This document shows positions 1 through 11,547 of a DNA stretch of 11,547 nt, piece after piece (within the stretch, counting starts at the first letter, position 1; each line of letters opens with the position of its first letter). Location of the stretch: the IMG/VR virus record IMGVR_UViG_2529292734_000012. One strand, 5' to 3'. Source of the stretch: a virus (lineage: Duplodnaviria > Heunggongvirae > Uroviricota > Caudoviricetes). Under the pieces are notes generated by a model. It made no database searches and was not told where the DNA came from. It saw only the letters and a program-made list of their open reading frames with translations. The translations under genes were made by a program, and so were the position numbers.

Positions 1-1422
1 CATCTTAATCCCATCGTCTGGCAACTGGTTATCAACCCAGACGAAAATGAGATGGCGCGCGACTGGCAGCTGATGTTCATCAGCGTGCCGGTTATTTTAT
101 TGCTTGAACTGGTGTTTGCGACGTGGAGCTGGCAAAAGCTGCGCAGCCTGACGCGTCGTCGGCGCTTCGCGCGCCCGCTGGCCGCATTCTTATTTATCGC
201 CTTTATCGCCTCGCATGTGGTGTATATCTGGGCCGATGCCAACTTCTATCGCCCGATCACCATGCAGCGCGCTAACCTGCCGCTTTCGTACCCGATGACG
301 GCGCGACGTTTTCTTGAGAAGCATGGTCTGCTTGATGCGCAGGAGTATCAACGCCGTCTTATTGAGCAAGGTAATCCAGACGCCGTTTCCGTTCAGTATC
401 CGTTAAGCGAACTGCGCTATCGCGATATGGGCACCGGGCAGAATGTGCTGTTGATTACTGTCGATGGCCTGAACTACTCACGCTTCGAGAAGCAGATGCC
501 TGCGCTGGCAGGTTTTGCTGAGCAAAATATTTCGTTCACGCGCCATATGAGCTCCGGCAACACTACAGACAACGGCATCTTTGGCCTGTTCTATGGCATC
601 TCGCCGAGCTATATGGACGGCATTCTGTCGACCCGTACCCCTGCGGCGTTAATTACTGCGCTTAATCAGCAAGGCTATCAGCTGGGATTATTCTCATCAG
701 ATGGCTTTACCAGCCCGCTGTATCGCCAGGCATTGTTGTCAGATTTCTCGATGCCGAGCGTACGCACCCAATCCGACGAGCAGACCGCCACGCAGTGGAT
801 CAACTGGCTGGGCCGCTACGCACAAGAAGATAACCGCTGGTTCTCGTGGGTCTCTTTCAATGGCACTAACATTGACGACAGCAATCAGCAGGCATTTGCA
901 CGGAAATATAGCCGGGCGGCAGGCAATGTCGATGACCAGATCAACCGCGTGCTCAATGCACTGCGTGATTCTGGCAAACTGGACAATACGGTGGTGATTA
1001 TCACTGCCGGTCGGGGTATTCCGCTGAGCGAAGACGAAGAAACCTTTGACTGGTCCCACGGTCATCTGCAGGTGCCATTAGTGATTCACTGGCCAGGCAC
1101 GCCGGCGCAGCGTATTAATGCTCTGACTGATCATACCGATCTGATGACGACGCTGATGCAACGCCTGCTACATGTCAGCACACCTGCCAGCGAATATTCG
1201 CAAGGTCAGGATTTGTTCAACCCTCAACGCCGTCATTACTGGGTTACTGCAGCGGATAACGATACGCTGGCAATTACCACCCCGAAAAAGACGCTGGTGC
1301 TGAACAATAACGGTAAATACCGCACTTACAACTTACGTGGTGAAAGAGTGAAAGATGAAAAACCACAGTTAAGTTTGTTATTGCAAGTGCTGACAGACGA
1401 GAAGCGTTTTATCGCTAACTGA
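1..1422 (+). CDS. yejM: Inner-membrane protein with periplasmic sulfatase-like domain (YejM/PbgA/LapC-like), 5'-truncated by the window edge; reading frame is open from base 1
   Basis: Frame 1 is open from position 1 to the stop at 1420-1422. N-terminal hydrophobic segments are followed by a sulfatase/alkaline-phosphatase-like region (LLITVDGLNYSRF). Position immediately upstream of a tRNA-Pro(GGG) gene matches the yejM-proL arrangement in E. coli. Confidence 0.8.
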   Translation, partial: HLNPIVWQLVINPDENEMARDWQLMFISVPVILLLELVFATWSWQKLRSLTRRRRFARPLAAFLFIAFIASHVVYIWADANFYRPITMQRANLPLSYPMTARRFLEKHGLLDAQEYQRRLIEQGNPDAVSVQYPLSELRYRDMGTGQNVLLITVDGLNYSRFEKQMPALAGFAEQNISFTRHMSSGNTTDNGIFGLFYGISPSYMDGILSTRTPAALITALNQQGYQLGLFSSDGFTSPLYRQALLSDFSMPSVRTQSDEQTATQWINWLGRYAQEDNRWFSWVSFNGTNIDDSNQQAFARKYSRAAGNVDDQINRVLNALRDSGKLDNTVVIITAGRGIPLSEDEETFDWSHGHLQVPLVIHWPGTPAQRINALTDHTDLMTTLMQRLLHVSTPASEYSQGQDLFNPQRRHYWVTAADNDTLAITTPKKTLVLNNNGKYRTYNLRGERVKDEKPQLSLLLQVLTDEKRFIAN

Positions 1423-1454
1423 TTAATTATAAATCAGTTAGCAAAATATCTTAC

Positions 1455-1482
1455 TTGCAATCGGTGTGGAAAACGGTAGTAT
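1455..1482 (+). promoter_or_regulatory. Putative sigma70 promoter of the tRNA-Pro gene
   Basis: TTGCAA (1455-1460), 16-bp spacer, TAGTAT (1477-1482), about 14 bp upstream of the tRNA 5' end. Confidence 0.4.
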
Positions 1483-1496
1483 TAGCAGCCACGAGT

Positions 1497-1573
1497 CGGC
1501 ACGTAGCGCAGTCTGGTAGCGCACCGTCATGGGGTGTCGGGGGTCGGAGGTTCAAATCCTCTCGTGCCGACCA
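1497..1573 (+). tRNA. proL: tRNA-Pro (anticodon GGG), 77 nt with encoded CCA
   Basis: Sequence CGGCACGTAGCGCAG...GGTTCAAATCCTCTCGTGCCGACCA has acceptor-stem complementarity (CGGCACG/CGTGCCG), a T-loop GGTTCAAATCC and an anticodon loop AUGGGGU. It matches the E. coli proL tRNA as I recall it. Confidence 0.9.
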
Positions 1574-1610
1574 AATCGAATATCGGACAGCATCGGTAAC
1601 CTATTGAAAG

Positions 1611-1648
1611 CCCGTTAATTTACTGATTAACGGGCTTTTTGTTGTTTT
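1611..1648 (+). terminator. Rho-independent terminator downstream of tRNA-Pro
   Basis: Inverted repeat CCCGTTAAT (1611-1619) / ATTAACGGG (1626-1634) followed by CTTTTTGTTGTTTT. Confidence 0.7.
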
Positions 1649-1694
1649 CAGTCGCCGGATTGAATCGGTAAGATAGGGTTATAACCGGATTTTT

Positions 1695-1766
1695 TAGCTA
1701 CACGTTTAGCTATACGGTCCAGCGTGTAGCTAAAGCCGTATAGCTACGACCAGGCATATAGCTACC
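1695..1766. promoter_or_regulatory. Array of TAGCTA(C/T)ACG-type direct and inverted repeats upstream of the integrase gene (candidate integrase arm sites or int operator)
   Basis: tagctacacg (1695-1704), tagctatacg (1707-1716), cgtgtagcta (1723-1732, inverted), cgtatagcta (1737-1746, inverted), tagctacg (1741-1748), tagctacc (1759-1766). Confidence 0.5.
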
Positions 1767-1781
1767 GATGAGTAAAAAAAC

Positions 1782-3023
1782 ATGGCACGAAAAACCACCC
1801 CACTAACTATTACGGAGATCAAAAACGCACGACCAGGGGAAAAGGAATATACCCTGCAGGATGGCGGAGGATTATTTCTTCTGGTGAAGCCCTCCGGATC
1901 AAAAATCTGGCGTTTTACGTACTACCGCCCGGCAGATAAAAAACGGACTATTATCAGCCTTGGATCGCTAAATGATGTTTCCCTGTCTGATGCCAGAGAG
2001 CGACGGAATGAATACAGGTCACTCATAGCAAAGGGAACTGACCCACAGGACTACGAACGCCGGAAACGTGAAGCAGAGAGCAGGAAAAAGGGCAACACGT
2101 TCGAAAAAGTTGCCTTGGACTGGTACGAGATGAAAAAAGGCCAGAATCTGGCTTACAACACGATTAAGGATATCTGGCGATCCCTGGAAAAATACGTATT
2201 CCCGTACATCGGAAACACGCCAATAGATACCCTCACCGCTCGCCGCTTTGTTGAGATACTCACACCCATTAAAGCACGCGGCAACCTGGAAACTCTGAAA
2301 CGCGTTTTACAACGCATCAATGAAGTGATGGATTTTGCTGCCAACAGTGGGCTGATTGACATCAACACCGCCGCGAACGTCCGCAAGGCATTCCCTTCCC
2401 CCACTAAAAAGCATATGCCAACCATCCGACCGGAACAGCTACCGCAGCTAATGCACGATTTATCGGTCGCCAGCATAGAACGGCAAACCAGATTGCTAAT
2501 CGAGTGGCAACTGCTGACCGTAGCACGCCCAGCCGAAGCAGCCGCCGCACGCTGGGAAGAAATAGATCTCGATGCCGAAACATGGACGATTCCAGCCGGA
2601 CGCATGAAGATGCGCCGTGACCATGTGATCCCTCTTTGCGGTCAGGCGATGGCTGTACTGGAAACAATGAAGCCAATCAGCGCACACAGGGAACATGTTT
2701 TTCCCAGCCTTAAAAATCCAATACTGCCAATGAGCAGCCAGACCGCTAACGCTGCATTGCGCCGGATGGGATACGCTGGTGTGCTGGTGTCTCACGGATT
2801 ACGCGCCATATTCAGTACAGCAGCGAACGAGGAAGGATTCGAGCCGGACGTAATCGAGGCCGCACTCGCACACGTGGACACGAACGAGGTAAGGCGAGCA
2901 TATAACCGAAGTAACTACCTGGAAAAACGTGTAGTACTTATGCGCTGGTGGGGTGAATTTGTGGAAGCCGCAGCAACCGGAGTGACCATAGCCAGTGGTA
3001 AAAGGGGTATCCGTGCGGTGTAA
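1782..3023 (+). CDS. int: Tyrosine site-specific integrase, P4-like family (413 aa)
   Basis: Located about 200 bp downstream of a tRNA gene. N-terminal arm-binding-like region (GLFLLVKPSGSKIWRFTYY). C-terminal catalytic motifs HGLRAIFST (H-x-x-R) and RAYNRSNY (catalytic Tyr region). Confidence 0.9.
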   Translation: MARKTTPLTITEIKNARPGEKEYTLQDGGGLFLLVKPSGSKIWRFTYYRPADKKRTIISLGSLNDVSLSDARERRNEYRSLIAKGTDPQDYERRKREAESRKKGNTFEKVALDWYEMKKGQNLAYNTIKDIWRSLEKYVFPYIGNTPIDTLTARRFVEILTPIKARGNLETLKRVLQRINEVMDFAANSGLIDINTAANVRKAFPSPTKKHMPTIRPEQLPQLMHDLSVASIERQTRLLIEWQLLTVARPAEAAAARWEEIDLDAETWTIPAGRMKMRRDHVIPLCGQAMAVLETMKPISAHREHVFPSLKNPILPMSSQTANAALRRMGYAGVLVSHGLRAIFSTAANEEGFEPDVIEAALAHVDTNEVRRAYNRSNYLEKRVVLMRWWGEFVEAAATGVTIASGKRGIRAV

Positions 3024-3026
3024 CTG

Positions 3027-3076
3027 TACAAAAAACCAGTACAACCAGTGCAAACCATGCTAAACCATCGTATAAT
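3027..3076 (+). promoter_or_regulatory. Degenerate ~9-bp tandem repeats overlapping a putative promoter (-10 TATAAT at 3071-3076)
   Basis: CCAGTACAA / CCAGTGCAA / ACCATGCTAA / ACCATCGTA in tandem, immediately followed by TATAAT. Confidence 0.35.
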
Positions 3077-3136
3077 CGCCTATCTCCTCAACAGACAAGG
3101 AAAAACCCGACTCATGAGAAATCGAGATTTATTGAA

Positions 3137-3379
3137 ATGGTCTGGCACGAAAAATCATCCAATGTCTGCGGTGAAGGGCTGCAACTGGCGTTAATGGCAA
3201 ATCGTGAATTCTGGTCAACATACGATCCGGAAGACAAATCAACAGCCCCCACAAAACACGAGGTAGTCAGTTTTTTACGCTCGCGTGGCGCATCGAAAAA
3301 TCTGGCTGAAAGCATCGACAAGGTGCTGAGGCCCACCAGCCTTAAATGTGGTGGGCGACCTAAGAAGTGGAAACGGTAA
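3137..3379 (+). CDS. Hypothetical small protein (80 aa; alternative start at 3194), basic C-terminus
   Basis: ORF sits between a promoter-like element and a strong intrinsic terminator. There is no convincing Shine-Dalgarno sequence and no family was recognised. Confidence 0.35.
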   Translation: MVWHEKSSNVCGEGLQLALMANREFWSTYDPEDKSTAPTKHEVVSFLRSRGASKNLAESIDKVLRPTSLKCGGRPKKWKR

Positions 3380-3384
3380 TCACA

Positions 3385-3416
3385 ATAGCGGCCCCTTGCG
3401 GTCGCTATTTTTTTGC
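3385..3416 (+). terminator. Rho-independent terminator
   Basis: GC-rich hairpin AGCGGCC-CCTTGC-GGTCGCT followed by ATTTTTTTG. Confidence 0.65.
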
Positions 3417-3449
3417 AAAAAGAAAGCGTAATCAATGAGATAAAAAACA

Positions 3450-3484
3450 GTGAGTACCGTTTTAAAACGGTGAGTACTGTTTTT
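3450..3484. promoter_or_regulatory. Direct repeat GTGAGTAC(C/T)GTTTT x2 flanking a perfect 16-bp palindrome ACCGTTTTAAAACGGT, upstream of the AlpA-like gene
   Basis: Copies at 3450-3463 and 3470-3483; palindrome at 3456-3471. Candidate operator or activator site. Confidence 0.45.
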
Positions 3485-3548
3485 CCCGCCCTGCCCTGTT
3501 TTACCGTATTTACCACCGGAATACGCCGGATTAACGAGGTAAAACACG

Positions 3549-3755
3549 ATGGAAGTAATCAGAAAAATTCTTACCCGTCAGGAAGTAAAAAATATTCTGC
3601 GCATCAAGGCAGACAGTTCGCTACAGGACATGATCAACGCCGGAAAATTCCCGAAAGGCTTCAAAATCGGTCTGCGCCGTGTTGGCTGGTATGAAGATGA
3701 GGTGCAGGCCTGGTTGAAAGAACGCGAGGAAGAAGCGCGCGGAACGGCTGCGTAA
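3549..3755 (+). CDS. alpA: AlpA-family phage transcriptional regulator / excisionase-like HTH protein (68 aa)
   Basis: Short MerR-like HTH protein (LTRQEVKNILRIKADSSLQDMINAGKFPKGFKIGLRRVGWYEDEVQAWL) with the conserved Trp-containing C-terminus typical of AlpA/Vis proteins. GAGGT RBS. Position just after the integrase as in P4-like and PICI elements. Confidence 0.75.
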   Translation: MEVIRKILTRQEVKNILRIKADSSLQDMINAGKFPKGFKIGLRRVGWYEDEVQAWLKEREEEARGTAA

Positions 3756-3903
3756 TGGTGTGAGGTGTAACGCAATGAACATAACAAAAAGCGCCCCGTT
3801 GCCGGAGCGCCCTTGTGAACAATTAACCTGCTGCGAAAAAAATGGATCAGTGCAGGGGAATTATATCAACTGTGTGAAGAAGCGCCACTATTGCCGGATA
3901 ACA

Positions 3904-3934
3904 GGCAAAGAAAAGGCCACCAGTCACGGTGGCC
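3904..3934 (-). terminator. Rho-independent terminator for the minus-strand small-gene pair
   Basis: Perfect inverted repeat GGCCACC-agtcac-GGTGGCC (3915-3934); on the minus strand it is followed by TTTTCTTTG. Confidence 0.6.
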
Positions 3935-4013
3935 CTGCGACACAAATTTCGCGTTATCCCCAACGCATGAGCATCGCCAACAATGCCACATTTGCGGCTG
4001 GTGGGCAATGCAA

Positions 4014-4202
4014 TCAGTCTGGTTCAGTTCGTTGCCATACCTGCAATGAGCGCTTTTCCCTGTACTCTTTAAGAAATTGCTCAAGGGCAAAAGCACATGG
4101 CGCGAATCTTTCTGATTCATGCTCTATCTTTCTGCGCCGTCTTTTCCGTGCCGGTGATAATGTTTTGGTCAATTCTTTATCGGTCATTGTGTTGTCCTGC
4201 AT
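4014..4202 (-). CDS. Hypothetical small basic protein (62 aa; likely start at the second Met, 4187, giving 57 aa)
   Basis: AGGA lies 8 nt upstream of the ATG at 4187. KRRRRK basic cluster. Sits downstream of the RHH-like gene and upstream of the minus-strand terminator. No family recognised. Confidence 0.45.
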   Translation of the reverse strand: MQDNTMTDKELTKTLSPARKRRRRKIEHESERFAPCAFALEQFLKEYREKRSLQVWQRTEPD

Positions 4203-4244
4203 AGCAATGCGCCGTAGTTACTCACACCACGGCGCTGGTGATGG

Positions 4245-4424
4245 TTACTCCTGCTCTTTGGCCTTGCGGCGCTGGCGGCGTTTGATCTCGCCTTGCATTG
4301 ACGCAATGATGAATTGTGATGTGCTTTCGCCTGATTCTTTCACTGATTCCATGGCGTTTACTATTTCGTGTGGTACACGAGCCTTTAGAGCTTGTGATTT
4401 TGCGTTTGTTGTACCCGTTGCCAT
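4245..4424 (-). CDS. Small ribbon-helix-helix (Arc/CopG-like) DNA-binding protein, candidate repressor (59 aa)
   Basis: GAGGAA RBS 6 nt upstream of the ATG at 4424. Sequence MATGTTNAKSQALKARVPHEIVNAMESVKESGESTSQFIIASMQ fits a beta-strand/helix/helix RHH pattern. Divergent from the + strand operon promoter. Confidence 0.55.
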   Translation of the reverse strand: MATGTTNAKSQALKARVPHEIVNAMESVKESGESTSQFIIASMQGEIKRRQRRKAKEQE

Positions 4425-4485
4425 TTCTATTCCTCTGTTGGATTGGTGGGGGACAGTATACACAGAAAAAGCACAAATAAAACCC

Positions 4486-4526
4486 TTGACGTGGGCCACA
4501 CCTAAAGCATATAGTGGGCCACACCT
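4486..4526 (+). promoter_or_regulatory. Strong sigma70-like promoter for the rightward replication operon, with 13-bp direct-repeat operators overlapping -35 and -10
   Basis: TTGACG (4486-4491), 18-bp spacer, TATAGT (4510-4515). GTGGGCCACACCT at 4491-4503 and again at 4514-4526. Confidence 0.6.
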
Positions 4527-4552
4527 TGAGATTATCAAGGTGCATAGATGCA

Positions 4553-4587
4553 AAGCCCCGCAAGTGTCGTTACCACTCGCAGGGCTT
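4553..4587 (+). ncRNA. Stable stem-loop in the leader of the rightward operon (candidate regulatory or processed RNA element)
   Basis: 14-bp stem AAGCCCCGCAAGTG / CACTCGCAGGGCTT with two mismatches and a 7-nt loop; no following U-run. Lies about 30 nt downstream of the predicted transcription start. Confidence 0.3.
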
Positions 4588-4623
4588 CTAACCACCAACG
4601 ATAGCGAAAGTATCGAGGTAGCT

Positions 4624-4830
4624 ATGTTAAATCATACCACACACCCGCAAGGGCGGGACTCGTACAACCTGAATAAATACATCTGGCGTTTTATCGCCCT
4701 GAGCACGGCACAACCGCGTGTGATTACCATTGAGGCCACCAGCGAACAGGAAGCGCGTCAGCAATCTCCTGATGGCTGCGTGATGGTATTCGCTGCCCGT
4801 ATTCGCCAGGGGGTAGGCCATGTGCAATAA
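4624..4830 (+). CDS. Hypothetical protein (68 aa), first ORF of the rightward operon
   Basis: ATG at 4624 preceded by GAGGT. It is the C-terminal portion of an otherwise implausible 356-aa frame. Overlaps the next ORF start by 11 nt. Confidence 0.4.
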   Translation: MLNHTTHPQGRDSYNLNKYIWRFIALSTAQPRVITIEATSEQEARQQSPDGCVMVFAARIRQGVGHVQ

Positions 4831-5044
4831 AACCACACCGGACGCAGCAGCCGCCGCGCTCACTACGCTGATGCACGCGCTTATTGATATTTCTGTTATT
4901 GCTGACAGGGCGCATAAACACGCAGCCAGAGAATCAGAATGCATCTTCCATTATTTAGCATTTGTGCAGCTAAAAGCCGATCAGGCACTGGATAAGGCCG
5001 GAAAAATTATCATGGCTAATGTGCAGGAGGTGCACCATGCATAA
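4820..5044 (+). CDS. Hypothetical protein (74 aa)
   Basis: GGGGGTAGG RBS. Overlaps the previous ORF by 11 nt; stop overlaps the next start (ATGCATAA). Confidence 0.4.
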   Translation: MCNKTTPDAAAAALTTLMHALIDISVIADRAHKHAARESECIFHYLAFVQLKADQALDKAGKIIMANVQEVHHA

Positions 5045-5402
5045 CCTGTCAATTTCTGACCTTAACAGCATTCAGTTTGACGAGAAATTTACCGGGCAGT
5101 TGCTGGTCAATGTGGAGAACGGGCGCATAGTGCGTAATTATCACCTGCCGGATGGTGCAATTGCCGGAAGCGTTGAAGCATTGCTGGAACTGGCGGAACG
5201 TGCGCGACTGATTAAGCCGTCAACGAGCCATCACGATGATGATCTGCATTTTACCGGATGTATGGTGAGTCACTACGAAAACGGCGTCGAGGTATCCTGC
5301 GAACGGCTGCGTGATGATTGCTGTTTCGGCACACTGCCGGAATTTATCGAGTTGCTGACCAGTTGCGGTTATCAGGTCATTCAGGGGGGTAAACATGCGT
5401 GA
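5037..5402 (+). CDS. Hypothetical protein (121 aa)
   Basis: AGGAGG 6 nt upstream of the ATG at 5037 (the in-frame ATG at 5019 lacks an RBS). Translationally coupled to neighbours. Confidence 0.5.
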   Translation: MHNLSISDLNSIQFDEKFTGQLLVNVENGRIVRNYHLPDGAIAGSVEALLELAERARLIKPSTSHHDDDLHFTGCMVSHYENGVEVSCERLRDDCCFGTLPEFIELLTSCGYQVIQGGKHA

Positions 5403-5616
5403 TGATCGTTTTAATTCCCTGAAACAGGAATTTTCCGGCGTTCCTGATAATGCAGCTGATGCGCTTTCGTCAATATCTGAAATTATGCGGGTGGCTTTTT
5501 TCTTTCTTTGCACTGATGAGCATAGGGATACAGGGCTAAATATTCTTGATATCGCCGCTAACTATGCTGATTTCGTAACGGAAACTGTTTTAAGAAAAAC
5601 AACGGGTGGGGATTAA
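5395..5616 (+). CDS. Hypothetical protein (73 aa)
   Basis: Start overlaps the upstream stop (ATGCGTGA); G-rich RBS. Confidence 0.45.
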   Translation: MRDDRFNSLKQEFSGVPDNAADALSSISEIMRVAFFFLCTDEHRDTGLNILDIAANYADFVTETVLRKTTGGD

Positions 5617-5617
5617 T

Positions 5618-5851
5618 ATGCGTGATATTTACCTCGAAACAATAGACCGCGCATTTCTTGCACTTTCTCACAGTGAAAGCATGATGGAAATATTACGCAT
5701 ATGGCTTGAAACACTTGGCGACAATGAACGCGACAAACAAAAATCAAGAATTGCCACGGCATTAATAACGCTTCTTGAGCCTGTAATAATGGAACTGCAA
5801 GAAATAGATCTATTGCACGACAGATATAAAGAACAGCACACCGGAGAATAA
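5618..5851 (+). CDS. Hypothetical protein (77 aa), predicted helical
   Basis: ATG at 5618 is 1 nt after the upstream stop, preceded by GGTGGGGA. The GTG at 5606 in the ORF track is less likely. Confidence 0.45.
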   Translation: MRDIYLETIDRAFLALSHSESMMEILRIWLETLGDNERDKQKSRIATALITLLEPVIMELQEIDLLHDRYKEQHTGE

Positions 5852-5856
5852 AAATA

Positions 5857-6156
5857 ATGAAACTTAAATATTCTGGCTTAACTGCCAGTGGCAACACTCA
5901 CCCTAAATTTACGCGCGGCGATATTTACCGCGACCAGTACGGCGGCACGGTAATGATTAAGGGCGTGGAAGAACGGCGCGTAACCTACCGCCGTGAAGGT
6001 TACGAATATGATTGCGTGATGCCTGTTTATCAGTTCCGGCGTGATTTTTCTCTGGTACAGACCGCGCCGCATAACGTGTCCACCAGCAACGCCAGGGCAC
6101 GGGCAAACATCCAGAAGCTGAAAACCATGATTAACGGATTCAGGGGTAAAAAATGA
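5857..6156 (+). CDS. Hypothetical protein (99 aa), translationally coupled to the replication ATPase
   Basis: GGAGA RBS. Stop overlaps the start of the downstream gene (ATGA at 6153-6156). Confidence 0.5.
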   Translation: MKLKYSGLTASGNTHPKFTRGDIYRDQYGGTVMIKGVEERRVTYRREGYEYDCVMPVYQFRRDFSLVQTAPHNVSTSNARARANIQKLKTMINGFRGKK

Positions 6157-7559
6157 AACTGGCACCGAACGTAAAACTGTTACCGAAAGATAAACACACT
6201 GAGGCGGTTATTTTTGCGGGTGATAATGCTCACTCCTTTGCAGAACATTACATGATTGCACAGGCCAAAAAAGCAGGCGATCCCATCCCTCCGGTTTACC
6301 TGGGCCGTTATCAGTTAAGCGAACTGGACAATTTACAGATTGTTGATGAAGGACGATACAGAGCAAAGGTCATACGCGCCGGAAACCTGGACGATATGCA
6401 GATGCTGACCATTGCCACCAAACTGGCGATCGCAGGTGTCCGGGAAGCGCGGTTACTTTCAGAGAATTTCGAACTACTGGAGGACTGGAGCGAGCAACTA
6501 CCCCGACTTAAAGAAACCTGGGAACGCGGGGAAAGTCTGGTCATGAATGGCGGAAAGCGAAAAATCACACTTCCCATCTCATGGGGTTCTGAGGGATTCG
6601 ACGCGCAGCAAAGCTACGTAATTAAGGGGCTTATTCCGGCTGAATCATTATGCAGCACCTACGGGGCCAGCGGTTCTTATAAATCGTTCCTGGCTATTTC
6701 CTGGTCGTGTCATGTTGCCACAGGTATAGCATGGGGAGGCCGCAGGGTAAGTAAGGGCGCGGTTATCTATATCGCTGGCGAAGGCAGTATGGGCGTAAAA
6801 CGCCGCGTTAAGGCGTGGGAGATAACCCACGACAAGGTGGTTACGGATTTGTGCATCGTTAACGCGCCTGTCTTCCCTGCATCGCCTGACTATGTGGAGC
6901 AGGTTATCAGGACCGCCGGATTAGTGCAAGACAGAACGGGCGAAAGGGTGCGGATGATTGTCATTGACACACTGGCCCGTTGCTTTGGTGGTCATGATGA
7001 AAATGACTCCCGCGACATGGGGGCGTTTATCCAGGGGTGTGACGCGATAAAGCAGGCCACGGGGGCCACGGTTCTGGTTGTGCATCATTCCGGCAAGGAT
7101 GAGACGAAAGGGGCGCGGGGTTCCAGTGCATTCCGTGCGGCGCTTGATGCTGAGTTCCGAATCAGTCGGGAACATTCAGAGGCTACGGCGCTGGTTGCAG
7201 CATGTACGAAGATGAAGGACGCGGAGGAGCCAAAAGAAAGCGCCTACGACCTTAAGAGCGTGGAGGTATTTACGGATCCTGAGGGTGAAGAAATCGTGTC
7301 CATGGTGGTGATTGACGTTCCCCGCGCCCCTGCTGAACTGGAGCGCATAGAGGAGGCCGGGAACAAGACGGAAAATCACACGGCTTTATGGGGTTGTATC
7401 CGGTCACGTATACAGCATGGTGATAAATGCACGATCCCGCTGCTACGTGATGACATGAAAAAGCTGGGATATGACACAAAACACCTTAAACGATGGTTAG
7501 CCAAACTGGAAAAAGACGGCGTGATTTGCGTCGATGGGGATGATGTTCACCCACTGTAA
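6153..7559 (+). CDS. Replication initiator/helicase-like P-loop ATPase (RepA/AAA_25-like RecA-fold), 468 aa
   Basis: Deviant Walker A GASGSYKS, Walker B-like MIVIDTLARCF, and VLVVHHSGKDETKGARGSSAF typical of RepA/AAA_25-type ATPases. Followed immediately by an iteron array. Confidence 0.75.
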   Translation: MKLAPNVKLLPKDKHTEAVIFAGDNAHSFAEHYMIAQAKKAGDPIPPVYLGRYQLSELDNLQIVDEGRYRAKVIRAGNLDDMQMLTIATKLAIAGVREARLLSENFELLEDWSEQLPRLKETWERGESLVMNGGKRKITLPISWGSEGFDAQQSYVIKGLIPAESLCSTYGASGSYKSFLAISWSCHVATGIAWGGRRVSKGAVIYIAGEGSMGVKRRVKAWEITHDKVVTDLCIVNAPVFPASPDYVEQVIRTAGLVQDRTGERVRMIVIDTLARCFGGHDENDSRDMGAFIQGCDAIKQATGATVLVVHHSGKDETKGARGSSAFRAALDAEFRISREHSEATALVAACTKMKDAEEPKESAYDLKSVEVFTDPEGEEIVSMVVIDVPRAPAELERIEEAGNKTENHTALWGCIRSRIQHGDKCTIPLLRDDMKKLGYDTKHLKRWLAKLEKDGVICVDGDDVHPL

Positions 7560-7760
7560 AAAGTGGGCGTTAAAAGTGGGAATAGTGGGTAATTTAACTG
7601 GAATTTAACAAAATCGCCCACTTTCCCACGTGTATACATCCCAAAAAGTGGGCACTAAAAAAATTCTTATGAAACAGTACGATATAAAACCACAAAATCC
7701 CAGGTGGGACGAAGTGGGAAACCATGAAAAGTGGGTAGAAAAAGTGGGCACAGGTGGGCG
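7550..7760. repeat. Iteron-type origin of replication: at least 9 direct and 3 inverted copies of (A)AAGTGGG flanking an AT-rich core
   Basis: AGTGGG/GGTGGG at 7562, 7575, 7584, 7647, 7704, 7713, 7730, 7743, 7754; inverted CCCACT/TCCCAC at 7550, 7617, 7624. AT-rich AATTTAAC x2 at 7591-7609. Lies directly 3' of the rep ATPase gene. Confidence 0.65.
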
Positions 7761-7761
7761 C

Positions 7762-8013
7762 ATGACCAGAAAAACCAGAGATAAGACAGCACCAAAATAT
7801 CGCGCATTAGACATGACAGAGCACGCCTTAAAGGTGGCAATCAGAACGATAGACCGCCACGCCGGAGAAGGATACGCGAAAGCACATCCCGAACTGATAA
7901 GCGCATTCATGACCACGACGGCGGCAAATTTTGCCACGCTGACAGAGCGGGAGATTGCCGAAGCGGAACAGGTAACAACAATCAACGTTAAAACCGGAGA
8001 GGTGGAATCATGA
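7762..8013 (+). CDS. Hypothetical protein (83 aa)
   Basis: ATG at 7762 preceded by AGGTGGG. The longer frame from 7630 would run through the iterons and is rejected. Stop overlaps the SSB start (ATGA). Confidence 0.45.
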   Translation: MTRKTRDKTAPKYRALDMTEHALKVAIRTIDRHAGEGYAKAHPELISAFMTTTAANFATLTEREIAEAEQVTTINVKTGEVES

Positions 8014-8432
8014 CAGCACAGATAGCGGCTTACGGGCGGCTGGTGGCTGACCCGCAGTTAAAGACCACTAGCAAAGGGACACAAATGGCGATGGCGAGTA
8101 TGGCGGTTCCCCTGCCGTGCAGCCAGGCAGATGACGGAACGGCGACGATGTGGTTATCTGTCCTGGCGTTTGGCAGACAGGCCGACGCACTGGCAAAACA
8201 CCACAAAGGCGAACTGGTGAGCGTGGCGGGTAACATGCAGGTGAGCCAGTGGACAGGCCAGAACGGGGAAACGCGGCAGGGCTGGCAGGTTATTGCAGAC
8301 AGCGTAATCAGTGCGCGAACGGCGCGACCGGGCGGCAAAAAAGGTCAACAGGGCCAGGCTACTGACGCGCTGAACAGGGCAAAACAACAGGCGGGAAATG
8401 ATGATCCGTACGGGGATAACATACCGTTTTAA
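8010..8432 (+). CDS. ssb: Single-stranded DNA-binding protein (SSB-like, 140 aa)
   Basis: OB-fold-like N-terminal region and an acidic C-terminal tail ending DDPYGDNIPF, resembling the SSB DDDIPF tail. GGAGAGGTGG RBS. Confidence 0.7.
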   Translation: MTAQIAAYGRLVADPQLKTTSKGTQMAMASMAVPLPCSQADDGTATMWLSVLAFGRQADALAKHHKGELVSVAGNMQVSQWTGQNGETRQGWQVIADSVISARTARPGGKKGQQGQATDALNRAKQQAGNDDPYGDNIPF

Positions 8433-8445
8433 GCAACGAGTAACA

Positions 8446-8470
8446 GAGGCCGGAGCAATCCGGCTTTTAT
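8446..8470 (+). terminator. Rho-independent terminator ending the replication module
   Basis: GCCGGA-gcaa-TCCGGC hairpin followed by TTTTAT. Confidence 0.6.
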
Positions 8471-8493
8471 CAGTTGAGTCCGTCACACTACGC

Positions 8494-8519
8494 AAAAAAA
8501 AGGCCGGAATATTCCGACC
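8494..8519 (-). terminator. Rho-independent terminator on the minus strand (faces the + terminator)
   Basis: The minus strand reads GGTCGGA-ATAT-TCCGGCC followed by TTTTTTTT. Confidence 0.55.
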
Positions 8520-8704
8520 CTTTCATCACCAAAGAGAATAATTTATGTCTTTGAACTTGTAACGCTGTACAGAATGACACGTAACGCCGGATAAATAAAC
8601 GAAGATTGAAACTTTGCACACTATTGCATAGCAATGCATAAAGATGCCAAACAAGGCAGATGATAAAATTAACGCGACACTTTTACTAAGTATTAAGAGG
8701 TTAT

Positions 8705-9745
8705 ATGAGTGATTTATATTCGCCAGCCATGTTAATACAGGTTGTTAATGCCGAAGATATTCAATGGCAGATTAATTCTTTATTTATAAACCTGTTTTTT
8801 AAGCGAGTCGTTACATTTGAGACGCGGGATATTGCGCTTGATATTATTGACGATCCAGACATCCCGATGGCTGCATTTTGTTCCCCTATGGTTGGTAGTA
8901 AAGTCTCACGCGATGAAGGCTACGAATCAAAAGTAATTCGCCCTGGCTATATGAAGCCAAAAAGTAGTATCGACCCAAATAAAATAGCCGTTCGTCAACC
9001 AGGCGTATCACCTGAACAATTCAATGCATATTCATCACGCAGTTTCAAAATAAAGCGAGCGTTAGTAAGACAAGCGCAGGCAATTCGTGCGCGTATTGAG
9101 TGGCTTGCTGTTCAGGCGGTTACAACGGGGAAAAATATCATTGAAGGCGATGGAATTGAACGTTATGAACTGGACTGGAATATAAAACCACAAAATATTA
9201 TCACGCAGTCCGGCGGCACGGAGTGGAGCGGTAGAGATTTATCAACATTTGATCCAAACGATGACATCGAAGAGTACGCAGAAATCAGCGAAGGTACTAC
9301 AAATATCATCGTAATGGGCCGCAACGTATGGAAAAAATACCGCGCCTTTAAAGCAGTAAAAGATTGCCTTGATACTCGACGGGGATCTAATTCCGTTCTT
9401 GAAACGGCCCTGAAAAATCTTGGGGATTCTGTAAGCTTCAAGGGTTACGTTGGCGATGTTGCTATTGTGGTATATAGCGGACGTTATACCGACGAGGACG
9501 GCAAAGAAAAATATTTCCTTGATCCTGATTTGATGGTGCTTGGCAACACATCATTACAGGGCATCGTTGCCTACGGTGGCATTCAGGATCCTGAGTTAAT
9601 CAGAATGGGGCTGACTAAAGCCGAACTTGCGCCGAAAAATTACATCGTACCAGGTGATCCGGCTATTGAATATGTGCAGACGCACAGCGCACCGCAACCA
9701 ATACCGGCCCGCATCAATCGTTTTGTTACCGTTCGCATTGGTTAA
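8705..9745 (+). CDS. Phage major capsid protein, lambda gpE family (346 aa)
   Basis: Long collinear similarity to lambda gpE as I recall it: ITQSGGTEWS, FKAVK..LDTRRGSNS.LETA, GDVAIVVYSG, MVLGNT, YGGIQD. Similar length (346 vs 341 aa). AAGAGG RBS. Confidence 0.9.
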   Translation: MSDLYSPAMLIQVVNAEDIQWQINSLFINLFFKRVVTFETRDIALDIIDDPDIPMAAFCSPMVGSKVSRDEGYESKVIRPGYMKPKSSIDPNKIAVRQPGVSPEQFNAYSSRSFKIKRALVRQAQAIRARIEWLAVQAVTTGKNIIEGDGIERYELDWNIKPQNIITQSGGTEWSGRDLSTFDPNDDIEEYAEISEGTTNIIVMGRNVWKKYRAFKAVKDCLDTRRGSNSVLETALKNLGDSVSFKGYVGDVAIVVYSGRYTDEDGKEKYFLDPDLMVLGNTSLQGIVAYGGIQDPELIRMGLTKAELAPKNYIVPGDPAIEYVQTHSAPQPIPARINRFVTVRIG

Positions 9746-9754
9746 GGGGGAGCA

Positions 9755-10096
9755 ATGGCTACTCATTACACTGAACTCATGGCTGGCACTGAAGCACTGG
9801 TTACTACGTTGGGGATATTTTCAGCTAATAAAGGGGTAATTCCTGCATTTACGCCACTGATGCAAGAAGATGCAACTGGTGCACTGGTGGTATGGGATGG
9901 AACGAGCGCAGGCAAAGCTGTTTATGTTTCCGCTGTACAAATCGATACAGCGACAAAAACGCAGGCTCAGGTTTATAAAACCGGCGTCTTAAATGTTGAT
10001 GCTCTGAACTGGCCTGAGTCTGTAACACAACTATCAGCAAAAGTTGCTGCGTTTGTTGGCTCAGGTATTTCTGTTCAGCCGCTGGCACGTGTGTGA
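9755..10096 (+). CDS. Head decoration protein, lambda gpD family (113 aa)
   Basis: AFTPLMQEDATGALVVWDGTSAGKAV...YKTGVLNVDALNWPE...AFVGSGISV parallels lambda gpD ([26 protein letters not shown]...YKSGTFRYEDVLWPE...AFAGTAISIV). Confidence 0.85.
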   Translation: MATHYTELMAGTEALVTTLGIFSANKGVIPAFTPLMQEDATGALVVWDGTSAGKAVYVSAVQIDTATKTQAQVYKTGVLNVDALNWPESVTQLSAKVAAFVGSGISVQPLARV

Positions 10097-10105
10097 GGTA
10101 CGAGA

Positions 10106-10423
10106 ATGATTGAAAGAGATAGTCAGCTACGAGAGCTATTAGATATCGATGACAAAATGAGTTTAAGCGAGCGCCTTGTTGATATGGATCAGGTAGTGGA
10201 GCTTACAACCCTTAGCCGTCGCACATTGCTAAACCTTGAGGCTCGCGGAGAGTTCCCCGAACGCGTACAGGTTACGAAAGGGCGCAAGGCATGGTATTTA
10301 AGCGAGGTTGTTGCGTGGATTAACAACATTCCGCGCGCATCAAATTATTGCCTTGTTCCCACCCCGAAAAACCTGATGCGGCGTTATGCCTCAAGATTGA
10401 ACGCGCCAGGCGTAATGCCCTGA
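10106..10423 (+). CDS. HTH DNA-binding protein (AlpA/MerR-like HTH_17 type), 105 aa
   Basis: VVELTTLSRRTLLNLEARGEFPERVQVTKGRKAWYLSEVVAWI resembles the AlpA/excisionase-type HTH. GAGGT RBS. Lies between the decoration gene and cos. Confidence 0.55.
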   Translation: MIERDSQLRELLDIDDKMSLSERLVDMDQVVELTTLSRRTLLNLEARGEFPERVQVTKGRKAWYLSEVVAWINNIPRASNYCLVPTPKNLMRRYASRLNAPGVMP

Positions 10424-10489
10424 AAGGACGCAATAAGTTGATTGGTTGATGAAATTAGGGCCCGTTCTGGCTGGCGGGTCCTTTCCGGC

Positions 10490-10545
10490 GATCCGGCAGG
10501 CTACGGGGCGGCGACCTTGCGGTTTTTCGCTATTTATGAGCTTTT
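10490..10545. other. Lambda-type cos site (cosN cohesive-end sequence GGGCGGCGACCT at 10506-10517, plus start of cosB)
   Basis: ctACGGGGCGGCGACCTtGCGGtTTTTCGCTATTTATGAg matches the lambda left-end/cosN sequence GGGCGGCGACCTCGCGGGTTTTCGCTATTTATGAAAA (from memory) with a few substitutions. Sits about 130 bp upstream of a Nu1-like gene, as in lambda. Confidence 0.7.
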
Positions 10546-10548
10546 TCA

Positions 10549-10577
10549 GGGTGGTGGTGGTGGTTTTGTTGTTTGTT
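10549..10577. repeat. Short simple-sequence repeat (GGT)5 followed by a T/G-rich (TTG)n-like tract inside the cosB-equivalent region
   Basis: GGGTGGTGGTGGTGGTTTTGTTGTTTGTT. Confidence 0.6.
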
Positions 10578-10649
10578 CTATCTCCATGAATGAAAAGGGA
10601 AGATAACACCAACACACCAACCTGAAACCTTAACTAAGTGGGGATATTG

Positions 10650-11192
10650 ATGAAATCGCACCTGATGAACAAAAAAACTATGGCGCAAAGCTGCCGCGTA
10701 AGTGCGACAGCGTTCGACAAGTGGGGAGTGACTCCCGTTGAGCGTAAAGGCCGTGAGGCGTTTTATGATGTTGCTAGCGTGATAGACAATAGGGTTAACA
10801 ATGCAATTAACCAACTTACAAACGACAAAGGCGAGATTGATGATGATGAACTTTTACGCGTAAGAATCAGATTAATGACGGCCCAGGCGGAAGCGCAGGA
10901 ACTTAAAAACGAGCGCGAACGCGGCGAGGTGATTGATACAAAGTTTTGCATCTACGCGATTTCAAAGCTGGCACAACAAATTTCTTCAATCATGGACAGC
11001 CTCCCGCTCACAATGCAAAGGCGCTTTCCCGATATAAGGCCGTATATGCTGGATGAACTAAAAAGGGAAATAGTCAAAGCATGTAACGCATGTGCAAGAC
11101 TTGACGAAAACCTGCCACAGATACTGGCTGATTACCTGATGGAAACTACCGGAAACGTGCCTGAGAAGTTGCTACAGAACAAAGGCGAGTAA
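10650..11192 (+). CDS. Terminase small subunit, lambda Nu1-like (start uncertain: 10638 GTG, 10650 ATG or 10665 ATG)
   Basis: LMTAQAEAQELKNERERGEVIDTKFCIYAISKLAQQISSIMDSLPLTMQRRFPDI parallels lambda Nu1 LTRAQADAQELKNARDSAEVVETAFCTFVLSRIAGEIASILDGLPLSVQRRFPEL. The N-terminal DNA-binding region is more divergent. Confidence 0.8.
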   Translation: MKSHLMNKKTMAQSCRVSATAFDKWGVTPVERKGREAFYDVASVIDNRVNNAINQLTNDKGEIDDDELLRVRIRLMTAQAEAQELKNERERGEVIDTKFCIYAISKLAQQISSIMDSLPLTMQRRFPDIRPYMLDELKREIVKACNACARLDENLPQILADYLMETTGNVPEKLLQNKGE

Positions 11193-11265
11193 CCGCCGCC
11201 CCGTAACGGGCCATAATTCCAGGAAGGACCCGACGACACCAGGCTATCAGAACGATGAGGGCACA

Positions 11266-11547
11266 ATGACTGAAGCCGAACTACTGGGATTAATCCGCCG
11301 CGTCGTCGGAATCAGCCAGCAGCATGACGAACAGGCCACACAGCCGGACAGCGTGACCGCTGAAAATTATGTGCGTGTTGTTGCTGAGGTGATGCGCCGT
11401 GATGGTATTGAGCTTAACGGCGTGGATATGCGCAACATACGAACAAGAGTCCTTGAGTTGCTGGCATACCGTCGCCGTTCTCAACAACGGAGGGAGAGCG
11501 CGAAAAATACTTACCAGTGGAAGAAGCCGGAACGGTTGCGGCGGTAG
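11266..11547 (+). CDS. Hypothetical protein (93 aa), Arg-rich C-terminus; stop codon is the last three bases of the window
   Basis: ATG preceded by GAGGG. Occupies the position where lambda has gene A but shows no resemblance to gpA. Confidence 0.4.
   Translation: MTEAELLGLIRRVVGISQQHDEQATQPDSVTAENYVRVVAEVMRRDGIELNGVDMRNIRTRVLELLAYRRRSQQRRESAKNTYQWKKPERLRR

Follow-up and report, generated by a model that had tools for sequence, protein, structure and literature searches.

Gram-negative PICIs are compact phage satellites of ~7.5-15 kb, about a quarter to a third of the helper genome, with sizes in the published catalog ranging from 7.5 to 14.7 kb (Table S1) and a replication origin described as iterons directly 3' of rep (Fillol-Salom 2018, PMC6092414). 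Six PICIs in that table use the yejM site, which according to the same study prophages never use, and EcCIATCC25922, EcCIED1a.1, SdCI1012 and SbCISb227 are named PICIs of the yejM/proL site (Fillol-Salom et al. 2018, ISME J, PMC6092414). EcCICFT073 is the experimentally characterised PICI of Escherichia coli, shown by experiment to depend on a helper, to be controlled by AlpA, which its induction and transfer need, and to be packaged via cos (PMC6092414, PMC6739421). It encodes a member of the Rpp proteins, which are 144-153 aa long and consist of a TerS-like DNA-binding domain alone (Fillol-Salom 2019). The cf-PICIs are defined by a portal, a maturation protease, head-tail connectors, an HNH protein and TerL besides capsid and TerS (Alqurainy et al., bioRxiv 2022.09.08.507074).

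Here we analyze a viral sequence record of 11,547 nt (hereafter, the window) in the light of these systems. We conclude that it very probably represents a classical Gram-negative PICI of E. coli (EcCI-type, Type A), an element of 11,079 bp that lies between yejM and yejO, is inserted into proL at its 3' end, and is mobilized according to the helper-dependent model. Judged from its sequence, it carries a complete PICI gene set, in PICI order and at a published PICI site, with every other virion and lysis gene missing. It is hence an E. coli phage satellite of a well-described, catalogued kind; an initial sequence-only reading had been unable to confirm its membership of a described family.

Results

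Attachment sites and extent of the element

The integration target is proL, a tRNA-Pro(GGG) gene on the forward strand (1497-1573; ARAGORN, Rfam) located downstream of yejM. The attL core, CTCTCGTGCCGACCAAA, was placed at 1559-1575 by aligning the window with K-12, in which the site is empty, and with the attR of a relative. A longer contig, L014, matches the window with 99.97% identity across all 11,547 nt and carries attR at its position 16486, resulting in an attL-attR spacing of 11,079 bp, within the size range of Gram-negative PICIs. The right side of this contig comprises a gene-less tail of 1,089 bp beyond the window end, attR, and then yejO and narP, an arrangement shared by the related contigs L001 and L008; the proL-yejO interval thus holds the element, and is found empty in K-12. 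Extension of the contig, put forward in the sequence-only reading as the check that could refute it, hence led to attR and yejO and to no prophage, upholding the claim of a tRNA-Pro-integrated satellite of lambdoid cos phages. The right boundary which that reading had set at 11547 is only the edge of the window.

Just 3' of proL, a terminator scan located an element-borne hairpin followed by a T-run (1606-1639, forward strand). Since alignment finds the native proL terminator displaced to the 3' side of attR, this hairpin probably serves as its substitute. Six TAGCTAYACG repeats in both orientations (1695-1764; 0.8 matches expected) constitute putative arm-type integrase-binding sites, and two further copies lie 60-85 bp ahead of attR in L014 and L001. 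The equivalent repeat is given as 'att site core' for PICIs at the PICI-specific yejM site (PMC6092414), the yejM/proL site that the present island occupies.

Integrase and regulatory region

The leftmost gene (1782-3023, forward strand) encodes a tyrosine integrase of 413 aa and P4/CP4-57 type, matching the Pfam domains Arm-DNA-bind_3, Phage_int_M and Phage_integrase (E 1e-23 to 1e-26) and sharing 83% identity with its counterparts in EcCIATCC25922 and EcCI11128. It is followed by a conserved ORF of 80 aa (3137-3379, forward strand), with 100% identity in L001 and 73% to its EcCIATCC25922 counterpart, for which Pfam, PHROG and NCBIfam scans returned no family match. A repeat search revealed a near-perfect 2 x 21-nt palindrome (3443-3484), a candidate operator, upstream of alpA (3549-3755, forward strand; Pfam Phage_AlpA PF05930, E 5.6e-9), whose product is an activator/excisionase-type regulator 75% identical to the AlpA of EcCIATCC25922. 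The following gene pair (4014-4424) lies on the reverse strand and encodes a 57-aa ORF (4014-4187) and a YlcI/YnfO-family protein (4245-4424; NCBIfam YlcI_YnfO_N, E 4e-18), both 100% identical to the EcCICFT073 pair.

A promoter-like site on the forward strand (TTGACG-18 nt-TATAGT, 4486-4535) overlaps two 22-nt direct repeats and is likely the regulated start of the rightward operon. The small genes that follow on the forward strand (4624-6156) are an icd-like gene (4624-4830), orf74, orf127, orf73, orf81 and a DUF4222 gene (5857-6156; E 2e-24); they have counterparts in EcCICFT073, EcCIATCC25922 and L001 and map to PHROG families with no assigned function, with orf127 having no counterpart among four reference elements. 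The layout is that of a PICI, with int leftmost, alpA and rightward transcription, the short YlcI pair being the only leftward genes, as in EcCICFT073.

Replication module

The replication gene (6153-7559, forward strand) encodes a RepA-family helicase of 468 aa (AAA_25, E 3e-42), 97% identical to that of L001 and 61% to the RepA of EcCI11128. Across its N-terminal 126 aa, it shares 45% identity with the corresponding end of the EcCICFT073 primase. The RepA/AAA_25 assignment excludes a P4 alpha-type primase-helicase and, with it, the P4-type replication module of the sequence-only reading, whose P4-type integrase stands. The predicted origin (7559-7760) consists of ARGTGGG iterons in two sets flanking an AT-rich stretch (~7591-7612), and rep with an adjoining iteron origin agrees with the published layout of PICIs. 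The window contains 11 ARGTGGG matches, nine of them within 7561-7758, as compared to ~2.3 expected window-wide, and none of 200 shuffled windows reached 11. L001 and L005 likewise have this iteron 3' of repA, whereas L003 and L004, which are PICIs of the primase type, lack it. Downstream lie a conserved ORF of 83 aa (7762-8013, forward strand; PHROG 1231, E 3e-50) and an SSB gene (8010-8432, forward strand; Pfam SSB, E 4e-16), whose product is 90% identical to that of EcCIATCC25922 and 71% to that of EcCICFT073. Domain matches and the iteron count agree with the placement of int, alpA, a RepA-like ATPase, an iteron origin and SSB in the earlier reading.

Capsid and decoration genes

A full-length homologue of the lambda gpE family of major capsid proteins (346 aa; Phage_cap_E, E 3e-41) is encoded at 8705-9745 on the forward strand. 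It matches the lambda gpE structure 7vi9 (E 9e-77) and PDB 3bqw (E 2e-121), an entry deposited as a putative capsid protein from a prophage and, at 351 aa, as long as the EcCICFT073 capsid homologue. Identity of the encoded protein amounts to 55% with EcCICFT073 c1499 and 42% with lambda gpE, and no phage record at least 60% identical to it was found. The next gene (9755-10096, forward strand) encodes a head-decoration homologue of the lambda gpD/phage 21 SHP family (HDPD, E 3e-16), which matches the lambda gpD and phage 21 SHP structures (PDB 1td0 and 7vii) and is 54% identical to c1500. Strong purifying selection maintains both genes (dN/dS of 0.09 and 0.06, respectively). The PICI model is incomplete in that it assigns no place to capsid and decoration, two strongly conserved genes.

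Packaging module

Immediately upstream of cos, a second AlpA-like HTH protein (10106-10423, forward strand; Phage_AlpA, E 7e-8) maps to PHROG 2790, 'excisionase and transcriptional regulator' (E 8e-35). The cos site proper (cos1, 10475-10640, forward strand) was compared with the lambda, phi80 and EcCICFT073 cos sequences of the 2018 supplement (PMC6092414). It combines a cosQ-like CGGGTCCTTTCC (10475-10486, forward strand), a cosN GGGCGGCGACCT (10506-10517, forward strand) identical to the lambda 12-nt cohesive end, a CGCTATTTATGA block adjoining cosN that is common to lambda, and a predicted cosB region (GGTGGTGGTGG...TTGTTGTTTG) that is satellite-specific and diverged from lambda; lambda R-site sequences were not found in the window. 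By sequence, this is a lambda-type cos: predicted cosQ, cosN and cosB elements precede the gene for a Nu1-family TerS.

The small terminase gene (10650-11192, forward strand; Phage_Nu1, E 3e-24; dN/dS 0.16) encodes a full-length TerS of 180 aa and occupies the position of RppA in EcCICFT073. TerS is 87% identical to the TerS of EcCIATCC25922, 46% to N15 gp1, 40% to lambda Nu1 and 20% to RppA, and its C-terminal LDExxPxxLxxY block aligns with that of phage TerS proteins. Redirection of the Rpp type was rejected, because identity to RppA is only 20%, blastp yields no match between the two proteins, and TerS does not match the RppC structure 6hlk, while RppA finds it at 5e-31. The element carries a putative packaging-specificity gene of its own, as the sequence-only reading had proposed; its identification of lambda gpE-like and gpD-like genes, a lambda-like cos and a Nu1-like TerS is likewise sustained by Pfam and structure matches and by the cosN identity. 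A literature search found no study testing the TerS of any E. coli PICI.

Downstream of terS, an inverted remnant (cos2, 11195-11243, reverse strand) retains an intact cosQ and the initial 8 nt of cosN (GGGCGGCG), beyond which it is truncated at the stop codon of terS. The remnant matches the beginning of EcCICFT073 cos.2 (2018 supplement, PMC6092414). The last gene of the element, orf93 (11266-11547, forward strand; PHROG 1561, E 1e-57), encodes a conserved 93-aa ORF that is 78-100% identical in EcCICFT073, EcCIATCC25922 and L001. The gene space of the window is thus filled by annotated genes. Pfam and PHROG scans matched none of them to portal, protease, scaffold, TerL or tail families, in line with the earlier reading, and gene calls across the complete element in L014 likewise include no tail, lysis, portal or large-terminase gene.

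Comparison with named satellites

EcCIATCC25922 (11.3 kb, versus 11.08 kb here) shares the insertion site and the order int, small ORF, alpA, leftward YlcI, icd-like gene, small ORFs, DUF4222, rep, ORF, SSB, capsid, decoration, ORF, cos, TerS and orf93. Its TerS is annotated as such, and gene identities range from 54 to 96% (DUF4222 96%, orf93 81%). It differs in having a primase and other iterons where the present island has a RepA helicase, a 137-aa protein ahead of cos in place of the AlpA-like HTH protein, the arm repeat TAGTTATACG instead of TAGCTAYACG, and distinct capsid (56% identical) and decoration (54%) alleles.

Synteny with EcCICFT073 extends throughout (DUF4222 95%, orf81 86%, orf93 78% identical) and includes lambda-type cosQ and cosN, a private cosB and a second, inverted cos, which is truncated in the present island. 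EcCICFT073, however, is inserted at ycfD-phoQ with an unrelated integrase (25% identity), has a primase instead of RepA, carries perC, and encodes an RppA (144 aa) that must pair with the helper TerS, whereas here TerS is full length. EcCI11128 and EcCI11368.1 resemble the island in their RepA-type replication, shared site, integrase (83%), RepA (61%) and ARGTGGG iterons, but their late region begins with TerS, has an unrelated 'phage major capsid protein' next, and lacks a gpE/gpD pair. The likeness to published PICIs that the sequence-only reading had noted is borne out by the yejM/proL site and the EcCIATCC25922 gene order; the likeness to cf-PICIs is not, the genes that define them being absent.

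Discussion

Mobilization of the island can be outlined by analogy with EcCICFT073, which was tested with lambda, phi80 and CFT073 phage 4 and on which the assumed helper, induction and transfer are modeled. A lambdoid helper would turn on alpA and the integrase would excise the island, which RepA, SSB and the iteron origin would replicate into concatemers; these would then be cut at the lambda-type cosN and packaged in helper-made particles. For the TerS-type subtype, we infer that the N15-like DNA-binding end of TerS recognises the island's own cosB, while its conserved C-terminus may recruit the helper TerL, an interaction suggested solely by the ~40% identity to lambda Nu1 and the conserved C-terminal motif. 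Binding of TerS to cosB and recruitment of TerL would together confer packaging specificity and probably, through competition for TerL, interference. In function only, this resembles the TerS_S of Staphylococcus SaPIs, a satellite small terminase that redirects the helper large terminase to satellite DNA; SaPI packaging, in contrast, is headful (pac) rather than cos-based as in the present island, and is helped by Ppi, of which no homologue was found here.

The capsid and decoration genes raise the question of whether the island instead is a semi-autonomous satellite that builds its own gpE/gpD-like shell on the portal, protease and scaffold of the helper and fills it via its own TerS. Both genes are full length and of the lambda family, are under purifying selection as strong as that on the integrase, and belong to a satellite-specific lineage with no phage record at 60% identity; moreover, 21 of the 29 reference Gram-negative PICIs have a capsid gene. 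In EcCICFT073, however, deletion of c1499 or c1500, or replacement of c1499 by cat, neither lowered transfer nor relieved interference, packaged DNA was exclusively of phage size, and no phenotype is reported for c1499; the capsid gene has also been termed 'not required' (PMC10111431). Among the related islands, L010 has IS1 at the capsid-gene position and L013 has no capsid gene called, and the remainder of both is kept. Since the present capsid is 55% identical to c1499, the deletion result carries over without certainty. We therefore deem a self-supplied shell, as proposed in the sequence-only reading, unsupported and unlikely.

Lambda-type capsid, decoration, cos and TerS could also be the few head and packaging genes left in a decayed lambdoid prophage. 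Such a remnant is, however, very improbable, and effectively refuted by the contig extension and the synteny with tested PICIs: the att sites are intact and separated by 11.08 kb, in a location reportedly never used by prophages (PMC6092414), gene order and content (DUF4222, orf93, the YlcI pair, AlpA) are PICI-specific, capsid and decoration stand in the reverse of the lambda D-E order, the closest phage gene is ~48% identical at most, and every gene tested is under purifying selection. A cf-PICI or P4-like satellite, with which the island has int, alpA and an icd-like gene in common, and in the case of cf-PICIs also capsid and terS, is refuted by the complete gene inventory and merits next to no credence, as portal, protease, connectors, HNH and TerL are absent from both the window and the full element, no ORF matches the psu-delta-sid, epsilon and alpha families that define P4-like elements (Pfam, PHROG), and the cos site is lambda-type.

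The classical PICI assignment also agrees with the published SatelliteFinder definition (de Sousa 2023), from which Type A was assigned with the proviso that a RepA-type replicase is not certain to score with the profile of the tool. The five core components (integrase, regulator, primase-replicase, capsid gene and small terminase) are all present, and the element contains none of the forbidden ones (tail, holin, portal and connectors). Its cos-terS module occurs in 759 of 5,426 complete E. coli genomes.

Integration site and ends of the element

The window starts inside yejM (52-1422; DUF3413 and Sulfatase domains), which is followed on its 3' side by a tRNA-Pro(GGG) gene, proL, at 1497-1573; this flank matches E. 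coli K-12 at 99.2% identity. An exact-sequence look-up of the RepA protein encoded in the window retrieved a contig (L014) that is 99.97% identical over all 11,547 nt and extends beyond them. The sequence-only reading had proposed such an extension, on the grounds that a full lambdoid prophage, or no attR within about 25 kb, would speak for a rearranged prophage fragment. Neither was found: attR lies 1,089 bp past the window end. The left attachment site, CTCTCGTGCCGACCAAA, is the 3' end of proL, and attR reads CTCTCGTGCC----AAAAATCC, at a distance of 11,079 bp in the contig. Downstream of attR lie the autotransporter gene yejO and then narP, exactly as at the empty site of K-12, and the same right end is seen in two more relatives at proL (L001 and L008).

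In the tail between the last gene and attR (L014 15398-16486) no gene is called, no ORF is convincing and Rfam finds no match; relatives have no gene called or annotated in the corresponding tail, and a relaxed-threshold Rfam search of the tail region of L008 returned only sub-threshold chance matches. Given the position of attR and this gene-free tail, the complete element lacks portal, protease, scaffold, large terminase (TerL), tail and lysis genes. The tail measures 1,089 bp, compared to roughly 500 bp in two phage-inducible chromosomal islands (PICIs), EcCIATCC25922, which is inserted at the yejM/proL site, and the experimentally tested EcCICFT073.

A TAGCTAYACG repeat is clustered on the inner side of each end, with six copies by attL and two by attR; these are probably arm-type sites for the integrase. 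Through small deletions, the piece of proL found at attR has lost 2 nt in two of the islands and 4 nt in the other two (L001 20160-20179; L004, a primase-type PICI, 12093-12112; L008 about 5208-5228; L014 16486). This is the tRNA-fragment damage described as possibly PICI-specific (Mageeney et al. 2023). An island-borne hairpin with a T-run directly follows proL (1606-1639), the native proL terminator now lying beyond attR.

Gene content

From 1574 to the window end, nearly every gene points rightward. First come a tyrosine integrase of the P4/CP4-57 type, an ORF of 80 aa and AlpA, then a short pair of leftward genes, one of which encodes a YlcI/YnfO protein. These are followed by an icd-like ORF, several small ORFs in PHROG families of unknown function, and DUF4222. 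Next are a RepA/AAA_25 helicase, an ORF of 83 aa and SSB, and after them a capsid protein of the gpE family, a decoration protein of the gpD family and another AlpA-like HTH protein. The array closes with a small terminase of the Nu1 family (TerS) and a conserved ORF of 93 aa (orf93). Database searches recovered every gene named from sequence alone, with E-values from 1e-8 to 1e-42.

A PADLOC search of ten small ORFs detected no defence protein, and NCBIfam supplied a name for the YlcI/YnfO gene only. The searched ORFs include orf127 (5019-5402; PHROG 340/2512, function unknown), which lacks a counterpart in all four reference islands used for comparison. A long GTG-initiated ORF spanning 3760-4830 was discarded as a gene call: its counterparts cover just its last 68 codons, corresponding to the icd-like gene, and the conserved leftward pair opposes it on the other strand. 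With Rfam, the tRNA was the only match in the whole window at gathering thresholds, and relaxed thresholds produced none in 3000-5000. Two candidate regulatory sites for the helper-dependent switch were observed in this part of the element. One is a palindrome of 2 x 21 nt upstream of alpA (3443-3484); the other, in the stretch that separates the leftward genes from the icd-like one, consists of two direct repeats of 22 nt that overlap the best promoter-like match (4486-4535).

Family assignment and prevalence

The element is, in all likelihood, a classical Gram-negative PICI. Its yejM site is used by six PICIs (Table S1, Fillol-Salom et al. 2018, PMC6092414), of which the named islands EcCIATCC25922 and EcCI11128 were used for comparison. 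The gene order of EcCIATCC25922 is the same, including an annotated 180-aa small terminase, with identities of 87% for TerS, 83% for the integrase, 75% for AlpA, 90% for SSB, 96% for DUF4222, 81% for orf93, 56% for the capsid and 54% for the decoration protein. EcCICFT073 is likewise syntenic (leftward pair 100%, DUF4222 95%, orf93 78%, capsid 55%, decoration 54%). SatelliteFinder defines the PICI core as integrase, regulator, replicase, capsid gene and small terminase, and forbids tail, holin, portal and connector genes (de Sousa 2023). The element contains all five core components and none of the forbidden ones, and by this definition it is a Type A PICI, a type found 375 times, 97% of them in E. 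coli (de Sousa 2023).

Gene content also disposes of the alternatives. A capsid-forming PICI (cf-PICI) would be expected to encode portal, protease, connectors, HNH and TerL, and a P4-like satellite psu-delta-sid, epsilon and alpha, all of which are missing here; a prophage remnant is rejected on the same basis. The sequence-only reading was thus right to see a satellite of lambdoid cos phages, but its suggestion that the element might stand outside described families finds no support, since site, gene order and Type A components all match known PICIs.

The cos-terS module is present (at least 80% coverage) in 759 of 5,426 complete E. coli genomes, about one in seven, and the capsid-decoration allele of the element in 395; both are routinely annotated by PGAP, and in strain M7424 the late region is 99.9-100% identical. 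The kind of PICI, its site, its gene order and even its TerS variant are already published or routinely annotated. As a discovery the element carries little weight, its kind being catalogued and its module common, but it shows the TerS subtype of E. coli PICI in clean, complete form.

Small terminase, cos sites and packaging

In EcCICFT073, the position taken here by a full-length TerS is held by RppA, one of the short TerS-like Rpp proteins that redirect packaging. The island TerS shares 46% identity with N15 gp1 and 40% with lambda Nu1; its alignment to RppA reaches just 20% identity, with no blastp match. A PDB sequence search with TerS matched neither Rpp nor Nu1 structures, while the control query, RppA, does recover the RppC structure. 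The N-terminal DNA-binding region of TerS resembles that of N15, and its C-terminus retains the LDExxPxxLxxY block of phage TerS proteins; in lambda, the C-terminus of Nu1 is the part that binds gpA.

The lambda-like cos noted from sequence is real, with a cosQ-like CGGGTCCTTTCC at 10475-10486 and, at 10506-10517, GGGCGGCGACCT, identical to the lambda cohesive end. Lambda and the element have a CGCTATTTATGA block beside cosN in common, no lambda R sites occur in the region following it, and a TTGTTGTTT block occurs both in the element's cosB and at the N15 left end.

In EcCICFT073, alpA is induced by the lambdoid helpers lambda, phi80 and CFT073 phage 4, transfer requires int, alpA and pri-rep, and the island is packaged via its cos sites as phage-sized DNA, RppA binding the helper TerS to form a complex that recognises the island cosB instead of the phage cosB (PMC6092414, PMC6739421). 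By analogy, the element would follow the same life cycle with a different packaging solution, its own full-length TerS, which would bind a private cosB and recruit the helper TerL to a cosN identical to that of the helper. This is the best-supported packaging model, and its steps are ones we infer. Given how much DNA lambda can package, a lambda-sized head would take about four copies of 11.08 kb (44 kb), which agrees with the phage-sized DNA seen for EcCICFT073. Our literature search found no published test of an E. coli PICI TerS, and how a satellite Nu1-type TerS works with the helper TerL at a private cosB is one of two questions that this family poses.

A second, inverted cos lies between terS and orf93 (11195-11243, minus strand). 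It is identical to the initial part of cos.2 in EcCICFT073, covering cosQ plus the first 8 nt of cosN, ends exactly at the terS stop codon, and looks like the scar of the recombination that placed terS at the rppA position of EcCICFT073.

Capsid and decoration genes

The other question is why lambda-type capsid and decoration genes stay strongly selected though dispensable for laboratory transfer. The weakest part of the sequence-only reading was that the island supplies its own shell, which deletion results in EcCICFT073 leave unsupported. Deletion of either homologue, c1499 (capsid) or c1500 (decoration), left transfer and interference unchanged, and transfer was as high or higher when cat replaced c1499. 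The packaged DNA was all of phage size, and the authors report no phenotype for c1499. Of 29 reference islands, 21 have a capsid gene, although it is not required (PMC10111431).

Both genes are nevertheless not decaying: they are full length relative to lambda, with dN/dS of 0.09 (capsid) and 0.06 (decoration), as low as the integrase. The capsid protein matches PDB 3bqw (E 2e-121), which is deposited as a putative prophage capsid protein and, at 351 aa, has the same length as the EcCICFT073 homologue. None of 50,697 phage records contains a capsid protein that reaches 60% identity, and the closest stands at about 42%. Capsid precedes decoration (8705-10096), the reverse of lambda (L006 5747-7160) and N15, where D comes before E. 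The two genes form an old, satellite-specific, selected lineage, whose role is a question already acknowledged for PICIs and not a new observation.

One further reading, which we consider improbable, is that TerS-type PICIs are a functional half-way house from Rpp-type PICIs to cf-PICIs, in which TerS would capture the helper TerL directly, competition for it amounting to interference, and the gpE and gpD homologues would either join the helper shell during assembly or take its place, under conditions unprobed in EcCICFT073. Such conditions might include a helper whose E gene is incompatible or disrupted, or a host defence directed at the helper capsid.

Among related islands at the lysR-smrA site, L010 has an IS1 at the capsid-gene position (12887-13584) and L013 has no capsid gene called (12280-13546), the rest of each island being intact; both cases hint, anecdotally, that islands can lose this gene. 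The capsid allele is 84% identical to that of L001, compared to 96-100% for the flanking genes, which indicates that the late region is itself a mosaic.

Replication module and module exchange

The iteron origin proposed from sequence was borne out, with 9 of the 11 ARGTGGG matches in the window (2.3 expected window-wide) falling within 200 bp directly 3' of repA. RepA and iterons match the RepA-type islands EcCI11128 and L001, whereas primase-type islands have other iterons. By these comparisons across islands, the window is a mosaic of modules circulating within one family.

The first 126 aa of RepA (6153-6530) are about 45% identical to the N-termini of the primase-type replicases of EcCICFT073 and EcCIATCC25922 (5242-5634 in L003, a primase-type PICI), the replicases being otherwise unrelated, and iteron sequence tracks the RepA-versus-primase type and not this shared N-terminal domain. 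An identical 468-aa RepA, with the same flanking small genes, occurs in four islands at lysR-smrA (L009-L011 and L013) together with a different, 409-aa integrase, which shows that islands of different att specificity exchange modules.

Follow-up and report, generated by a model that had tools for sequence, protein, structure and literature searches.

Predicted arm-type integrase binding sites between the tRNA-Pro core and the integrase gene of a phage satellite at proL

The window analysed here is the whole 11,547-nucleotide stretch of IMG/VR record IMGVR_UViG_2529292734_000012. It opens with yejM, which encodes DUF3413 and sulfatase domains and lies upstream of the tRNA-Pro(GGG) gene proL, as in Escherichia coli. 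The 3' end of the tRNA gene is followed by a hairpin terminator, a dense array of short repeats, a gene for a tyrosine integrase (Int) and a gene for a small AlpA/Vis-like protein (Table 1). An island that is 99.6% identical at attL is present in 90 E. coli genomes. In one of these, E. coli strain 504239 (L001), the island begins at the tRNA and ends ~10.6 kb downstream, just before yejO, at a degenerate version of the tRNA end, gaataCTCTCGTG--GACCAAAaatccc. The tRNA-Pro of the window has a T at position 1512, apparently in the D-loop, vs a C in E. coli L001 and in the K-12-like L002, and with this T it is still called by both ARAGORN and Rfam.

Table 1. Features of the window around the integration target and the integrase gene (window coordinates).
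Feature	Position	Strand	Evidence and remarks
yejM	52-1422		DUF3413 and sulfatase domains
tRNA-Pro(GGG) gene proL, integration target	1497-1573	+	ARAGORN; Rfam tRNA, 56.5 bits
attL copy of the common core	1559-1575	+	17 bp, CTCTCGTGCCGACCAAA; tRNA 3' end plus 2 nt
Island hairpin terminator and T-run	1606-1645	+	Terminator scan; 15-pair stem followed by TGTTGTTTTC; inverted repeat I1
P'1 arm-type site (predicted)	1693-1704	+	TTTAGCTACACG; first half of the 26-nt repeat also found on the attR-side arm
P'2 arm-type site (predicted)	1705-1716	+	TTTAGCTATACG; abuts P'1 with 12-bp phasing
P'3 arm-type site (predicted)	1723-1734	-	Perfect inverted copy of P'1; inverted repeat I2, 12 nt, 100% complementary
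P'4 arm-type site (predicted)	1737-1748	-	CGTAGCTATACG; exact 10-mer at 1737-1746; inverted repeat I5 with P'2
P'5 arm-type site (predicted)	1755-1766	-	GGTAGCTATATG; weakest copy, one mismatch; direct repeat D3 with P'4
Tyrosine integrase, P4/CP4-like cluster, 413 aa	1782-3023	+	Phage_int_M, Phage_integrase, Arm-DNA-bind_3
AlpA/Vis-like small HTH protein	3549-3755	+	PHROG 'excisionase and transcriptional regulator'; candidate excision directionality factor

The start codon assigned to int is the one annotated by RefSeq in a near-identical island. The N-terminal arm-binding domain of the protein covers approximately residues 8-94 (nt 1803-2063) and matches the Pfam family Arm-DNA-bind_3 (PF13356) with an E-value of 1.9e-23. 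In a search of the PDB, the N-terminal 110 residues matched 3JU0 (1.3e-20) and 3JTZ, described as a 'CP4-like integrase' (1.6e-12). An arm-binding domain of the DUF4102 type characterises the IntSXT subgroup of integrases, which includes the P4 cluster (PMC8138268).

Two separate genes for AlpA/excisionase-like HTH proteins are present in the island, one after int and the other between the decoration and terminase genes (10106-10423). The head genes (window 8705-11192; L001 26613-29498) comprise only a lambda E-like major capsid protein, a D-like decoration protein and a Nu1-like small terminase, and no portal or protease gene was found in the ~10.6-kb island. Capsid-forming PICIs carry more head genes than this island. 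The same int and att module is associated with different replication genes, a RepA-type helicase in the window (6153-7559) and in L001 vs a DNA primase family protein in Z1323CEC0003 (L217 24164-25969), and the stretch from int to the replication gene differs between the window and L001.

The yejM-proL flank is matched by all 5,426 complete E. coli genomes, and in most of them the match ends at about position 1575 of the window. The core CTCTCGTGCCGACCAAA is common to attB, attL, attR and attP, and int adjoins it and is transcribed away from it. The empty site of K-12 reads ...CTCTCGTGCCGACCAAAaatccc, and the tRNA gene is followed there directly by ...CTCTCGTGCCGACCAAAaatcccaag, the tRNA end being joined straight to aaaatccc. 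The attR of related islands reads gaataCTCTCGTG(CC)GACCAAAaatccc, and the attP junction of metagenome contigs reads gaataCTCTCGTGCCGACCAAAtcgaata. Judged by these alignments, the island boundary is the tRNA 3' end, at 1575/1576, and the repeat array lies ~118 bp inside the element, measured from the core. The preliminary description of this DNA had set the boundary between the tRNA 3' end and about position 1690, with the array helping to mark it, and had suggested a comparison with an empty proL site. That comparison puts the boundary at the left limit of the interval, and the array loses its role as a boundary mark.

The longest direct repeat within the L001 island, and the longest to flank the island genes, is 26 nt, TTTTTAGCTACACGTT(T/A)AGCTATACG, with copies at L001 20119-20144 (corresponding to window 1691-1716) and at L001 30500-30525. 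Its length invites a reading in which this repeat is itself the att core and bounds a nested element, the sequence at 1576-1690 being a remnant of something else. We regard this as almost certainly wrong. A synthetic empty site built on the 26-nt repeat as core had no full-length match in the 5,426 E. coli genomes, the tRNA end of the real empty site runs directly into the flanking chromosome, and attP contigs (see below) keep both TAGCTA pairs, one on each side of the tRNA-derived core. The 26-nt repeat was rejected as a candidate core on these three grounds.

The hexamer TAGCTA occurs six times in the window, and five of the occurrences, at 1695, 1707, 1727, 1741 and 1759, are clustered within 70 bp. 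Dinucleotide shuffling of the whole window gave a mean of 1.57 and a maximum of 5 copies, so that six were reached in none of 200 shuffles, and the Poisson chance of five copies in one 70-bp stretch is <1e-8 with all possible positions allowed for. The sixth copy, at 4619, lies outside the array, and the longer motif TAGCTAYACG is not matched there even at two mismatches. Exact matches to this 10-mer are found at 1695 (+), 1707 (+), 1723-1732 (-) and 1737-1746 (-), and the sequences at 1755-1764 (-) and 1703-1712 (-) each deviate from it at one base. The match at 1703-1712 shares its palindromic core with the 1707 site, and the number of physical sites is therefore five. Written as 12-mers (TTTAGCTAYACG), the array consists of two abutting direct sites (1693-1716) followed by three inverted sites (1723-1766). 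The preliminary description had counted six TAGCTA copies ending just short of the int ATG. The cluster and its position hold, with 15 nt between the end of the array and the ATG at 1782, while the count drops by one since a single palindromic core had been read on both strands.

We interpret the five TTTAGCTAYACG sites at 1693-1766 as the P' arm-type binding sites of a ~10.6-kb phage satellite integrated at proL, and we put the probability of this reading at roughly 0.8. The case combines the enrichment over chance described above with the presence of the pair on both arms, an intact attP, a layout known from P4 and CP4-57, covariation with the N-terminal part of Int and the PF13356 domain of the integrase. 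The preliminary description had offered arm-type Int sites of attL, an int operator, or both as readings of the repeats, and the arm-site reading gains support from the far-arm pair, the attP contigs and the layout kept in homologues.

The window stops before attR, and the second arm is known from near-identical relatives and attP contigs. A search for the motif near the far end of the element, proposed earlier as a check, was positive: the 26-nt pair (P1/P2) recurs on the attR side of L001, 59 bp before the attR core and ~10.4 kb from the P' array when the island is integrated. This pair has no inverted partner and no adjoining int gene. It is invariant in seven E. coli islands with attR regions 86-100% identical, but the sequence on its island side is likewise conserved, and invariance of the pair alone is thus weak evidence. 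The 53-bp spacer between the pair and the core is variable, except for a kept match to the IHF consensus, AATCAANNNNTTR. With two sites on the P arm and five on the P' arm, in mixed orientation, the predicted arm sites total seven.

A pattern for the predicted attP junction matched two metagenome contigs and no viral contigs. In both of the matching contigs the order is P pair, IHF-like AATCAA(A/G)(T/A)GGTTA, intact CTCTCGTGCCGACCAAA, tcgaatatcgg..., hairpin terminator, P' pair, three inverted sites and int ATG. The attP map is thus seen directly and not reconstructed. One of the two, L215 (10,713 bp), holds the whole island in circularly permuted form, without chromosomal flanks, as would fit an excised circle or a concatemer. 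The intact attP in these contigs argues, as sequence evidence, for a recombination system that works. The exact pattern of the P pair had four matches among viral contigs, all of the attR version and hence uninformative on attP, and one of these contigs begins exactly at the int ATG. A looser pattern, GGACTANNTTNGGACTA, gave mostly chance matches to viral contigs, and these were discarded.

The far arm also bears on whether the array might be no more than a transcriptional operator of int, recognised by Int or an island repressor, without a role in recombination. The array does occupy the space between terminator and ATG immediately ahead of int, and its inverted arrangement is operator-like. 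An operator of int would hardly account for a near-identical pair ~10.4 kb away that has no int beside it and is brought to the core only in attP. The counterpart repeats of P4 are annotated as attP arm repeats, and elsewhere in the window bare TAGCTA recurs just once, at the poorly matching 4619 position. We consider an operator function alone improbable.

The attR core itself is located at L001 30584-30598 (alignment A1 columns 208-222). Its intact form, CTCTCGTGCCGACCA, occurs in one of the seven sampled E. coli islands, the other six being short by 1, 2 or 4 bp, and further variants occur in four IMG/VR contigs (L091-L094). Given these deletions in most of the sampled integrated copies, those copies may no longer use the arm sites, and precise excision may have been lost from many integrated copies. 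One genome matched the attL query twice and was examined for tandem islands; none were found at proL, the second copy lying elsewhere.

Conservation of the layout was assessed in 80 loci encoding relatives of the integrase of the window. In 59 of the 80 loci, the 130 bp ahead of int contain two direct sites in phase and, after them, an inverted copy, whereas each of two control regions within int gave one such case among the 80. The architecture is thus kept in homologues, and absence of the motif from homologous elements, which the preliminary description had named as grounds for dismissing its proposal, was not observed. Among the close relatives at tRNA-Pro the sites can be aligned in register, and their central bases are lineage-specific, reading TAGCTA, TAGTTA, GGACTAG or TAGGCATA. 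The motifs of the family as a whole include these as well as TTGGTACA and others.

The motif differences are paralleled in the integrase. Relatives with the GGACTAG motif (L009-L011) are 82-85% identical to the Int of the window over residues 100-413. Over residues 25-65 their identity to it is only 54-56%, vs 73-83% for relatives whose motif is TAG(C/T)TA. Likewise, identity between the integrases of L004 (motif TAGCTATAC) and L009 (motif TRGGACTAG) is 92% for the core-binding and catalytic domains and 53% for the N-terminal domain. Across these comparisons the arm motif switches together with the N-terminal arm-binding domain of Int. The mosaic pattern suggests that arm specificity is exchangeable. 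A search for an E. coli genome carrying a GGACTAG-type element, with L011 as query and the far arm as the region of interest, gave no match.

The same comparison weighs against the repeats being sites of the AlpA/Vis-like directionality factor or regulator. Phased direct repeats in att arms are common targets of directionality factors, and the island encodes two proteins of the AlpA/excisionase type, but the motif does not track AlpA. The AlpA proteins of L010 (GGACTAG) and L012 (TAGTTA) are nearly identical over ~55 aa, and AlpA homologues are 65-71% identical to the protein of the window irrespective of motif, while the motif tracks the N-terminal domain of Int. We hold an assignment of the repeats to AlpA to be highly improbable.

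The arrangement read as arm-type Int sites resembles that of several known elements. In P4, GenBank annotates an 'attP arm sequence repeat', with an abutting 12-bp direct pair on each arm and an inverted copy over the int ATG. The P4 pairs lie 53 and 112 bp from the core, vs 59 and ~118 bp here. The P4 Int has the same domain order, with an N-terminal domain that can be aligned at 38-45% identity, and its gene adjoins the core and reads away from it. The two elements differ in motif (GGGGGCA in P4, TAGCTAYACG here), in target (leuX vs proL) and in cargo (sid, delta and psu vs capsid, decoration and TerS genes). In P4 a single inverted copy lies close to the ATG and another within int, whereas the window has three inverted copies and none inside int, and the catalytic part of P4 Int is only ~32% identical to that of the window. 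CP4-57 of K-12 shows the series of core, hairpin, direct pair TTAGGCCCATTGATAGGCCCAA and inverted copy before the intA ATG, with a pair TAGGACCAACAATGGGACCAA ~64 bp inside attR and an AlpA gene downstream of int. It differs in its motifs, TAGGCCCA and TRGGACCA, the attL and attR versions being one base apart, in its target, the tmRNA gene ssrA, and in having one inverted copy, and its IntA is 57% identical in the core-binding and catalytic domains.

Lambda and KplE1 (CPS-53) share some of these features. Lambda works on the same principle: its integrase is heterobivalent, the core is flanked by arm sites on either side, and an IHF site separates arm from core. Its arm-binding domain, however, belongs to another family than the PF13356 (DUF4102-type) domain found here, and the number and orientation of its P1/P2 and P'1-P'3 sites differ from the two plus five sites of mixed orientation. 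In addition, lambda int is not beside attL in this orientation and is not autoregulated via arm sites. The N-terminal domain and the P1/P2/P'1-3 arrangement of lambda-type arm sites are both missing from the window. Those of a P4-type arm array are found in the window and its relatives: the PF13356 domain, a tRNA-end core with adjacent int, one motif on both arms as abutting 12-bp direct pairs with inverted copies beside the start of int, the far-arm pair being seen in relatives and attP contigs, and covariation of motif and domain. In KplE1, which encodes IntS and TorI, the tRNA and int are co-oriented, int lies beside attL and the P' sites fall between the tRNA and the int ATG, as in the window. 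The KplE1 motif contains TAAA, the arrangement of its sites is different and TorI sites are interleaved. Its promoter has also been mapped, with P'1 over the -10 box, whereas the window offers just a weak promoter candidate.

The position of the array raises the question of how int is expressed. The island terminator lies between the core and the arm sites, and takes the place of the native proL terminator, which ends up beyond attR. A hairpin is present at the same position in all close relatives, at tRNA-Pro and tmRNA alike, and in CP4-57. The terminator is taken to shield int from proL read-through. With read-through blocked, the promoter of int must fall within 1646-1775, half of which is taken up by the array. 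A strict sigma-70 promoter scan upstream of int found none, and a lenient scan returned a single weak candidate upstream of the array, TTTTCA-18-TAAGAT at 1645-1674, with 8 of 12 matches. If this candidate is the promoter, the array lies in the 5' leader, and Int bound there would act as a roadblock and not by promoter occlusion.

An array within the leader could also act in RNA, as a hairpin controlling the translation or stability of int. P'1 can pair perfectly with P'3 over 12 nt, and the fold of 1690-1790 has a minimum free energy of -28.2 kcal/mol (z = -2.27), a modest z-score, as five of 200 shuffled sequences fold equally well. Such complementarity is automatic when one protein site is reused in both orientations, and it is missing from the far-arm pair, which has no inverted partner. 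Direct and inverted copies are moreover unequal in number in relatives, and an Rfam search of the region matched the tRNA only. An RNA function for the inverted repeats is, in our judgement, quite improbable, and we return to sites for the integrase.

As arm sites, the repeats probably also let Int repress its own gene, a prediction made by analogy with P4 Int and KplE1 IntS and from the geometry of the locus. In elements with the order tRNA-attL-int, in which attL overlaps the int promoter, negative autoregulation was demonstrated experimentally with KplE1 IntS and with further E. coli integrases of this shape (PMC2951348). The tRNA and int of the window have the same orientation and int adjoins attL, which is the 'STI' shape of the KplE1 paradigm. 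P4 Int, too, represses its own gene according to Piazzolla 2006, as reported in PMC2951348. Int bound at the array would in the same way exert negative autoregulation on int.

The mechanism we propose for recombination follows that of a heterobivalent integrase. The catalytic and core-binding domains of Int would engage the 17-bp tRNA-derived core, and the N-terminal PF13356 domain would occupy the P' sites and the matching P1/P2 pair of the other arm, ~59 bp from the core. Bending of the DNA at the consensus site in the P arm, probably by IHF, would allow Int to bridge arm and core. The resulting intasome would be assembled for integration and, together with an AlpA/Vis-like factor, for excision. 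We infer both the binding of Int to the repeats and the role of IHF from the sequence.

The core, the five P' sites, the two P sites and the IHF-like site together make up a set of attachment-site anatomy for this satellite, which can be used in annotating the ~90 complete E. coli genomes with the island and in engineering or tracking it. The layout also provides a rule for predicting arm sites of P4/CP4-like integrases, namely two 12-bp direct sites in phase, with inverted copies after them, close upstream of int. This layout was already known from P4 and its relatives, and the current understanding of tyrosine integrases is unaltered. What is less routine is that, as read from the alignments, integrases with the same tRNA-Pro core have exchanged arm-binding domain and arm motif in a mosaic fashion. 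Identity among these integrases is 82-92% for the core-binding and catalytic domains, yet they differ in their cassettes of N-terminal domain and arm sites. One speculative and rather unlikely explanation is that swapped cassettes have been selected for orthogonal recombination and int autoregulation among satellites competing for one tRNA. If so, a resident Int would neither excise nor repress an incoming rival, and vice versa, and the TAGCTA array would represent one 'specificity allele' of a diversifying system, beyond a merely conserved site.

Two minor observations concern other sequences of the region. Three of the four ATCGGTA heptamers of the window fall in the P' arm, at 1592-1598 (+), 1664-1670 (+) and 1763-1769 (-), where ~1 is expected per window. 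ATCGG-like blocks flank the terminator on both sides at matching places in relatives, independent of the arm motif. The heptamers may be sites for a second protein, e.g. a directionality factor. Finally, the record NZ_CP148393.1 (H82), a 44.6-kb plasmid, contains a 54-nt match of 90.7% identity to the 3' part of proL, at a place without an annotated feature, and this may be an attP-like site of another element.

Follow-up and report, generated by a model that had tools for sequence, protein, structure and literature searches.

The 80-codon open reading frame (ORF) at 3137-3379 (+), located between the integrase gene int and alpA of an Escherichia coli phage satellite, shows a substitution pattern which indicates that it is a real protein-coding gene under purifying selection. 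Its product (80 aa, 9.1 kDa, pI 9.7) is identified by alignment as the C-terminal domain alone of an unnamed protein family, called X here. The ORF is already annotated in RefSeq, as hypothetical protein WP_000262088.1. Neither the X family and its constant position ahead of alpA, nor the existence of short and long forms, nor the link to the Rfam RNA motif RF02996 appears to have been described in the literature searched; queries with the RefSeq accessions, or about a gene located between int and alpA, returned nothing relevant. All positions refer to the window, the whole stretch of 11,547 nucleotides that was analysed.

The window is a piece of E. coli chromosome that includes the 3' part of yejM, then tRNA-Pro(GGG), and continues into an island. 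The tRNA gene (proL, 1497-1573, +; ARAGORN and Rfam) is the integration site on the attL side, and the island is an E. coli phage satellite of the PICI type inserted there. Next in order are int (1782-3023, +), encoding a P4-type tyrosine integrase of 413 aa with the Pfam domains Arm-DNA-bind_3, Phage_int_M and Phage_integrase, the ORF, and alpA (3549-3755, +), encoding an AlpA-family regulator of 68 aa (PF05930). AlpA is the master activator of Gram-negative PICIs (PMC6092414). Starting 5 nt past the alpA stop is a 356-aa ORF (3760-4830), whose last ~80 residues match PHROG transcriptional repressors (phrog_6196, E = 8.5e-52); beyond it lie genes for a RepA-type helicase, capsid, decoration and small-terminase (terS) proteins. 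This corresponds to the layout of Gram-negative PICIs (PMC6092414, PMC10111431), namely int, alpA, a Bro/repressor-like zone, RepA helicase, capsid, decoration and terS, and all of these genes point in one direction in the window. The published integration zone, however, consists of int and alpA only (PMC10111431), whereas the island of the window and many others carry a third gene. The island of strain 504239, otherwise near-identical to the window, diverges after 4275, and the region downstream of alpA is thus mosaic.

Segment 2900-3600 was held by 97 of 5426 complete E. coli genomes (megablast), and a relative of the 80-codon ORF was detected in 374 of the 5426 by sensitive blastn. The yejM-proL-int synteny was present in every E. 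coli locus fetched, and in all eight related genomes fetched proL was the site of the island and the small ORF stood between int and alpA, in that order.

For the coding analysis, the region from the int stop to the alpA start was aligned across eight islands with int genes ~75% identical at the DNA level, and dN/dS was derived from Nei-Gojobori counts on a 69-codon core. Between the window and cq9 the core differed by 10 synonymous and 0 non-synonymous changes. The comparison with Nissle gave 39 synonymous differences at 48 sites and 28 non-synonymous differences at 156 sites (binomial P = 3e-10), with synonymous sites saturated, dN at ~0.2 and dN/dS much lower than 1. Third codon positions held 39 of the 67 differences in the ORF body, and the remaining two forward frames gave dN/dS >1 against the diverged islands. 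Conservation along the alignment was sharply partitioned: 3080-3170, covering the 5' UTR and the first ~12 codons, was unalignable (26-47% identity, 36 gap columns), 3173-3379 was conserved with 0 gap columns, the terminator sequence itself was not conserved, and a palindrome and the alpA leader beyond it were conserved again. An in-frame start was found in every one of the eight islands, and the core contained neither stops nor indels. The comparison of ORF with RNA across homologous islands, which the sequence-only reading had proposed, hence fell out for the ORF, its core being kept without indels while the 5' UTR could not be aligned; its suggestion of a weakly translated small protein is compatible with this comparative evidence, which strongly supports protein coding. 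An antisense ORF of 134 aa (3112-3516), which shares third positions with the sense frame, was considered and rejected; it had no family hits and was interrupted by stops in 4/8 islands.

A profile search of 1.84 billion cluster representatives matched 610 representatives at E <= 1e-3 and 31 at E <= 1e-10. The matched proteins were mostly 170-300 aa in length; the domain, with the signature FWSTYDP..TAP...ILRP..G-R-x-K, formed their very C-terminal end. The unit had been called an orphan, a description that does not survive these results: the exact 80-aa protein WP_000262088.1 is found on at least 999 contigs (frameshifted or truncated variants on 1-6), the family has ~610 cluster representatives, and its synteny is conserved. 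By tblastn the ORF was 37-58% identical to six genome loci of other taxa (Serratia, Erwinia, Enterobacter, an Enterobacteriaceae MAG, a gamma-proteobacterial MAG and Sedimenticola), all with the order tRNA/tmRNA, int (25-37% identical), a 225-287-aa gene matching the ORF at its C-terminus, and alpA. The same arrangement with long forms was also found in E. coli, Pseudomonas, Gilliamella and Salmonella, and in 10/10 island types examined the X gene was preceded by a P4-type integrase gene and followed immediately by alpA. In Gilliamella an acetyltransferase cargo gene is placed between int and X, and X still adjoins alpA.

All members of the family are annotated as 'hypothetical protein'. Neither the short protein nor any of more than 20 long relatives had a match in Pfam, PHROGs, NCBIfam or PADLOC, the PDB gave no match to the family, and none of the phage genomes encodes X. 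The most thoroughly studied PICIs, the prototype EcCICFT073 (int-alpA spacer of 365 bp) and EcCIMP1, contain no X homologue, indicating that X is not required for the PICI cycle in general. EcCIMP1_002, a small CDS between int and alpA (PMC11773190), was rejected as a homologue of X after a negative tblastn search.

The long forms of E. coli (P0202, 231 aa), Serratia oryzae (P0160, 242 aa) and Salmonella (P0236, 233 aa) are 44-58% identical to the window protein over the ~65-aa C-terminal domain, and share with it the strand, the slot between a P4-type integrase and alpA, and the three-helix prediction. Unlike them, the window protein is devoid of the ~130-aa N-terminal domain (HWKTVQEF..AALLLAGIDP) and of the disordered linker, and the short form has no RF02996 leader and a different upstream block, composed of a -10 hexamer and A-rich repeats. 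The alignment with long forms starts at about their residue 163, the beginning of the C-terminal domain, and the variable first 10-12 residues of the window protein correspond to the disordered linker. No remnant of the N-domain was found anywhere in the window. These comparisons indicate that the short form lost the N-domain and the RF02996 leader and gained the -10/repeat block. The N-terminal domain missing from it may carry the main activity.

In an AlphaFold2 model built with 8 homologues (pLDDT 76), the window protein was a three-helix bundle with no wing, disordered at residues 1-10, helical at 12-26, 40-49 and 54-64, and ending in a basic tail. Full-length X, modelled from 64 sequences (pLDDT 83), had an alpha/beta N-domain, a disordered linker at 131-159 and a C-terminal bundle equal to that of the 80-aa model. 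The most conserved residues formed the loop FWSTYDP-x-D-x-x-TAP, together with ILRP ahead of the tail. In the window the tail reads G-G-R-P-K-K-W-K-R, compared with R-G-R-P flanked by basic residues for the AT-hook core; some relatives have RGRP or KGRPRK, and GRP or GKP occurred within the last 30 residues in only 20 of 146 representatives, so that the tail resembles an AT-hook in no more than part of the family. In contrast to the winged-helix proteins Xis, Vis, TorI and AlpA, the window protein was predicted to be all-helical and had no Pfam AlpA/HTH_17 hit. A relationship of X to AlpA/MerR-type proteins was rejected, as neither PF05930 nor PF12728 matched and profile-profile comparison of X with AlpA (hhalign) gave probabilities of 0.8% and 0.3%.

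The int-alpA RNA motif RF02996 was reportedly described by Weinberg et al. in 2017 as a candidate sRNA. In related islands it occupies the interval between int and alpA that the ORF fills here, but the motif itself is not in the window: the covariance model (gathering threshold 35.8 bits) gave no hit in 2980-3560 even at E <= 1 and none in the whole window at gathering, and it was absent from the remaining short-form islands as well. It was found in X islands of E. coli, Salmonella, Pseudomonas and Sedimenticola, and scored 60.4 bits in L014 (4397-4466), 53.2 in L021 (3909-3979), 50.3 in L025 (3918-3985) and 38.6 in L015 (4918-4985), all long-form loci. In 4/4 of these loci 7-22 nt separated the end of the motif from the long-form X start codon, and the unpaired, conserved AgGG at its 3' end occupied the expected Shine-Dalgarno (SD) position, so that it looks like the 5' leader of X. 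This arrangement suggests that RF02996, although classed in Rfam as an sRNA, serves as the 5' leader of the long-form X gene.

The ORF was said to have a basic tail and a poor SD, and both were borne out: the tail is GGRPKKWKR, and the best duplex with the 16S tail reached only -3.0 kcal/mol. The codons GEGLQLAL upstream of Met20 also carry synonymous changes, indicating that the true start lies upstream of them, where ATG 3137 is the sole candidate in the window. Annotation by PGAP starts at Met20 in some genomes, at odds with this synonymous pattern. An out-of-frame upstream ORF (uORF) of 26 codons occupies 3114-3194 (+); an AAGGA precedes it by 12 nt, and in the sequence TAATG its stop codon overlaps the Met20 codon of the main ORF. 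Although the 5' UTR is unalignable, 8/8 islands retained a counterpart of 19-26 codons, beginning 14-23 nt before the main start. In 7/8 islands its SD was stronger than that of the main start, and in 7/8 it ended in TAATG or TGATG overlapping Met20. Initiation at the two starts should be mutually exclusive, and the uORF probably restricts translation of the main ORF or acts as a gate on it.

Upstream of the ORF, the TATAAT box and the repeats noted before were recovered at 3071-3076 (+) and 3030-3069 (+), respectively. The consensus -10 hexamer TATAAT was conserved in 7/8 islands, the eighth having TATAGT, and it is preceded by TCG, without the TG of an extended -10. The repeats scored only 33-34 in Tandem Repeats Finder (usual threshold 50), which assigned a period of 9 bp to 3034-3053 and one of 10 bp to 3043-3068. 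By eye they form four phased A-rich units of 9-10 bp of the AAACCA type (AAAAAACCAGTAC, AACCAGTGC, AAACCATGCT and AAACCATCG), overlapping the -35 position. A sigma-70 promoter scan returned 0 promoters at the locus because no -35 hexamer at 16-18 bp from the -10 matched TTGACA in more than 3/6 positions. The promoter call consequently rests on the consensus -10 and on conservation: block 3024-3078, comprising repeats and -10, had 0 gap columns and was ~80% identical across the eight diverged islands, compared with ~75% DNA identity for the int genes and 26-47% for the unalignable adjacent 5' UTRs. Transcription is predicted to start near 3083, which would give the ORF a variable leader of about 54 nt. 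Since the -10 ends 60 nt ahead of ATG 3137, the proposal of a leaderless message is contradicted, assuming that this promoter is used. AAACCATS occurred 4 times against 1 expected, and AACCAGTRC, with 1 mismatch allowed, 14 times against 4.3 expected; the copies elsewhere showed no interpretable placement, save one inside the palindrome upstream of alpA. CA-rich repeat runs, GAAACAACGAGACACAACGACGAACAACAAGGAACAA and CACAAACACCCTGACACAATCCGACACAACCCAACCCAAT, were also seen in the int-alpA spacer of EcCICFT073 (L028 11161-11525), and loosely recall the AAACCA repeats of the window.

Downstream of the ORF, the GC hairpin and U-tract described in the sequence-only reading proved to be an intrinsic terminator at 3384-3416 (+), with T7 at 3410-3416 directly behind a hairpin (3384-3409) of 10-bp stem and 6-nt loop (-14.3 kcal/mol, z = -3.2). 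At this site the Nissle-type islands carry a 10-bp hairpin of their own, different from it and likewise with T7 (-15.1 kcal/mol, z = -3.6). This terminator would end the transcript of the ORF, and any read-through from int, ahead of alpA. Judged from the comparison between islands, the promoter and terminator features exceed chance expectation. Of the transcript bounded by both signals that had been proposed, the predicted ~330 nt between them stand, while a promoter was not found by the sigma-70 scan.

Between the terminator and alpA lies a near-perfect palindrome of 42 bp (AAAAACAGTGAGTACCGTTTT/AAAACGGTGAGTACTGTTTTT, 3443-3484; TRF and fold), with z = -6.3 and conserved in 8/8 islands, which is probably the operator of the alpA promoter. 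Its arms contain AAACAGTAC, resembling the AACCAGTAC/AACCAGTGC repeats at 3034-3051. In one long-form island (L015, 5690-5900) the motif AATAGTGCCCACC / GGTGGCACTATT occurs in the hairpin after X and at several sites upstream of alpA; in another (L009, 5200-5400) the motif GGTGGTCACC / GCCCACC is likewise common to the post-X hairpin and to alpA-upstream sites. Such sharing suggests that one protein may bind both the X terminator and the alpA promoter in long-form islands.

We propose that the gene would have a promoter of its own, either weak or dependent on a factor, with read-through from int as a probable second source of transcript, and that its translation would be low, the uORF serving as competitor or gate for the main start. 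The product would then be a small regulatory accessory of the switch between integration and induction of the island. Its target would most likely be DNA or a conserved partner, either Int, AlpA or a host factor, contacted by way of the invariant FWSTYDP-x-D-x-x-TAP loop, helix 3 and the basic G-R-P-K-K tail. Transcription arriving from upstream would be kept out of alpA by the terminator. Because AlpA activates its own expression and, when over-expressed, sets off excision and replication (PMC6092414), read-through into alpA would be harmful. That all of these parts hold jointly, i.e. a selected gene for the C-domain of X alone, low expression, a role as regulatory accessory of the int-alpA switch and a terminator insulating alpA, has in our estimate about an even chance.

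The product may instead modulate proteins and not DNA, by binding whatever full-length X binds (Int, AlpA, a host factor or a helper-phage protein), and in that case may compete with, or be dominant-negative towards, the long forms encoded by co-resident islands. Reducing a two-domain protein to one domain is a classic route to a competitor. The most conserved part of the family is a surface loop (W26 S27 Y29 D30 T36 A37 P38) and not the putative recognition helix, and long-form X islands are also common in E. coli, where 1119 blocks of the collection list P0202. Nucleic-acid binding, however, would suit the basic tail at the C-terminus and the pI at least as well, and we regard this explanation as possible but rather unlikely. 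A further idea concerns the family as a whole. The existence of an alpA repressor in Gram-negative PICIs has been called unclear (PMC6092414), and many int-alpA islands carry X, in long or short form, as a third conserved gene directly upstream of alpA. X, including the short form, could be the missing control element of alpA (a sensor or repressor) in the Gram-negative satellites that bear it, with the helper phage acting on X to switch the island on. Under such a scheme, synthesis of X would be governed by the int-alpA RNA leader in long forms and by the overlapping uORF in short forms. This is a speculative and unlikely proposal; X belongs to no described family, and its absence from EcCICFT073 and EcCIMP1 means that it is not a general answer to how alpA is switched on.

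It is improbable that the ORF is accessory cargo standing outside island regulation, either anti-phage or directed at the host (e.g. a RecX-like modulator of RecA). Still more doubtful is a functionless remnant of full-length X from which the N-terminal half and the RNA leader were deleted. Such an origin would fit a protein that matches long forms only from about residue 163 to the end, with no trace of the N-domain, and also the Salmonella island at the same proL site, where int is 72% identical at the DNA level and X has 233 aa and is accompanied by RF02996. A decaying gene would not be expected to show, as the short forms do, saturated synonymous sites with dN of only ~0.2, freedom from indels and stops and an in-frame start everywhere, and the dedicated -10 block and the terminator are conserved as well.

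That the unit is a small regulatory RNA, as had been suggested, analogous to the Rfam int-alpA RNA, is very unlikely: although RF02996 fills the same interval in related islands and promoter and terminator bound a predicted transcript of ~330 nt, no Rfam family matched the unit, RF02996 being absent even at E <= 1, the 5' UTR was neither alignable nor structured (z = -0.01), and conservation was phased by codons (39/67 differences at third positions). The toxin-like peptide of the sequence-only reading, as part of a type I toxin-antitoxin pair, can practically be dismissed, since against its small size, weak SD and own terminator stand a hydrophilic product (GRAVY -0.76) with no hydrophobic or membrane segment, homology to the C-terminal domains of soluble proteins of 200 aa and no conserved antisense element.

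Two observations on related sequences may be added. The window contained no C4 antisense RNA, isrK or c4-a1b1 target; a C4 antisense RNA was found in 8/8 related islands (L004, at 6157-6244, L010, L011, L012, L014, L015, L021 and L025), and isrK and the c4-a1b1 target, which belong to the P4/P1-type immunity RNAs, in some of those eight but not in L004. An NCBI record under the name Cooperia oncophora contains a 90-aa protein (P0011) in which residues 1-42 of the ORF are fused to the C-terminal portion of AlpA. This protein is a variant of the int-ORF-alpA locus with an in-frame deletion, and its presence in a nematode assembly suggests contamination with E. coli.

What the first reader, a model, noticed from the sequence alone, without database searches (positions are those of the whole stretch)
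4014..4202. Small basic protein (KRRRRK) co-transcribed after the RHH gene
A two-gene minus-strand unit of RHH followed by a small second protein, ending in a dedicated terminator, resembles the layout of RHH-antitoxin/toxin or repressor/co-repressor pairs. The second protein (57-62 aa) is too short for RelE/ParE and matches no family I recognise.
Basis: inference. Interest (0 to 1): 0.35.

Follow-up and report, generated by a model that had tools for sequence, protein, structure and literature searches.

The report
Small conserved gene behind satellite repressor
The ORF is a real but uncharacterised 57-residue gene that rides behind the ribbon-helix-helix repressor gene of an E. coli phage satellite; it is probably an accessory passenger rather than a toxin, and both genes lie antisense inside a long frame that is kept free of stop codons on the other strand.

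Summary
A minus-strand ORF at 4014-4202 follows the YlcI/YnfO (RHH-like) gene (4245-4424) after a constant 57-nt gap and ends before a terminator (3913-3936). The real start is ATG 4187 (57 aa), with a conserved AGG(A) ribosome site.

It looks protein-coding. All 29 distinct variants (44-100% identity) are intact, and their amino-acid changes are conservative in this frame and radical in the antisense frame.

The family is tiny and confined to Escherichia/Shigella satellites (phrog_21027, unknown function). It has no Pfam, NCBIfam, PADLOC, PDB or fold match.

The toxin/antitoxin and co-repressor readings are poorly supported:
- The near-invariant small gene sits behind at least nine RHH alleles, some only 43 aa, each with its own operator repeats.
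- The RHH occurs without the small gene in ten loci from other genera.
- The small gene stays intact where the RHH is frameshifted or pseudogenised.

Best reading: a moron-like accessory cistron of the satellite's immunity operon, acting on an invariant target through a conserved ~20-residue helix. Its function is unknown.

Wider context: the whole cassette lies antisense within a stop-free frame running from alpA to the Icd-like gene, the counterpart of P4 eta/kil. That arrangement is statistically robust, and I found no description of it.

The parts
4014..4187 (-). Small ORF, 57 aa plus stop (MTDKELTKTLSPARKRRRRKIEHESERFAPCAFALEQFLKEYREKRSLQVWQRTEPD). Conserved core is about residues 22-42.
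   Evidence: phrog_21027 E 1.2e-15. AF2: two helices, pLDDT 70.7 overall and about 91 for residues 31-40.
4188..4202 (-). Five-codon extension from the upstream in-frame ATG 4202 (the 62-aa reading). Probably not the start used.
   Evidence: ATG 4202 is replaced by TTTACAGG in diverged variants, while ATG 4187 is invariant. Most database homologues start at MTDKE.
4195..4198 (-). Shine-Dalgarno-like AGGA, 7 nt before ATG 4187. (C)AGG is conserved in all variants.
4209..4235 (-). Intercistronic stem-loop in the 57-nt gap (GCGCCGUGGU-GUGAGUA-ACUACGGCGC), with no U-tract. It belongs to the same conserved cassette as the ORF.
   Evidence: 93% of cells paired in 15 distinct variants, changes mostly G-C to G-U. 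Covariation does not exceed the shuffles, so function is unproven.
3996..4237 (.). Mosaic cassette (hairpin, SD, small ORF and 18 nt past the stop). It stays 95-100% identical between elements whose flanks are about 65-80% identical or unrelated.
   Evidence: Caveat: the loci were selected through the small ORF.
4245..4424 (-). First cistron: YlcI/YnfO-family, RHH-like candidate immunity repressor (59 aa).
   Evidence: NCBIfam NF041551 E 7.9e-19, phrog_949, hhalign to P22 Arc E 0.003. Top Foldseek hits are Arc/CopG/VapB but not significant. Operators are allele-specific.
3913..3936 (-). Intrinsic-terminator-like hairpin with T-run ending the RHH-small ORF unit.
   Evidence: An equivalent terminator follows the small ORF in L084.
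3787..3814 (-). Second minus-strand terminator-like hairpin, just before the 3' end of alpA.
4486..4515 (+). Sigma-70-like promoter (TTGACG-18-TATAGT) facing the Icd-like/replication operon.
   Evidence: (consensus scan only), sequence
4491..4526 (.). Two exact 13-bp repeats GTGGGCCACACCT (4491-4503 and 4514-4526) overlapping the -35 and -10 of that promoter. Candidate operators of the RHH protein.
   Evidence: Other RHH alleles carry different repeats at the same place.
3718..4830 (+). Stop-free plus-strand frame (371 codons; first starts GTG 3760 and ATG 3775). It runs from the end of alpA, antisense through both minus-strand genes, to the stop of the Icd-like gene. Counterpart of P4 eta with nested kil.
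   Evidence: P4 comparison. P4 mechanism from PMC10111431.
4624..4830 (+). Icd-like (Kil-like) gene, nested in frame at the 3' end of the long open frame.
   Evidence: NF033153 E 1e-19, RefSeq annotation
3549..3755 (+). alpA (Phage_AlpA), the satellite activator. The long open frame begins 37 nt before its stop.
   Evidence: role of AlpA from PMC6092414

Best explanation
The ORF is a real translated gene of 57 aa (start 4187). It is the second cistron of the operon that encodes the ribbon-helix-helix immunity repressor of an E. coli phage-inducible chromosomal island, here a capsid-encoding PICI at tRNA-Pro next to yejM.

Shown by the analyses:
- The operon layout, the conserved ribosome site and the terminator.
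- Amino-acid-level purifying selection in this frame.
- Restriction to Escherichia/Shigella satellites.
- Free reassortment with many heteroimmune RHH/operator alleles.
- Dispensability of the pairing in both directions.

Inferred: it is a moron-like accessory passenger inserted between the repressor's stop codon and its terminator, so it is made together with the repressor while the island is quiescent. Only a ~20-residue helix (E-x-E-R-F-A-P-C-x-F-x-L-E-x-F-L-K-x-Y) is conserved. The basic N-terminal arm and the C-terminal tail vary. The protein therefore most likely works as a small, largely disordered adaptor or inhibitor. It would dock through that helix on a target that does not change between islands: a host factor, a lambdoid helper-phage factor, or the conserved Icd-like domain. 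The KRRRRK arm would add non-specific nucleic-acid affinity. It is probably neither a toxin nor a specific co-repressor of its RHH neighbour. The gene must also coexist with a constraint on the opposite strand, the eta-like frame that has to stay open, and its composition satisfies this almost automatically.
For: Layout. The 57-nt gap is constant in every locus where an upstream RHH ORF was called (GTG-start Arc-like alleles), and SD plus ATG are conserved.

Coding: all 29 variants are intact. pN/pS is 0.36-0.43. BLOSUM62 of mismatches is -0.12 overall and +0.67 in the core, against -1.17 antisense and -0.4 to -1.0 in the other frames. The bootstrap CI of the difference is 0.61-1.47.

Narrow family: 36 clusters, all E. 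coli/Shigella. Nine representatives among 1.84 billion proteins, one of them spurious. No match in 50,697 phage genomes. phrog_21027, function unknown.

Independence from the RHH: the RHH occurs as many alleles of 43-106 aa from two families, each with its own operator repeats. The RHH is alone in 10 loci of other genera. The small ORF is intact beside a frameshifted or pseudogenised RHH.

Conserved helix and variable arm.

Antisense-frame openness costs the gene little: P = 0.90 under synonymous resampling.
Against: There is no expression, proteomic or phenotypic evidence. pN/pS is only moderately low, and the antisense frame scores 0.46-0.53, so the strand call rests on the type of substitution, the SD/ATG and protein-likeness. 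The loci were mostly chosen through the small ORF, which inflates its apparent conservation relative to the flanks. The AF2 model is of modest confidence (pLDDT 70.7, pTM 0.35). The 'adaptor on an invariant target' mechanism is inference with no identified partner. RelE-type co-repression without strict co-variation cannot be formally excluded.
Confidence: 0.55

Rival explanations
1. Type II toxin-antitoxin pair: the RHH protein is the antitoxin and autorepressor, and the small basic protein is a new short toxin.
For: Antitoxin-first bicistronic layout with an RHH protein. The RHH C-terminal tail (EIKRRQRRKAKEQE) is shared by many YlcI alleles.
Against: No toxin family, defence model, PDB or fold match. 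57 aa, hydrophilic, helical and mostly low-confidence. Arc-like partners of 43-59 aa lack any neutralising tail. There is no co-variation. The RHH is alone in other genera. The small ORF is intact with a frameshifted RHH in three loci and beside a pseudogenised RHH in L103/L104.
Confidence: 0.06
2. Co-repressor or modulator of the RHH repressor, like RelE for RelB or Lxc/Bof for P1 C1. It would bind the repressor-operator complex and tighten repression of the Icd-like/replication promoter.
For: Co-transcription with the candidate repressor. A basic arm could contact DNA. The operators overlap the promoter.
Against: An essentially identical small protein accompanies RHH proteins of two different families and many operator specificities. 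The repressor functions without it in other genera. The basic arm is absent from distant family members such as L088 and L102.
Confidence: 0.12
3. Not a functional protein. The ORF would be a by-product of constraints on the overlapping plus-strand eta-like frame, or of an RNA-level function (antisense pairing between convergent transcripts, the 4209-4235 hairpin). Translation, if any, would only protect the transcript.
For: The region is unusually conserved at the nucleotide level. The plus-strand frame is open in every variant. pN/pS of the two overlapping frames is similar. PGAP often annotates the plus strand here instead.
Against: Substitutions are conservative only in the minus-strand frame. 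SD and ATG are conserved. The plus-strand translation has no family match and is Cys/Ser/Arg-rich. Folding z-scores are unremarkable at -1.5 and -1.9, and there is no Rfam hit.
Confidence: 0.12
4. Antidote or second lock for the lytic-type operon. The small protein would neutralise leaky Icd-like (Kil) protein. Alternatively, through its Arg-rich arm, it would bind the convergent alpA-eta transcript and block its translation or antitermination, as lambda N and HK022 Nun peptides bind RNA.
For: It is expressed from the maintenance transcript opposite the Icd-like operon. The Icd-like domain is the one element present in all loci. There is an Arg-rich motif.
Against: Icd-like proteins next to an identical small protein vary from 41 to 100% identity. 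Satellites in other genera have Icd-like genes without it. The Arg-rich arm is not conserved across the family. No target RNA has been identified.
Confidence: 0.12

Closest known systems
Satellite phage P4 immunity region (vis/alpA - eta with nested kil - CI RNA)
   Same: Same gene order and logic on the plus strand. An AlpA-family gene is followed by a long frame that starts at or over its stop and ends in an Icd-like/Kil domain (P4 ORF 8812-8168: Phage_ASH plus NF033153; window 3718-4830). There is also an internal promoter upstream of the Icd-like start. [quoted passage not shown]
   Different: The window gave no match to any Rfam family other than its tRNA, so no C4/isrK-type CI/seqA RNA, and it has no Ash domain. 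In that position, on the opposite strand, sit a protein repressor gene (RHH) and the small ORF. P4 has no counterpart of the small ORF.
Type II toxin-antitoxin operons with RHH antitoxins (RelBE, ParDE, CcdAB)
   Same: An RHH gene comes first, a small second gene lies immediately downstream, and repeats occur in the promoter region.
   Different: The second protein is 57 aa with no toxin fold. There is no co-variation or obligate pairing, and some RHH partners are too short to carry a toxin-binding tail.
Prophage morons and exclusion genes co-transcribed with the repressor (lambda cI-rexAB; HK022 nun, from general knowledge)
   Same: A gene expressed from the maintenance transcript. It has its own ribosome site, sits between the repressor gene and a terminator, is mosaic in distribution, and is absent from related elements.
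   Different: There is no sequence or structural similarity and no demonstrated exclusion phenotype. The Arg-rich motif is not conserved, as it would be in an N/Nun-type peptide.
P22 immI Arc/Mnt and other phage RHH repressors
   Same: Small RHH proteins with short tandem or palindromic operators overlapping a promoter. Some alleles here are Arc-like (Pfam Arc E 0.038, phrog_228 E 1.5e-6).
   Different: Here the RHH gene lies antisense within a translated leader of the operon it presumably represses, and it carries a conserved passenger cistron.
phrog_21027 / RefSeq WP_000130015.1 'hypothetical protein'
   Same: The window protein is a member (E 1.2e-15). The CFT073 copy translates to the same sequence as the window's.
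   Different: Neither record carries any function.

Membership tests
Type II toxin-antitoxin (RHH antitoxin + toxin) | Adjacent bicistronic operon with the antitoxin upstream | tested here: met
   RHH 4245-4424, then the small ORF 4014-4187 after 57 nt, with no terminator between them
Type II toxin-antitoxin (RHH antitoxin + toxin) | Second protein belongs to a toxin fold or family (RelE/ParE, CcdB, PIN, etc.) | tested here: not met
   No Pfam, NCBIfam, PADLOC or PDB-sequence match. No Foldseek match. AF2 gives two helices.
Type II toxin-antitoxin (RHH antitoxin + toxin) | Cognate pairing: the antitoxin carries a toxin-binding extension and co-varies with the toxin | tested here: not met
   Identical small protein behind RHH alleles of 43-106 aa from two families. 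Near-identical RHH alleles pair with small proteins of 44-100% identity.
Type II toxin-antitoxin (RHH antitoxin + toxin) | Obligate co-occurrence: no intact toxin without an antitoxin | tested here: not met
   RHH alone in 10 loci of other genera. Small ORF intact beside a frameshifted RHH (L016/L038/L048) and a pseudogenised RHH (L104).
Type II toxin-antitoxin (RHH antitoxin + toxin) | Growth arrest by the toxin, relieved by the antitoxin | not testable with these tools
   Needs an expression experiment
Ribbon-helix-helix (Arc/MetJ/CopG) fold, for the upstream gene | N-terminal beta-strand followed by two helices with a G-x-S/T turn; similarity to solved RHH proteins | tested here: inconclusive
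   YlcI_YnfO_N E 7.9e-19. hhalign to Arc E 0.003 but probability 11%. Foldseek top hits are VapB/Arc/CopG/CdbA at E of 3 or more. Single-sequence AF2 drew the N-terminal segment as a helix. No PDB sequence hit.
Ribbon-helix-helix (Arc/MetJ/CopG) fold, for the upstream gene | Cognate short repeated or palindromic operators at its own or the divergent promoter | tested here: met
   Window: GTGGGCCACACCT x2 over the -35 and -10. Eight other alleles each have a different repeat at the same place. Binding itself was not tested.
phrog_21027 (the small ORF's own family) | Significant match to the family profile | tested here: met
   E 1.2e-15, residues 1-45 on profile positions 1-46 of 65. The family has no known function.
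P4 eta/kil-type nested translated leader (plus-strand context) | AlpA/Vis-family gene immediately upstream, with the long frame starting at or overlapping its stop | tested here: met
   In the 89 of 95 loci where alpA was located, the open stretch begins close to the alpA stop (offsets -154 to +48 nt, most often +1, -37, -54, -70, +38 or +48) in 80. In the other 9 it begins 589-847 nt downstream, where an intervening BRO-N or AntA gene was seen in the two loci I inspected (L085, L087). P4: ATG 8812 lies inside ORF88/vis, which ends at 8764.
P4 eta/kil-type nested translated leader (plus-strand context) | C-terminal Icd-like/Kil domain in the same frame | tested here: met
   NF033153: window E 1e-19, P4 E 1.4e-20. 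One continuous frame in 68 of 95 loci and two overlapping frames in 26 of the other 27 (one has a 4-nt gap).
P4 eta/kil-type nested translated leader (plus-strand context) | Ash (Bro-network) domain in the long ORF | tested here: not met
   None in window 3775-4623. Present in P4 and in L084/L104-type islands.
P4 eta/kil-type nested translated leader (plus-strand context) | CI/seqA immunity RNA (Rfam C4/isrK) | tested here: not met
   No Rfam family other than the tRNA matched credibly in the window at E up to 1, so no C4/isrK-type RNA
P4 eta/kil-type nested translated leader (plus-strand context) | Translation of the long frame prevents transcription termination | not testable with these tools
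   Only indirect support. The frame has 0 stops in 868 nt against 16-19 in the other plus frames; 2 of 20000 shuffles do as well. 33 of 43 distinct intervals are tiled, against at most 4 of 2000 shuffles. Amino-acid changes in it are unconstrained.
Arginine-rich-motif RNA-binding peptides (lambda N / HK022 Nun type) | Arg-rich arm conserved as the functional core | tested here: not met
   The arm is replaced by SQKTNREHEN in L088 and PEKQHEKTVHE in L102, while the downstream helix stays conserved. pI ranges from 6.7 to 10.5.

The most novel reading that the evidence does not exclude
Many Gram-negative PICIs would carry a protein-based immunity cassette: an RHH repressor with allele-specific operators, plus in Escherichia this conserved small protein. 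The cassette would be overprinted antisense inside an eta-like leader that must be translated for alpA-driven transcription to reach the Icd-like and replication genes. The small protein would be a universal second lock shared by heteroimmune islands. It would act on the convergent alpA-eta transcript or on its Icd-like product to keep the island silent until a helper phage raises AlpA.
Probability: 0.1. Interest if true: 0.7.

Novelty: new variant of a known kind. Interest (0 to 1): 0.4.

Why it matters
By itself the ORF is one more conserved hypothetical small protein, although it occurs in over a quarter of complete E. coli genomes. Its setting matters more. [quoted passage not shown] The operon that carries this ORF starts with an RHH gene whose alleles each have their own operator repeats, placed over the promoter of the Icd-like/replication operon. 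That is what an immunity repressor should look like, and it is directly testable. Both genes of this operon are also written antisense inside a frame that is kept free of stop codons in every locus examined. This extends the P4 eta/kil 'translate to avoid termination' logic to an arrangement with protein-coding genes on both strands. It also explains why annotation pipelines flip between strands here. Knowing that the small gene is a freely reassorting passenger, not a toxin, tells experimenters what to look for: an invariant host or helper target.

Tried and rejected
- **Family and structure searches for the small protein found only phrog_21027.** I ran Pfam, NCBIfam, PADLOC, a PDB profile search, PHROGs, an exhaustive HMM search of 1.84 billion representatives, and AF2 plus Foldseek against PDB and BFVD. 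One apparent 1141-aa hit (P0037) is a repetitive, unrelated protein that matches only the 'APCA.AL' stretch.
- **tblastn against phage genomes gave no match.** The six plasmid hits, all in Escherichia (five E. coli, one E. albertii), were not inspected; the smallest record is 10.8 kb.
- **The long plus-strand ORF is not the real gene here.** Its amino-acid changes are as radical as in non-coding frames, it has no family match upstream of the Icd-like part, and its composition is Cys/Ser/Arg-rich.
- **No Rfam family such as C4/isrK explains the conserved module**.
- **Strong RNA structure in the module was not found.** Folding z-scores are -1.5 and -1.9. The intercistronic hairpin is conserved but lacks significant covariation.
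- **An arginine-rich-motif reading was dropped**, because the arm is not conserved across the family.
- **Codon-position variability cannot tell the strands apart.** Positions 1/2/3 vary at 47/45/57 sites, and third positions coincide on the two strands.
- **The RHH fold was not confirmed.** Single-sequence AF2 of the RHH gene gave a helix instead of the expected strand.
- **Literature searches found nothing on this ORF or on YlcI/YnfO in PICIs**. Forti et al. 1999 is not held, so the P4 mechanism is cited second-hand from PMC10111431.
Full report
**Setting.** The window is an E. coli satellite of the phage-inducible chromosomal island (PICI) type, inserted at tRNA-Pro(GGG) (1497-1573) next to yejM.
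- Plus-strand genes: integrase 1782-3023, AlpA 3549-3755, Icd-like 4624-4830, DUF4222, an AAA_25/RepA-type replication protein, SSB, a lambda-E-type major capsid protein, a decoration protein and a Nu1-type small terminase.
- The only convincing minus-strand genes lie between alpA and the Icd-like gene. They are a 59-aa YlcI/YnfO-family gene (4245-4424; NF041551 E 7.9e-19) and the ORF of the finding.

**Observation.**
- The ORF 4014-4202 (62 aa, with KRRRRK) exists as described.
- It follows the YlcI/YnfO stop after 57 nt. That gap holds a stem-loop without a U-tract (4209-4235) and no terminator-like site.
- A terminator-like hairpin with a T-run follows at 3936-3913, and a second at 3814-3787.
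- The start needs correcting. ATG 4202 disappears in diverged copies. ATG 4187, preceded by AGGA at 4195-4198, is invariant, and most database homologues begin MTDKE. The product is therefore 57 aa, identical to what RefSeq annotates in CFT073 as WP_000130015.1, 'hypothetical protein'.

**Which strand is coding?** This needed care. The plus strand carries a 356-aa ORF (3760-4830; open from 3718) running antisense through both minus-strand genes, and PGAP often annotates that strand instead, as an Icd-like or BRO-N pseudogene. Third codon positions of the two frames coincide, so periodicity cannot discriminate.
- I collected about 95 loci. They gave 29 distinct nucleotide versions of the small ORF, at 44-100% protein identity.
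- All 29 are intact, and nine haplotypes encode the identical protein.
- pN/pS is 0.36-0.43 in the minus frame and 0.46-0.53 in the coincident plus frame. That margin alone is weak.
- The kind of substitution is decisive. Mismatches average BLOSUM62 -0.12 (core +0.67) in the minus frame. They average -1.17 in the plus frame, which is like the other four frames at -0.4 to -1.0. The bootstrap over columns gives a 95% CI of 0.61-1.47 for the difference.
- The RHH gene shows the same asymmetry, -0.04 against -1.08.
- The plus-strand translation upstream of the Icd-like part has no family match.
- I conclude that both minus-strand genes encode selected proteins. The plus frame is kept open but is not selected for its amino-acid sequence.

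**What the protein looks like.**
- It has no Pfam, NCBIfam, PADLOC or PDB match. The only hit is phrog_21027, of unknown function (E 1.2e-15).
- The word-indexed search found 36 clusters, all E. coli or Shigella.
- An exhaustive profile search of 1.84 billion representatives found nine hits. One is a spurious repeat protein.
- None of 50,697 phage genomes encodes it.
- AF2 gives two helices (12-27 and 29-54), with mean pLDDT 70.7 and about 91 around residues 31-40. Foldseek finds nothing.
- The invariant part is the stretch E-x-E-R-F-A-P-C-x-F-x-L-E-x-F-L-K-x-Y.
- The Arg-rich arm is replaced by non-basic sequence in distant members (L088, L102). The C-terminal tail exists in at least four unrelated versions.
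- The protein is hydrophilic. Its pI is 9.9 in the window copy and ranges from 6.7 to 10.5 across the family.

**Relation to the RHH gene.** In every locus where an upstream RHH ORF could be called, the small ORF sits 57 nt behind it, but the RHH gene varies widely:
- Several 59-aa YlcI/YnfO alleles, 46-78% identical to the window's in the alignment.
- 101-106-aa YlcI/YnfO forms.
- Unrelated Arc-like proteins of 43, 57 or 59 aa.

Each allele has its own short repeated or palindromic motif in the divergent promoter region:
- Window allele: GTGGGCCAC
- L003: GTGTTGAACAC
- L013: GTGCATCGCAC
- L023: GTGTCAGCCAC
- L084: GGTAATTACC
- L027: GGTGACCACC
- L010: TGGTATTCAC

In the window, the two exact 13-bp copies (4491-4503 and 4514-4526) overlap the -35 and -10 of a TTGACG-18-TATAGT promoter facing the Icd-like operon. 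Co-variation of protein allele and repeat is the signature of an immunity repressor with heteroimmune specificities.

The small protein does not take part in that specificity:
- The same sequence, 97-100% identical, accompanies all these alleles.
- Near-identical RHH alleles are found with small proteins as low as 44% identical.
- The module 3996-4237 behaves as a separate mosaic cassette. This comes with the caveat that the loci were ascertained through it.
- In ten loci from other genera, the YlcI/YnfO gene is followed directly by a terminator or unrelated sequence, with no small ORF. These genera are Pseudocitrobacter, Enterobacter, Superficieibacter, E. ruysiae, Citrobacter, Pectobacterium, Tenebrionibacter, Dryocola, Serratia and Rouxiella.
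- Conversely, the small ORF is intact where the RHH gene is frameshifted (L016/L038/L048). It is also intact where the RHH gene is riddled with stops in a duplicated cassette (L103/L104).

- A toxin-antitoxin pair requires a recognisable or at least toxic second protein, cognate co-variation and obligate pairing. The first could not be shown, and the other two were tested and not met.
- A specific co-repressor is unlikely for the same reasons.
- The pattern fits a moron-like passenger. It has its own ribosome site, is inserted between a repressor gene and its terminator, is expressed from the maintenance transcript, is lineage-restricted, and reassorts freely.
- Only one short helix is conserved. 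I therefore infer a small adaptor or inhibitor that docks on a target constant across islands: a host factor, a helper factor or the Icd-like domain. This last step is inference with no partner identified.

**The opposite strand.** In the window the frame 3718-4830 has no stop. Over the 868 nt between alpA and the Icd-like start, the other plus frames have 19 and 16 stops and the minus frames 7-12. Only 2 of 20,000 dinucleotide shuffles give any stop-free frame.

Across 95 loci:
- The plus strand from the end of alpA (or of an intervening gene, BRO-N or AntA in the two such loci I inspected) to the Icd-like stop is one open frame in 68 loci (305-806 codons).
- It is two overlapping open frames in 26 of the other 27. 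The remaining locus has a 4-nt gap.
- The open stretch begins close to the alpA stop, most often at +1, -37, -54, -70, +38 or +48 nt.

Further support:
- Of 43 intervals less than 85% alike, 33 are tiled with at most one frame switch. The other ten failed because they needed two switches; I did not check why, though the tested interval starts at a fixed 250 nt upstream and may begin inside the preceding gene in some. The minus strand is never tiled, and shuffles succeed at most 4 times in 2000.
- The same long frame, ending in an Icd-like C-terminus and overlapping the RHH gene in antisense, is present in most of the other-genus loci.
- In L103/L104 it spans 800 codons, across a duplicated cassette and a decayed RHH gene.

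P4 supplies the precedent:
- Its ORF 8812-8168 (214 codons) starts inside the vis/AlpA-family ORF88 and carries Phage_ASH plus the same Icd-like domain.
- PMC10111431, citing Forti et al. [quoted passage not shown] It also states that kil is its nested C-terminal form, that an internal constitutive promoter and the CI RNA lie within it, and that eta translation prevents termination.
- The window matches this plan but gave no match to an immunity-RNA family such as C4/isrK and has no Ash domain. In that space, on the other strand, it has the RHH-small ORF operon.
- My reading, which is inferred, is that alpA-driven transcripts must be translated across this interval to reach the Icd-like and replication genes. 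The embedded minus-strand genes therefore evolve under a 'no stop on the other strand' constraint.
- For the small ORF that constraint is nearly free: P(open) is 0.90 under synonymous resampling, against 0.26 for the RHH gene.

**Novelty and literature.**
- The small protein is already catalogued as a hypothetical protein and a PHROG of unknown function.
- I found no paper dealing with it, with YlcI/YnfO in PICIs, or with an antisense protein-repressor cassette inside an eta-like frame.
- Fillol-Salom et al. 2018 state that a global repressor in Gram-negative PICIs is unclear and that AlpA is an activator.
- I rate the finding a new variant of a known kind: a P4-type immunity region with the RNA repressor replaced by an antisense protein cassette plus a passenger gene.
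- The ORF by itself is of modest interest. The arrangement around it is the more notable result.

**Verdict.** Confidence that this is a real accessory cistron of the repressor operon and not a toxin is about 0.55. Confidence in any specific molecular target is low.

Noticed in passing
window 3718-4830 (+); also L001-L104: The plus-strand frame from the end of alpA to the Icd-like stop is free of stop codons (371 codons here, up to 806 in L103). It runs antisense through both minus-strand genes. It is one frame in 68 of 95 loci, two overlapping frames in 26 and two frames 4 nt apart in one, and is also present in other genera. Amino-acid changes in it are unconstrained. It matches the P4 eta/kil nested-gene plan.
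   Followed up: yes
window 4491-4503 and 4514-4526; L003, L010, L013, L023, L027, L065, L084, L085 promoter regions: Each RHH allele has its own short repeated or palindromic motif at the divergent promoter. In the window, GTGGGCCACACCT x2 overlaps the -35 and -10 of the promoter facing the Icd-like operon. This suggests heteroimmune repressor/operator sets, that is, a candidate master repressor for Gram-negative PICIs.
   Followed up: partly
window 3775-4275 (+) and equivalents in RefSeq genomes: PGAP annotation of this interval is inconsistent between genomes. It appears as a minus-strand 57-aa hypothetical protein, a plus-strand 'Icd-like' or 'BRO-N' pseudogene, or nothing. The likely cause is long eta-like ORFs deposited as proteins elsewhere.
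   Followed up: partly
window 4209-4235 (-): A 10-bp stem-loop lies between the two cistrons. It is part of the same conserved cassette as the small ORF and is 93% paired in 15 variants. G-U pairs favour the minus-strand RNA, but covariation is not significant. Its role (processing, stability or translational control) is unknown.
   Followed up: partly
L103/L104 about 2800-4130 (locus coordinates): Tandem duplication of the cassette. The first copy has a YlcI/YnfO gene broken by stop codons and an intact 81-aa small-ORF homologue (P0038). The second copy has an intact 101/114-aa RHH and a 65-aa homologue. The antisense frame stays open across all of it.
   Followed up: partly
L016, L038, L048 (RHH gene upstream of the small ORF): One YlcI/YnfO allele carries a frameshift (the protein truncates after ...DVVADLEKI). 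The small ORF downstream is unchanged and the plus strand is still tiled by two overlapping frames. Sequencing error was not excluded.
   Followed up: no
window 4086-4098 and 4319-4331: A 13-nt inverted repeat (GGCAAAAGCACAT / ATGTGCTTTCGCC, 92% complementary) has one arm inside the small ORF and the other inside the RHH gene. Its significance is unknown and it may be chance.
   Followed up: no
L002 2756-3000 (CFT073), L085 1850-2428, L087 1175-1975: Some islands carry a BRO-N or AntA anti-repressor-type gene between alpA and the cassette. CFT073 keeps only an in-frame remnant of it, fused to the long open frame. This 'Bro zone' is highly mosaic.
   Followed up: no
window 3137-3379 (+): An 80-aa ORF between the integrase and alpA, annotated as a hypothetical protein in RefSeq (WP_000262088.1). 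It has no NCBIfam, PHROG or PADLOC match.
   Followed up: no
P0037: A 1141-aa repetitive protein scored E 1.7e-22 against the family profile, through 13 copies of '...SETVAPCAVAL...'. It is a compositional or repeat artefact, not a relative.
   Followed up: yes

Follow-up and report, generated by a model that had tools for sequence, protein, structure and literature searches.

A putative ribbon-helix-helix repressor, its candidate operators and a predicted antisense RNA in the probable control region of a capsid-forming phage-inducible chromosomal island

The window analysed here, a stretch of 11,547 nucleotides from a viral sequence (IMGVR_UViG_2529292734_000012), contains a tRNA-Pro(GGG) gene (1497-1570; identified by Rfam cmscan) and the genes for a tyrosine integrase (Phage_integrase; 1782-3023) and an AlpA-type regulator (Phage_AlpA; 3549-3755). 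The gene for an AAA_25 primase/helicase (6153-7559, plus strand) is followed on the same strand by genes for SSB, a lambda-E-type major capsid protein, decoration protein D, a second AlpA-like protein, and a Nu1-type small terminase. The second AlpA-family gene (10106-10423) is located between the decoration-protein and small terminase genes. The gene set of phage-inducible chromosomal islands of the capsid-forming kind (cf-PICIs) is present, i.e. Phage_integrase, Phage_AlpA, AAA_25 primase/helicase, SSB, Phage_cap_E, HDPD, and Phage_Nu1, and the element is an island of the cf-PICI type integrated beside tRNA-Pro, an assignment limited by the end of the window, beyond which any portal, protease, or large terminase genes would fall. 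DNA related to the control region was found in approximately 1,400-1,700 of 5,426 complete E. coli genomes, at up to six places per genome. Strains that carry the module include ZH063 (99.6% identical) and ATCC 25922, the latter with a variant of 75% identity. In a phage collection searched in DNA and protein modes, only one 16.5-kb induced element was found, and P1 and P4 were absent from the protein-level matches. The homologue sample comprised 160 related loci from IMG/VR, which yielded 145 divergent repressor/icd-like gene pairs, 87 of them unique.

Two divergent operons are present in the window, to the right of the alpA gene. The rightward (plus strand) operon contains, in this order, an icd-like gene, five small ORFs, and the genes for a DUF4222 protein, the AAA_25 primase/helicase, and SSB. 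A near-consensus promoter had been proposed for this operon in the original prediction and was recovered by our sigma-70-like scan as TTGACG (4486-4491) and TATAGT (4510-4515) with an 18-nt spacer, preceded by an A-rich tract (4464-4485). It is the sole sigma-70-like site called in 3700-5200. A single promoter-like match is not above chance (shuffled sequences gave a mean of 1.7 per region), and the promoter is credible because of its position and its conservation in homologous loci, where TTGACA-17/18-TAnnnT is found at the equivalent position, and not because of the lone match. That it drives the replication operon, as had also been proposed, agrees with its location at the head of a long, tightly packed run of plus-strand genes extending to the primase/helicase and SSB genes, and the coordinates originally given for the features of this region were within 1-2 nt of the true ones. 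No terminator-like site was called on the plus strand from 4600 to 8800. Folding places an 8-bp hairpin, CACCUUGA-N5-UCAAGGUG (4522-4542, plus strand), at the 5' end predicted for the rightward mRNA; its arms CACCTTG/CAAGGTG are found again in several island types despite differences in the adjacent operator cores.

The first gene of the rightward operon (4624-4830, plus strand) encodes an icd-like protein of 68 aa, which matches NF033153 with 70.3 bits (cutoff 25). Its structural model is of modest quality, and the fold matches obtained were generic and uninformative. The stop codon of the gene overlaps the start of the next one, and from there to the primase gene each ORF overlaps or adjoins its neighbour. 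Blocking translation of the icd-like gene could therefore lower expression of the whole operon, since the genes overlap and no terminator was called up to 8800. An Icd-like protein encoded in a six-gene cluster with a primase is the likely effector of phage-gene-triggered growth arrest according to a preprint (10.1101/2023.04.06.535777), and such a role would be a reason for tight double control of the gene. The icd-like frame is open for approximately 860 nt 5' of the ATG (3760-4830, plus strand). Many database entries of the icd-like protein are N-terminally extended (97-118 aa versus 67-68 aa). Such extensions would hide both the leader and the predicted antisense RNA described below, and the 'long N-terminal extension' mentioned in 10.1101/2023.04.06.535777 may be an upstream open frame of this kind.

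The leftward operon begins with the gene for a 59-aa protein of the YlcI/YnfO family (4245-4424, minus strand; ORF call), the putative master repressor, with GAGG located 7 nt 5' of its ATG. The protein matches the YlcI/YnfO model NF041551 of NCBIfam over residues 9-50 (67.4 bits, cutoff 30, E = 7.9e-19) and has no Pfam match at E <= 0.01; sub-threshold Pfam matches of family members, namely CB_ParB_C (best 3e-4, in 10 of 38), Arc (0.012), and RHH_5 (0.15), are mixed with unrelated weak ones. PDB searches with the sequence and its profile were empty or at chance level, and Foldseek found nothing when the model was compared with the PDB. At the sequence level, these searches place the protein in the YlcI/YnfO family only, and none gave a significant match to a curated ribbon-helix-helix (RHH) family. 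The AlphaFold model, built on 38 homologues, has a pLDDT of 90 and consists of an extended N-terminus and two helices, i.e. the N-terminal beta-strand followed by two helices of the RHH class. The model matches known RHH repressors, and we assign the 59-aa protein to the RHH fold, in agreement with what had been anticipated for the product of the divergent gene. Arc and Mnt sequences were aligned with it by hhalign (18.6% and 0.6% probability, respectively), and the alignment was used only to set the register of the beta-strand. No functional study of the YlcI/YnfO family was found in the literature searched.

The repressor gene is followed by an ORF of 62 aa (4014-4202, minus strand; phrog_21027, 1.6e-15), a conserved operon partner that is found at this position in many loci of different repressor types and varies at the protein level. 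Its product is basic, carries an ERFAPCAFALE(Q/K)FLKE motif, and is also encoded downstream of the Arc-like replacement gene described below; it matches no Pfam family, and its only PHROG match is one of unknown function. An ORF of 84 aa (3866-4120) was judged to be spurious, as it overlaps the conserved 62-aa ORF and has only a sub-threshold zinc-ribbon match. The operon is closed by a terminator-like hairpin (3913-3936, minus strand; 10 pairs with the tail TTCTTTGCCT in the terminator scan). The repressor gene's own promoter probably has its -10 at 4455-4460 (TATACT, minus strand), as judged from the conserved CAGTATACAC, which is kept at this position in nearly all island types and contains TATACT in its reverse complement; no good -35 was found for it, and it was not called by the promoter scan of 3700-5200. 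A second small-RNA candidate (3783-3868, minus strand) occupies the interval that separates alpA from the repressor-operon terminator. It has a perfect extended -10, TGATATAAT (3860-3868), and a canonical terminator approximately 45 nt further on (3814-3787, GGGCGCUCCGGCAACGGGGCGCUUUUUGUUAU), both of which are conserved in related loci.

The main rightward promoter is overlapped by two direct repeats of 13 bp, which proved to be exact: GTGGGCCACACCT is present at 4491-4503 and 4514-4526 (13 of 13 positions identical; 23 bp from start to start), and by our own arithmetic approximately 0.005 exact 13-mer repeats would be expected within 800 nt. The first copy begins at the last base of the -35 and the second at the last two bases of the -10. 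Within the repeats, two putative 11-bp operators with the sequence GTG-GGCCA-CAC were defined from the exact repeat and from homologues, O1 (4491-4501) covering the end of the -35 and the spacer and O2 (4514-4524) covering the end of the -10 and the start site. A degenerate third operator, O3 (GTGGGGGACAG, 4446-4456), is predicted over the repressor's own promoter. In the window O3 matches O1 at 8 of 11 positions, and a search allowing <= 2 mismatches did not find it; we count it as a predicted site because it is degenerate here and was placed by positional homology only.

Approximately 17 types of repressor beta-strand were distinguished among the 145 pairs (87 unique), each with its own 11-bp GTG-N5-CAC core. 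The type-specific core immediately follows both the -35 (O1) and the -10 (O2, inverted in some island types) and usually recurs approximately 45 bp to the left of O1, beside CAGTATACAC (O3). The O1 11-mer has on average 10.3 of 11 matches in the O2 region of its own locus versus 7.4 in loci of other types, and the corresponding values for O3 are 8.7 and 6.9. In the protein, variability is highest at residues 12 and 14 (2.7 and 2.5 bits, respectively), which are flanked by the invariant S10 and R16. These two residues track the operator core, and the alternate-residue pattern is that of a strand predicted to face the DNA. In the register given by hhalign (a weak alignment of 18.6% probability to Arc), residues 12, 14, and 16 lie opposite Q9, N11, and R13 of Arc, which are its base-contacting residues. 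The same residue pair is associated with near-identical cores, e.g. S,T with TAAGA or TAAGC and L/M,T with TGTTT or TATTT. Operator and protein co-vary. Part of this co-variation is simple linkage, because the gene and the sites adjoin each other, but linkage is insufficient, because three sites change together and the variable residues sit on the predicted DNA-facing strand. The suggestion that the repeats are operators of the RHH protein is supported by these concerted changes of cores and predicted DNA-reading residues across island types, and it is extended here by a putative third, autoregulatory site at the repressor promoter.

Between the main promoter and the icd-like gene lies a further hairpin, which had been described as a leader stem-loop lacking a U-tract and resembling the processed immunity RNA of P4. 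The plus-strand hairpin exists (4553-4587; 12 Watson-Crick pairs, two C·A mismatches, -16.3 kcal/mol) and indeed lacks a U-tract, and the plus-strand leader folds better than shuffled sequences (z = -4.3). The more stable form, however, is that of the minus strand, an uninterrupted 15-bp stem (-27.2 kcal/mol, z = -6.5) that includes two G·U pairs and runs into UUUGCAU. All 42 distinct hairpin variants favour the minus strand, typically by 4-11 kcal/mol. In an RNAalifold consensus of 33 distinct sequences, two elements were recovered, the terminator hairpin and a 5' stem-loop, comprising 24 pairs with 97.5% of cells paired; nine pairs show compensatory changes, and 0 of 500 shuffles reached the observed covariation. 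The terminator stem alone (helix 2) accounts for 13 pairs, nine of them compensatory, with 95.6% of cells paired and a score that was again reached by 0 of 500 shuffles. Read on the minus strand, these 33 homologues contain 132 G·U cells versus no A·C or C·A among the unpaired cells, and the structure is therefore maintained in the minus-strand RNA. The hairpin structure is under selection on the minus strand, which is the antisense strand relative to the rightward operon.

We read this hairpin as the predicted intrinsic terminator of an antisense RNA (4552-4588, minus strand, with a U-rich tail at 4545-4551), based on its fold and covariation. The tails are U-rich in many types, e.g. GGGGCGUUGUUUUUU, and only moderately so in the window. 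A simple terminator scan called the homologous hairpin in one of three homologues (L080, not L021 or L014) and did not call it in the window. Rfam cmscan of the whole window on both strands (E <= 1) returned only the tRNA and two chance matches elsewhere, and no C4. The likeness to the P4 immunity RNA was accordingly given up, with no such family detected at this threshold and a pairing pattern in the homologues that is that of a minus-strand RNA. Pairing of the hairpin loop with a 7-nt loop located downstream, as between seqB and seqC of P4, was also considered and rejected, as the same hairpin type occurs with many loops.

The antisense RNA itself is predicted to be approximately 80 nt in length (4545-4625, minus strand) from its promoter, terminator, and consensus fold. 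Extending from about 4624 to about 4546, it would be complementary to the icd-like gene's leader, Shine-Dalgarno sequence (4615-4618), and start codon (4624-4626). Its candidate extended -10, TGGTATGAT (4631-4639, minus strand), lies inside codons 3-6 of that gene and is one of two matches to TGNTATRAT in the window, where 0.69 would be expected. A -10-like hexamer is present at a fixed distance of 29-30 nt from an invariant tract in 87 of 88 unique modules, 80 of which also have TGn; the sole common amino-acid change at this element (H to Y) gives TGGTATAAT. Over roughly the first 18 codons of the icd-like gene, synonymous diversity is near zero. The evidence for the antisense -10 is suggestive only, because its overlap with conserved codons leaves promoter constraint and coding constraint inseparable, and no -35 was found for this candidate promoter. 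There are no minus-strand genes to the right of the hairpin. From these features, the most likely reading of this strand is an antisense RNA of approximately 80 nt covering the icd-like gene's ribosome site and AUG.

Two further elements are present within the region covered by the predicted RNA. The invariant tract, TCTAACCACCAACG (4587-4600), identified by conservation, is single-stranded in both predicted RNAs and is retained even when the ribosome site downstream of it and the gene's N-terminus are different. Beside the Shine-Dalgarno sequence lies a stem-loop, CGATA-N7-TATCG (4599-4615), in which an invariant stem encloses a hypervariable 7-nt loop (4604-4610; GCGAAAG). In related islands this loop occurs as 13 discrete purine-rich alleles, e.g. 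GCGAAAG, GCAACAG, ACGAGAG, and GAAAGCG, with invariant flanks. The alleles assort almost independently of the repressor type, the hairpin type, and codon 2, and the loops were identical in the 13 pairs in which both flanks are >= 98% identical. In the two cases of co-resident islands, each from one IMG genome (L019/L111 and L005/L066), the islands differ in repressor beta-strand type, hairpin type, and loop allele.

Considering these features together, we propose that the region from 4245 to 4640 is the control switch of the island, in which an RHH repressor would act on GTG-N5-CAC operators and an antisense RNA would act over the start of the icd-like gene. We regard this reading, which is drawn from sequence comparison and modelling, as probable, at roughly two chances in three. 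In the first layer, the 59-aa RHH protein would be made from the weak leftward promoter, and its dimer or dimers would bind the 11-bp operators. Occupancy of O1 and O2 on the -35 and -10 would shut off the operon running from the icd-like gene through the primase/helicase gene to the SSB gene, and the weaker O3 on the repressor's own promoter would provide autoregulation. In the second layer, an antisense RNA of approximately 80 nt would start near the icd-like start codon, from the extended -10 within codons 3-6, and the hairpin at 4552-4588 would serve as its terminator and not as a leader structure of the rightward mRNA. This RNA would pair with the Shine-Dalgarno sequence and AUG of leaky rightward transcripts and block translation of the icd-like gene; as the downstream genes overlap, the whole operon would probably be expressed at a lower level too. 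Override of the switch by AlpA or a helper, via read-through from alpA across the repressor operon, is one possibility.

Other explanations for the hairpin and for the repeats were weighed against this proposal. If the hairpin were instead a plus-strand leader structure giving rise to a stable processed immunity RNA, as in the case of P4 CI or P1 C4, its location in the leader between the promoter and the icd-like gene would be as expected, c4 of P1 immI being located in the leader between promoter and icd, and the better-than-shuffled folding of the plus-strand leader (z = -4.3) would be accounted for. This explanation is nonetheless very improbable, given that Rfam gave no match including C4 on either strand at E <= 1, that 42 of 42 variants fold better on the minus strand, and that the plus strand would have A·C mismatches in place of the 132 minus-strand G·U cells, with no cell of the opposite type observed. 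One hairpin type is also combined with many different downstream loops, so that co-varying target boxes are absent. The structural evidence fits equally well with a minus-strand hairpin that is a mere insulator, protecting the promoter and repressor region from stray antisense transcription and yielding a short RNA with no regulatory role, and the confounding of the antisense promoter by coding constraint also leaves room for this. We consider it unlikely, though it deserves more weight than the other alternatives: there are no minus-strand genes on the right to be terminated, 87 of 88 modules keep the extended -10 at an unchanging distance (29-30 nt) from the invariant tract, the predicted transcript exactly spans the Shine-Dalgarno sequence and AUG, and an invariant stem with a hypervariable loop beside the Shine-Dalgarno sequence is hard to account for in an insulator.

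For the repeats, it may be asked whether the 59-aa RHH protein is the antitoxin partner of the 62-aa ORF, with the repeats having no role beyond autoregulation of this pair. However, the opposite, rightward promoter carries the two best operator copies, the protein's own promoter carries only the degenerate one, and no recognisable toxin gene was found beside the RHH gene, the 62-aa protein having no Pfam match and matching only a PHROG without a known function; this explanation has little to recommend it. Equally, the repeats might be sites for another protein, such as AlpA, a replication initiator, or a host factor, with the RHH protein acting elsewhere, and AlpA is indeed the published activator of such islands. 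Against this, the cores differ in step with the beta-strand type of the RHH protein, the variable residues of which are predicted to face the DNA, and an island of O157:H7 with a non-orthologous Arc-like RHH protein has yet another repeated palindrome (AGGTGGTCACCT, two copies). We regard this as the least credible of the explanations considered.

The proposed switch, i.e. the RHH repressor with its operators and the antisense RNA, resembles several known systems in part. P22 immI combines the Mnt and Arc RHH repressors with the divergent promoters Pant and Pmnt, operators over the strong promoter, and the sar antisense RNA made from within the operon. The window shares with it a small RHH protein (here a putative repressor), divergent promoters, operators over the strong promoter (here candidate sites), and a short antisense RNA (here predicted) against a downstream ribosome site. 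It differs in that no sequence relationship beyond the fold was found (hhalign probabilities of 18.6% for Arc and 0.6% for Mnt), in having three GTG-N5-CAC sites versus the Arc and Mnt operators, in having the icd-like head of a replication operon where P22 has the antirepressor, and in belonging to a satellite island rather than a phage. P1 C4 and P4 CI RNAs are cut from a sense-strand leader and act on separate target boxes. P1 immI (c4, icd, and ant) and P4 CI are similar to the window in placing an RNA-level check (predicted in the window) just before an icd-type gene on whose translation the downstream genes probably depend, but the conserved structure in the window is on the opposite strand and has no Rfam C4 match. 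In the SymR/SymE system of E. coli, a cis-antisense RNA is made from a promoter in the first codons of a toxic gene, with LexA as the transcriptional repressor. The predicted antisense promoter within the first codons, the RNA over the Shine-Dalgarno sequence and AUG, and the two control layers on a small, probably harmful protein are all reminiscent of this system, although the sequences are unrelated, the repressor there is LexA, and there is no mobile-element context. YlcI and YnfO, encoded in the cryptic prophages DLP12 and Qin of E. coli K-12, belong to the same NCBIfam family as the 59-aa protein; their genes belong to lambdoid late regions and are not known to face a divergent promoter.

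In phage-inducible islands of Gram-positive bacteria, Stl/Rpr is the master repressor, and its repression ends when it forms a complex with a specific protein of the helper phage (PMC6092414). The divergently transcribed repressor gene facing the satellite's excision/replication operon is a common feature, and the difference is that the putative repressor here is a 59-aa RHH protein. In E. coli phage-inducible islands, AlpA is the activator and is switched on by the helper phage, and AlpA over-expression alone induces the island EcCICFT073, with the question of a global repressor left open (PMC6092414); the paper on cf-PICIs adds only that alpA is required. The literature searched contained no description of the present switch, nor of an RHH repressor or antisense RNA in PICIs, and nothing relevant on a small RNA linked to Icd-like genes or on the invariant leader sequence. 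A master repressor has been reported as unclear for such islands in Gram-negative bacteria, and the 59-aa RHH protein may fill this role. The locus provides a concrete candidate repressor with mapped putative operators and many natural specificity variants, together with a predicted recognition code relating residues 12 and 14 to the central 5 bp of the operator. It adds a previously undescribed candidate antisense RNA that would cover the start of the gene heading the replication operon and suggests a tentative function for the uncharacterised YlcI/YnfO family. What silences these satellites and how helpers wake them become directly testable questions.

The architecture of the region was also found with a different repressor. 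In an E. coli O157:H7 island located beside roxA (strain 3384; L163), the same hairpin, the invariant TCTAACCAACAACG, and the -10-like element are present together with an icd-like gene having a different N-terminus. This island lacks a YlcI-family gene; the repressor position is occupied by an unannotated 63-aa ORF (2742-2933, minus strand) with an Arc-like PQFRMRISPEL motif, followed by the 62-aa ORF (2511-2699, minus strand), as in the window, and upstream there are two copies of a different palindrome, AGGTGGTCACCT. Exchange of the RHH/operator cassette thus leaves the architecture in place. In a more general and tentative reading, which we think somewhat less likely to hold than to fail, the master repressor of Gram-negative PICIs and cf-PICIs would exist as exchangeable RHH/operator cassettes, with at least 13 YlcI-type specificities and Arc-like replacements, backed by an antisense RNA whose hypervariable 7-nt loop (13 alleles) would confer another specificity that assorts on its own. 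The two combined would sort co-resident satellites into immunity or incompatibility groups, and induction by helper phage or AlpA would have to defeat them. Under such a scheme, a repressor of this kind would have been overlooked because its gene is only approximately 60 aa in length and is often unannotated or hidden under a spurious opposite-strand ORF. In the RefSeq annotation of the O157:H7 island (L163), 2299-3042 is assigned to a 247-aa hypothetical protein on the plus strand, which spans the 63-aa ORF, the 62-aa ORF, the AGGTGGTCACCT repeats, and the hairpin.

Follow-up and report, generated by a model that had tools for sequence, protein, structure and literature searches.

A block of six small genes is the early-operon region of an EcCICFT073-type phage-inducible chromosomal island

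Introduction

For the phage-inducible chromosomal islands (PICIs) of Gram-negative bacteria, the activator AlpA has been described, and to our knowledge no master repressor is known. Islands of the EcCICFT073 type measure about 10-15 kb and have neither lysis nor tail genes. The described element closest to the locus analysed here is EcCICFT073, for which induction by a helper phage, packaging and transfer have been demonstrated; AlpA activates the downstream genes of this island, over-expression of AlpA by itself leads to uncontrolled replication of EcCICFT073 and loss of viability, and RgdR is encoded in every E. coli PICI analysed (PMC6092414). RgdR of EHEC O157:H7 (ECs1581, in O-island 51 / CP-933C / Sp7) and c1493 of CFT073 have been shown experimentally to activate LEE1 and the type III secretion system (T3SS) and to repress motility, and the R20C substitution in RgdR abolishes T3SS activation. 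Deletion of rgdR reduces type III secretion and increases motility even when no helper is induced, deletion of the whole island (OI-51) reduces colonisation of sheep, and RgdR homologues are present in E. coli that lack the LEE (PMC3378721).

Two further systems share parts of this architecture. P1 immI comprises the c4 RNA, icd and ant1/2, and the P1 record notes that Icd inhibits cell division and is apparently needed for the expression of ant. The left operon of P4 runs vis, eta/kil, epsilon, orf151, cnr and alpha, with Cnr regulating alpha. P4 Kil is a truncated, cell-killing form of Eta (PMC10111431). In the "superinfection exclusion system" of ECOR61, transposon insertions that suppress the death triggered by phage orf24 map to an Icd-like gene and to two ORFs 186 and 192 nt long, and the phenotype could be rebuilt only with six linked genes, including the primase (Silas et al. 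2023).

Here we analyse a stretch of DNA of 11,547 nucleotides, hereafter the window, in which six consecutive small ORFs (O1 to O6) precede a replication gene. The original prediction had described these ORFs as real, translationally coupled genes of no recognisable family, served by a single promoter. It had placed them among the early genes of a phage satellite, which often include factors that take over the host or are aimed at the helper.

The block lies in an EcCICFT073-type island

The left end of the island shows the arrangement by which PICIs are recognised, namely an att-type site at tRNA-Pro (1497-1573) followed by the integrase gene int (1782-3023) and a co-oriented alpA (3549..3755, + strand). 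The 68-aa product of alpA, the PICI activator gene upstream of the six ORFs, matches Pfam Phage_AlpA at 5.6e-9 and is 30% identical to P4 Vis (E 8e-8). The genes of the window are ordered int, alpA, YlcI (on the minus strand), Icd-like, small ORFs, DUF4222, rep, iterons, SSB, capsid, decoration and terS; this is the order of EcCICFT073, and its left half is also the order of Sakai Sp7. Because of this matching order and of the identity of O1 (97%), O4 (74%), O5 (86%) and O6 (95%, to c1493) to their CFT073 counterparts, the element is an EcCICFT073-type island. The six-ORF block is the alpA-to-primase/helicase (pri/rep) region of such islands, that is, the early-operon region of an already catalogued element, which bears out its earlier placement in a satellite early region. 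Farther downstream the window, which stops inside the island, holds capsid, decoration, HTH and terS genes only.

The resemblance to EcCICFT073 covers alpA, two leftward genes including YlcI/YnfO, the Icd-like gene, the small ORFs, DUF4222, the replication gene, SSB, capsid and decoration, and the promoter, its repeats and the leader are nearly identical in the two elements. EcCICFT073 differs in having a D5-type primase where the window has a RepA-like helicase, and a 76-aa second ORF that is absent from the window, whereas the window's island sits at tRNA-Pro(GGG), adjoining yejM.

A match to the block, partial ones included, was found in 1798 of 5426 complete E. coli genomes (about a third), and at least 80% of the query was present in 131 of the genomes searched; several copies of the operon are often present per genome. 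The exact sequences of all six proteins are already in a public protein collection, and PGAP annotates the identical six CDS in an E. coli chromosome that is 99.9% identical to the window.

The six ORFs are genes under purifying selection

The six ORFs occupy positions 4624-6156 of the + strand, encode 68, 74, 121, 73, 77 and 99 aa, and are joined by overlaps or by gaps of at most 5 nt. Overlapping start and stop codons, as originally described, are found at O1/O2 (11 nt), O2/O3 (8 nt, ATGCATAA), O3/O4 (8 nt, ATGCGTGA) and O6/Rep (4 nt, ATGA), but not at O4/O5 and O5/O6, where gaps of 1 nt and 5 nt occur. Each of the six starts has an SD-like site, in agreement with the consistent ribosome-binding sites that had been claimed; the anti-SD duplexes range from -6.4 to -11.6 kcal/mol, against a background in the window of -2.7 +/- 2.6 kcal/mol in which -6 is reached at 11% of positions.

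The shortness of the ORFs, four of which have no functional annotation, would suit the idea that some or all of them are chance open frames. To this idea we assign a negligible probability, and conservation analysis, which had been proposed as a check on the genes, refutes it: all six ORFs are under purifying selection, with dN/dS between 0.27 and 0.43. Pooled against the window over 14-47 unique variants from 89 loci, dN/dS was 0.29 for O1, 0.43 for O2, 0.35 for O4, 0.38 for O5 and 0.29 for O6, and O3 gave 0.27 against one Salmonella homologue (dS 0.63). The frames are mostly intact across the 89 loci, with intact copies in 39/39 cases for O1, 70/75 for O4, 79/80 for O5 and 87/88 for O6; for O2 (22/34) and O3 (18/25), recombinant or length variants were also found. 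Together with PHROG family matches for all six at E<=1e-28 and an SD-like site at every start, these values support the view that the ORFs are real, translationally coupled genes.

Across the 89 loci the block is a mosaic of cassettes in which the Icd-like gene is always first, RgdR is always last and O3 is optional. BLASTP among the six proteins detected no internal paralogy.

O1 is an Icd-like protein

O1 (4624..4830, + strand; 68 aa) belongs to the P1 Icd / P4 Kil family (NF033153, 1e-19). It scores 70.3 bits against the 48-residue Icd-like domain of this family, for which the curated cutoff is 25, P1 Icd scores 52.6 bits and the P4 ORF 73.9 bits; the match of the 137-aa P4 ORF has an E-value of 7.8e-21. 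By BLASTP, O1 aligned with P1 Icd (E 1e-7, 37% identity over only 43 aa) and had no match to P4 Eta/Kil. Judged by these profile and pairwise scores, O1 is homologous to P1 Icd and to the Kil portion of P4 Eta, and family membership, the sole basis for this suggestion, would make it an inhibitor of cell division. Among GenBank phages, tblastn gave a single match to O1, in a 16.5-kb "induced prophage".

A different view of the block, as mainly a device for abortive infection or superinfection exclusion, also has to be weighed. On this view, the Icd-like effector is set off by an accessory protein of a phage and, aided by the primase and the small proteins encoded next to it, stops or kills the cell and so protects the population, and the satellite role is secondary. 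The ECOR61 results agree with this idea, since the suppressor insertions fall in the Icd-like gene and in both ORFs that follow it, and death was abolished once the Icd-like gene was removed (Silas et al. 2023). The ECOR61 locus itself, on contig QOYT01000045.1 at 8.9-9.7 kb, however, has the gene lengths and overlaps of a PICI operon: its Icd-like gene and its 186- and 192-nt ORFs reproduce the lengths and overlaps (8 nt, 1 nt) of Sakai ECs1577/1578/1579, the Sakai segment for comparison being 1597500-1598066. With lengths and overlaps rather than sequence as the basis of the match, it is a Sakai-type variant. Given this layout, the triggered death is equally well explained by satellite induction, as a comparison with the lethality of AlpA over-expression indicates (PMC6092414). 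Moreover, the Sakai-type variant has only O1 (56% identity), O5 (31%) and O6 (80%) in common with the window, and the two small insertion-hit genes, of the ECs1578 and ECs1579 types, have no counterpart there. No PADLOC model matched any of the six proteins significantly, the sole listed match being O4 against a type II methyltransferase (E 0.025, 11.7 bits). We therefore doubt that the block is mainly a defence module and prefer to read it as the early operon of a PICI.

O2 to O5 are small proteins of narrow families

O2 (4820..5044, + strand; 74 aa; phrog_5146, 7e-44) is a mosaic protein, and its similarity to the CFT073 counterpart is confined to the first 24 aa. O3 (5037..5402, + strand; 121 aa; phrog_340, 1.7e-28) is an optional cassette that is found in the window and missing from CFT073 and Sakai. 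It is an alpha/beta protein formed by internal duplication of a beta-hairpin + helix unit, and its halves align with each other at 34% identity (E 1e-5). The O3 family is limited to E. coli and Salmonella and includes single-repeat forms of 73-97 aa; tblastn against GenBank phages gave no match to O3, and an AF2 model from a 21-sequence alignment was too poor to use (pLDDT 48.6).

O4 (5395..5616, + strand; 73 aa; phrog_24341, 6e-42) is part of a conserved O4-O5-O6 core. O5 (5618..5851, + strand; 77 aa; phrog_2196, 7e-41) represents a very narrow family, with just 10 representatives among 1.84 billion, and is 31% identical to Sakai ECs1580. Inspection of the sequences by eye suggests that O2, O4 and O5 are probably helical. 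As a side observation, O2, O3 and O4 match different parts of phrog_2512, which probably contains fused or misjoined members.

The HMM searches that had been suggested for the block assigned O1 to NF033153 and O6 to DUF4222, and gave no Pfam or NCBIfam match at curated thresholds for O2 to O5. The statement that none of the six is recognisable is wrong: O1 and O6 belong to named families, and all six match PHROG families. It is O2 to O5 that have no functional family. Sequence searches of the PDB with all six proteins found nothing significant, the best match being that of the O3 profile to the Ku70 C-terminal domain (E 0.64).

O6 is an RgdR-family protein coupled to the replication gene

O6 (5857..6156, + strand; 99 aa) is an RgdR-family DUF4222 protein (Pfam PF13973, 1.6e-24) that scores 85.7 bits against a gathering score of 27. 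Like EHEC RgdR/ECs1581, to which it is 80% identical, it is 99 aa long and carries the RGD motif at residues 20-22, intact in the context ...KFTRGDIYRD...; the likeness is one of sequence, and unlike EHEC the host of the window may lack the LEE. TRGD or MRGD is present in 88 of the 89 loci. In the DUF4222 family at large, the R of this motif varies (RGD, NGD, PGD, HGD) and GD(I/F)(Y/F)RD.YG is kept. In the AF2 model of O6, the core (pLDDT ~90) forms a barrel of the SH3/Tudor/KOW type, after which comes a C-terminal helix. A scan of genome contigs with RgdR patterns recovered 2 loci only, the patterns being too specific.

The coupled chain ends with a RepA-like AAA_25 helicase (6153..7559, + strand; Pfam AAA_25, 3.4e-42), whose first ~126 aa share 44-45% identity with the N-terminal parts of the primases of CFT073 and Sakai. 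Directly after rep lie AAAAGTGGG iterons (7558..7753, + strand), a putative origin; a replication gene followed by iteron repeats is the form of the PICI replication module.

It has to be considered whether the small genes are instead host-benefit cargo ("morons"), acting as constitutive regulators of virulence and motility unrelated to replication or to helper exploitation. In favour of this, deletion of rgdR changes T3SS and motility with no helper involved and the OI-51 deletion lowers sheep colonisation (PMC3378721), and a weak promoter-like site (TTAATA-17-AATAAT, 9/12; 5762-5790) lies within O5, directly upstream of O6. The phenotype of the rgdR deletion in uninduced EHEC implies that at least O6 is expressed without a helper, which fits poorly with tight repression. 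Against cargo, RgdR homologues occur in E. coli without the LEE (PMC3378721), and the rgdR stop codon overlaps the start of the replication gene (ATGA) in 89/89 loci, whichever of three types of replication protein follows. A similar position is seen in lambdoid prophages (Citrobacter, Providencia, E. coli), whose DUF4222 genes lie between cII and an O-like initiator and overlap the initiator start; so fixed and coupled a position would be unusual for cargo genes. We regard the cargo explanation as unlikely, and an association of O6 with the replication module of the PICI as the better reading of its position.

The promoter region contains a candidate repressor gene and a structured leader

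One strong sigma-70-like promoter (TTGACG-18-TATAGT, 10/12 match; 4486..4515, + strand) precedes the block, consistent with the single upstream promoter that had been predicted, and its -35 element is kept as TTGAC or TTGAA across divergent loci. No terminator-like site was found on the + strand between this promoter and position 7559. Two direct repeats of GTGGGCCACACCT (4491-4512 and 4514-4535; together 4491..4535, + strand) extend across the -35 and -10 elements and the start site and are putative operators.

Divergent from the promoter is a gene for a 59-aa protein of the YlcI/YnfO family (4245..4424, minus strand; NCBIfam NF041551, 7.9e-19; phrog_949). Because five YlcI alleles pair one-to-one with five types of GTG-N6-CAC repeat over the promoter, we consider the YlcI/YnfO protein a candidate repressor of the operon promoter, although this co-variation could instead be simple linkage inside recombination blocks. 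Literature searches on YlcI/YnfO and on the CFT073 locus tags returned nothing relevant. Downstream of the ylcI-like gene is a hypothetical ORF of 62 aa (4014..4202, minus strand), for which PGAP calls a hypothetical CDS at the equivalent place in CFT073 and in further loci, and terminator-like hairpins of the minus strand lie at 3936-3913 and 3814-3787.

Between promoter and O1 is a structured 5' leader of ~100 nt (4522..4623, + strand; MFE -35.5 kcal/mol, z -4.3) with three hairpins, the third of which pairs with part of the O1 SD. Across 8 types, 7 of 17 predicted leader pairs stay paired via two-sided changes, all of them in the middle hairpin. Such a leader recalls P1 immI, in which promoter, structured leader, the homologous icd and a coupled downstream gene follow one another in the same way, and it invites the idea of operon control on the model of P1 immI or P4 immunity, with the leader giving rise, by processing, to an antisense RNA of the C4/CI type. 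The compensatory changes of the one hairpin and the C4/isrK matches in some Gram-negative PICIs (PMC10111431) point in the same direction. The Rfam covariance models were negative, however: C4, c4-a1b1 and isrK (RF01695, RF03163, RF01394) had no match in the window at E<=1 or in 4440-4700 at E<=10, whereas the same tool found the P1 C4 control at 68.8 bits, and the leader matched no Rfam family. We therefore rejected a C4/isrK immunity RNA upstream of the icd-like gene and hold antisense control of this kind to be very unlikely. P1 immI further differs in having an antirepressor downstream, where the window has small ORFs and a replication protein; in the window, the candidate regulator is the YlcI/YnfO protein.

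An open frame without stops connects alpA with O1

The O1 frame extends upstream without a stop (3775..4623, + strand). The extension starts at an ATG at 3775, 20 nt past the alpA stop and with a GAGGTG SD, and runs antisense through the two leftward genes, then through the promoter and leader, into O1. Its 283 codons are free of stops in 15 of 21 unique versions, in which the other + frames contain 13-28 stops, and 2000 dinucleotide shuffles of the extension had a mean of 10.8 stops and never reached zero. In the window the frame is uninterrupted for 302 codons, and in most loci for 170-416 codons. Where the minus-strand genes do not overlap it, pN is about equal to pS; by this measure, the extension is an open frame that is not conserved as a protein.

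As in the P4 left operon, an AlpA/Vis homologue is followed by a long frame that contains, in phase at its C-terminal end, an Icd-like gene, as in eta/kil; small proteins come next, the last one immediately before the primase/helicase. By analogy with P4 (PMC10111431), translation of the long frame would prevent premature termination of transcription. In P4, unlike the window, the N-terminal part of Eta is an Ash domain, whereas neither Ash nor any other Pfam domain was found in the extension, and no CI RNA is present in the window. We also considered whether O2-O6 might be homologous to epsilon, orf151 or cnr of P4 and rejected this; a weak O6/orf151 alignment (E 0.06) had no backing from Pfam.

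Discussion

Our preferred explanation, to which we give a probability of roughly 0.7, is that an EcCICFT073-type PICI has here an early operon for regulation and replication, that the block forms the promoter-proximal half of this operon, and that the products of the block have the following roles. One transcript would arise from the promoter at 4486-4515, probably also by read-through from the AlpA-activated alpA promoter, and would be translated as a coupled chain of O1, O2, O3, O4, O5, O6 and Rep. While the island is quiescent, the promoter would be held down by the product of the divergent gene, the YlcI/YnfO ribbon-helix-helix-like protein, bound to the two promoter repeats. On activation of the island by a helper phage, O1 would block division or growth of the host, and O6, a small and basic SH3/Tudor-like protein that binds DNA weakly and non-specifically, would work with the replication module; its disturbance of host transcription, with the LEE up and motility down, may then be a side effect. 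O4 and O5 would be conserved small accessory proteins, and O2 and O3 exchangeable cassettes, most likely aimed at helper or host factors.

We speculate further, and tentatively, that a P4-like two-layer switch precedes the operon and that RgdR is foremost a factor of the replication module, its effect on virulence being a by-product. The first layer may be the YlcI/YnfO ribbon-helix-helix-like repressor, with alleles matched to allele-specific promoter repeats. The second may be the stop-free frame of about 300 codons that runs antisense through the repressor gene and into the Icd-like gene; AlpA-driven, translation-coupled read-through may silence the repressor gene and at the same time drive expression of the operon.

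About one in three complete E. coli genomes contains the operon, one product of which is a regulator affecting type III secretion and colonisation by EHEC. Its identity as an early operon puts two published phenotypes, those of the "virulence regulator" RgdR and of the "superinfection exclusion system" of ECOR61, in a new light, as manifestations of PICI biology, and it narrows the real unknowns to four small proteins, the conserved O4 and O5 and the exchangeable O2 and O3. If true, the switch of repressor and long frame would fill an acknowledged gap, namely how Gram-negative PICIs stay silent.

Results

The six consecutive small ORFs on the + strand are O1 (4624-4830, 68 aa), O2 (4820-5044, 74 aa), O3 (5037-5402, 121 aa), O4 (5395-5616, 73 aa), O5 (5618-5851, 77 aa) and O6 (5857-6156, 99 aa), and they lead into rep, which encodes a RepA-like AAA_25 helicase (6153-7559, +). 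Upstream of them lie yejM (52-1422), a tRNA-Pro GGG gene (1497-1573), a tyrosine integrase gene (1782-3023), alpA (3549-3755, +) and two leftward genes, namely a 62-aa ORF (4014-4202, -) and a YlcI/YnfO-family gene divergent from the operon (4245-4424, -). Downstream of rep follow, in order, a hypothetical ORF and the SSB, lambda-E-like major capsid, head-decoration, HTH and small terminase genes. The iterons AAAAGTGGG, in direct and inverted copies directly after rep (7558-7753), are probably the island origin. A 21-nt unit (AAAACAGTGAGTACCGTTTT / AAAACGGTGAGTACTGTTTT), repeated head to tail at 3443-3484, approximately 65 nt upstream of alpA, and also scored as an inverted repeat (imperfect, 81%), may be a site of AlpA auto-activation or of response to the helper. 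The second HTH gene (10106-10423), in the late region between the head-decoration and terS genes, has a counterpart in the 99.9% identical island of strain F8704-2 (L001) that PGAP labels 'helix-turn-helix transcriptional regulator'; in that strain, the integrase gene is split by an ISVsa5 insertion (L001 1658-4225).

All start/stop overlaps quoted in the original prediction were confirmed: ATGCATAA at 5037 (O2/O3), ATGCGTGA at 5395 (O3/O4) and ATGA at 6153 (O6/rep). O1 and O2 also overlap, by 11 nt, and there are gaps of 1 nt at O4/O5 and 5 nt at O5/O6 instead of overlaps. The ribosome-binding sites were likewise consistent, every start having an SD-like site with an anti-SD duplex of -6.4 to -11.6 kcal/mol, whereas -6 kcal/mol is reached at only 11% of window positions. 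As had been proposed, a single sigma-70-like promoter (10/12 match) lies upstream, at 4486-4515, and no + strand terminator-like site was found between it and the end of rep.

Conservation was assessed in 89 related sequences, including the window, from complete E. coli genomes, IMG/VR contigs, Shigella and E. albertii. Pooled dN/dS against the window was 0.29 for O1 (39/39 copies intact), 0.43 for O2 (22/34), 0.35 for O4 (70/75), 0.38 for O5 (79/80) and 0.29 for O6 (87/88); the value of 0.10 for O3 (18/25 intact) rests on too few differences, and comparison with a separately obtained Salmonella homologue gave dS 0.63, dN 0.17 and dN/dS 0.27. The non-intact O2 and O3 copies are recombinant or length variants, and isolated decay occurs, for example in O145:H28 RM12581 (L004 3980-4212, 7090-7500), where O4 carries a frameshift and ssb an internal stop. 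The six ORFs might be regarded as chance open frames; however, purifying selection (dN/dS 0.27-0.43) and frames that are largely intact among the 89 loci point to real genes. The conservation test therefore favours the original prediction in this respect, and we conclude that O1-O6 are real, coupled coding genes.

The claim that none of the six belongs to a recognisable family did not survive database searches. All six proteins match PHROG families (E<=1e-28); their exact sequences are already in a public protein collection, and PGAP annotates the same six CDS. Clustering at 90% identity places five of the proteins in groups of 87 to 624 sequences; O5 forms a cluster by itself, yet occurs on 429 contigs. 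A megablast of 4400-6300 found a match in 1798/5426 complete E. coli genomes, with at least 80% of the query covered in 131. In EcCICFT073, the prototype of Gram-negative phage-inducible chromosomal islands (PICIs), the alpA-to-primase region has the gene order of the window block and much of its sequence, and the CFT073 proteins are 97% (O1), 74% (O4), 86% (O5) and 95% (O6) identical; CFT073 differs in sharing only the first 24 residues of O2 and in lacking O3. Sakai prophage Sp7 (O-island 51, OI-51), the island where RgdR was discovered, matches the left half of the window. The block is a recognised and widespread section of a satellite of a known kind, and two of the six genes, O1 and O6, already have names and have been studied in part.

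When reference proteins were placed on the 89 loci, the order was invariant: [YlcI, leftward] - Icd-like - (CFT073 ORF2 type) - (O2 or CFT073 ORF3 type) - (O3) - O4 - O5 - RgdR - replication gene. The Icd-like gene is first and RgdR last in every locus, and the middle of the block is a cassette mosaic in which O3 is optional. A minimal E. albertii version has only an Icd-like gene, one 61-aa ORF, an RgdR-like gene and a primase gene; the order in a Salmonella PICI is Icd-like, O3, DUF4222, primase.

Membership of O1 in the Icd family is established by sequence comparison: direct alignment with phage P1 Icd gave 37% identity over 43 aa (E 1e-7), and the Icd-like model that matches O1 also matches P1 Icd and the Sakai and E. 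albertii counterparts, as well as residues 85-132 of a 137-aa ORF of satellite P4, which is eta, with the nested C-terminal form Kil. According to the P1 record, Icd inhibits cell division and is apparently needed for expression of the downstream ant, and P4 Kil 'functions in cell killing' (PMC10111431). The Icd-like families phrog_6196 and phrog_1743 are labelled 'transcriptional repressor'. The probable origin of this label is an obsolete annotation in older records, where the P4 eta/kil ORF (L098 8168-8584) is called 'cI gene product'; the label is no ground for regarding O1 as a repressor.

O6 matches Pfam DUF4222 (1.6e-24), is 80% identical to RgdR (ECs1581) and 95% identical to its CFT073 counterpart c1493, and keeps the RGD tripeptide; on this sequence evidence it is a member of the RgdR/DUF4222 family. 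An AF2 model from a 47-sequence alignment has a confident core (residues 21-66, pLDDT ~90), predicted as a five-stranded SH3/Tudor/KOW-like barrel; the C-terminal helix that comes after it is less confident. All Foldseek matches to the model had E-values of at least 0.015, and the predicted fold is too widespread to point to a function; the genomic context is more informative.

The rgdR stop overlaps the start of the replication gene as ATGA in 89/89 PICI loci (6153-6156 in the window). Lambdoid prophages of E. coli, Citrobacter, Salmonella and Providencia have short DUF4222 genes between cII and an O-like initiator gene (L089 3480-3659; L090-L094 around 3001-3186), and DUF4222 genes overlapped the initiator start everywhere examined, in PICI loci and prophages alike. 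The replication protein itself varies among the 89 loci, being a RepA-like helicase, a D5-type primase or a larger primase; its N-terminal ~126 aa (Rep residues 1-126, 6153-6530) are homologous across the three types (44-45% identical), and this module directly after RgdR is common to the otherwise different CFT073 and Sakai primases. Because four unrelated initiator types are each preceded by a small protein at this fixed position, we suggest that the role of RgdR/DUF4222 is tied to the replication module. In P4, the corresponding position before alpha is occupied by Cnr, a regulator of alpha; a search for sequence similarity between RgdR and Cnr found none.

O2, O4 and O5, of ~75 aa each, appear helical by eye, and O2-O5 gave nothing significant against Pfam, NCBIfam, PADLOC or PDB sequences. 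Among 1.84 billion clustered proteins, the O5 family counts just 10 representatives. O3 (5037-5402), found only in E. coli and Salmonella, consists of a beta-hairpin plus helix unit duplicated internally in tandem, and the two halves are 34% identical (E 1e-5); its AF2 model is poor (pLDDT 48.6). Single-repeat relatives of 73-97 aa exist and look like deletions between the repeats. Our best guess, by analogy, is that O2-O5 are helper- or host-directed accessory proteins, because of their position, their cassette exchange and the precedent of P4, which has the helper anti-repressor epsilon at the equivalent place.

Upstream of O1, two direct repeats GTGGGCCACACCT (GTG-N6-CAC...; 4491-4535, +) overlap the promoter, the -35 element of which is kept as TTGAC or TTGAA across five divergent island types. 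Across five island types, the repeat core changes together with the divergent YlcI/YnfO allele (4245-4424, -), which varies mostly in an N-terminal KSQALKARVPHE stretch resembling a ribbon-helix-helix strand. The global repressor in Gram-negative PICIs is unclear (PMC6092414); YlcI/YnfO and the repeats look like a candidate repressor and its operators, and linkage alone could give the same pattern.

The ~100-nt leader (4522-4623, +) folds into three hairpins (MFE -35.5, z -4.3). Seven pairs, all in the middle hairpin, stay paired through two-sided, compensatory changes across eight types, and the last hairpin, which does not vary, includes part of the O1 SD in its pairing. C4-type RNA immunity as the control of the operon is unlikely: the leader gave no Rfam match, C4, CI and isrK RNA included, and the positive control did match.

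The O1 frame is stop-free for 302 codons upstream in the window and for 170-416 codons in most loci. It begins at ATG 3775 (GAGGTG SD), 20 nt after the alpA stop, and runs into O1 (3775-4623, +), antisense to both leftward genes and across the promoter and leader. In 15/21 unique versions, 283 codons contain no stop and the other two + frames 13-28 stops; none of 2000 dinucleotide shuffles had zero (mean 10.8). Where nothing overlaps the frame pN is approximately equal to pS, and it has no Pfam domain; therefore, it is conserved as open in very divergent islands, not as a protein. The arrangement is similar to that of eta/kil in P4, where the genes are nested. It also accounts for the long 'Icd-like' CDS that PGAP calls erratically and for the 'long N-terminal extension' noted by Silas et al.

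Discussion

In strain ECOR61, the phage gene orf24 triggers cell death, and the insertions that suppress it lie in an Icd-like gene of 366 nt and in the two ORFs that follow, of 186 and 192 nt; reconstituting the effect took six linked genes, among them a primase gene, and the Icd-like gene was indispensable (Silas et al.). The ORFs overlap by 8 and 1 nt, and these lengths and overlaps are exactly those of Sakai ECs1578 and ECs1579 behind ECs1577; from this equality we infer that what was described in ECOR61 as a 'superinfection exclusion system' is a PICI early operon of the Sakai type. That operon has O1, O5 and O6 in common with the window but not the two variable genes. A less likely reading of the block is a dedicated abortive-infection module.

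RgdR increases LEE1 expression and type III secretion, decreases motility and binds DNA weakly and non-specifically; deletion of the whole OI-51 reduces sheep colonisation, and the RgdR of strain ED1a, which carries R20C, has no activity for type III secretion (PMC3378721). According to Fillol-Salom et al. (PMC6092414), every E. coli PICI analysed encodes RgdR. A weak promoter-like site within O5 (TTAATA-17-AATAAT, 9/12; 5762-5790, +), ~70 nt upstream of rgdR, could be the source of RgdR expression in uninduced cells. A further, also less likely, alternative would take the block as pure host-benefit cargo.

Reading the block as the early operon of a PICI, we envisage that a helper phage would raise AlpA and that transcription would then reach the operon by one or both of two routes, initiation at the local promoter after release from the repressor and translated read-through out of alpA. 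O1 would arrest division or growth, O2-O5 would act on helper or host targets, and RgdR would assist or tune the replication protein made from the same message while leaking into host regulation. The finding as stated is of modest interest; the control region and the coupling of DUF4222 genes to replication initiators might repay experiments.

Follow-up and report, generated by a model that had tools for sequence, protein, structure and literature searches.

The intergenic region at positions 7560-7761 of the 11,547-nt stretch of E. coli DNA analyzed here (the window) is very likely, judging from its sequence and its counterparts in relatives, the replication origin of a phage-inducible chromosomal island (PICI) that has inserted at tRNA-Pro by yejM. 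A sequence-only reading had placed an iteron origin right after the rep ATPase gene, read by the C-terminal domain of that gene's product; gene context, precedent in the literature, and strong evidence from comparison with relatives all argue for that assignment. Repeats fill the 202-bp gap between rep (6153-7559, plus strand) and an 83-amino-acid (83-aa) gene (7762-8013, plus strand), beginning at the stop codon of rep (7559) and stopping 4 nt short of the next gene. The core GTGGG/CCCAC occurs 12 times within 7550-7758 versus 20 times across the remaining 11.3 kb; 0.37 copies would be expected per 211 nt (Poisson P ~1e-14). Similarly, AGTGGG occurs 15 times in the window, 9 of them within 7550-7748, versus 3.9 ± 1.9 in shuffled sequences (0 of 200 shuffles reached 15). 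The earlier count of at least 12 motif copies in both orientations agrees with the 12 cores seen here, 9 on the plus and 3 on the minus strand, of which 9 read AGTGGG and 7 the exact AAGTGGG. The iteron is ~9 nt long and irregularly spaced (9-17 nt), with 11 conserved copies and 1 outlier; 7 copies lie to the left and 5 to the right of an AT-rich tract at 7653-7699, and 2 or 3 are inverted.

The window is an E. coli PICI at tRNA-Pro/yejM. Beside tRNA-Pro, the genes int, alpA, DUF4222, and rep, the repeat-bearing gap, the 83-aa gene, ssb, capsid-like genes, and terS follow one another on one strand, and the island-level hallmarks of Gram-negative PICIs (a specific integration site, here beside tRNA-Pro/yejM, int, alpA, rightward transcription, a rep module, and packaging genes) were all found. 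The 83-aa gene, which sets the downstream limit of the origin, is real: its product matches phrog_1231 over positions 1-83 of 83 (E = 7.5e-51), it is a PGAP CDS in the 99%-identical locus L001, and its homologues sit after unrelated rep-ori modules in the island L006 and in EcCICFT073. A 127-aa open reading frame (ORF) from 7630 had been dismissed as an artefact of reading through the repeats, which is right for the 44-codon extension from the GTG at 7630 but wrong for the last 83 codons, as these are the 83-aa gene. This gene shares an ATGA overlap with ssb (8010-8432, plus strand), which encodes an island single-stranded DNA-binding protein (SSB; Pfam SSB, E = 4e-16; TIGR00621).

The repeats had been described as two clusters around an AT-rich core; the clustering is genuine, but the sites form three groups (7560-7589, 7616-7653, and 7701-7758). 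The left array (7560-7589, plus strand) has three direct copies, AAAGTGGG at 7560-7567 and 7573-7580 and ATAGTGGG at 7582-7589 (cores starting at 7563, 7576, and 7585), whose positions are kept in relatives of other genera. An outlying inverted AGTGGG (7550-7555, minus strand; core start 7550) lies inside the last rep codons, is absent at that position in four relatives (L002-L005), and is probably non-functional. AT-rich spacer 1 (7590-7615, ~80% AT) leads to a dyad element (7616-7653; inverted repeats I1 and I9) in which inverted and direct iterons surround a palindrome. Its left arm (7616-7624) is the inverted iteron GCCCACTTT (core start 7617), followed by a degenerate inverted CCCACG at 7625-7630 (CGTGGG on the minus strand, core start 7625); its centre (7631-7638) is the palindrome TGTATACA; and its right arm (7645-7653) is the direct iteron AAAGTGGGC (core start 7648). 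The dyad recurs in 63 related loci as an inverted/direct iteron pair with a TATA-type centre and a gap of 18-22 nt (20 nt in 55 of them), located 44-70 nt past the rep stop. AT-rich spacer 2 (7653-7699, ~76% AT), the longest spacer and the one with the lowest duplex stability of the region, separates the dyad from the right array (7701-7758, plus strand), in which five direct copies (core starts 7704, 7714, 7731, 7744, and 7754, the first and last reading GGTGGG) are spaced by 10, 17, 13, and 10 nt, a pattern also kept in relatives.

The AT-rich core had been tied to a duplicated AATTTAAC. That duplication exists (7591-7598 and 7602-7609), and the stretch holding it is indeed AT-rich, but this spacer 1 is AT-rich in the E. 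coli subgroup only (family median 59% AT), and the family-wide conserved AT segment is spacer 2 instead. Across 59 loci, spacer 2 is constant in length (median 50 nt, 73% AT) and is AT-richer than spacer 1 in 45 of the 59. It holds the conserved AAAAAAAT.CTTATGAAACA (a conserved block of alignment A4) and, from these sequence features, is most likely the unwinding element.

Sites bound by Rep might also be mainly regulatory, governing transcription of the 83-aa, ssb, and capsid genes or holding down copy number through handcuffing or titration, while initiation took place at another site. The array does sit within an operon transcribed in one direction, immediately before the next gene, its last copy overlaps the ribosome-binding site of the 83-aa gene, and plasmid iterons have control roles too. 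Even so, we regard a mainly regulatory role as improbable: no sigma-70-like promoter was predicted in 7300-8100, the conserved dyad and the fixed ~50-nt AT-rich spacer form a layout of the origin type rather than the operator type, repeat counts over the 11,547 nt gave no second iteron cluster in the window that could be the true origin, and the equivalent slot of EcCICFT073 is needed for replication (PMC6092414). Searches returned no DnaA box, even with 1 mismatch, no IHF site, and no GATC, as well as a single weak Fis-like match. The missing DnaA box, IHF site, and GATC fit an initiator that works independently of the host's own, and they also remove an independent hallmark of origins. Terminator prediction gave one weak hairpin-like candidate on the minus strand, no commoner than in shuffles.

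The rep gene encodes a 468-aa putative helicase-initiator of the RepA family (RecA-fold, SF4-like). Residues 146-317 match Pfam AAA_25 (E = 3.4e-42; 144.7 bits versus a cut-off of 27), residues 155-320 align with RSF1010 RepA (PDB 1G8Y; E = 2.5e-4), the protein matches phrog_2850 end to end, and its relatives are annotated as “helicase RepA family protein.” By sequence, Rep is thus assigned to the RepA (AAA_25) family, with a predicted RecA-fold hexameric helicase core bearing Walker motifs. The best structural match of the whole Rep model was T7 gp4 (a 385-column alignment), which offers only a hint as to the N-terminal domain. This domain (residues 1-125) is confidently folded in the model, had no Pfam match even at E = 10, and showed no similarity by hhalign (probability 0.3) to the Zn-ribbon/Toprim part of longer relatives, which carry a primase Zn-ribbon, Toprim, and AAA_25. 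No primase was recognisable in Rep or elsewhere in the window. At the other end, residues ~400-468 (7350-7556, plus strand) are predicted to form a winged-helix domain: AlphaFold modeled residues 396-468 as three helices and a beta-hairpin (pLDDT 88), and Foldseek matched the model to the winged-helix DNA-binding domains of DtxR, Fur, LexA, and MCM8, with good TM-scores (0.6-0.74) and probabilities and, for this small domain, weak E-values (0.03-0.16). The putative recognition-helix region (residues 440-454; 7470-7514) includes a candidate specificity residue, His444 (codon 7482-7484), which covaries with an iteron base. Structure prediction and this covariation together suggest that Rep joins a helicase to a C-terminal winged-helix domain for origin binding.

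The fourth core base of the iteron, that after GTG, tracks the residue at position 444, at the start of the putative recognition helix; the AAGTG half of the iteron is invariant over the whole family. His and Lys pair with G, Asn with A, and Ser with C. Among loci having an array, the pairing was observed in 29/29 with Asn, 28/28 with Lys, 14/15 with His, and 8/8 with Ser, counts that take in many closely related Xenorhabdus loci, so that independent switches are far fewer than loci. In close E. coli relatives, every copy, the inverted ones included, changes G to A in concert. Blind predictions from the residue-base rule were borne out in both a locus with Asn (P0050; AAGTGAG x7, AGTGAG x8) and one with Ser (P0118; GTGCGGCA x9).

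Comparisons across loci place the array consistently. In an unbiased scan, the most repeat-dense 200-bp segment of the whole locus was centred 61-114 nt past the rep stop in 52 of 84 loci, and the architecture of sites and spacers downstream of a Rep homologue is kept in many Enterobacterales genera. Comparison with L006, a sister island with an otherwise identical backbone, delimited an exchangeable rep-ori cassette (6178-7813): the two islands share 99% identity across 1-4275 and across 7814-11547, 6143-6177 is also common to both, and the same slot in L006 holds an unrelated D5/P4-alpha-type rep with unrelated CTGTTCACC repeats. Since 99% identical flanks enclose both an unrelated rep and unrelated iterons, rep and ori appear to have been exchanged together. 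EcCICFT073 carries GGTAGA x11 in this slot. Searches of a phage collection returned one weak partial match and those of a plasmid collection 5 partial matches (≤76% of the query, 72-76% identity), none of them reaching 80% coverage; no rep_origin annotation was found. Some of the plasmid matches look like chromosome-sized records.

The same comparisons bear on whether the repeats are recognized not by Rep but by some other protein (AlpA, the 83-aa protein, SSB, the DUF4222 protein, or a helper-phage protein), as an operator, packaging, or interference site. The N-terminal ~17 residues of the 83-aa protein do fall inside the exchanged cassette and differ by rep type, and small basic proteins can bind DNA. 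Set against this, alpA and the downstream genes are 99% identical between the window and L006 while the repeats are wholly different; homologues of the 83-aa protein, SSB, and the DUF4222 protein are missing from 77-78 of the 78 distant loci in which Rep is still followed directly by the array; and the repeat sequence tracks a residue in Rep's own putative recognition helix. A non-Rep binder is accordingly a very improbable explanation. Least credible is the idea that the region is a structured RNA or a protein N-terminus (of the 127-aa ORF or of a 126-aa ORF on the minus strand) with incidental repeats: ORFs cross it on both strands and its RNA fold z-score is -2.1, but inverted iterons account for that score, Rfam found tRNA as the sole family, neither long ORF matches Pfam, the downstream protein family has exactly 83 residues and starts at 7762, and change among relatives is concerted over repeat copies rather than compensatory or codon-like.

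An iteron origin right after rep is already known for PICIs, and the published EcCI042 has the same RepA-type Rep, followed by AAGTGAG repeats. Gram-negative PICIs have their origin just 3' of rep, where an AT-rich region sits between two sets of iterons, and the rep-ori of EcCICFT073 drives plasmid replication (Fillol-Salom et al. 2018, PMC6092414). The window belongs to the same island family and shares its gene order, origin placement, and short iterons around AT-rich DNA. EcCICFT073, the sole functionally tested member, encodes an unrelated D5/SF3-type primase-helicase and has GGTAGA iterons versus AAGTGGG in the window; because of this different Rep, function is transferred from the validated origin by position and architecture, not by homology.

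As in PICIs and the SaPIs, the proposed origin lies immediately 3' of the initiator gene and has 6-12 short iterons, in both orientations, flanking AT-rich DNA. The SaPI Rep-ori, reportedly described by Ubeda et al. in 2007 and 2012, resembles the window in its iterons directly after rep, its AT-rich centre, the use of both orientations, and a C-terminal winged helix (predicted here). SaPI Reps are self-loading helicases whose C-terminal winged-helix domain binds the iterons, 6-12 penta- or hexanucleotides immediately downstream of rep (Qiao et al. 2022, PMC9371898). Unlike SaPI Reps, which are AAA+ proteins of SF3 or SF6 (MCM-like), the Rep of the window has a RecA-fold core like those of RepA and T7 gp4; the two have no sequence relationship, and their host phyla differ. 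The alpha protein of phage P4 is likewise a satellite initiator that joins a helicase to a C-terminal origin-binding domain for short repeats, but P4 alpha/ori-crr combines a primase and an SF3 (D5-like) helicase with repeats of the TGTTCACC type and adds a further cis site, crr. The Rep of the window lacks D5_N, Pox_D5, and primase domains, the iteron differs as well, and no crr-like second cluster occurs in the window; the sister island L006 has D5 domains and the CTGTTCACC repeats, which we take to be the P4 type I iteron. RSF1010 (IncQ) RepA shares its ATPase core family with Rep. In RSF1010, a separate RepC binds the iterons and RepB' primes, whereas the helicase of the window carries its own predicted winged-helix domain and no RepC/RepB homologue was found in the window. 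T7 gp4-type primase-helicases differ in having a Zn-ribbon and Toprim, which Rep lacks, and in lacking the added, predicted C-terminal origin-binding domain. Finally, classical iteron theta plasmids (Rep_3/pi/TrfA) combine tandem iterons of 17-22 bp and DnaA box(es) with a WH1-WH2 initiator that is not a helicase; the window has a ~9-nt iteron, no DnaA box, and a predicted helicase as initiator. The layout had been likened to both satellite and plasmid origins, and only the satellite (PICI/SaPI) likeness survives.

Under the origin reading, the island-encoded 468-aa Rep, comprising an N-terminal domain, a RepA/gp4-like RecA-fold helicase core, and a C-terminal winged-helix domain, would be made after induction. 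The winged-helix domain would read the 9-nt iteron AAAAGTGGG, with the opening residues of the recognition helix reading the bases past AAGTG and His444 matched to the G after GTG. Rep protomers might then sit on the three direct copies, the divergent dyad around the TGTATACA core, and the five direct copies, so bracketing the ~47-nt AT-rich tract (7653-7699), where the duplex would open and the helicase would load itself. The neighbouring SSB would coat the single strands, and priming would fall to a host primase, since no primase domain is recognisable in this variant of Rep. We infer Rep binding, the melting site, self-loading, and priming alike.

What is added to the known PICI pattern is a precise anatomy of a RepA-type origin, including a dyad common to Enterobacterales, evidence that rep and ori are swapped as one cassette between otherwise identical islands, and a testable residue-to-base specificity rule. 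These should be of use for annotating satellite origins and for predicting cross-replication or competition among co-resident islands, and the system offers a simple bacterial model of how an SF4 helicase finds and loads onto its own origin. It is possible, although we lean slightly against it, that such Reps constitute a distinct class of self-loading initiator, in which the helicase (RecA-fold; SF4, RepA/gp4-like) would bring its own reader, a C-terminal winged helix, follow a near one-residue/one-base code (His/Lys-G, Asn-A, and Ser-C after AAGTG), and assemble on an unvarying scaffold: 3 direct copies, then a divergent TATA-core dyad, a ~50-nt AT tract, and a further 4-5 direct copies. In that case, the E. 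coli variant of 468 aa would have lost its primase module and would therefore have to recruit host primase, via its N-terminal domain. Were this so, replicon specificity and incompatibility among co-resident PICIs could be predictable, and re-engineerable, from sequence alone.

Gram-negative PICIs span ~8-15 kb and have a specific att site and packaging or interference genes. The window has capsid-E-like, decoration-like, and Nu1-type terS genes, all on the plus strand. The label of capsid-forming PICI (cf-PICI) was considered and dropped, as the classical PICIs EcCICFT073 and EcCI042 have the same capsid-E, decoration, and Nu1 genes and the copy in L001 stops after terS, without portal or TerL; the cf-PICI paper is silent on origins. 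The right end of the island lies beyond the window. The published yejM att core TTTGTAGTTATACG was not found in the window, which does contain a related TAGCTA-type repeat.

The rep reading frame ends with a TAA codon at 7557-7559 and, in our reading of 7400-8200, is followed by a repeat-rich gap (7560-7761) that is best explained as the replication origin of the phage-inducible chromosomal island (PICI). The hexamer AGTGGG occurred 15 times on the two strands of the window versus 3.9 ± 1.9 times in shuffled sequences (at least 15 in 0 of 200 shuffles), and 9 of these 15 copies lay within 7550-7748; relaxing the motif to RGTGGG added two sites, at 7703 and 7753. The GTGGG/CCCAC core was found 12 times in 7550-7758, where 0.37 were expected (Poisson P ~1e-14), versus 20 times in the remaining 11.3 kb, so that the enrichment of AAGTGGG-type repeats in both orientations claimed by the sequence-only reading stands; 7 of the 12 were exact AAGTGGG, with 9 on the + and 3 on the - strand. 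The duplication of AATTTAAC reported there was likewise recovered, with copies at 7591 and 7602. Its two clusters were correct as to clustering, but the finer layout is one of direct copies, a dyad, and direct copies again, set apart by two AT-rich spacers: three left direct iterons (7560-7589), spacer 1 (7590-7615), a dyad (7616-7653) in which inverted and direct copies enclose the palindrome TGTATACA, spacer 2 with the lowest duplex stability (7653-7699), and five right direct iterons (7701-7758). The final iteron, CAGGTGGG (7751-7758), also serves as the Shine-Dalgarno-like sequence of an 83-aa gene with its ATG at 7762, so that the origin extends into the translation initiation region of the gene downstream. 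Searches of the origin region for a DnaA box, an IHF site, and GATC were negative, in line with an initiator that is independent of that of the host.

This architecture was shared well beyond E. coli. Scanning the Rep alignment against 185,579 species genomes yielded 80 loci with identities of 41-62%, most of them 51-62%. These came from genera that included Xenorhabdus, Pectobacterium, Pantoea, Serratia, Morganella, Kosakonia, and Erwinia, and the order of iteron sets and spacers recurred between genera. In an unbiased sliding scan of 84 whole loci, 52 had their most repeat-rich 200-bp window centered 61 to 114 nt past the rep stop; just 1% of all scanned 200-bp windows held at least 6 repeat copies; the misses were mostly two-letter motifs such as GGGGGA, which the complexity filter discarded. 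An inverted/direct iteron pair with a TATA-type center (TATATA or TGTATACA) was present in 63 loci (L001-L085 of those compared) from Enterobacterales genera, 44 to 70 nt past the rep stop and with a gap of 18 to 22 nt (20 nt in 55 loci, 22 in 7, and 18 in 1). The spacer following the dyad, ~50 nt long, had a median AT content of 73% in 59 loci (locus mean, 52%); the one preceding it was variable, at 59% AT in the same loci. This conserved divergent dyad could be a nucleation or first-melting site. That the array consists of Rep-binding sites with a purely regulatory role is unlikely: no sigma-70-like promoter was predicted in 7300-8100, the layout is origin-like, and a second repeat cluster is absent from the window.

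The sequence of the repeats tracked that of the protein. All relatives had the half-site AAGTG in common, whereas the bases following it differed in step with the Rep C-terminal sequence just ahead of a conserved RW(L/I/V), the specificity position being three residues before its Arg (His444 in the window Rep). Asn at this position accompanied A after GTG (GTGAG) in 29 of 29 loci with an array, His accompanied G (GTGGG) in 14 of 15, Lys accompanied G (GTGGGGG) in 28 of 28, and Ser accompanied C (GTGCGGC) in 8 of 8, counts that include many closely related loci and hence few independent switches. The Asn/His switch in E. coli, at least, was independent of the Xenorhabdus clade, and among close E. 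coli relatives the G-to-A change had occurred in all copies together, inverted ones included. The rule was applied as a prediction to previously unexamined Rep homologues: P0050 (..KNM.., Asn) was followed by seven copies of AAGTGAG (AGTGAG, eight) and P0118 (..RKSF.., Ser) by nine of GTGCGGCA, while P0112, with Gly at the specificity position, had yet another repeat type, GTGCGCGG-like. A Rep relative with Gly, in locus L092 (2117-2550; Logan SRR31120051), precedes GC-rich GTGCGCGG-like repeats that are spread through a longer gap of ~430 nt and not clearly organized like those of other loci; these are a further iteron type.

The AAA_25 core of Rep (residues 146-317) is related to the RSF1010 RepA helicase, and the whole-protein model was of moderate quality (pLDDT 64), with T7 gp4 as its top structural match. 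Modeled separately, residues 396-468 formed three helices and a beta-hairpin (pLDDT 88) that superposed on DNA-binding domains of the winged-helix type from DtxR, Fur, LexA, and MCM8 with TM-scores of 0.6 to 0.74 and probabilities of 0.95 to 0.99, the E values being weak because the domain is small. His444 falls at the N terminus of helix 3 of this predicted C-terminal winged helix, a place at which winged-helix proteins usually read bases, and the Asn-A and His/Lys-G preferences agree with general knowledge of amino acid-base contacts. Longer Rep relatives (680 to 730 aa) carry a primase Zn-ribbon and a Toprim domain ahead of the helicase; the 468-aa Rep instead begins with a confidently modeled alpha/beta domain (residues 1-125, 6153-6527; pLDDT 80-94) that matched no Pfam family and, in profile comparison, did not resemble the Zn-ribbon/Toprim region. 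No recognizable primase was found anywhere in the window.

Initiator and repeats were also exchanged as a unit. The E. coli GTEN_23 island (L006) matches the window at 99% identity across 1-4275 and 7814-11547, yet between these stretches it encodes a D5_N/DUF5906/Pox_D5 primase-helicase, and the repeat slot is filled by nine copies of the CTGTTCACC type; in EcCICFT073 that slot contains GGTAGA in eleven copies. Three unrelated initiators thus each come with a repeat family of their own, unrelated to the other two, against an unchanged background of alpA and downstream genes. Binding of the repeats by a protein other than Rep is contradicted by this joint exchange, as well as by the 78 distant loci that all kept the array, none of which had homologues of the 83-aa protein or SSB and only one of which had DUF4222. 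The left junction follows rep codon 8, MKLAPNVK being the N terminus of both unrelated Reps, and on the right the junction is close to codon 18 of the 83-aa gene, whose basic N-terminal tail falls within the exchanged cassette. An identical 35-nt segment including these first 8 codons leads into a RepA-type protein here versus a D5/primase-type protein in L006 and EcCICFT073; the joints are at 6143-6177 and about 7814 in the window and at 5915-5949 and 8073 in L006. From their sequence, the shared segments at the cassette ends look like recombination joints permitting rep-ori swaps between islands. The L006 repeats lie at 7740-8026, where about nine CTGTTCACC/GGTGAACAG copies, some in each orientation, surround AT-rich DNA; the type I iteron of phage P4 ori/crr is TGTTCACC. 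P4 ori/crr was rejected as the class of the window origin.

An RNA or coding role for the region is contradicted, as Rfam gave no family besides the tRNA, neither long frame across the repeats had a Pfam hit, repeat copies switch G to A together, and a full-length PHROG family 1231 match begins only at 7762 (residues 1-83 of 83; E = 7.5e-51). The 127-aa frame dismissed earlier as an artifact is spurious only in its 44-codon extension from GTG 7630 across the repeats; its remainder (7762-8013) is a real gene, given the phrog_1231 match, the 83-aa coding sequence called by NCBI's pipeline in close relatives, and the homologues that L006 and EcCICFT073 carry after entirely different rep-ori modules. 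An antisense 126-aa frame had no family match and was never annotated. Among E. coli PICIs, the 83-aa protein is kept downstream of three different rep-ori types, and its gene is translationally coupled to ssb (ATGA, 8010-8013).

For such elements, the textbook arrangement has the origin directly behind the initiator gene, on its 3' side. In Gram-negative PICIs this region is the origin, a plasmid can replicate from the EcCICFT073 rep-ori, and E. coli has four allelic Pri-Rep types, that of EcCI042 among them (Fillol-Salom et al. 2018, PMC6092414). In SaPIs, the helicase Rep loads itself, and through a winged-helix domain at its C terminus it binds 6 to 12 penta- or hexanucleotide iterons directly after rep, which are in opposite orientations and have an AT-rich center (Qiao et al. 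2022, PMC9371898). The RepA-family helicase of EcCI042 has 466 aa, and its gene precedes AAGTGAG repeats; EcCI042 and the window thus share a replicon type. The likeness proposed earlier to satellite and plasmid origins holds for the SaPI/PICI Rep-ori class, all of whose sequence-level features appear in the window element, but not for classical iteron plasmid origins. The characterized SaPI and EcCICFT073 initiators are AAA+ proteins of SF3 or SF6, whereas the window Rep has a RecA-fold RepA/gp4-like core and differs from RSF1010 in having its own origin reader. Rep winged-helix domains would be bound across the iteron arrays, with duplex opening either within 7653-7699, the conserved AT tract, or at the dyad's TATA core; Rep helicase may then load itself, with the island SSB stabilizing single strands and host primase providing primers. 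Full-text literature searches found no paper dissecting a RepA-type PICI Rep; the conserved dyad and the residue-base rule are useful by-products of an otherwise modest addition to known PICI origins.

The island adjoins tRNA-Pro(GGG) (1497-1573) and yejM in the E. coli chromosome, with its genes on the + strand throughout and in the same order as in EcCICFT073 and EcCI042: integrase (1782-3023), AlpA (3549-3755), small unknown genes, DUF4222 (5857-6156), the AAA_25/RepA-family ATPase (6153-7559), the gap, the 83-aa gene, SSB (8010-8432), a capsid-E-like gene (8705-9745), a decoration-like gene (9755-10096), a second, separate AlpA-family HTH gene (10106-10423), and Nu1-type terS (10638-11192). 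Assignment as a capsid-forming PICI was dropped, a 99%-identical module in another strain stopping after terS without portal or large terminase. The rep-ori-ssb stretch was present at a coverage of at least 80% in 108 of 5,426 complete E. coli genomes, with a single weak partial match in phage genomes and five partial matches in plasmid records, none reaching 80% query coverage. A 356-aa GTG frame (3760-4830) is probably not a single gene: its Icd-like/repressor family match is restricted to the C-terminal ~80 residues, and in relatives this stretch is annotated with an icd-like partial pseudogene, a YlcI/YnfO gene, and, on the opposite strand, a small gene. Between tRNA-Pro and int, five TAGCTA(C/T)-type repeats (1695-1765; e.g., TTAGCTACACGTTTAGCTATACGG), similar but not identical to the published yejM att core TTTGTAGTTATACGTTTGTAGTTATACGG, are probably att or arm-type sites of the island's integrase variant.

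Follow-up and report, generated by a model that had tools for sequence, protein, structure and literature searches.

What does an intrinsic terminator terminate when no gene precedes it? This is the question raised by a GC-rich hairpin in the window (the whole stretch of DNA analyzed here, 11,547 nucleotides long), which lies between the last replication gene and the capsid gene of a phage satellite and which acquires its run of U residues when it is read on the minus strand, where it has no gene upstream of it. Our analysis suggests, with a probability that we would put at roughly 55%, that this orphan hairpin ends a small, independently transcribed, noncoding minus-strand RNA located in the control region of the capsid/packaging operon.

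By its gene content, the element that the window carries at tRNA-Pro is an E. coli phage satellite, namely a cos PICI of the EcCICFT073 type. It carries an integrase at the tRNA, AlpA, a primase-helicase, homologs of the capsid proteins E and D, an Rpp-like wHTH protein and cosN, while the gene set described for this type of satellite includes a putative capsid (c1499), a decoration protein (c1500) and Rpp (c1503) (PMC6092414, PMC6739421). Read rightward, the genes are an integrase, AlpA, icd-like genes, a DUF4222 gene, a primase-helicase (AAA_25), a small gene and ssb, followed by a lambda E-like capsid gene, a D-like decoration gene, a second AlpA-family winged-helix gene, cosN and a Nu1-like small terminase gene. 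The part of the window that was compared, 8300-8900, is 100% identical to E. coli GTEN_23. The landmarks of the island are as follows.

1497-1570: tRNA-Pro, the insertion site of the island of about 10 kb, with yejM and yejO on either side
3549-3755: AlpA
8010-8432, plus strand: ssb, the last gene of the replication module (Pfam SSB, E = 4e-16; annotated as single-stranded DNA-binding protein in NZ_CP113486)
8705-9745, plus strand: major capsid protein E homolog (Pfam Phage_cap_E, E = 3e-41), which opens the morphogenesis/packaging operon
10106-10423: second AlpA-family winged-helix gene, encoding an AlpA/MerR-like, Rpp-like wHTH protein
10506-10517: cosN, with the sequence GGGCGGCGACCT

The gap between ssb and the capsid gene is 272 nt long and contains the orphan terminator. 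We found no description in the literature of how the capsid and packaging genes are regulated in Gram-negative PICIs, and PMC6092414 explicitly calls the helper-derived activator unidentified. Two candidate identities for the terminator region can be ruled out: it is not cos, as cosN sits at 10506-10517, and it is not the replication origin, as PICI origins adjoin pri-rep (PMC6092414).

The gap holds two hairpins of opposite orientation.

8448-8470, plus strand: intrinsic terminator of the ssb module, a hairpin at 8448-8465 (GGCCGGAGCAAUCCGGCU) followed by UUUAU
8494-8520, minus strand: intrinsic terminator, a stem-loop at 8520-8501 with a U8 tract at 8501-8494

On the minus strand, the orphan hairpin reads 5'-GGGUCGGAAUAUUCCGGCCU-3' from 8520 to 8501 and runs into U8, the first U of which also closes the stem, so that a GC-rich stem-loop is followed directly 3' by a run of U, as in intrinsic terminators. 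As minus-strand RNA, 8490-8526 folds at -16.1 kcal/mol (z = -4.15; equalled by 0 of 200 shuffles), whereas as plus-strand RNA it reaches only -8.1 kcal/mol, because a G.U pair turns into a C.A mismatch. The T-tract score is likewise asymmetric, at 4.82 on the minus strand and 2.68 or less on the plus strand, where the tail is CUUUCAUC; the U8 exists on the minus strand only. These values come from our own script, which combines the RNAfold energy with a T-tract score and which was used because a consensus promoter/terminator scan reports neither of the two hairpins, probably by extending their stems into the A/T flanks and thereby consuming the T tract. The ssb terminator shows the opposite preference, folding at -15.3 kcal/mol on the plus strand and at -11.7 kcal/mol on the minus strand, and it stands back to back with the orphan hairpin, 35 nt upstream of it. 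The two also differ in their distribution: similarity to 806 E. coli genomes spans ssb and its terminator and ends at about 8468, and the sequence to the right of this point is common to only 31 E. coli genomes. The break therefore assigns the ssb terminator to the replication module and the orphan hairpin to the capsid module. The original prediction had placed a minus-strand hairpin with an 8-U tract at 8494-8519, opposing the plus-strand terminator of the replication module, and both parts of that description hold, with the stem at 8501-8520, the U8 at 8501-8494 and the opposing terminator at 8448-8470.

To ask whether the arrangement is kept, we fetched relatives via the capsid protein; these comprise loci from Kluyvera, Superficieibacter, Cedecea and Kosakonia (n = 4; 77-80% amino acid identity), E. 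coli alleles with nucleotide identities of 78-79% and 67-69%, and 80 loci each from metagenomes and IMG/VR, together giving 87 distinct upstream sequences. Hairpins were compared in the group whose capsid is at least 74% identical (n = 66 distinct upstream sequences). A GC-rich hairpin is found 166-236 nt before the capsid ATG in 66/66 of these, with 24 different hairpin cores among them; position and orientation have therefore been kept while the sequence was replaced. The T-tract score is higher on the minus than on the plus strand in every one of the 66, a count somewhat biased toward this orientation in that the hairpin of each locus was picked as the best minus-strand terminator. Because the compared sequences are related by descent, such counts, including the 67/67 given below, do not represent independent events. 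As for how widespread the locus is, complete E. coli genomes matching the three allele groups number 31, about 365 and 578 (of 5426), where 31 and 578 come from searches with the intergenic region and about 365 from the capsid gene, and none of the three counts the full layout, which was verified directly only in the fetched loci, EcCICFT073 among them. As a further point against the region being the origin, iterons are visible in one of these loci (L004), and in Cedecea about fourteen GAACCACG iterons lie left of the terminator.

This comparison bears on whether the hairpin could instead be a second terminator, tandem or bidirectional, of the plus-strand replication operon. It does come after ssb; in Superficieibacter and Kosakonia the hairpin is nearly symmetric and lies 15-55 nt past a plus-strand gene, and in the EcCICFT073 family the plus-strand tail is UUUUGC. 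In the window, however, ssb already has its own terminator 35 nt upstream, and the plus-strand form of the orphan hairpin combines the tail CUUUCAUC with the C.A mismatch in the stem that limits it to -8.1 kcal/mol. The commonest E. coli allele has no hairpin from ssb to the capsid promoter except the orphan-type one, which on the plus strand is followed by ATGCTAC (AUGCUAC as RNA); the plus-strand T-tract score, moreover, falls below the minus-strand score in 66/66. We therefore regard a role in ending the replication operon as very improbable. Judged by its fold energies, its T tract and the 66 relatives, the orphan hairpin is a minus-strand intrinsic terminator without a gene upstream, as first observed, and it lies far from what chance would produce, because its position and orientation are conserved.

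If the hairpin terminates a minus-strand transcript, where would that transcript begin? The features that bear on this are listed here.

8571-8579, minus strand: candidate leftward extended -10, TGTCATTCT, with TG at 8579-8578 and the hexamer CATTCT at 8576-8571
8614-8649, plus strand: four direct repeats at 10-bp spacing (TTGCAC, TTGCAT, ATGCAT and ATGCCA, starting at 8614, 8624, 8634 and 8644)
8661-8669, plus strand: extended -10 of the capsid/packaging operon, TGATAAAAT, with a predicted start at about 8676
8494-8564, minus strand: predicted small RNA of about 68-71 nt, a 5' hairpin (about 8564-8524) followed directly by the terminator

We aligned 17 diverse upstream regions with MAFFT without reference to any motif. 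Conservation from the hairpin to the capsid promoter is low in this alignment apart from three elements, namely the repeat array, the plus-strand TGnTAnnAT of the capsid operon, which is kept in all allele types, and a minus-strand extended -10. The last of these shows up in five columns, four invariant and one nearly so, which read A...TA.CA on the plus strand and thus TGnTAnnnT on the minus strand, and they are the only invariant or near-invariant columns between the terminator and the array. In all 67 distinct array-bearing sequences (67/67), TGnYAnnnT lies exactly 34-35 nt from the distal repeat, across intervening bases that are not conserved, compared with a background of 0.0036 per position for this pattern in those regions. 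In another MAFFT alignment (genafpair), the motif of the window came out at 8593-8601; this placement was rejected because the array-anchored distance (34 nt) points to 8571-8579. One Fisher test is circular, the alignment being anchored on the motif, and we do not count it as evidence. Note here that the hexamer of the window, CATTCT, is the weakest of all alleles, with C at -12, three of six matches and no -35.

Across the alignment the consensus of the array is TTATAC or TTGCAC, then TTGCAC, TTGCAC and TTGCAT, at an exact 10-bp spacing. The plus-strand -10 lies 81-83 nt from the minus-strand motif in E. coli and Cedecea; the other alleles have 92-93 nt, one helical turn more. A fixed geometry of this sort would be expected of two divergent promoters served by one protein-bound array, and we presume that the array between them is the binding site of a regulator. 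Proteins of the AlpA/Xis type typically bind phased direct repeats, and two AlpA-family proteins are encoded in the island.

These observations can be assembled into a candidate mechanism. A sigma-70 extended -10 at 8579-8571, without a usable -35, would start transcription at about 8564, with +1 taken as the seventh base after the -10 hexamer; the RNA would open with a 5' hairpin and terminate at the hairpin plus U8 (8520-8494) after some 70 nt. The leftward promoter would be held 34-35 nt from the four 10-bp-phased TTGCA-type repeats, on the far side of which lies the extended -10 of the capsid operon, and since the array lies between the two divergent promoters, one DNA-bound regulator could control both.

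A different promoter had originally been proposed, TTGTTT-18-TATGCAAT, giving a transcript of about 120 nt. Its letters do exist, at 8655-8624 on the minus strand, but they form a weak match to sigma-70 inside the four-repeat array: the -10, TATGCA, has no T at -7 and fails the consensus scan, and the conservation of the element is due to the capsid-promoter repeats themselves. More generally, transcription might start in the array at about 8613, from the -10-like TGcAATAGT (8628-8620) or from TATGCA (8631-8626), and run for about 120 nt to the same terminator. Because, on the minus strand, the repeats resemble weak extended -10 elements, a start near 8613 keeps a small share of the probability: a weight-matrix scan of the minus strand of the window scores highest there, with TTGGCA-19-AATAGT (preceded by TG) and TTGGCA-16-TGCAAT, and the second repeat of the relatives reads TGcAATAAT or TGcAATGAT on the minus strand. 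We nevertheless consider it distinctly unlikely. The repeats account for the conservation of the element, its -12 base is A, and it fails the consensus scan; Cedecea does not have the element (TAcAATAGA), yet it keeps the terminator; and the extended -10 at 8571-8579 is conserved without another explanation and puts +1 at the base of a hairpin. From this conserved extended -10, the length predicted is about 70 nt in place of about 120 nt.

The corrected start also alters how the RNA relates to its neighbors. It had been suggested to be antisense to, or opposite, the capsid promoter. The predicted capsid start (about 8676), however, is found about 110 nt to the right of the predicted RNA, and with the two predicted starts separated by about 112 bp and directed outward, the RNA would not be antisense to the capsid promoter or leader. 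On its other side, it lies to the right of the ssb terminator, which ends at 8470, and in the window allele it overlaps no predicted plus-strand transcript.

Could the transcript instead encode a small protein? As was noted from the outset, the minus strand from the hairpin to the capsid gene has no ORF of 60 aa or more; we find only two ORFs there, both TTG-started, of 48 aa (8488-8634) and 42 aa (8526-8654). A 36-codon ORF reported earlier is indeed present, with its ATG at 8639 inside the 42-aa ORF, and has no ribosome-binding site as reported; it is absent from the relatives, and its start lies upstream of both candidate transcription starts. The same objections apply to a product of 37-48 aa from any of these minus-strand ORFs, which exist but have no ribosome-binding site, start upstream of both candidate transcription starts and have no equivalent in Kluyvera or other relatives. 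Such a product is hardly credible, and we place in the same class a hairpin arisen by chance, which its kept position and orientation exclude. The predicted transcript thus contains no conserved ORF with a ribosome-binding site, as is usual for an sRNA. The small minus-strand RNA of the original prediction is accordingly retained, a short noncoding transcript being the best explanation of the comparative data, with its promoter and its size corrected.

The window RNA (8564 to 8494) would have the sequence CGUUACAAGUUCAAAGACAUAAAUUAUUCUCUUUGGUGAUGAAAGGGUCGGAAUAUUCCGGCCUUUUUUUU and is predicted to fold into a 41-nt 5' hairpin that begins at +1, with the terminator adjoining; the folding energy of the 72-nt stretch is -21.6 kcal/mol (z = -3.9; matched by 0 of 200 shuffles). 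Across alleles, the predicted RNAs are 59-84 nt long with the terminator at the 3' end, and the 5' stem-loop of nine non-E. coli allele types has its first paired base at +1 or 1-3 nt away from it. In these non-E. coli alleles the loop, (U)CCUCC, is invariant while the stems vary, examples of differing stems being UGUUAUUU/AAAUAACA, GUCGCU/GGCGAC and GUUACUGUU/AAUGGUAAU. The 5' hairpin is more stable in its minus-strand than in its plus-strand version in loci L047 (-4.9 versus -1.8), L052 (-6.5 versus -4.1) and L003 (-12.5 versus -10.2), because of G.U pairs. A covariance model of the non-E. coli alleles matches only the minus strand at this locus (E = 1e-10 to 1e-18); in the alignment that goes with it, pairing holds in 90% of cells, both partners vary in 8 pairs, and the score was equalled by 0 of 500 shuffles, although these covariation counts are indicative only, the alignment having been fitted to the model and some 5' stems being misplaced.

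The same model finds its own subgroup only and does not detect the E. coli alleles, so that the homology of the RNA bodies rests on position and not on sequence. Alleles of the window type are 98-100% identical and hence uninformative for covariation. The E. coli alleles have, in place of the CCUCC loop, a pyrimidine-rich YUCYCUUUGG motif, which in the window allele is UUCUCUUUGG; exact CCUCC is absent there, and the motif is predicted to be paired inside the 5' hairpin. A more distant family, whose capsid is at 55% amino acid identity and which includes EcCICFT073, has a matching layout built from different sequences. In this family, a minus-strand promoter-like element, TTGAGT-17-TGaAATGAT (also found in a variant ending in ...TT), precedes the terminator by 52-59 nt, and the terminator has the form GCCCGAUAAG...CUUAUCGGGC followed by U6-U7; the linker contains CCUC and the terminator loop CCUC(C)U. 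The unit of EcCICFT073 itself is TTGAGT-17-TGAAATGTT, with a predicted RNA of about 77 nt.

Searches for an already described counterpart gave no match within their scope. Rfam 15, C4 and CI included, has no match in 8433-8704 at an E of 10 or less and none at the homologous place in eight relatives at an E of 1 or less, and a blastn comparison of the intergenic region with 50,697 phage records also gave none. In the literature on PICI sRNAs and on CFT073 locus tags, we found nothing on the region. The supplement of an Hfq-CRAC study of EHEC (PMC4104026) has no entry at Sakai Sp7 (phoQ); Sp7 is a capsid-forming PICI without the promoter-RNA-terminator module, and the Sakai data are inapplicable here because Sp7 does not carry the locus.

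As to function, the RNA would most likely base-pair through its pyrimidine-rich, anti-Shine-Dalgarno-like motif (CCUCC in most relatives, UUCUCUUUGG here), and its expected targets would be the purine-rich ribosome-binding sites of satellite, helper phage or host mRNAs; it is the anti-Shine-Dalgarno-like character of the loop that argues for pairing with ribosome-binding sites. Within the island, the best duplex reaches -23.5 kcal/mol, weaker than the shuffled-query mean of -29.0, and there are 2 perfect 8-mers against about 6 expected; in 68 translation-initiation regions of lambda, the RNAs of five alleles gave P = 0.6-0.8 relative to shuffles. That no target was found in the island or in the lambda start regions is in keeping with the main rival to our reading, namely that DNA-level effects account for the leftward promoter, that the terminator merely keeps its transcription from running antisense into ssb, the primase gene and the origin, and that the RNA has no function. 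Such an effect could be competition for RNA polymerase, or the promoter could be a by-product of the divergent control region. This explanation also draws on the poor conservation of the RNA bodies between allele groups, with the covariance model staying within one group, on Cedecea, where about 130 nt separate the terminator from the origin iterons beyond it, and on the window allele, which has no CCUCC. We consider it possible but somewhat unlikely, because a functionless by-product would not be expected to maintain what is maintained here: the (U)CCUCC loop is invariant over covarying stems in the non-E. coli group, the 5' hairpin begins at the predicted +1 in all groups, and the CCUC motif recurs in the distant EcCICFT073 family.

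Returning to the reading of a small RNA made from its own promoter, the sequences show the terminator with its strand asymmetry, and the conserved, regularly spaced promoter motif, array and hairpins; from these we infer the firing of that promoter, the exact 5' end, the regulation through the array and any function of the RNA. A more speculative extension, which we hold to be rather doubtful, is a two-way switch in which the regulator bound to the array would balance the capsid/packaging operon against the small RNA, while the CCUCC loop would silence late mRNAs of the helper or the satellite. The regulator could be one of the two AlpA-family proteins of the satellite or could be supplied by the helper. 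If true, this would amount to an RNA-level weapon or timer in the conflict between satellite and helper, undescribed for Gram-negative PICIs.

The locus presents itself as a compact and conserved control module consisting of a leftward extended -10, a predicted small RNA with its terminator, a four-repeat array and a rightward extended -10, and this layout is common to three allele groups, including that of EcCICFT073, an experimentally studied PICI. We found no description of an RNA regulator in EcCICFT073-type satellites in the literature, so that the RNA, if it is made, would be the first regulatory RNA proposed for this satellite family as far as we could find; it can be tested directly in an existing genetic system, that of the prototype EcCICFT073. 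Should the RNA turn out to be nonfunctional, the module would still define the promoter and the operator array of the capsid operon.

Several known systems resemble parts of this module. The oop RNA of lambda and the sar RNA of P22 are about 70-80 nt long, have their own promoter and an intrinsic terminator and are transcribed against a neighboring operon. They are, however, cis-antisense RNAs that overlap cII or ant, whereas the predicted RNA overlaps no predicted plus-strand transcript. C4 of P1 and P7 and CI of P4 are structured phage or satellite RNAs whose loops pair with sites covering ribosome-binding sites; they are processed from the leader of the operon that they control and have no promoter of their own. 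The predicted RNA differs from them in its predicted own promoter, in giving no Rfam match, and in showing no complementarity to ribosome-binding sites of the island above chance. A further point of likeness is that the island carries an icd-like gene.

The array can be compared with the lambda promoters that depend on CII, pRE, pI and paQ, where TTGC-N6-TTGC direct repeats (PMC4651098) lie by a promoter with a poor -35. This pattern is found at 8614-8647, as four units at 10-bp spacing. The array has four units and not two, however, its conserved unit is longer (ATTGCAC), and the distance from the proximal unit to the -10 hexamer is 16-17 nt in E. coli and Cedecea and 27 nt in the others, compared with 13 nt at lambda pRE. 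Canonical activation of the array by lambda CII was therefore rejected, since the motif fits and the geometry does not. The helpers of this type of PICI are lambdoid.

Among satellites, the PLE of Vibrio cholerae is reported to encode a regulatory sRNA that may tune expression in the conflict between satellite and helper (bioRxiv 10.1101/2022.04.08.487710); both would be small RNAs borne by satellites, PLE belonging to an unrelated satellite family and host. The lambdoid prophages of EHEC offer a further parallel in AgvB and AsxR, short sRNAs with their own promoter and terminator (PMC4104026). Like the predicted RNA with its candidate promoter, they are 50-80 nt long, reside on an acquired element and are transcribed from a promoter of their own; their 5' part is variable, and their 3' hairpin is conserved and forms a Rho-independent terminator that ends in a long U tail. 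AgvB and AsxR, which function as anti-sRNAs, are encoded downstream of PR' of lambdoid prophages, whereas the predicted RNA lies in a PICI between the replication module and the capsid operon and shares no sequence with them. On these comparisons, it is plausible that the orphan hairpin marks a small RNA locus of a known general kind that is new in this satellite family.

A mosaic joint lies at window ~8468, at which replication and morphogenesis modules are swapped between the plus-strand terminator of the ssb gene (hairpin 1, 8448-8470) and the minus-strand terminator on the capsid side (hairpin 2, 8494-8520). The ssb gene and its terminator are common to 806 E. coli genomes, and the sequence to the right of ~8468 is found in only 31. 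In element Sp7 of E. coli O157:H7 Sakai (L172 12104-13700), the replication module, pchE, and hairpin 1 are as in the window, and to the right of hairpin 1 lies the morphogenesis module of a capsid-forming PICI (HK97-type head, protease, portal, and terminase). The small-RNA unit, a predicted ~70-nt minus-strand RNA (8564-8494) ending at hairpin 2, and the repeat array are both absent from this stretch of Sp7.

The two terminator hairpins of 8448-8520, although clear, were both missed by an automated promoter and terminator scan, run on the whole window or on the region alone. The T tract at window 8494-8501 varies from ~T7 to T10 (stem-closing T counted) among the window and the same site in three related loci (L091, L092, and L012), which are otherwise 98-100% identical. 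This variation is due to homopolymer slippage and does not disrupt the terminator.

The window also differs from the GTEN_23 record (L001) beyond the compared region that matches at 100%, because gene coordinates from that record cannot be carried over to the window's left part (compared over ~5600-7560). The integrase shows a 258-nt offset, and the window has its primase ORF at 6153-7559, versus ~5666-7480 by transfer. The Cedecea locus (L004 3353-3680) has an AT-rich stretch surrounded by about fourteen copies of GAACCACG that occur in both orientations; this region comes immediately after the primase gene, ~130 nt left of the minus-strand terminator, and looks like the replication origin.

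Features of the capsid operon and its promoter

Window 8614-8669: four direct repeats (TTGCAC, TTGCAT, ATGCAT, ATGCCA) with an exact 10-bp spacing, then an extended -10
Window 10106-10423: second AlpA-family winged-helix gene (Pfam Phage_AlpA, E = 7e-8), located within the capsid operon
Window 10506-10517: GGGCGGCGACCT, identical to the cohesive-end sequence of lambda cosN, with the second AlpA-family gene on one side and the Nu1-like gene on the other
L174 (E. coli CFT073, NC_004431) 195-475, and 2540-2600 in related loci L009 and L010: palindrome region

A copy of the cosN sequence with two mismatches is present at window 3350-3361. The second AlpA-family gene is 73-76% conserved in other genera and, judged by its position, probably encodes the packaging-redirection protein Rpp.

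In the EcCICFT073 allele family, the capsid-operon promoter has a TATAAT with the palindrome (13+13 bp, TCATAACTGGATG-AA-CATCCAGTTATGA, followed by T6) immediately downstream; this palindrome could be an operator across the start site or, alternatively, a terminator in the leader that requires antitermination. In the window, the conserved extended -10 TGATAAAAT lies on the plus strand downstream of the four-repeat array, and the two together probably make up the promoter, dependent on an activator, that drives the capsid/packaging operon. The repeats fit the lambda CII motif TTGC-N6-TTGC; the distance from repeat to -10 is 16-17 or 27 nt at the PICI array, whereas it is 13 nt at lambda pRE.

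Follow-up and report, generated by a model that had tools for sequence, protein, structure and literature searches.

A Phage Satellite Carrying Coat and Decoration Genes

The window, by which we mean the whole 11,547-nt stretch analyzed here (IMG/VR record IMGVR_UViG_2529292734_000012), contains an E. coli phage satellite of a known type, a Gram-negative PICI. An earlier note, made from the letters alone, had taken the element for a small satellite, and the ∼11.1 kb between its 26-bp att repeats bear this out. The repeat is present as a single exact copy in the window against 0 in 200 shuffles, and its two copies in locus L001 (at 4934 and 16052) give an island size of 11,118 bp. The insertion point lies 118 bp downstream of a tRNA-Pro gene, between yejM and yejO. 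From left to right, the borders and main genes are:

1497..1573, + strand: tRNA-Pro(GGG) (ARAGORN, Rfam tRNA), on the chromosome immediately left of the island, with yejM upstream
1691..1716, + strand: attL, the 26-bp direct repeat TTTTTAGCTACACGTTTAGCTATACG (from the repeat pair in L001; attR lies ∼1 kb past the window end)
1782..3023, + strand: tyrosine integrase (Pfam Arm-DNA-bind_3, Phage_int_M, Phage_integrase)
3549..3755, + strand: AlpA-type regulator/excisionase (Pfam Phage_AlpA, E = 5.6e-9)
6153..7559, + strand: RepA-type replicative helicase (Pfam AAA_25, E = 3.4e-42)
8010..8432, + strand: SSB, last gene of the replication zone (Pfam SSB, E = 4e-16)
8446..8473, + strand: terminator-like GC-rich 9-bp hairpin with U-run (RNA fold of 8430-8530: −26.5 kcal/mol, z −2.8)
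8705..9745, + strand: E_sat, satellite major capsid protein, lambda gpE homolog, 346 aa (Pfam Phage_cap_E, PDB, AlphaFold model)
9755..10096, + strand: D_sat, satellite decoration (cement) protein, gpD/SHP homolog, 113 aa (Pfam HDPD, PDB)
10106..10423, + strand: second AlpA-like helix-turn-helix (HTH) protein (Pfam Phage_AlpA, E = 7e-8; phrog_2790, E = 8e-35)
11266..11547, + strand: conserved 93-aa protein, last late-zone gene (phrog_1561; 78% identity with the final EcCICFT073 gene)

The late zone thus reads E_sat, D_sat, AlpA-like HTH, lambda-type cos, Nu1-type small terminase (TerS), and the 93-aa ORF. Set against the PICI description of Fillol-Salom et al. 2018, the island has a left-end integrase, alpA, its own replication module, co-oriented genes, a size within ∼10-15 kb, att repeats, and helper-type cos and terS, with no lysis, tail, or complete head module. 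It is not a helper-embedded PICI, as it sits in the chromosome between yejM/tRNA-Pro and yejO, nor a capsid-forming PICI (cf-PICI), as the window has no portal, protease, head-tail connectors, or large terminase (TerL). The island is therefore an ordinary member of a described family, and the feature itself has already been published. Helper-driven induction, packaging, and high-frequency transfer have been shown by experiment only for EcCICFT073 (PMC6092414). Related islands are uniform in size (10.2-11.5 kb).

In the replication zone, the RepA-type helicase stands where otherwise near-identical islands have a primase (comparison with L001). The best matches among complete E. coli genomes are mosaics, differing in this zone. 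The hairpin at 8446..8473 probably divides the replication zone from the E-D operon. A sigma-70 promoter scan upstream of E found nothing convincing, and shuffled sequences gave more sites; an activator-dependent promoter or read-through would be consistent with this result, though it is proof of neither. An Rfam scan of the window for P4-like immunity RNAs returned the tRNA only.

E_sat and D_sat Are Lambda-Type Coat and Decoration Proteins

How well do the two ORFs match known head proteins? The ORF at 8705-9745 encodes a full-length lambda gpE-type coat protein and that at 9755-10096 a gpD-type decoration protein; the lambda-type E and D genes that the earlier note had recognized are confirmed by Pfam, PDB matches, and a structural model. 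E_sat matches Phage_cap_E over residues 14-343 with 142 bits (E = 2.7e-41; cut-off 22.9 bits). It aligns end-to-end both with lambda gpE (E = 9e-77 for 7VI9, residues 11-345 against 7-340) and with the E. coli CFT073 structure 3BQW, annotated as "putative capsid protein of prophage" (E = 2e-121). Sequence identity is 42.6% with lambda E and 54-55% with c1499 of EcCICFT073. The AlphaFold model (pLDDT 79; TM 0.88 to 3BQW and 0.83-0.85 to lambda gpE) displays the elements of the HK97 fold—N-arm, E-loop, spine helix (108-141), and P and A domains. D_sat matches HDPD with 60 bits (E = 2.6e-16; cut-off 29.1 bits) and the solved structures of phage 21 SHP (1TD0, E = 9e-17) and lambda gpD (1C5E, E = 1e-12), with a shorter N-terminus and a longer C-terminus than the phage D proteins.

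Three stretches of E_sat differ in how they are shared between two satellite lineages and phages:

8873..8932, + strand: predicted E-loop, codons 57-76 (alignment; model, including the low-pLDDT loop 61-72); 75% between satellite lineages vs. 40% to phages
9110..9169, + strand: spine-helix end and next P-domain hairpin, codons 136-155 (alignment; model); satellite-specific, 93% between lineages vs. 47% to phages
9647..9706, + strand: C-terminal P-domain strands, codons 315-334 (alignment; model); satellite-specific, 85% between lineages vs. 43% to phages

The patches were placed on the structure from the predicted model and general HK97-fold topology rather than from a capsid structure. Just upstream of the last patch, Tyr313 occupies the position of lambda Trp308; Tyr is found there in the whole window-type lineage, whereas the CFT073 lineage and all phages retain Trp. 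In lambda, the coat protein with W308A is assembly-deficient (7SJ5; PMC11674207), and gpD binds the E-loop among its capsid contacts (PMC5701804).

The Pair Stands in Reversed Order and without Other Head Genes

E precedes D on the same strand, and the 9 in-frame bases between them include a Shine-Dalgarno site; the AlpA-like HTH gene, kept after D in five genera, is joined to the operon by a further 9-nt spacer. In lambda, 21, N15, vB_EcoM-569R10, and the CFT073 lambdoid prophage, the order is protease/scaffold, then D, E, and FI. The satellite order is the reverse of that in every phage checked, and the inversion relative to lambda that the earlier note pointed out stands. A candidate exception, P0064, considered as an E-D fusion in the phage-type lineage, proved to have D ahead of E in the fusion, with ordinary phage genes around it, and has no bearing on the satellite order. 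As to the origin of the reversal, capture of a helper-embedded satellite's flanks can be conjectured. Segment order is indeed reversed at the E_80 site (PMC10111431), but flank capture there cannot yield a full-length E, and so the idea stays a conjecture.

Does the rest of a head module lie nearby? When the whole window was compared by blastx with 14 lambda proteins of head, packaging, and tail (from Nu1 through G), homologs of E, D, and Nu1 only were recovered. The window ends at the stop codon of the 93-aa ORF, and what follows can be read from the island of E. coli GTEN_23, which is 99.9% identical to the window over 8500-11547: beyond the ORF come 1 kb without genes, the attR repeat, and chromosomal yejO. 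No portal, protease, scaffold, or TerL thus lies downstream, and a complete capsid module beyond the window is rejected, since the near-identical island stops ∼1 kb past the window end with yejO next. The absence of portal, protease, and scaffold that had been noticed within the window therefore holds for the island, and E and D do stand alone, as head genes, between the replication module and cos. Compared with lambda (and with 21 and N15), the window has the same families and fold over full length, cosQ, cosN, and a Nu1-type TerS; it differs in D as well as E (D ∼30-41% identical), in the reversed gene order, in Tyr for Trp308, and in lacking B, C, Nu3, A, W, FI, and FII.

The Satellite Genes Form a Clade of Their Own under Purifying Selection

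Were E and D recently taken from a helper phage? Identity is 51-98% among satellite E proteins and 54-90% among phage E proteins, but only 40-46% between any satellite E and any phage E. Among 50,697 phages, no record exceeds 60% identity to E_sat. A global search with E_sat shows a gap in identity between 51% and 43%: all contexts with E at or above 51% are satellites with E then D, and all with E at or below 43% are phages with D then E. Recent capture from a helper is rejected on these grounds—no phage record above 60%, and same-locus helpers only ∼42% identical. E and D co-diverge and are always paired. Taken together, the comparisons show satellite E/D to be an old clade of their own, found only in satellites.

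The pair is also widespread and constrained. More than 4,000 full-length E_sat-type copies are on record, and this coat-and-cement cassette is detectable in about a fifth of complete E. coli genomes (1,084 of 5,426). Purifying selection is of N15-lambda-like strength (dN/dS 0.02-0.13 for E and 0.04-0.15 for D), with synonymous sites saturated between genera (five or more). Could the genes nonetheless be decaying leftovers of a captured helper late-gene block, with no present function? Capture of helper late genes by PICI late zones is known (PMC10111431), and deletion of the pair's counterparts in a sister island had no visible effect (PMC6092414). We consider this very improbable in view of the E dN/dS values at saturated synonymous sites across five or more genera, the thousands of intact full-length copies, and the lack of any phage source above 46% identity; pseudogenes are rejected by dN/dS. 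E_sat and D_sat are neither recent copies of helper genes nor decaying remnants. What is new here is the separate clade, the constant E-then-D order, the strong purifying selection, and the link with satellites that interrupt the helper's E gene.

Relatives Inside and Outside the Helper E Gene

EcCICFT073 shares with the window int, alpA, replication genes, SSB, E, D, cos, and the final 93-aa gene (78%), as well as E-then-D order (c1499, PDB 3BQW; c1500), a lambda-identical cosN, and the lack of portal, protease, and TerL. It differs in E (54-55% identical) and D (53%), which puts the window in a separate sub-lineage; in a 137-aa scaffold C-terminus remnant after D, where the window has the AlpA-like HTH; in RppA and two inverted cos sites, in contrast to a full Nu1-type TerS and one cos; and in its integration site. 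The "11capE" helper-embedded PICIs (PMC10111431) share E at 84-98%, D at up to 96%, the HTH, cos, TerS, and the 93-aa ORF, but lie inside the helper E gene and have another integrase (∼25% identical), whereas the window's island is chromosomal, next to tRNA-Pro.

Most copies seen of this late module belong to satellites that interrupt the helper's own E gene. Four of the five listed places encoding a 98%-identical E, and at least three of the four encoding an 81% variant, are satellites inserted there, as are L004, L005, and L009. This raises the possibility that the cassette is only a back-up, useful solely inside the helper E gene and carried as a passenger, through frequent module exchange, in chromosomal islands. 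Such a role was proposed by the authors of PMC10111431; the D of the window is 96% identical to that of helper-embedded L009, which points to recent exchange, and the silent deletions were made in a chromosomal island (PMC6092414). We nevertheless think it unlikely. Chromosomal islands of the CFT073 lineage (roxA-phoQ site), Serratia, and Lelliottia keep E and D intact under purifying selection, satellite excision restores the helper E anyway, and both genes also occur in L016, a satellite whose insertion site is the portal gene and not E.

In helper-embedded relatives, the helper D is intact just upstream, and D_sat is kept nonetheless, which argues that the helper D cannot serve an E_sat lattice. 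The satellite-specific patches in the predicted E-loop and P-domain sheet would fit an insufficient helper D. In sister satellites L019 and L020, E and D are followed by a complete gpC-type protease/scaffold, and EcCICFT073 retains its remnant of the scaffold C-terminus in the same place; these neighbors argue that the block is a capsid-assembly module.

A Lambda-Type cos with a Satellite Terminase

Three features after the HTH gene bear on packaging:

10476..10517, + strand: cosQ (GGGTCCT, 10476-10482) and cosN (GGGCGGCGACCT, 10506-10517), both lambda-identical (alignment with lambda ends)
10548..10580, + strand: island-specific cosB region, GGTGG repeats then a T-rich run, instead of lambda R sites (alignment)
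10638..11192, + strand: Nu1-type small terminase of the satellite, 184 aa (Pfam Phage_Nu1, E = 2.9e-24; phrog_57, E = 1e-52)

The bases around cosN are also lambda-like, and the cosB region is shared by the O157 island L011, whose TerS is also of this type; the island TerS probably binds this region. TerS is 37% identical to lambda Nu1 over 179 aa. It was considered as an Rpp protein, a candidate rejected because Pfam, PHROG, and this alignment make it a full-length Nu1 homolog; a sequence search of the PDB gave no match except a chance ankyrin hit.

The earlier note's point that a monomer is far too small for a lambda head holds. Concatemers bearing cos sites are cut only once the head is nearly full, and the range of lengths that lambda packages is known from lambda and cosmid packaging. 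Four island copies (4 × 11.1 kb = 44.5 kb) fall inside it. The size problem can thus be solved without small heads.

What Might the Cassette Do?

The cassette is under phage-strength selection, yet the only experiments, done on one sister island and with helpers of lambda type, revealed no role for it. Its function would tell us how much of their own heads classical satellites already make, by what route capsid-forming satellites might arise, and whether a satellite inside a helper coat gene substitutes for the product of that gene. In EcCICFT073, all packaged DNA is phage-sized (PMC6092414; review PMC6893505), and deletion of c1499 (capsid) or c1500 (decoration) leaves lambda interference and transfer by resident prophages unchanged (PMC6092414). 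When its late genes are overexpressed singly, only rppA (c1503) blocks lambda (PMC6739421). Our literature search found no later functional work on PICI-encoded E and D; nearest is the postulate that such satellite genes may modify or stabilize hijacked capsids (PMC10085698).

The reading we prefer, and to which we give about an even chance, is that E_sat is a working coat protein and D_sat its matched, working cement protein, the two assembling on helper portal and scaffold with approximately four island copies per lambda-size head. A lambdoid helper would induce the island, and E_sat and D_sat would be made. E_sat, alone or beside the helper E, would polymerize on the helper portal, with helper scaffold and protease, into normal lambda-size heads, and D_sat rather than the helper D would lock the expanded E_sat lattice at the threefold sites. 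The island TerS would bind its own cosB and recruit the helper large terminase to cut at the lambda-identical cosN; about four island copies (44.5 kb) would enter each head, and helper tails would be added. The benefit may be independence from the helper E gene, suggested by the preponderance of late-module copies in satellites that interrupt it. In this scheme, assembly of E_sat and D_sat at all, the use of helper portal and scaffold, the head size, and the copies per head are what we infer.

Several points count against a matched, working pair. The silent c1499/c1500 deletions imply that the pair is not needed when helper E and D are available, and the window's island is not helper-embedded, so replacing an interrupted E brings it no direct benefit. 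Compatibility of E_sat with helper portal and scaffold is assumed: E_sat is ∼42% identical to the helper E, and scaffolds vary widely (helper Nu3 in L004 and L005 is 48-57% identical to lambda's). Tyr313 stands at the very position where W308A makes lambda E assembly-deficient, and particles of satellite E are so far a prediction.

Might the satellite coat instead redirect head size? The earlier note had proposed a capsid variant that builds smaller shells. E_sat, with or without the helper E, would then force T=4 or T=3 shells on the helper portal, with room for one or two copies of the island but not for the helper genome. There are precedents: Ccm, the capsid homolog of SaPIbov5, makes small capsids, and PmCI172, also with a capsid homolog, has small heads (PMC6092414; PMC6893505). 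Like Ccm, which redirects helper coat protein to small capsids, E_sat is a satellite homolog of a helper HK97-fold coat in a cos-packaged island, though the two have no sequence relationship. Island sizes are tight (10.2-11.5 kb). In general HK97-fold topology, the E-loop and P-domain sheet make inter-capsomer contacts, and the satellite-specific patches of E_sat are predicted to fall there. Single changes in lambda E, in work by Katsura in 1983, reportedly gave small heads. Nonetheless, we regard size redirection as improbable. EcCICFT073 with lambda gave phage-sized DNA, and its E/D deletions relieved no interference and lowered no transfer. Of its late genes expressed singly, rppA alone blocked lambda (PMC6739421). 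A T=4 lambda-type head would hold ∼17 kb (from P2/P4 and 80alpha/SaPI1 ratios of ∼0.35), which one 11-kb copy would under-fill and two would over-fill, and the window's island has no scaffold-like gene. In EcCICFT073, whose E is only 54-55% identical to E_sat, the phage-sized DNA and silent deletions leave the smaller-shell proposal unsupported; the earlier note had itself named particles of helper size only as evidence against it, and phage-sized DNA is that result in the sister island. The first reading is thus partly supported overall, and with some other helper small shells might form.

The same experiments bear on interference. E_sat and D_sat could poison helper assembly, absorb a helper factor, or counter a coat-sensing host defense; satellites commonly interfere with helper capsid assembly, and the genes are strongly conserved with no visible role in transfer. 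Yet deletion of c1499 or c1500 did not restore lambda plaques (PMC6092414), lambda was inhibited by c1503 alone under single late-gene expression (PMC6739421), and retention of a matched D would be hard to explain. We hold such a decoy role to be decidedly improbable.

One further reading, which we put forward tentatively and think unlikely, is a shell of satellite protein only, built on a portal stolen from the helper. Helper E and D would then be excluded by the satellite-specific surfaces of the predicted E-loop and P domain, and the triangulation number might be lower with certain natural helpers. Classical PICIs steal whole heads, and capsid-forming PICIs steal only tails; such an island would stand between the two. 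EcCIEDL933-type cf-PICIs likewise carry capsid genes, on an int-alpA-rep backbone common with classical PICIs, but encode coat, protease, portal, connectors, HNH, TerS, and TerL, whereas the window has only coat, cement, and TerS. If the satellite-only shell is real, the islands with E, D, and protease/scaffold and those with E, D, and a scaffold remnant would be further steps along the same path.

Island layout and identity of the capsid genes

Which genes surround the capsid homologs of this island? The element is a satellite (a Gram-negative PICI), as the earlier note had recognized, and the window holds the following features.

Features of the window
Left end, chromosomal: 3' part of yejM
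1497-1573, left end, chromosomal: tRNA-Pro(GGG)
1691-1716: left copy of a 26-bp direct repeat (att), recurring in L001
1782-3023: tyrosine integrase
3549-3755: AlpA
Between AlpA and helicase: small-ORF zone
6153-7559: RepA-type helicase (AAA_25)
8010-8432: SSB
Between SSB and E_sat: AT-rich gap, 272 bp, terminator-like hairpin at its start
8705-9745: coat protein homolog E_sat, first gene of a tight operon
9755-10096: decoration protein homolog D_sat, second gene of the operon
10106-10423: second AlpA-like HTH, third gene of the operon
Between AlpA-like HTH and TerS: lambda-type cos
10638-11192: Nu1-type small terminase (TerS)
Stop codon at the exact end of the window: conserved 93-aa ORF

The att repeat is outside the tRNA-Pro gene, 118 bp downstream of it; its second copy stands 11,118 bp further on in L001, an island of E. 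coli GTEN_23 that is near-identical to the window's. Otherwise 98-100% identical islands encode a D5-type primase (L001 9167-10981) in place of the RepA-type helicase, and the window's exact gene combination is absent from complete E. coli genomes; thus, the island is a mosaic. A 356-aa ORF (3760-4830) is probably not a gene; it overlaps with an opposite-strand YlcI/YnfO-type ORF (4245-4598, minus) and Icd-like fragments annotated in related islands. Beyond the position of the window's end, the right end of the relatives' late zone bears varied opposite-strand cargo resembling anti-phage defence genes (HEPN plus DUF262, Abi_C, or AF_1680; L009 11287-13003, L026/L029/L030 about 12180-12940, L028 11230-12546).

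The earlier note's observation is right and stands well above chance. E_sat and D_sat both score far above curated Pfam cut-offs and align end to end with solved structures (lambda gpE and gpD/SHP, respectively); the E_sat model reaches TM 0.83-0.88 against lambda gpE and 3BQW, a capsid-homolog crystal structure. The inverted order reported earlier, E then D, stands out against more than lambda: the order is protease/scaffold, D, E, FI in all those compared (lambda, 21, N15, a lambda-type-head myovirus, and the CFT073 lambdoid prophage). The operon also lies, as first described, between replication genes (helicase, SSB) and cos without other head genes. A search of the window with 14 lambda proteins (Nu1 to G) recovers homologs of E, D, and Nu1 alone, and downstream in L001 a gene-free 1 kb is followed by attR and then yejO, so portal, protease, scaffold, and large terminase are absent. 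Nine in-frame bases separate the E stop codon from the D start codon (9743-9757). One public contig encodes a 463-aa, 98% identical E-D fusion (P0002), consistent with stop-codon loss or, equally, a sequencing error.

Satellite lineages and selection

How distinct are these proteins from those of phages? Satellite E forms two lineages: the window type (72-98% identity across E. coli, Kluyvera, Superficieibacter, Cedecea, Kosakonia, and Serratia) and the CFT073 type, which shares about 54% identity with it. Both are just 40-46% identical to every phage E compared, whereas the same phage proteins are 54-90% identical among themselves; D shows the same pattern. None of 50,697 phages has a record above 60% identity. 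A global protein search left an identity gap between 51% and 43%: every context examined above it was a satellite with E then D, and every one below it a phage with D then E.

Values of dN/dS (E, 0.02-0.13; D, 0.04-0.15) are similar to that of lambda versus N15 (0.067), with synonymous sites saturated between genera. By this measure, both genes are under strong purifying selection; that they are junk is hardly credible.

Function of the E-D pair

This very common, strongly conserved gene pair has been described before: Fillol-Salom et al. 2018 named c1499 of EcCICFT073 as a "putative capsid protein" and c1500 as a "head decoration protein" (PMC6092414), 21 of the 29 reference Gram-negative PICIs have a capsid gene (PMC10111431), and satellites within the helper's capsid gene have also been described (PMC10111431). 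The best PDB match, 3BQW (a 2008 structural-genomics entry), is itself the CFT073 satellite protein (L008 20669-21724).

The simplest reading of the comparison, which we hold with roughly even confidence, takes E_sat for a working coat protein and D_sat for the cement protein that belongs to it. On this view the coat would have diverged too far for helper D to fit it, so that the satellite brings its own. The pair would be kept because the helper's E, physically broken by the commonest carriers of the module, becomes dispensable to the satellite.

The earlier note proposed instead, as a plausible hypothesis, a satellite capsid variant that builds smaller shells. We regard such size redirection as improbable: in the only relevant experiments, those on EcCICFT073, packaged DNA was all phage-sized and deletion of c1499 or c1500 left transfer unaffected (PMC6092414). 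Nor is it necessary for explaining packaging. Lambda cuts cos only once the head is nearly full; given this rule, an island of 11.1 kb (relatives, 10.2-11.5 kb), and the phage-sized EcCICFT073 DNA, the satellite may be packaged as a tetramer into normal heads. Redundancy with the helper's E and D under laboratory conditions would account for the silent deletions. Interference or a decoy role is more doubtful still: lambda plaques did not return when c1499 or c1500 was deleted (PMC6092414), and in a later expression screen only c1503 inhibited lambda (PMC6739421).

Satellites inside helper genes and extended cassettes

Four of the five places shown with the 98%-identical E are satellites that interrupt the E gene of a lambdoid prophage at roughly codon 82-91. 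An 81% variant is inserted in helper E in at least three of four places shown, the fourth contig being too short to tell, and L004, L005, and L009 are likewise inserted. Each of these embedded satellites retains D_sat although an intact helper D lies immediately upstream. Might the cassette matter in this embedded state only? We think this unlikely: an E-then-D satellite (58% identical E) in Edwardsiella tarda (L016 1-625, 10908-11681) interrupts the helper's portal gene, so a satellite can carry E and D without interrupting E.

Two satellites from the same E clade, in Lelliottia (L019 9001-11752) and a metagenome contig (L020 3571-6300), follow E and D with a full-length S49 protease/scaffold of gpC type (50% identity to lambda gpC)—the exact reverse of phage C-D-E, all on the same strand. 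In EcCICFT073, the gene after D encodes a 137-aa "hypothetical" (L008 22084-22497), whereas the window has its AlpA-like HTH in that slot. The 137-aa protein resembles the C-terminal end of head maturation protease-scaffold proteins of the gpC/Nu3 type (phrog_53 positions 495-567 of 583, E 1e-8), with a BLAST match to a helper gpC at 414-487. One possibility is a mini-scaffold, much as CpmB of SaPI1 has the C-terminus of the helper scaffold.

Satellite-specific surfaces of E_sat

Four stretches of E are conserved among satellites but unlike phages; on the model they would form the E-loop (57-76), the hairpin that follows the spine helix (136-155), C-terminal P-domain strands (315-334), and a loop of the A domain (256-274). 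Similarity to phages is highest in the A-domain core (216-255). Lambda gpD contributes a strand from its N-terminus to one subunit's E-loop and to the N-arm of a second subunit (PMC5701804). Compared with phage D, D_sat is shorter at the N-terminus and longer at the C-terminus. Only in the window lineage is lambda Trp308 exchanged for tyrosine (Tyr313); lambda W308A coat protein is assembly-deficient (PMC11674207).

Packaging signals

Does the island read its own packaging site? The window's cosN (GGGCGGCGACCT, 10506-10517) is identical to that of lambda, with cosQ (GGGTCCT) and bases near cosN also conserved. GGTGG repeats replace the lambda cosB R sites, as in the O157:H7 island bearing the same TerS type; a Kluyvera relative without TerS retains lambda-like R sites. 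This exchange fits a satellite TerS that would read its own cosB and pass DNA to the helper's large terminase. In the sister island EcCICFT073, the TerS slot is instead occupied by RppA (c1503), of which TerS is thought by the authors to be the ancestor (PMC6739421). The same RppA (WP_000565609.1) is encoded between two inverted cosN copies in CFT073 (L008 22559-23320) and strain AREA_499 (L010 10716-11477), in opposite orientations, as though the DNA flanked by the inverted cos repeats could invert.

Follow-up and report, generated by a model that had tools for sequence, protein, structure and literature searches.

The stretch of DNA that we analysed, hereafter called the window, is 11,547 nucleotides long and carries what, judging from its gene content and order, is an EcCICFT073-like, cos-type Gram-negative PICI at tRNA-Pro. 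The 3' part of yejM (52-1422) and the tRNA-Pro(ggg) gene (1497-1573), the only feature recognised by Rfam, precede the insertion point, and the layout of the island that follows is the same as in EcCICFT073. The hallmarks of a cos-type PICI were all found, namely int and alpA at the left end, a replication gene and then an iteron origin, co-oriented genes, cos, a size of about 10 kb and a specific att site. The integrase gene (int, 1782-3023) is followed on the plus strand by the canonical alpA (3549-3755; PF05930, 36.2 bits), the first AlpA-family gene of the island, which holds the slot directly after int that belongs to the PICI master regulator; the alpA-like gene that an earlier note had placed beside int is therefore real. 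The small ORFs after alpA include a DUF4222 gene, and further on lies an AAA_25 RepA-like replication gene (rep, 6153-7559). The origin is a field of AAAGTGGG iterons (7545-7760) right after rep, with at least six copies in both orientations around an AT-rich stretch (7585-7612). A listed ORF (7630-8013) begins inside the origin, and its RefSeq homologue in a related island is called as only 81 aa. The ssb gene (8010-8432) is followed on the plus strand by an intrinsic terminator (GCCGGAGCAATCCGGC and then TTTTAT, 8449-8470; RNA fold of -15.3 kcal/mol, z -4.5 with respect to shuffles), which divides the replication genes from the capsid operon. Just past it, the hairpin GGCCGGAATATTCCGACC (8490-8523), preceded by A8, is by its sequence a strong terminator for the minus strand (stem and T8); a gene that reads leftward is not apparent, and in relatives the arrangement persists while the stem differs.

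The capsid operon lies on the plus strand and consists of capE (8705-9745), coding for a major capsid protein of the lambda gpE family (PF03864, 142 bits; phrog_29), decoD (9755-10096), coding for a head decoration protein of the lambda gpD family (PF02924, 60 bits; phrog_49), and, after a gap of 9 nt, the gene studied here, HTH2 (10106-10423; ATG start, 105 aa). Alignment with lambda cos placed cosQ (GGGTCCT) at 10476-10482 and cosN at 10506-10517, both on the plus strand. The 12-nt cohesive-end sequence GGGCGGCGACCT is identical to that of lambda, and the whole stretch from cosQ to cosN is nearly so. The cos that the earlier note had assumed downstream of HTH2 is thus real and lambda-like, about 50 nt past the end of the gene in the window, and the placement of a second HTH gene in the late module, between the decoration gene and cos, proved correct. 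To the right of cosN the resemblance ends, with an island-specific cosB region (10518-10649, plus strand) that is unlike lambda cosB and contains GGTGGTGGTGGTGG (10550-10563) and two copies of ACACCAAC (10606-10621). It is followed by a terminase small subunit gene (TerS, 10650-11192, plus strand, with an alternative GTG at 10638), coding for a full-length Nu1 homologue (PF07471, 86 bits). The last gene of the island is orf93 (11266-11547, plus strand), a conserved ORF of 93 aa (phrog_1561). A near-identical island in E. coli GTEN_23 stops after orf93 and is followed by yejO. Without a match in Pfam, NCBIfam or PDB, orf93 is conserved at the right end of islands of the EcCICFT073 type as well as of the window type.

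The reading of HTH2 as an AlpA/excisionase-type HTH gene, for which the earlier note had proposed HMM classification as a check, is well supported. HTH2 matches PF05930 (Phage_AlpA) above the cut-off (E 7e-8, 32.6 bits, cut-off 21), with residues 23-72 spanning profile positions 2-51 of 51; this domain is also precomputed on HTH2 homologues. It matches PHROG 2790, labelled 'excisionase and transcriptional regulator', with an E value of 8e-35. Its only solved homologue in the PDB is 8c3t ('Structure of the GIsul2 transposon excisionase'), found with an E value of 4e-10 with the single sequence and 3e-13 with a profile, and 44% identical over 52 aligned columns that correspond to the winged-helix core. 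Homology to a characterised excisionase is therefore present. RppC chains, TorI and lambda Xis were not retrieved from the PDB by the HTH2 profile, even at an E value of 10, and NCBIfam has no family for HTH2, alpA, TerS or orf93. The AlphaFold model, the mean pLDDT of which is only 60, has the strand, helix-turn-helix, wing and helix in the expected order. When this low-confidence model was used with Foldseek, the best match was again 8c3t (TM 0.71 on target, E 2e-3), and none reached an E value of 1e-3; among the weak, non-significant fold neighbours were BldC, several Xis/Rdf chains, TerS DNA-binding domains and the RppC-TerS complex, with an E value of 0.78 for 6hn7. The protein is predicted to consist of an N-terminal helix, a winged helix-turn-helix at residues ~23-80 and a C-terminal tail. 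With respect to the canonical AlpA of the same island, to which it is 24% identical, HTH2 has an extra N-terminal helix and a conserved basic C-terminal helix. These sequence comparisons make HTH2 a paralogue, specific to satellites, within the AlpA/excisionase winged-helix family.

The copy of HTH2 in the window is frameshifted. At 10362-10365 (plus strand) it has a run of four C, where all near-identical relatives have five (27 near-identical E. coli genomes and the IMG/VR copy L089, 99.96% identical over 9.77 kb). This one-base deletion shifts the frame after residue ~88, so that the last 17 residues (89-105) are out of frame, the stop at 10423 is premature, and a conserved 26-residue tail is replaced, with loss of the conserved sequence PxKPDAALCLKIERxRRNAxxGxxxLIG. 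The intact frame would end at a TGA at 10447-10449, 26 nt upstream of cosQ. The differences between the window and L089 amount to one substitution (2698) and three indels of a single base (8494, 10362-10365 and ~10599, the last in cosB). Since all three indels sit in homopolymer runs, the frameshift is likely a sequencing or assembly error or a very recent slip. The allele is absent from the complete E. coli genomes of our collection, where the best match is 99.7% identical. The window's copy, deprived of the conserved C-terminal helix, may be defective, or else its sequence may be wrong.

Other truncated or frameshifted copies of HTH2 exist in the databases (P0091, P0099 and P0004), and because several database copies, that of the window included, are frameshifted, the gene is not indispensable for carriage of the island. 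Such damage could mean that HTH2 is a decaying or dispensable remnant in this element. We regard this as extremely improbable, considering that the gene is under purifying selection (dN/dS of 0.07-0.17 in unsaturated pairs), that its C-terminal tail is kept across genera, and that the ORF is intact in all of about 75 re-fetched loci (the sample comprised 73 loci from a 10-kb re-fetch, L001 and four genome loci). In these loci the ORF codes for 114-147 aa; the intact relatives of the window's copy have 114-127 aa, with forms of 114 aa (e.g. WP_000572593) and 127 aa. In E. coli AST85 it is capE that is annotated as frameshifted (L167, 2496-3523), with HTH2, TerS and orf93 intact. Decay strikes different genes of the capsid module in different strains, since AST85 has a broken capE, while P0091 and P0099 have a truncated HTH2.

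The earlier note had called a second HTH gene of this type unusual, which holds for its position but not for its frequency: HTH2 was found at 80% coverage or more in 396 of the 5426 complete E. coli genomes, and the window-type capE likewise in 396. Homologues were found only in Enterobacteriaceae (Escherichia, Citrobacter, Enterobacter, Klebsiella, Salmonella, Kluyvera, Cedecea, Buttiauxella, Scandinavium and others). A tblastn search of 50,697 phage genomes gave no match, and HTH2 was thus not captured from a known phage. The gene order capE-decoD-HTH2 is kept in 84/84 related loci and also in more distant relatives, at 48-55% identity. In two lineages (Cedecea and a metagenomic one) a strong terminator lies directly 3' of HTH2; the hairpin found in the window between HTH2 and cosQ folds no better than shuffles (z -0.77) and was not called a terminator. 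We conclude that capE-decoD-HTH2 is an autonomous operon, with HTH2 as third and last gene and cos next. Many of the relatives are inserted in a prophage capsid gene, the 3' part of which follows them; these are helper-embedded PICIs, matching those described in PMC10111431.

HTH2 is constant across these islands, while much of what surrounds the capsid operon is not. It is at least 75% identical across related islands, with a nearly invariant recognition helix. The canonical AlpA, the gene of which is present beside int in the islands with HTH2, falls into six clusters that are 28-70% identical and differ in their recognition helices, and integrase and replication gene types also vary. The same applies to the sequences on the other side of cosQ. 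An exact GGGTCCT lies within ~55 nt of the HTH2 stop in ~80 of 85 sequences, the distance being 26 nt in almost every locus of the E. coli type and ranging over 33-53 nt in other genera, and the spacer is unconserved between genera and devoid of repeats. At least four variants of cosN occur in related loci, with overhangs that include GGGCGGCGACCT, GGGCGTCAGGCG, GGGCGGAAGGCG and GGGCGGCAGACG. What lies to the right of cosN is a mosaic, made of an island-type cosB with the window-type TerS, a lambda-type cosB with a Nu1 that is 72% identical to that of lambda, or no TerS at all; loci of this last kind carry cargo instead, e.g. a TIR-domain gene. A recombination breakpoint lies at cosN, where the left module capE-decoD-HTH2-cosQ is joined to varied right sides (window, 10518-11192; L056, L060, L073; L059; L168). 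In L059, a relative without TerS, a gene for a TIR_2 and DUF3298 protein (6944-8086, minus strand) lies past cos, before the end of the island. The window-type TerS and orf93 are also found behind an EcCICFT073-type capsid module, in which the third gene is c1501-like (137 aa), and the third gene therefore tracks the capsid type, not the packaging-specificity type. In the sequences compared, these combinations show HTH2 to be independent both of the TerS/cosB type and of the alpA type.

This mosaic bears directly on two of the three roles that the earlier note had offered, those of a cos-binding accessory factor and of a part of the packaging-redirection machinery. As a packaging accessory, HTH2 would bind near cosQ/cosN, or bind the terminase, and help cos cleavage to start or to end on the small genome of the island. 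It does always end just upstream of cosQ, its MerR/Xis-like fold class is common to the DNA-binding domains of Nu1 and Rpp (PMC6739421), and TerS domains and the RppC-TerS complex are among the weak fold neighbours of its model. Nonetheless, we consider this role very unlikely. Adjacency to cosQ is expected of any last gene in a right-end module, the spacer before cosQ is of the unconserved kind just described, and the same HTH2 goes with four or more cosN variants and with cosB and TerS that are island-type, lambda-type or absent. Conversely, the window-type TerS and orf93 also occur with the c1501-type gene, which is unrelated to HTH2, and the cos region contains no candidate operator of the kind described below. 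Redirection is poorly supported as well, because the island has a full-length Nu1 homologue and a divergent cosB of its own, which suffice to explain packaging specificity.

In SaPIs, TerS recruits the helper TerL directly. By analogy, the TerS of the island may do likewise, instead of heterodimerising with the helper TerS. Over 179 aa it shares 37% identity with lambda Nu1, with the greatest similarity in the C-terminal part, which in lambda Nu1 binds gpA (PMC6739421).

A candidate for the site at which HTH2 might act was found upstream of capE. Between 8614 and 8649 (plus strand), the window contains direct hexamer repeats at a 10-nt phase: TTGCAC (8614), TTGCAT (8624), ATGCAT (8634) and a degenerate ATGCCA (8644), the family consensus being TTRYAY in 3-4 copies. 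They are followed by an extended -10 element, TGATAAAAT (8661-8669, plus strand), of a predicted capE promoter with no recognisable -35, so that the hexamers are centred at about -60, -50, -40 and -30 from the predicted start. A scan for phased triplets gave one array per locus, 85-101 nt upstream of capE, in 83/83 related loci. When divergent loci are aligned, TGnTAnnAT proves conserved 23-25 nt past the last strong hexamer, and both elements are kept where the flanks cannot be aligned, down to 48% HTH2 identity. In 1.28 Mb of sequence, which took in the whole of lambda, 50 kb of CFT073 and helper flanks, all matches to the phased triplet lay before capE; shuffled sequence gave 3. The array is absent from the two HTH2-less capsid modules available as controls (EcCICFT073 and E. 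coli LTC201, n = 2), of which LTC201 has the same TerS and orf93 as the window island. From its position, with the proximal strong hexamer near -40, the array is what a class-II activator site would be, in a promoter predicted to be unable to work alone.

Other identities of the array were tried and rejected. The first two hexamers fit a lambda CII site (TTGC-N6-TTGC), but their centre is near -55 and not astride the -35, and the hexamers of other lineages (TTATAC or TTGTAC) also count against it. A sigma-54 promoter (GG-N10-GC) was dismissed, as there is no GG and the spacing is too short by one base. The array is not a replication origin either, this being the AAAGTGGG field at 7545-7760, and it is constant while rep types vary. 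A joint change of hexamer type and recognition helix looked promising over three types and was weakened by L164 (a 48% relative), which mixes TTATAC and TTGCAY. The sequence upstream of alpA is of another kind: two direct repeats GTGAGTACYGTTTT, at 3450 and 3470 and thus 20 nt apart, enclose a perfect palindrome ACCGTTTTAAAACGGT (3456-3471). This region (3450-3483) is likely the operator of the alpA promoter, distinct from the capE array, from whose hexamers its repeats differ.

MerR-like winged helices of the Xis and BldC types occupy phased direct repeats in a head-to-tail arrangement. We propose that HTH2 is a dedicated regulator, probably an activator, of the capE-decoD-HTH2 operon, acting through the phased hexamers. 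Several copies of the protein would bind the 3-4 TTRYAY hexamers head to tail, overlapping the missing -35 of the capE promoter; HTH2 would thereby govern the transcription of its own operon, probably by activation. The proposal is tentative, and we give it somewhat less than an even chance. It agrees with the late activator of the earlier note, the one of its three roles that the comparative evidence favours, in that HTH2 is inseparable from capE-decoD and from a phased-repeat promoter that has no -35. A precedent within the family is the AlpA of EcCICFT073, which activates a PICI promoter (PMC6092414). Regulation by AlpA-type proteins would then be two-tiered in the island, with the canonical AlpA serving induction and the early genes, and HTH2 the capsid genes. 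Since HTH2 would be an activator encoded by the operon that it activates, an external trigger would be needed; speculatively, this could be read-through from the AlpA-driven early genes or, in embedded copies, late transcription of the helper. The co-occurrence of HTH2 and the array is strict. It is co-occurrence within one linked module, for which physical linkage alone could be sufficient, and the true binder of the array could be a helper-phage or host factor instead of HTH2.

A regulator so strictly linked to the capsid and decoration genes of the island might also be directed against the helper, binding a helper capsid or late promoter in the manner of PLE CapR and thereby favouring the island's own capsid and decoration proteins. 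A satellite repressor of a helper capsid gene is on record, as cited in PMC10111431. Such interference has, in our judgement, a low probability, as lambda, the lambda-like prophage region of CFT073 and ~10 kb of helper late genes beside embedded relatives all lacked a phased array.

The family to which HTH2 belongs raises another possibility, that it is a recombination directionality factor (excisionase), acting on the island or, like AlpA_1 of EcCIMP1, on the helper prophage. Its closest solved relative is an excisionase, the label of PHROG 2790 includes this function, AlpA is an excision factor in PICMI (PMC10803314), and the second AlpA of EcCIMP1 replaces the helper Xis (PMC11773190); besides, many relatives sit in a prophage capsid gene, where excision of the helper prophage could matter. 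An excisionase gene is expected beside its own integrase, with sites in an att arm. HTH2, however, lies within the late structural operon, 6.3-7.1 kb from int, in islands every one of which already has a canonical alpA beside int, and it remains constant while integrase and alpA types vary widely. No phased hexamers are present on the attL side or in the cos region. Scattered single hexamers occur in L001 over the 1.2 kb past orf93, where attR was not located, but none is phased. Together with the failure of the HTH2 profile to reach TorI and lambda Xis, this makes an excisionase role unlikely, although it stays a serious rival of the proposed one. The GIsul2 excisionase itself (8c3t) has 73 residues and acts with the integrase at the island ends, whereas HTH2 has 114-127 aa and is encoded far from int.

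Comparison with known satellite proteins places HTH2 beside several of them without equating it to any. The AlpA of EcCICFT073 (PMC6092414) is, like HTH2, a small winged-helix protein of the PF05930 family from the same class of satellites. Canonical AlpA genes are variable and stand beside int, whereas HTH2 is constant and belongs to a capsid operon next to cos, with a candidate operator unlike the repeats at the alpA promoter. A parallel in arrangement is AlpA_1 of EcCIMP1 (PMC11773190), also a second AlpA-family gene in an E. coli PICI, located at the far end from int. It is dispensable for excision of the PICI and substitutes for the helper Xis (PMC11773190). As far as the descriptions can be compared, AlpA_1 is a TorI-type, Xis-like protein whose gene is oriented oppositely, in an island that has neither capsid nor terminase genes, whereas HTH2 is co-oriented within the capsid operon. 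The Rpp proteins (RppA/B/C; PMC6739421) are likewise small winged-helix proteins encoded beside cos in cos-type E. coli PICIs. They lie to the right of cos and match their own cosB, whereas HTH2 lies to the left and has no fixed cosB partner, nor a match to RppC in the PDB at E values up to 10. In the window island it is the full-length Nu1-type TerS that occupies the Rpp position; TerS as an RppA homologue was considered and dropped, as there is no homology. The antitermination of the Pseudomonas AlpA type was also rejected as a model: that protein, with residues numbered beyond 140, has a Q-like eight-helix fold and a C-terminal HTH (PMC9371919), and is not a small Phage_AlpA winged helix.

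In EcCICFT073, the position of HTH2 is taken by c1501, which is also the third gene after those for capsid and decoration and directly precedes cos1/rpp or TerS. The two proteins are unrelated in sequence; there is no BLAST alignment between them, c1501 has no Pfam match, and HTH2 as a homologue of this same-slot gene was accordingly dropped. A tetA marker inserted in c1501 did not abolish transfer, and no phenotype was found for c1499 and c1500, the EcCICFT073 homologues of the capsid and decoration genes (PMC6092414).

In the published view, typical E. coli PICIs encode one AlpA (PMC11773190). Our literature searches, which included the RefSeq accessions of the module, returned no paper describing HTH2. 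The PF05930 family and PICIs as a kind of satellite are already known. What is new with respect to the literature searched is a conserved AlpA paralogue that has additional helices at its termini, the invariable location of its gene as the last of the capsid operon, abutting cosQ, and the association of this gene with a specific phased-repeat promoter. The module is frequent, being present in ~7% of the complete genomes of E. coli and also in several further Enterobacteriaceae, and it often lies inside helper prophages, so that it bears on the regulation between satellite and helper and on PICIs engineered as delivery vehicles. A regulator dedicated to these genes, together with its predicted operator, would offer an experimental handle on the timing and purpose of capsid and decoration gene expression in PICIs. 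It would also divide the annotated 'AlpA family' into functionally distinct subfamilies within one element, extending the observation made on EcCIMP1.

A broader scheme, which we put forward as possible but doubtful, is that many enterobacterial PICIs run a two-tier AlpA cascade, with cassette exchange at cos. On sensing the helper, the variable AlpA would initiate excision and replication, and the conserved HTH2-type paralogue would be a self-reinforcing late switch, giving the satellite capsid and decoration genes a late promoter independent of the helper. The unit operator-capE-decoD-HTH2-cosQ would be portable and swapped as a cassette through recombination at cos. If so, these satellites would have built a phage-like early/late programme out of one small winged-helix fold used twice.

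The capsid modules with c1501 have a different promoter region, without the phased array. In EcCICFT073-type modules (L168, 1705-2130; L002, 5200-5470), a palindrome ATTGCA-N5-TGCAAT abuts a consensus TATAAT, and LTC201 carries an extra cos-like site (cosQ and GGGGCGGGAGGCG) between ssb and the capsid module.

Follow-up and report, generated by a model that had tools for sequence, protein, structure and literature searches.

A cos site closely resembling that of phage lambda lies beside a small terminase (TerS) gene, in a stretch of DNA of 11,547 nucleotides (the window) whose element has no large terminase (TerL), and this raises the question of which protein reads the site and whose packaging machine it serves. 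An ORF and Pfam survey and an annotated relative identify the element as a member of the EcCICFT073/EcCIIHE3034 family of Gram-negative PICIs, integrated at tRNA-Pro adjoining yejM. The integration target, a tRNA-Pro (GGG) identified by ARAGORN, occupies 1497..1573 (+), and the relative keeps the order yejM, tRNA-Pro, integrase. The layout is that of a PICI, with an integrase at the left end, alpA, a replication module, co-oriented genes, a length of about 10 kb and an attachment site of its own. The gene order runs from a tyrosine integrase (1782..3023, +; Pfam Phage_integrase and Arm-DNA-bind_3) through alpA (3549-3755), a RepA-like helicase (6153-7559) and SSB (8010-8432) to a homologue of the lambda gpE major capsid protein (8705..9745, +; Pfam Phage_cap_E, E = 2.7e-41), which is the first gene of the module, a homologue of the lambda gpD head decoration protein (9755..10096, +; Pfam HDPD, E = 2.6e-16), cos and terS. 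The gpE-like gene was found upstream of TerS in satellites from five genera. The survey of the window detected no TerL, portal, tail or lysis genes in the element, and of a capsid-forming PICI (cf-PICI), with its own large terminase, portal, protease, head-tail connectors and HNH, it has nothing but the capsid and decoration homologues and TerS. Directly upstream of cos lies a second AlpA-family wHTH gene (10106..10423, +; Pfam Phage_AlpA; PDB 8c3t, E = 4e-10), which has lost part of its 5' end and is frameshifted in its tail when compared with the 127-aa form of locus L001; a link between this gene and terS was considered and rejected, as the TerS-type islands of O157 and IHE3034 have a 137-aa gene there. 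Downstream of the packaging cassette, Rpp-type and TerS-type islands alike have a conserved 93-aa protein (phrog_1561; 11266..11547, +), directly after which, and before yejO, the island ends in annotated relatives.

The cos site spans positions 10476-10627 and is composite, in that a lambda/21-type cosQ and an exact cosN precede a cosB that resembles neither the lambda nor the 21 one. The cosQ heptamer GGGTCCT (10476..10482, +), a conserved 7-bp site so named in PMC4669245, was recognized by its sequence and its distance from cosN, both as in lambda, 21, N15 and cos1 of EcCICFT073. The cohesive-end 12-mer GGGCGGCGACCT at 10506..10517 (+) is identical to that of lambda and 21, and the window contains a single copy of the 16-mer TACGGGGCGGCGACCT, the chance expectation being 0.05 even with 3 mismatches allowed. 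The right flank of cosN (10518..10548, +; bp 13-43, including CGCTATTTATGA) is common to lambda and 21 and about 90% identical to lambdoid phages, with 20 of 22 positions as in lambda over bp 13-34; the similarity to lambda and 21 stops at about bp 44. An earlier note on this DNA had claimed both a nearly lambda-identical cosN and a differing region with a (GGT)n tract between cosN and the TerS gene, and was right on both counts. It had also named, as the result that would speak against a changed specificity, a cosB identical to that of a known helper phage; no such cosB was found, as blastn against 50,697 phage records (INPHARED) gave matches confined to window 10474-10551 and no matching phage for 10552-10660. 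Variation at bp 6-12 of cosN, with cosB unchanged, was seen in 11 of the 78 IMG/VR loci. The rule that cosN tracks the helper and cosB the satellite TerS was rejected, since the helper-embedded satellite L011 has GGGCGTCAGGCG as cosN and its helper GGGCGGCGACCT. A truncated, inverted second cos (11190..11231, -), made up of cosQ' (11225-11231), CGTAA and 8 of the 12 cosN bases (11194-11201), abuts the terS stop codon; the EcCIIHE3034, O157:H7 and L009 islands have an entire second site, including a cosB of the phage type.

Two tracts stand out in the private cosB. A (GGT)5 repeat at 10550-10564 belongs to a 29-nt run of G and T only (10549..10577, +), which is the longest in the window and was reached in none of 1000 shuffles (longest shuffled run, 23). 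This tract, with an invariant core TGGTGGTGGTTTTGTTGTT at bp 50-68 (10555-10573), sits at the R3 position and, by its length and conservation, is the proposed TerS binding site. The longest run of A and C only (18 nt, 10605-10622) follows 28 nt downstream in inverted orientation, within the tract ACACCAACACACCAACCTGAAA (10605..10627, +), which we propose as an R2-like site of opposite orientation on account of the inverted repeat, the spacing and the conservation. A 13-nt inverted repeat (I1, with 10544-10556; TTTCAGGGTGGTG / CACCAACCTGAAA) joins the two tracts, the ACACCAACCTG spacing and the distance from cosN to the ATG are each constant in 77 of 78 loci, and the A/C tract is colinear with ACAACAACCTGA of Monarch-type phage cosB. 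In a MAFFT alignment of 51 distinct satellite sequences, column conservation reached 0.983 for the G/T block and 0.982 for the A/C block, compared with 0.96 for cosN, 0.94 for its right flank and 0.67 for the upstream flank, the two blocks being the best-conserved non-coding columns. Both are kept in satellites of Kosakonia, Superficieibacter, Citrobacter and Enterobacter with a TerS only 55-56% identical. None of the lambda R3, R2 and R1 sequences is present in the satellite cosB; between the tracts there was no match to WATCAANNNNTTR, the IHF consensus, at up to 1 mismatch, in a scan that recovered lambda I1; and the search of terS for a remote, N15-style rR2 gave nothing convincing, AACAAAAAAAC and CACAACAAA being the only G/T or A/C tracts there.

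Directly downstream of this cosQ-cosN-cosB array, terS (10650..11192, +; ATG at 10650) encodes a full-length Nu1-family TerS of 180 aa with a DNA-binding domain of the N15/Monarch class and the helix VSATAFDKW. The protein matched Pfam Phage_Nu1 PF07471 with 86.1 bits (cut-off 30; E = 2.7e-24) and phrog_57 over residues 1-173 (E = 1.9e-52); no NCBIfam model matched it. Alignment with lambda Nu1 over 179 aa gave 37% identity, with 33% in residues 1-60, 48% in residues 61-127 and 39% in residues 128-165, and conservation is highest in the central region, residues 61-127, at 42-51% against lambda, 21, N15 and class III TerS. What had been called a paralog of Nu1 is rather a homologue carried by another element. 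Its N-terminus is divergent from lambda, as proposed, yet no orphan, for residues 1-60 are 53% identical to N15 gp1 and have the motif AFDKWGV..PVE in common with it. A profile of 16 satellite TerS sequences aligned with lambda TerS 1-98 (6HN7_B) over residues 6-84 (E = 0.0038). An AlphaFold model of low confidence (mean pLDDT 57, 16-sequence alignment) predicted the element order strand, helix, helix, hairpin, helix; its Foldseek matches, the MerR-type wHTH proteins RacA, BldC and GlnR, count as weak support only, because all have E > 0.09. The suggested alignment with Nu1 and with packaging-redirection proteins succeeded for Nu1 and not for the latter: similarity of TerS to RppA was not detected (BLASTP E = 7), and none of the RppC chains of the PDB matched TerS with an E of 1 or less. 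RppA matches phrog_57 only in part (RppA residues 7-47, phrog_57 positions 12-52), and TerS over its full length.

Contacts of the TerS N-terminal helix with R3 determine packaging specificity in lambda, 21 and N15 (PMC4669245, PMC9026076), and the R3 of N15 was mapped to bp 48-59 (PMC4669245). The N15/Monarch specificity class combines ISVQAFDKW with G(A/T)GGTTGTTGTT at these positions, where the window has VSATAFDKW and GGTGGTGGTGGT. Compilation of the loci revealed that (i) all 95 satellite loci have the T-helix xxTAFDKW, 94 of them with the GGTGGTGGT tract at R3 (bp 48-59), and TerL is absent in the 78 with sufficient downstream DNA, the other 17 being contig ends; and (ii) all 32 phage-type loci sampled have the Q-helix SVQAFDKW and a GGTTGTTGTT-type (GTT) R3, with TerL as the next gene in 31. 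Among these sequences, gathered with database search patterns built on the helix itself, helix type and R-site type partition perfectly, 95 vs 32, and helix and cosB are jointly conserved; the partition may go back to a single ancestral event within one clade. Phages from Escherichia through Pseudomonas all have the Q-helix unchanged, and the fixed Q-to-T change is therefore notable. The satellite DNA-binding domain is not new, being of the N15/Monarch class in architecture with a changed helix, and the window lies outside that specificity class in both helix and R3. Two satellites are embedded in prophages presumed to be their helpers, one (L011) with lambda cos and lambda Nu1, the other (L009) with a third class of TerS DNA-binding domain and a ATGTCCGG-type cosB; in both, the helper cosB is unrelated to that of the satellite and the helper TerS DNA-binding domain is of a different class. 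Redirection of packaging to the private cosB is well supported by sequence, because of the helix/R3 partition and because the linked helpers have different TerS domains and cosB.

Overall, 10476-11192 probably serves a small lambda-dependent satellite of E. coli as its packaging module, in which a private cosB and a complete TerS of its own direct the TerL of the helper. The satellite would retain helper-type cosQ and cosN, the sites on which the helper large terminase acts, and would have swapped the helper cosB for a private one, in which a G/T tract occupies the R3 position and is followed, some 60 bp on, by an A/C tract in inverted orientation; the winged-helix domain of its TerS would be of the N15/Monarch class, with VSATAFDKW as recognition helix in place of ISVQAFDKW. 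After induction and replication, the satellite TerS would bind the satellite cosB, presumably at the G/T tract, and place the helper TerL at cosN, giving 12-nt cohesive ends, and satellite concatemers would be packaged into helper-made heads. The helper TerS, reading another cosB, would recognize satellite DNA inefficiently, and interference with the helper may result.

A more modest view would grant the satellite no private specificity, its natural helpers being N15/Monarch-class lambdoid prophages and its TerS and cosB slightly drifted, mutually readable copies of theirs. The satellite cosB is indeed colinear with the Monarch type (R3, CTATCT..ATGAA block, inverted R2, CCTGA), its R sites differ from those of N15-class phages only by G/T changes (GTT vs GGT), Escherichia prophages combining an N15-class TerS with a lambda-type cosN exist (L017, L018), and N15 TerS is tolerant, in that it accepts lambda R3 and packages lambda DNA (PMC4669245). 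The perfect partition of helix and R-site types, the invariance of the Q-helix across phages and the finding that neither of the two linked helpers examined is N15-class nevertheless make this view improbable. Still less credible, and in our judgement highly improbable, is that cos and terS are a functionless leftover of a lambdoid prophage. The truncated second cos and the damaged AlpA-like neighbour would fit such decay; against it, the terS ORF is intact and under purifying selection, with a dN/dS of about 0.15 (0.10-0.26 overall, 0.03-0.19 for residues 1-60 and 0.13-0.37 for the C-terminal region, in six E. coli island copies), 759 of 5426 complete E. coli genomes contain 80% or more of the cos-terS segment, satellites of five genera have it at the same place in the PICI module, and the non-coding blocks are more conserved than their flanks.

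How the helper TerL is brought to the satellite cos is a separate matter. In lambda TerS the C-terminal 40-50 residues are the TerL-binding part, and in phages this end of TerS varies together with the N-terminus of TerL. Assignment of the satellite C-terminus to one helper TerS/TerL class was tried and rejected, as it is about 39% identical to the C-termini of lambda, 21 and 'class III' and 34% to that of N15. The earlier claim that the central and C-terminal regions of Nu1 are kept therefore stands for the central part (48% to lambda), and retention of the gpA interaction is unsupported by a C-terminal part at only 39%. Near-identical satellite C-termini adjoin helpers of different TerL classes, and those of the IHE3034 and O157 islands are identical, with cos2 cosB types that differ. 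The idea of a device that borrows the helper terminase and redirects recognition to its own cos is thus borne out in its private cosB, own TerS and lack of TerL, and direct recruitment of the helper TerL, by a C-terminus that matches none of the helper TerL classes, is inferred rather than shown. In an alternative that overlaps the preferred reading, and differs from it solely in the mode of TerL recruitment, the satellite TerS would co-assemble with the helper TerS through the central oligomerisation region, as Rpp does; the satellite domain would read the satellite cosB, the C-terminus of the helper subunit would bring TerL, and recognition of the helper cosB would be spoiled as well, with interference as a result. 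The central region is the best conserved and the C-terminal part fits no helper class (34-39%), the shared C-termini of satellites with different helpers agree with it, and terS fills the slot of rppA, whose product acts by mixed assembly with the helper TerS (PMC6739421), in O157:H7 and IHE3034 islands whose flanks are 90-96% identical to those of EcCICFT073. On the other hand, the full-length C-terminal region is under purifying selection, which would be needless if the helper TerS bound TerL, and Rpp proteins have lost that region (PMC9026076). We regard mixed assembly as rather unlikely, although a good deal less so than the two readings above.

A broader reading, which we put forward as a tentative one that may well prove wrong, is that the TerS-type cassette is the main packaging strategy of lambda-dependent satellites in E. 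coli. A TerS lineage confined to satellites would have matched its Q-to-T helix change with GTT-to-GGT changes in R3 and the inverted R2, would serve several helper TerL classes through a 'generalist' or novel C-terminal domain or through mixed oligomers with the helper TerS, and would with one protein both redirect and poison helper packaging. Were this so, a common origin of both cosB types would be suggested by the inverted (ACC)n tract of Rpp-type cosB. Satellites of the EcCICFT073/EcCIIHE3034 family carry virulence and defence genes between enterobacteria, and the only mechanistic model for their capture of lambda-type packaging is Rpp, though the terS cassette is about eight times commoner (about 14% of complete E. 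coli genomes vs about 2% for the rppA type). Satellite and phage also offer a natural test pair for the reading of cosB, in which a single helix residue and a single base in each triplet separate the two, and they raise the puzzle of how a single TerS C-terminus could serve several helper large terminases.

Among known systems, the nearest are EcCIIHE3034 and EcCI18098, catalogued in 2018 as TerS-encoding Gram-negative PICIs in a paper which says only that these islands 'encode TerS' (Fillol-Salom et al. 2018, PMC6092414). In that one published test, neither of the two TerS-encoding islands of E. coli showed transfer upon induction of resident prophages (PMC6092414), which counts against the preferred reading. 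The TerS of EcCIIHE3034 is 87% identical to that of the window, its cos1 likewise has cosQ, cosN, the G/T tract and the ACACCAACCTG block, and islands of its type have the same order of capsid homologue, decoration homologue, one gene, cos, terS and 93-aa gene. The window element differs from EcCIIHE3034 and EcCI18098 in its integration site (tRNA-Pro/yejM vs cspD-clpS), its replication gene (RepA-like helicase vs primase), the gene upstream of cos (AlpA-like vs a 137-aa protein) and its inverted cos2, truncated here and complete in them. EcCICFT073, with Rpp and cos1, belongs to the same island family and has rppA in the slot that terS fills here, between cos1 and the gene for the 93-aa protein (Fillol-Salom et al. 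2019, PMC6739421; Murialdo & Feiss 2022, PMC9026076); it too combines helper-type cosQ and cosN with a private cosB, presumably for redirecting the helper terminase. Rpp (139-154 aa) has a lambda-type DNA-binding domain and dimerisation helices of its own, has no TerS C-terminus and needs the helper TerS, whereas the window protein is a full TerS and falls outside the Rpp family; the Rpp-type cosB has CACCACCACCAC, the reverse complement of the window tract.

On the phage side, the N15/Monarch class (Feiss et al. 2015, PMC4669245) resembles the window in the short-form DNA-binding domain of its TerS (AFDKWGV..PVE.GRE; 48% identity overall), in an R3 at bp 48-59 built as a G/T triplet repeat and in a Monarch-type layout with inverted R2; it differs in the N15 cosN, GGGCGGCGTCCG, and in having TerL as the next gene, which satellites lack. 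Lambda shares the Pfam family, identical cosQ and cosN, a near-identical right flank and the order cosQ-cosN-cosB-terS, whereas its protein is 37% identical and its A (TerL) gene is absent after the window terS. SaPI TerS_S is alike in principle, as described, in that a satellite TerS reads its own packaging site and uses the helper large terminase (PMC6739421, PMC6092414); SaPIs differ in headful pac packaging rather than cos, in a second protein, Ppi, that blocks the helper TerS, and in host and phage families. TerS is counted among the core PICI components, with redirection of packaging as its role (PMC10085698), and the module follows a known and common plan that would capture the helper packaging machine, the general idea being not new (PMC10085698, PMC6092414). 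The general principle is already accepted, and the gain is therefore one of detail rather than concept: new here, as far as the compared loci go, are the satellite-wide T-helix with GGTGGTGGT as against the phage Q-helix with GGTTGTTGTT, and the mismatch with the two embedding helpers.

The window begins in the 3' part of yejM, the left neighbour of the island, followed by the adjoining tRNA-Pro (1497-1573), after which the island itself starts. It carries, in a single orientation, the integrase (1782-3023), alpA (3549-3755), an AAA_25/RepA-like helicase (6153-7559), SSB (8010-8432), a lambda gpE-like capsid homologue (8705-9745) and a gpD-like decoration homologue (9755-10096). A second AlpA-family gene (10106-10423) lies directly upstream of the cos region and the Nu1-family terS (10650-11192) downstream of it, while the last base of the window ends the stop codon of a 93-aa gene (11266-11547; phrog_1561, function not known) that is conserved behind the packaging cassette in islands of the Rpp and the TerS type alike. 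An ORF and Pfam survey of the window detected no large terminase, portal, protease, tail or lysis genes. In annotated E. coli relatives the same island is found, flanked by tRNA-Pro on one side and yejO on the other. At its right end, the model Gram-negative PICI EcCICFT073 carries, in this order, the capsid and decoration homologues, a 137-aa gene, cos1, rppA (144 aa), an inverted cos2 and the 93-aa gene. The islands of E. coli O157:H7 TW14359 and IHE3034, with flanks 90-96% identical to EcCICFT073, have terS in place of rppA between cos1 and cos2. The window TerS shares 87% identity with that of EcCIIHE3034 (coordinates from the PMC6092414 supplement); in that 2018 study this island was among the two tested ones said to 'encode TerS', neither of which was transferred (PMC6092414). 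No similarity was found between the window TerS and either RppA or RppC in the PDB, and RppA matches the TerS profile (phrog_57) over no more than its 40 N-terminal positions. Because terS fills the rppA slot, and given the identity to EcCIIHE3034 and the lack of Rpp similarity, these comparisons indicate that the window is a TerS-type variant of the known EcCICFT073 family, terS and rpp being alternative cassettes of one slot.

The whole window was present at high identity in none of the complete RefSeq E. coli genomes (best match, 85% coverage and 95.5% identity), and a terS identical to its own occurs on two IMG/VR contigs of about 9-10 kb (L056 and L057). In otherwise similar islands the replication module holds either the RepA-like helicase or a primase, an alternation that indicates a mosaic structure. 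A DNA search of complete E. coli genomes counted 759 terS versus 97 rppA cassettes, a ratio that is approximate since RppC-type islands would escape such a search.

An earlier note had described a lambda-like cosN, a divergent cosB with a (GGT)n tract and a Nu1-like protein, an observation that is confirmed, as all of these elements, together with cosQ, were found. The exact cosN 12-mer GGGCGGCGACCT (bp 1-12, numbering by distance from cosN) lies at 10506-10517, preceded by a TTACG-type flank, and the cosQ heptamer GGGTCCT lies at 10476-10482, with the spacing seen in lambda, 21, N15 and EcCICFT073 cos1. The 16-mer around cosN occurs once in the window, where 0.05 matches would be expected even with three mismatches. 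Agreement with lambda holds at 20 of 22 positions over bp 13-34 and stops near bp 44; in blastn searches against 50,697 phage records, alignments were limited to 10474-10551 (88-91% identity), with none in 10552-10660. The tract itself, (GGT)5 at 10550-10564, sits inside a G/T-only run of 29 nt (10549-10577), the longest in the window (maximum in 1000 shuffles, 23 nt). The longest A/C-only run (10605-10622) follows just downstream in inverted orientation, and a 13-nt inverted repeat joins the two; no IHF consensus was detected between them. In this copy, the cosB middle block is one A short and bp 13 is T, not C.

When cosB sequences from 75 E. coli satellite loci (51 distinct sequences) were aligned by distance from cosN, column conservation was 0.983 at bp 50-68 (TGGTGGTGGTTTTGTTGTT) and 0.982 at bp 105-121 (the ACACCAACCTGAA block), compared to 0.959 for cosN, 0.887 for the cosB middle block, 0.834 for the stretch before the terS ATG and 0.669 for the 40 bp further upstream. 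Both blocks recur, as GGTGGTGGTGTTGTTGTT and ATACACCCAC(C/T)TG, in Kosakonia, Superficieibacter, Citrobacter and Enterobacter satellites, where they are still kept although TerS is just 55-56% identical and the remaining spacer unrelated. The R3 site of N15, one of the TerS sites within cosB, was mapped experimentally to bp 48-59 (PMC4669245); at these positions the window reads GGTGGTGGTGGT and N15 GAGGTTGTTGTT. We read the two conserved blocks as the phylogenetic footprint of two inverted sites. The distance from cosN to the ATG is identical in 77 of 78 IMG/VR loci, and 11 of the 78 vary in cosN at bp 6-12 (e.g., GGGCGTCAGGCG or GGGCGGAGACCT) with cosB unchanged. One satellite with such a variant (L011:2570-2590) is embedded in a presumed helper prophage bearing the standard GGGCGGCGACCT, so that the cohesive ends of satellite and helper would mismatch. 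Compared with window 10549-10627, the Rpp-type cosB (EcCICFT073 cos1, L004:2560-2625) shows CACCACCACCAC at bp 54-65, which is the reverse complement of the TerS-type islands' (GGT)n tract (bp 45-59) and resembles their inverted arm CACC(A/C)AC(C/T)TGA; the two types of cosB could share a common origin.

The window protein is a Nu1-family TerS (Pfam, 86.1 bits; phrog_57 over residues 1-173) with 37% overall identity to lambda Nu1, distributed as 33% over residues 1-60, 48% over 61-127 and 39% over 128-165. The central region is thus kept, as had been claimed, but the C-terminal region, whose lambda counterpart binds gpA (PMC9026076), is not, having diverged roughly as far as the N-terminus. 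The N-terminal DNA-binding region does differ from lambda, as proposed, but is no orphan: the best phage relative, N15 gp1 (48% overall), is 53% identical over residues 1-60 and has in common with it a shortened N-terminal domain and the motif AFDKWGV..PVE.GRE. A satellite TerS profile matched 6HN7_B, the DNA-binding domain of lambda TerS whose structure is solved, with E = 0.0038. The AlphaFold model displays the expected helix/hairpin order at a mean pLDDT of only 57, and its Foldseek matches, MerR-type wHTH proteins, were not significant. dN/dS was 0.13-0.37 in the satellite C-terminus versus 0.03-0.19 in residues 1-60; the C-terminus evolves faster than the rest of the protein, yet under purifying selection.

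Search patterns built around the AFDKW helix itself recovered, from genome and virus collections, 32 loci with SVQAFDKW, found in N15 and in Escherichia prophages and reaching as far as Pseudomonas, Aeromonas and Halomonas. In 31 of them terS is followed immediately by TerL, and R3 is of the GGTTGTTGTT type in all 32; in several (e.g., L022) an inverted ACAACAACC is present as well, and their middle block is colinear with that of the window. Among 95 loci with T for Q in the helix (VSATAFDKW or VGVTAFDKW), 94 carry GGTGGTGGT, and TerL is absent from all 78 whose contigs allow judgement. Because the T-helix/GGTGGTGGT and Q-helix/GGTTGTTGTT types separate by element, satellite TerS and cosB, judging from sequence, branched off from the N15/Monarch class through a joint change of the helix and of both R sites, which may go back to one ancestral event within a single clade.

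The best-supported mechanism is that satellite TerS would bind the G/T and A/C sites of a private cosB, unreadable for the helper TerS, and would place the helper TerL on the helper-type cosN, after which satellite concatemers would be packaged. Two satellites sit within presumed helper prophages: in L011 the satellite disrupts a prophage's capsid gene, this prophage having essentially lambda cos and Nu1, and in L009 it disrupts a portal gene, the prophage there having a TerS DNA-binding domain of a third kind and a ATGTCCGG-type cosB. In both, satellite cosB and TerS helix are completely unlike those of the helper, as redirection requires. The weak point is TerL recruitment. In the phage pairs compared (L005, L018, L013 and L055), the TerS C-terminus and the TerL N-terminus vary together, N15 combining lambda-type forms of both and the Escherichia prophage L018 class III forms of both. 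Phage small terminases are modular, in that an N15-class DNA-binding domain occurs with either C-terminus. That of the satellites shows about 39% identity to the lambda, 21 and class III types and 34% to N15, and hardly differs between satellites whose linked helpers belong to different classes.

The main rival, differing solely in TerL recruitment, is an Rpp-like action in which satellite TerS would co-assemble with helper TerS via the conserved central region, which would account for interference too. Less likely, specificity has not really changed and N15-class helpers are the natural partners. That the cos-terS segment is a dead remnant is also less likely, as its ORFs are intact, dN/dS is near 0.15, the segment is present in 759 of 5426 complete E. 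coli genomes and synteny is kept in five genera.

An inverted second cos (11190-11231, minus strand) abuts the terS stop and is cut to cosQ' and 8 of the 12 cosN bases. IHE3034, O157:H7, L009 and EcCICFT073 retain this site in full, together with a phage-type cosB, which is of 21 type in IHE3034 and L009 and matches class III prophage L055 in EcCICFT073. The AlpA-like gene at 10106-10423 encodes 105 aa versus 127 aa in relatives, from which it differs by a 5' deletion of ~41 nt and a frameshifted C-terminal tail, the wHTH core being preserved. In satellites of Citrobacter, Enterobacter and Kosakonia, terS is found together with the 127-aa form; O157 and IHE3034 have a 137-aa gene instead. A 137-aa protein, c1501 of EcCICFT073 (L004:2084-2497; also L010 and L014), is encoded upstream of cos1 in many islands, though not in the window, and its match to phrog_53, a head maturation protease family, at that family's C-terminal end (E = 1e-8) suggests a scaffold-like fragment. 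Directly 3' of terS, Citrobacter satellites (L052-L054:5516-6127) encode a Lambda_tail_I (tail tip) homologue, unusual in islands said to be without tail genes.

TerS is counted among the core PICI components as one redirecting packaging (PMC10085698), SaPI TerS does so at pac sites (PMC6739421), and a 2018 catalogue includes TerS-encoding E. coli PICIs (PMC6092414). In the literature searched, no paper analysing the cos or TerS of the latter was found, and the Rpp papers and the Murialdo-Feiss analysis concern Rpp-type islands only. As far as can be told, the N15-class origin, the paired helix/R-site change and the unmatched C-terminus are undescribed details. Complex lambdoid cosB sites have an R3/R2 arrangement, and the two putative inverted sites of the satellite cosB are arranged likewise.
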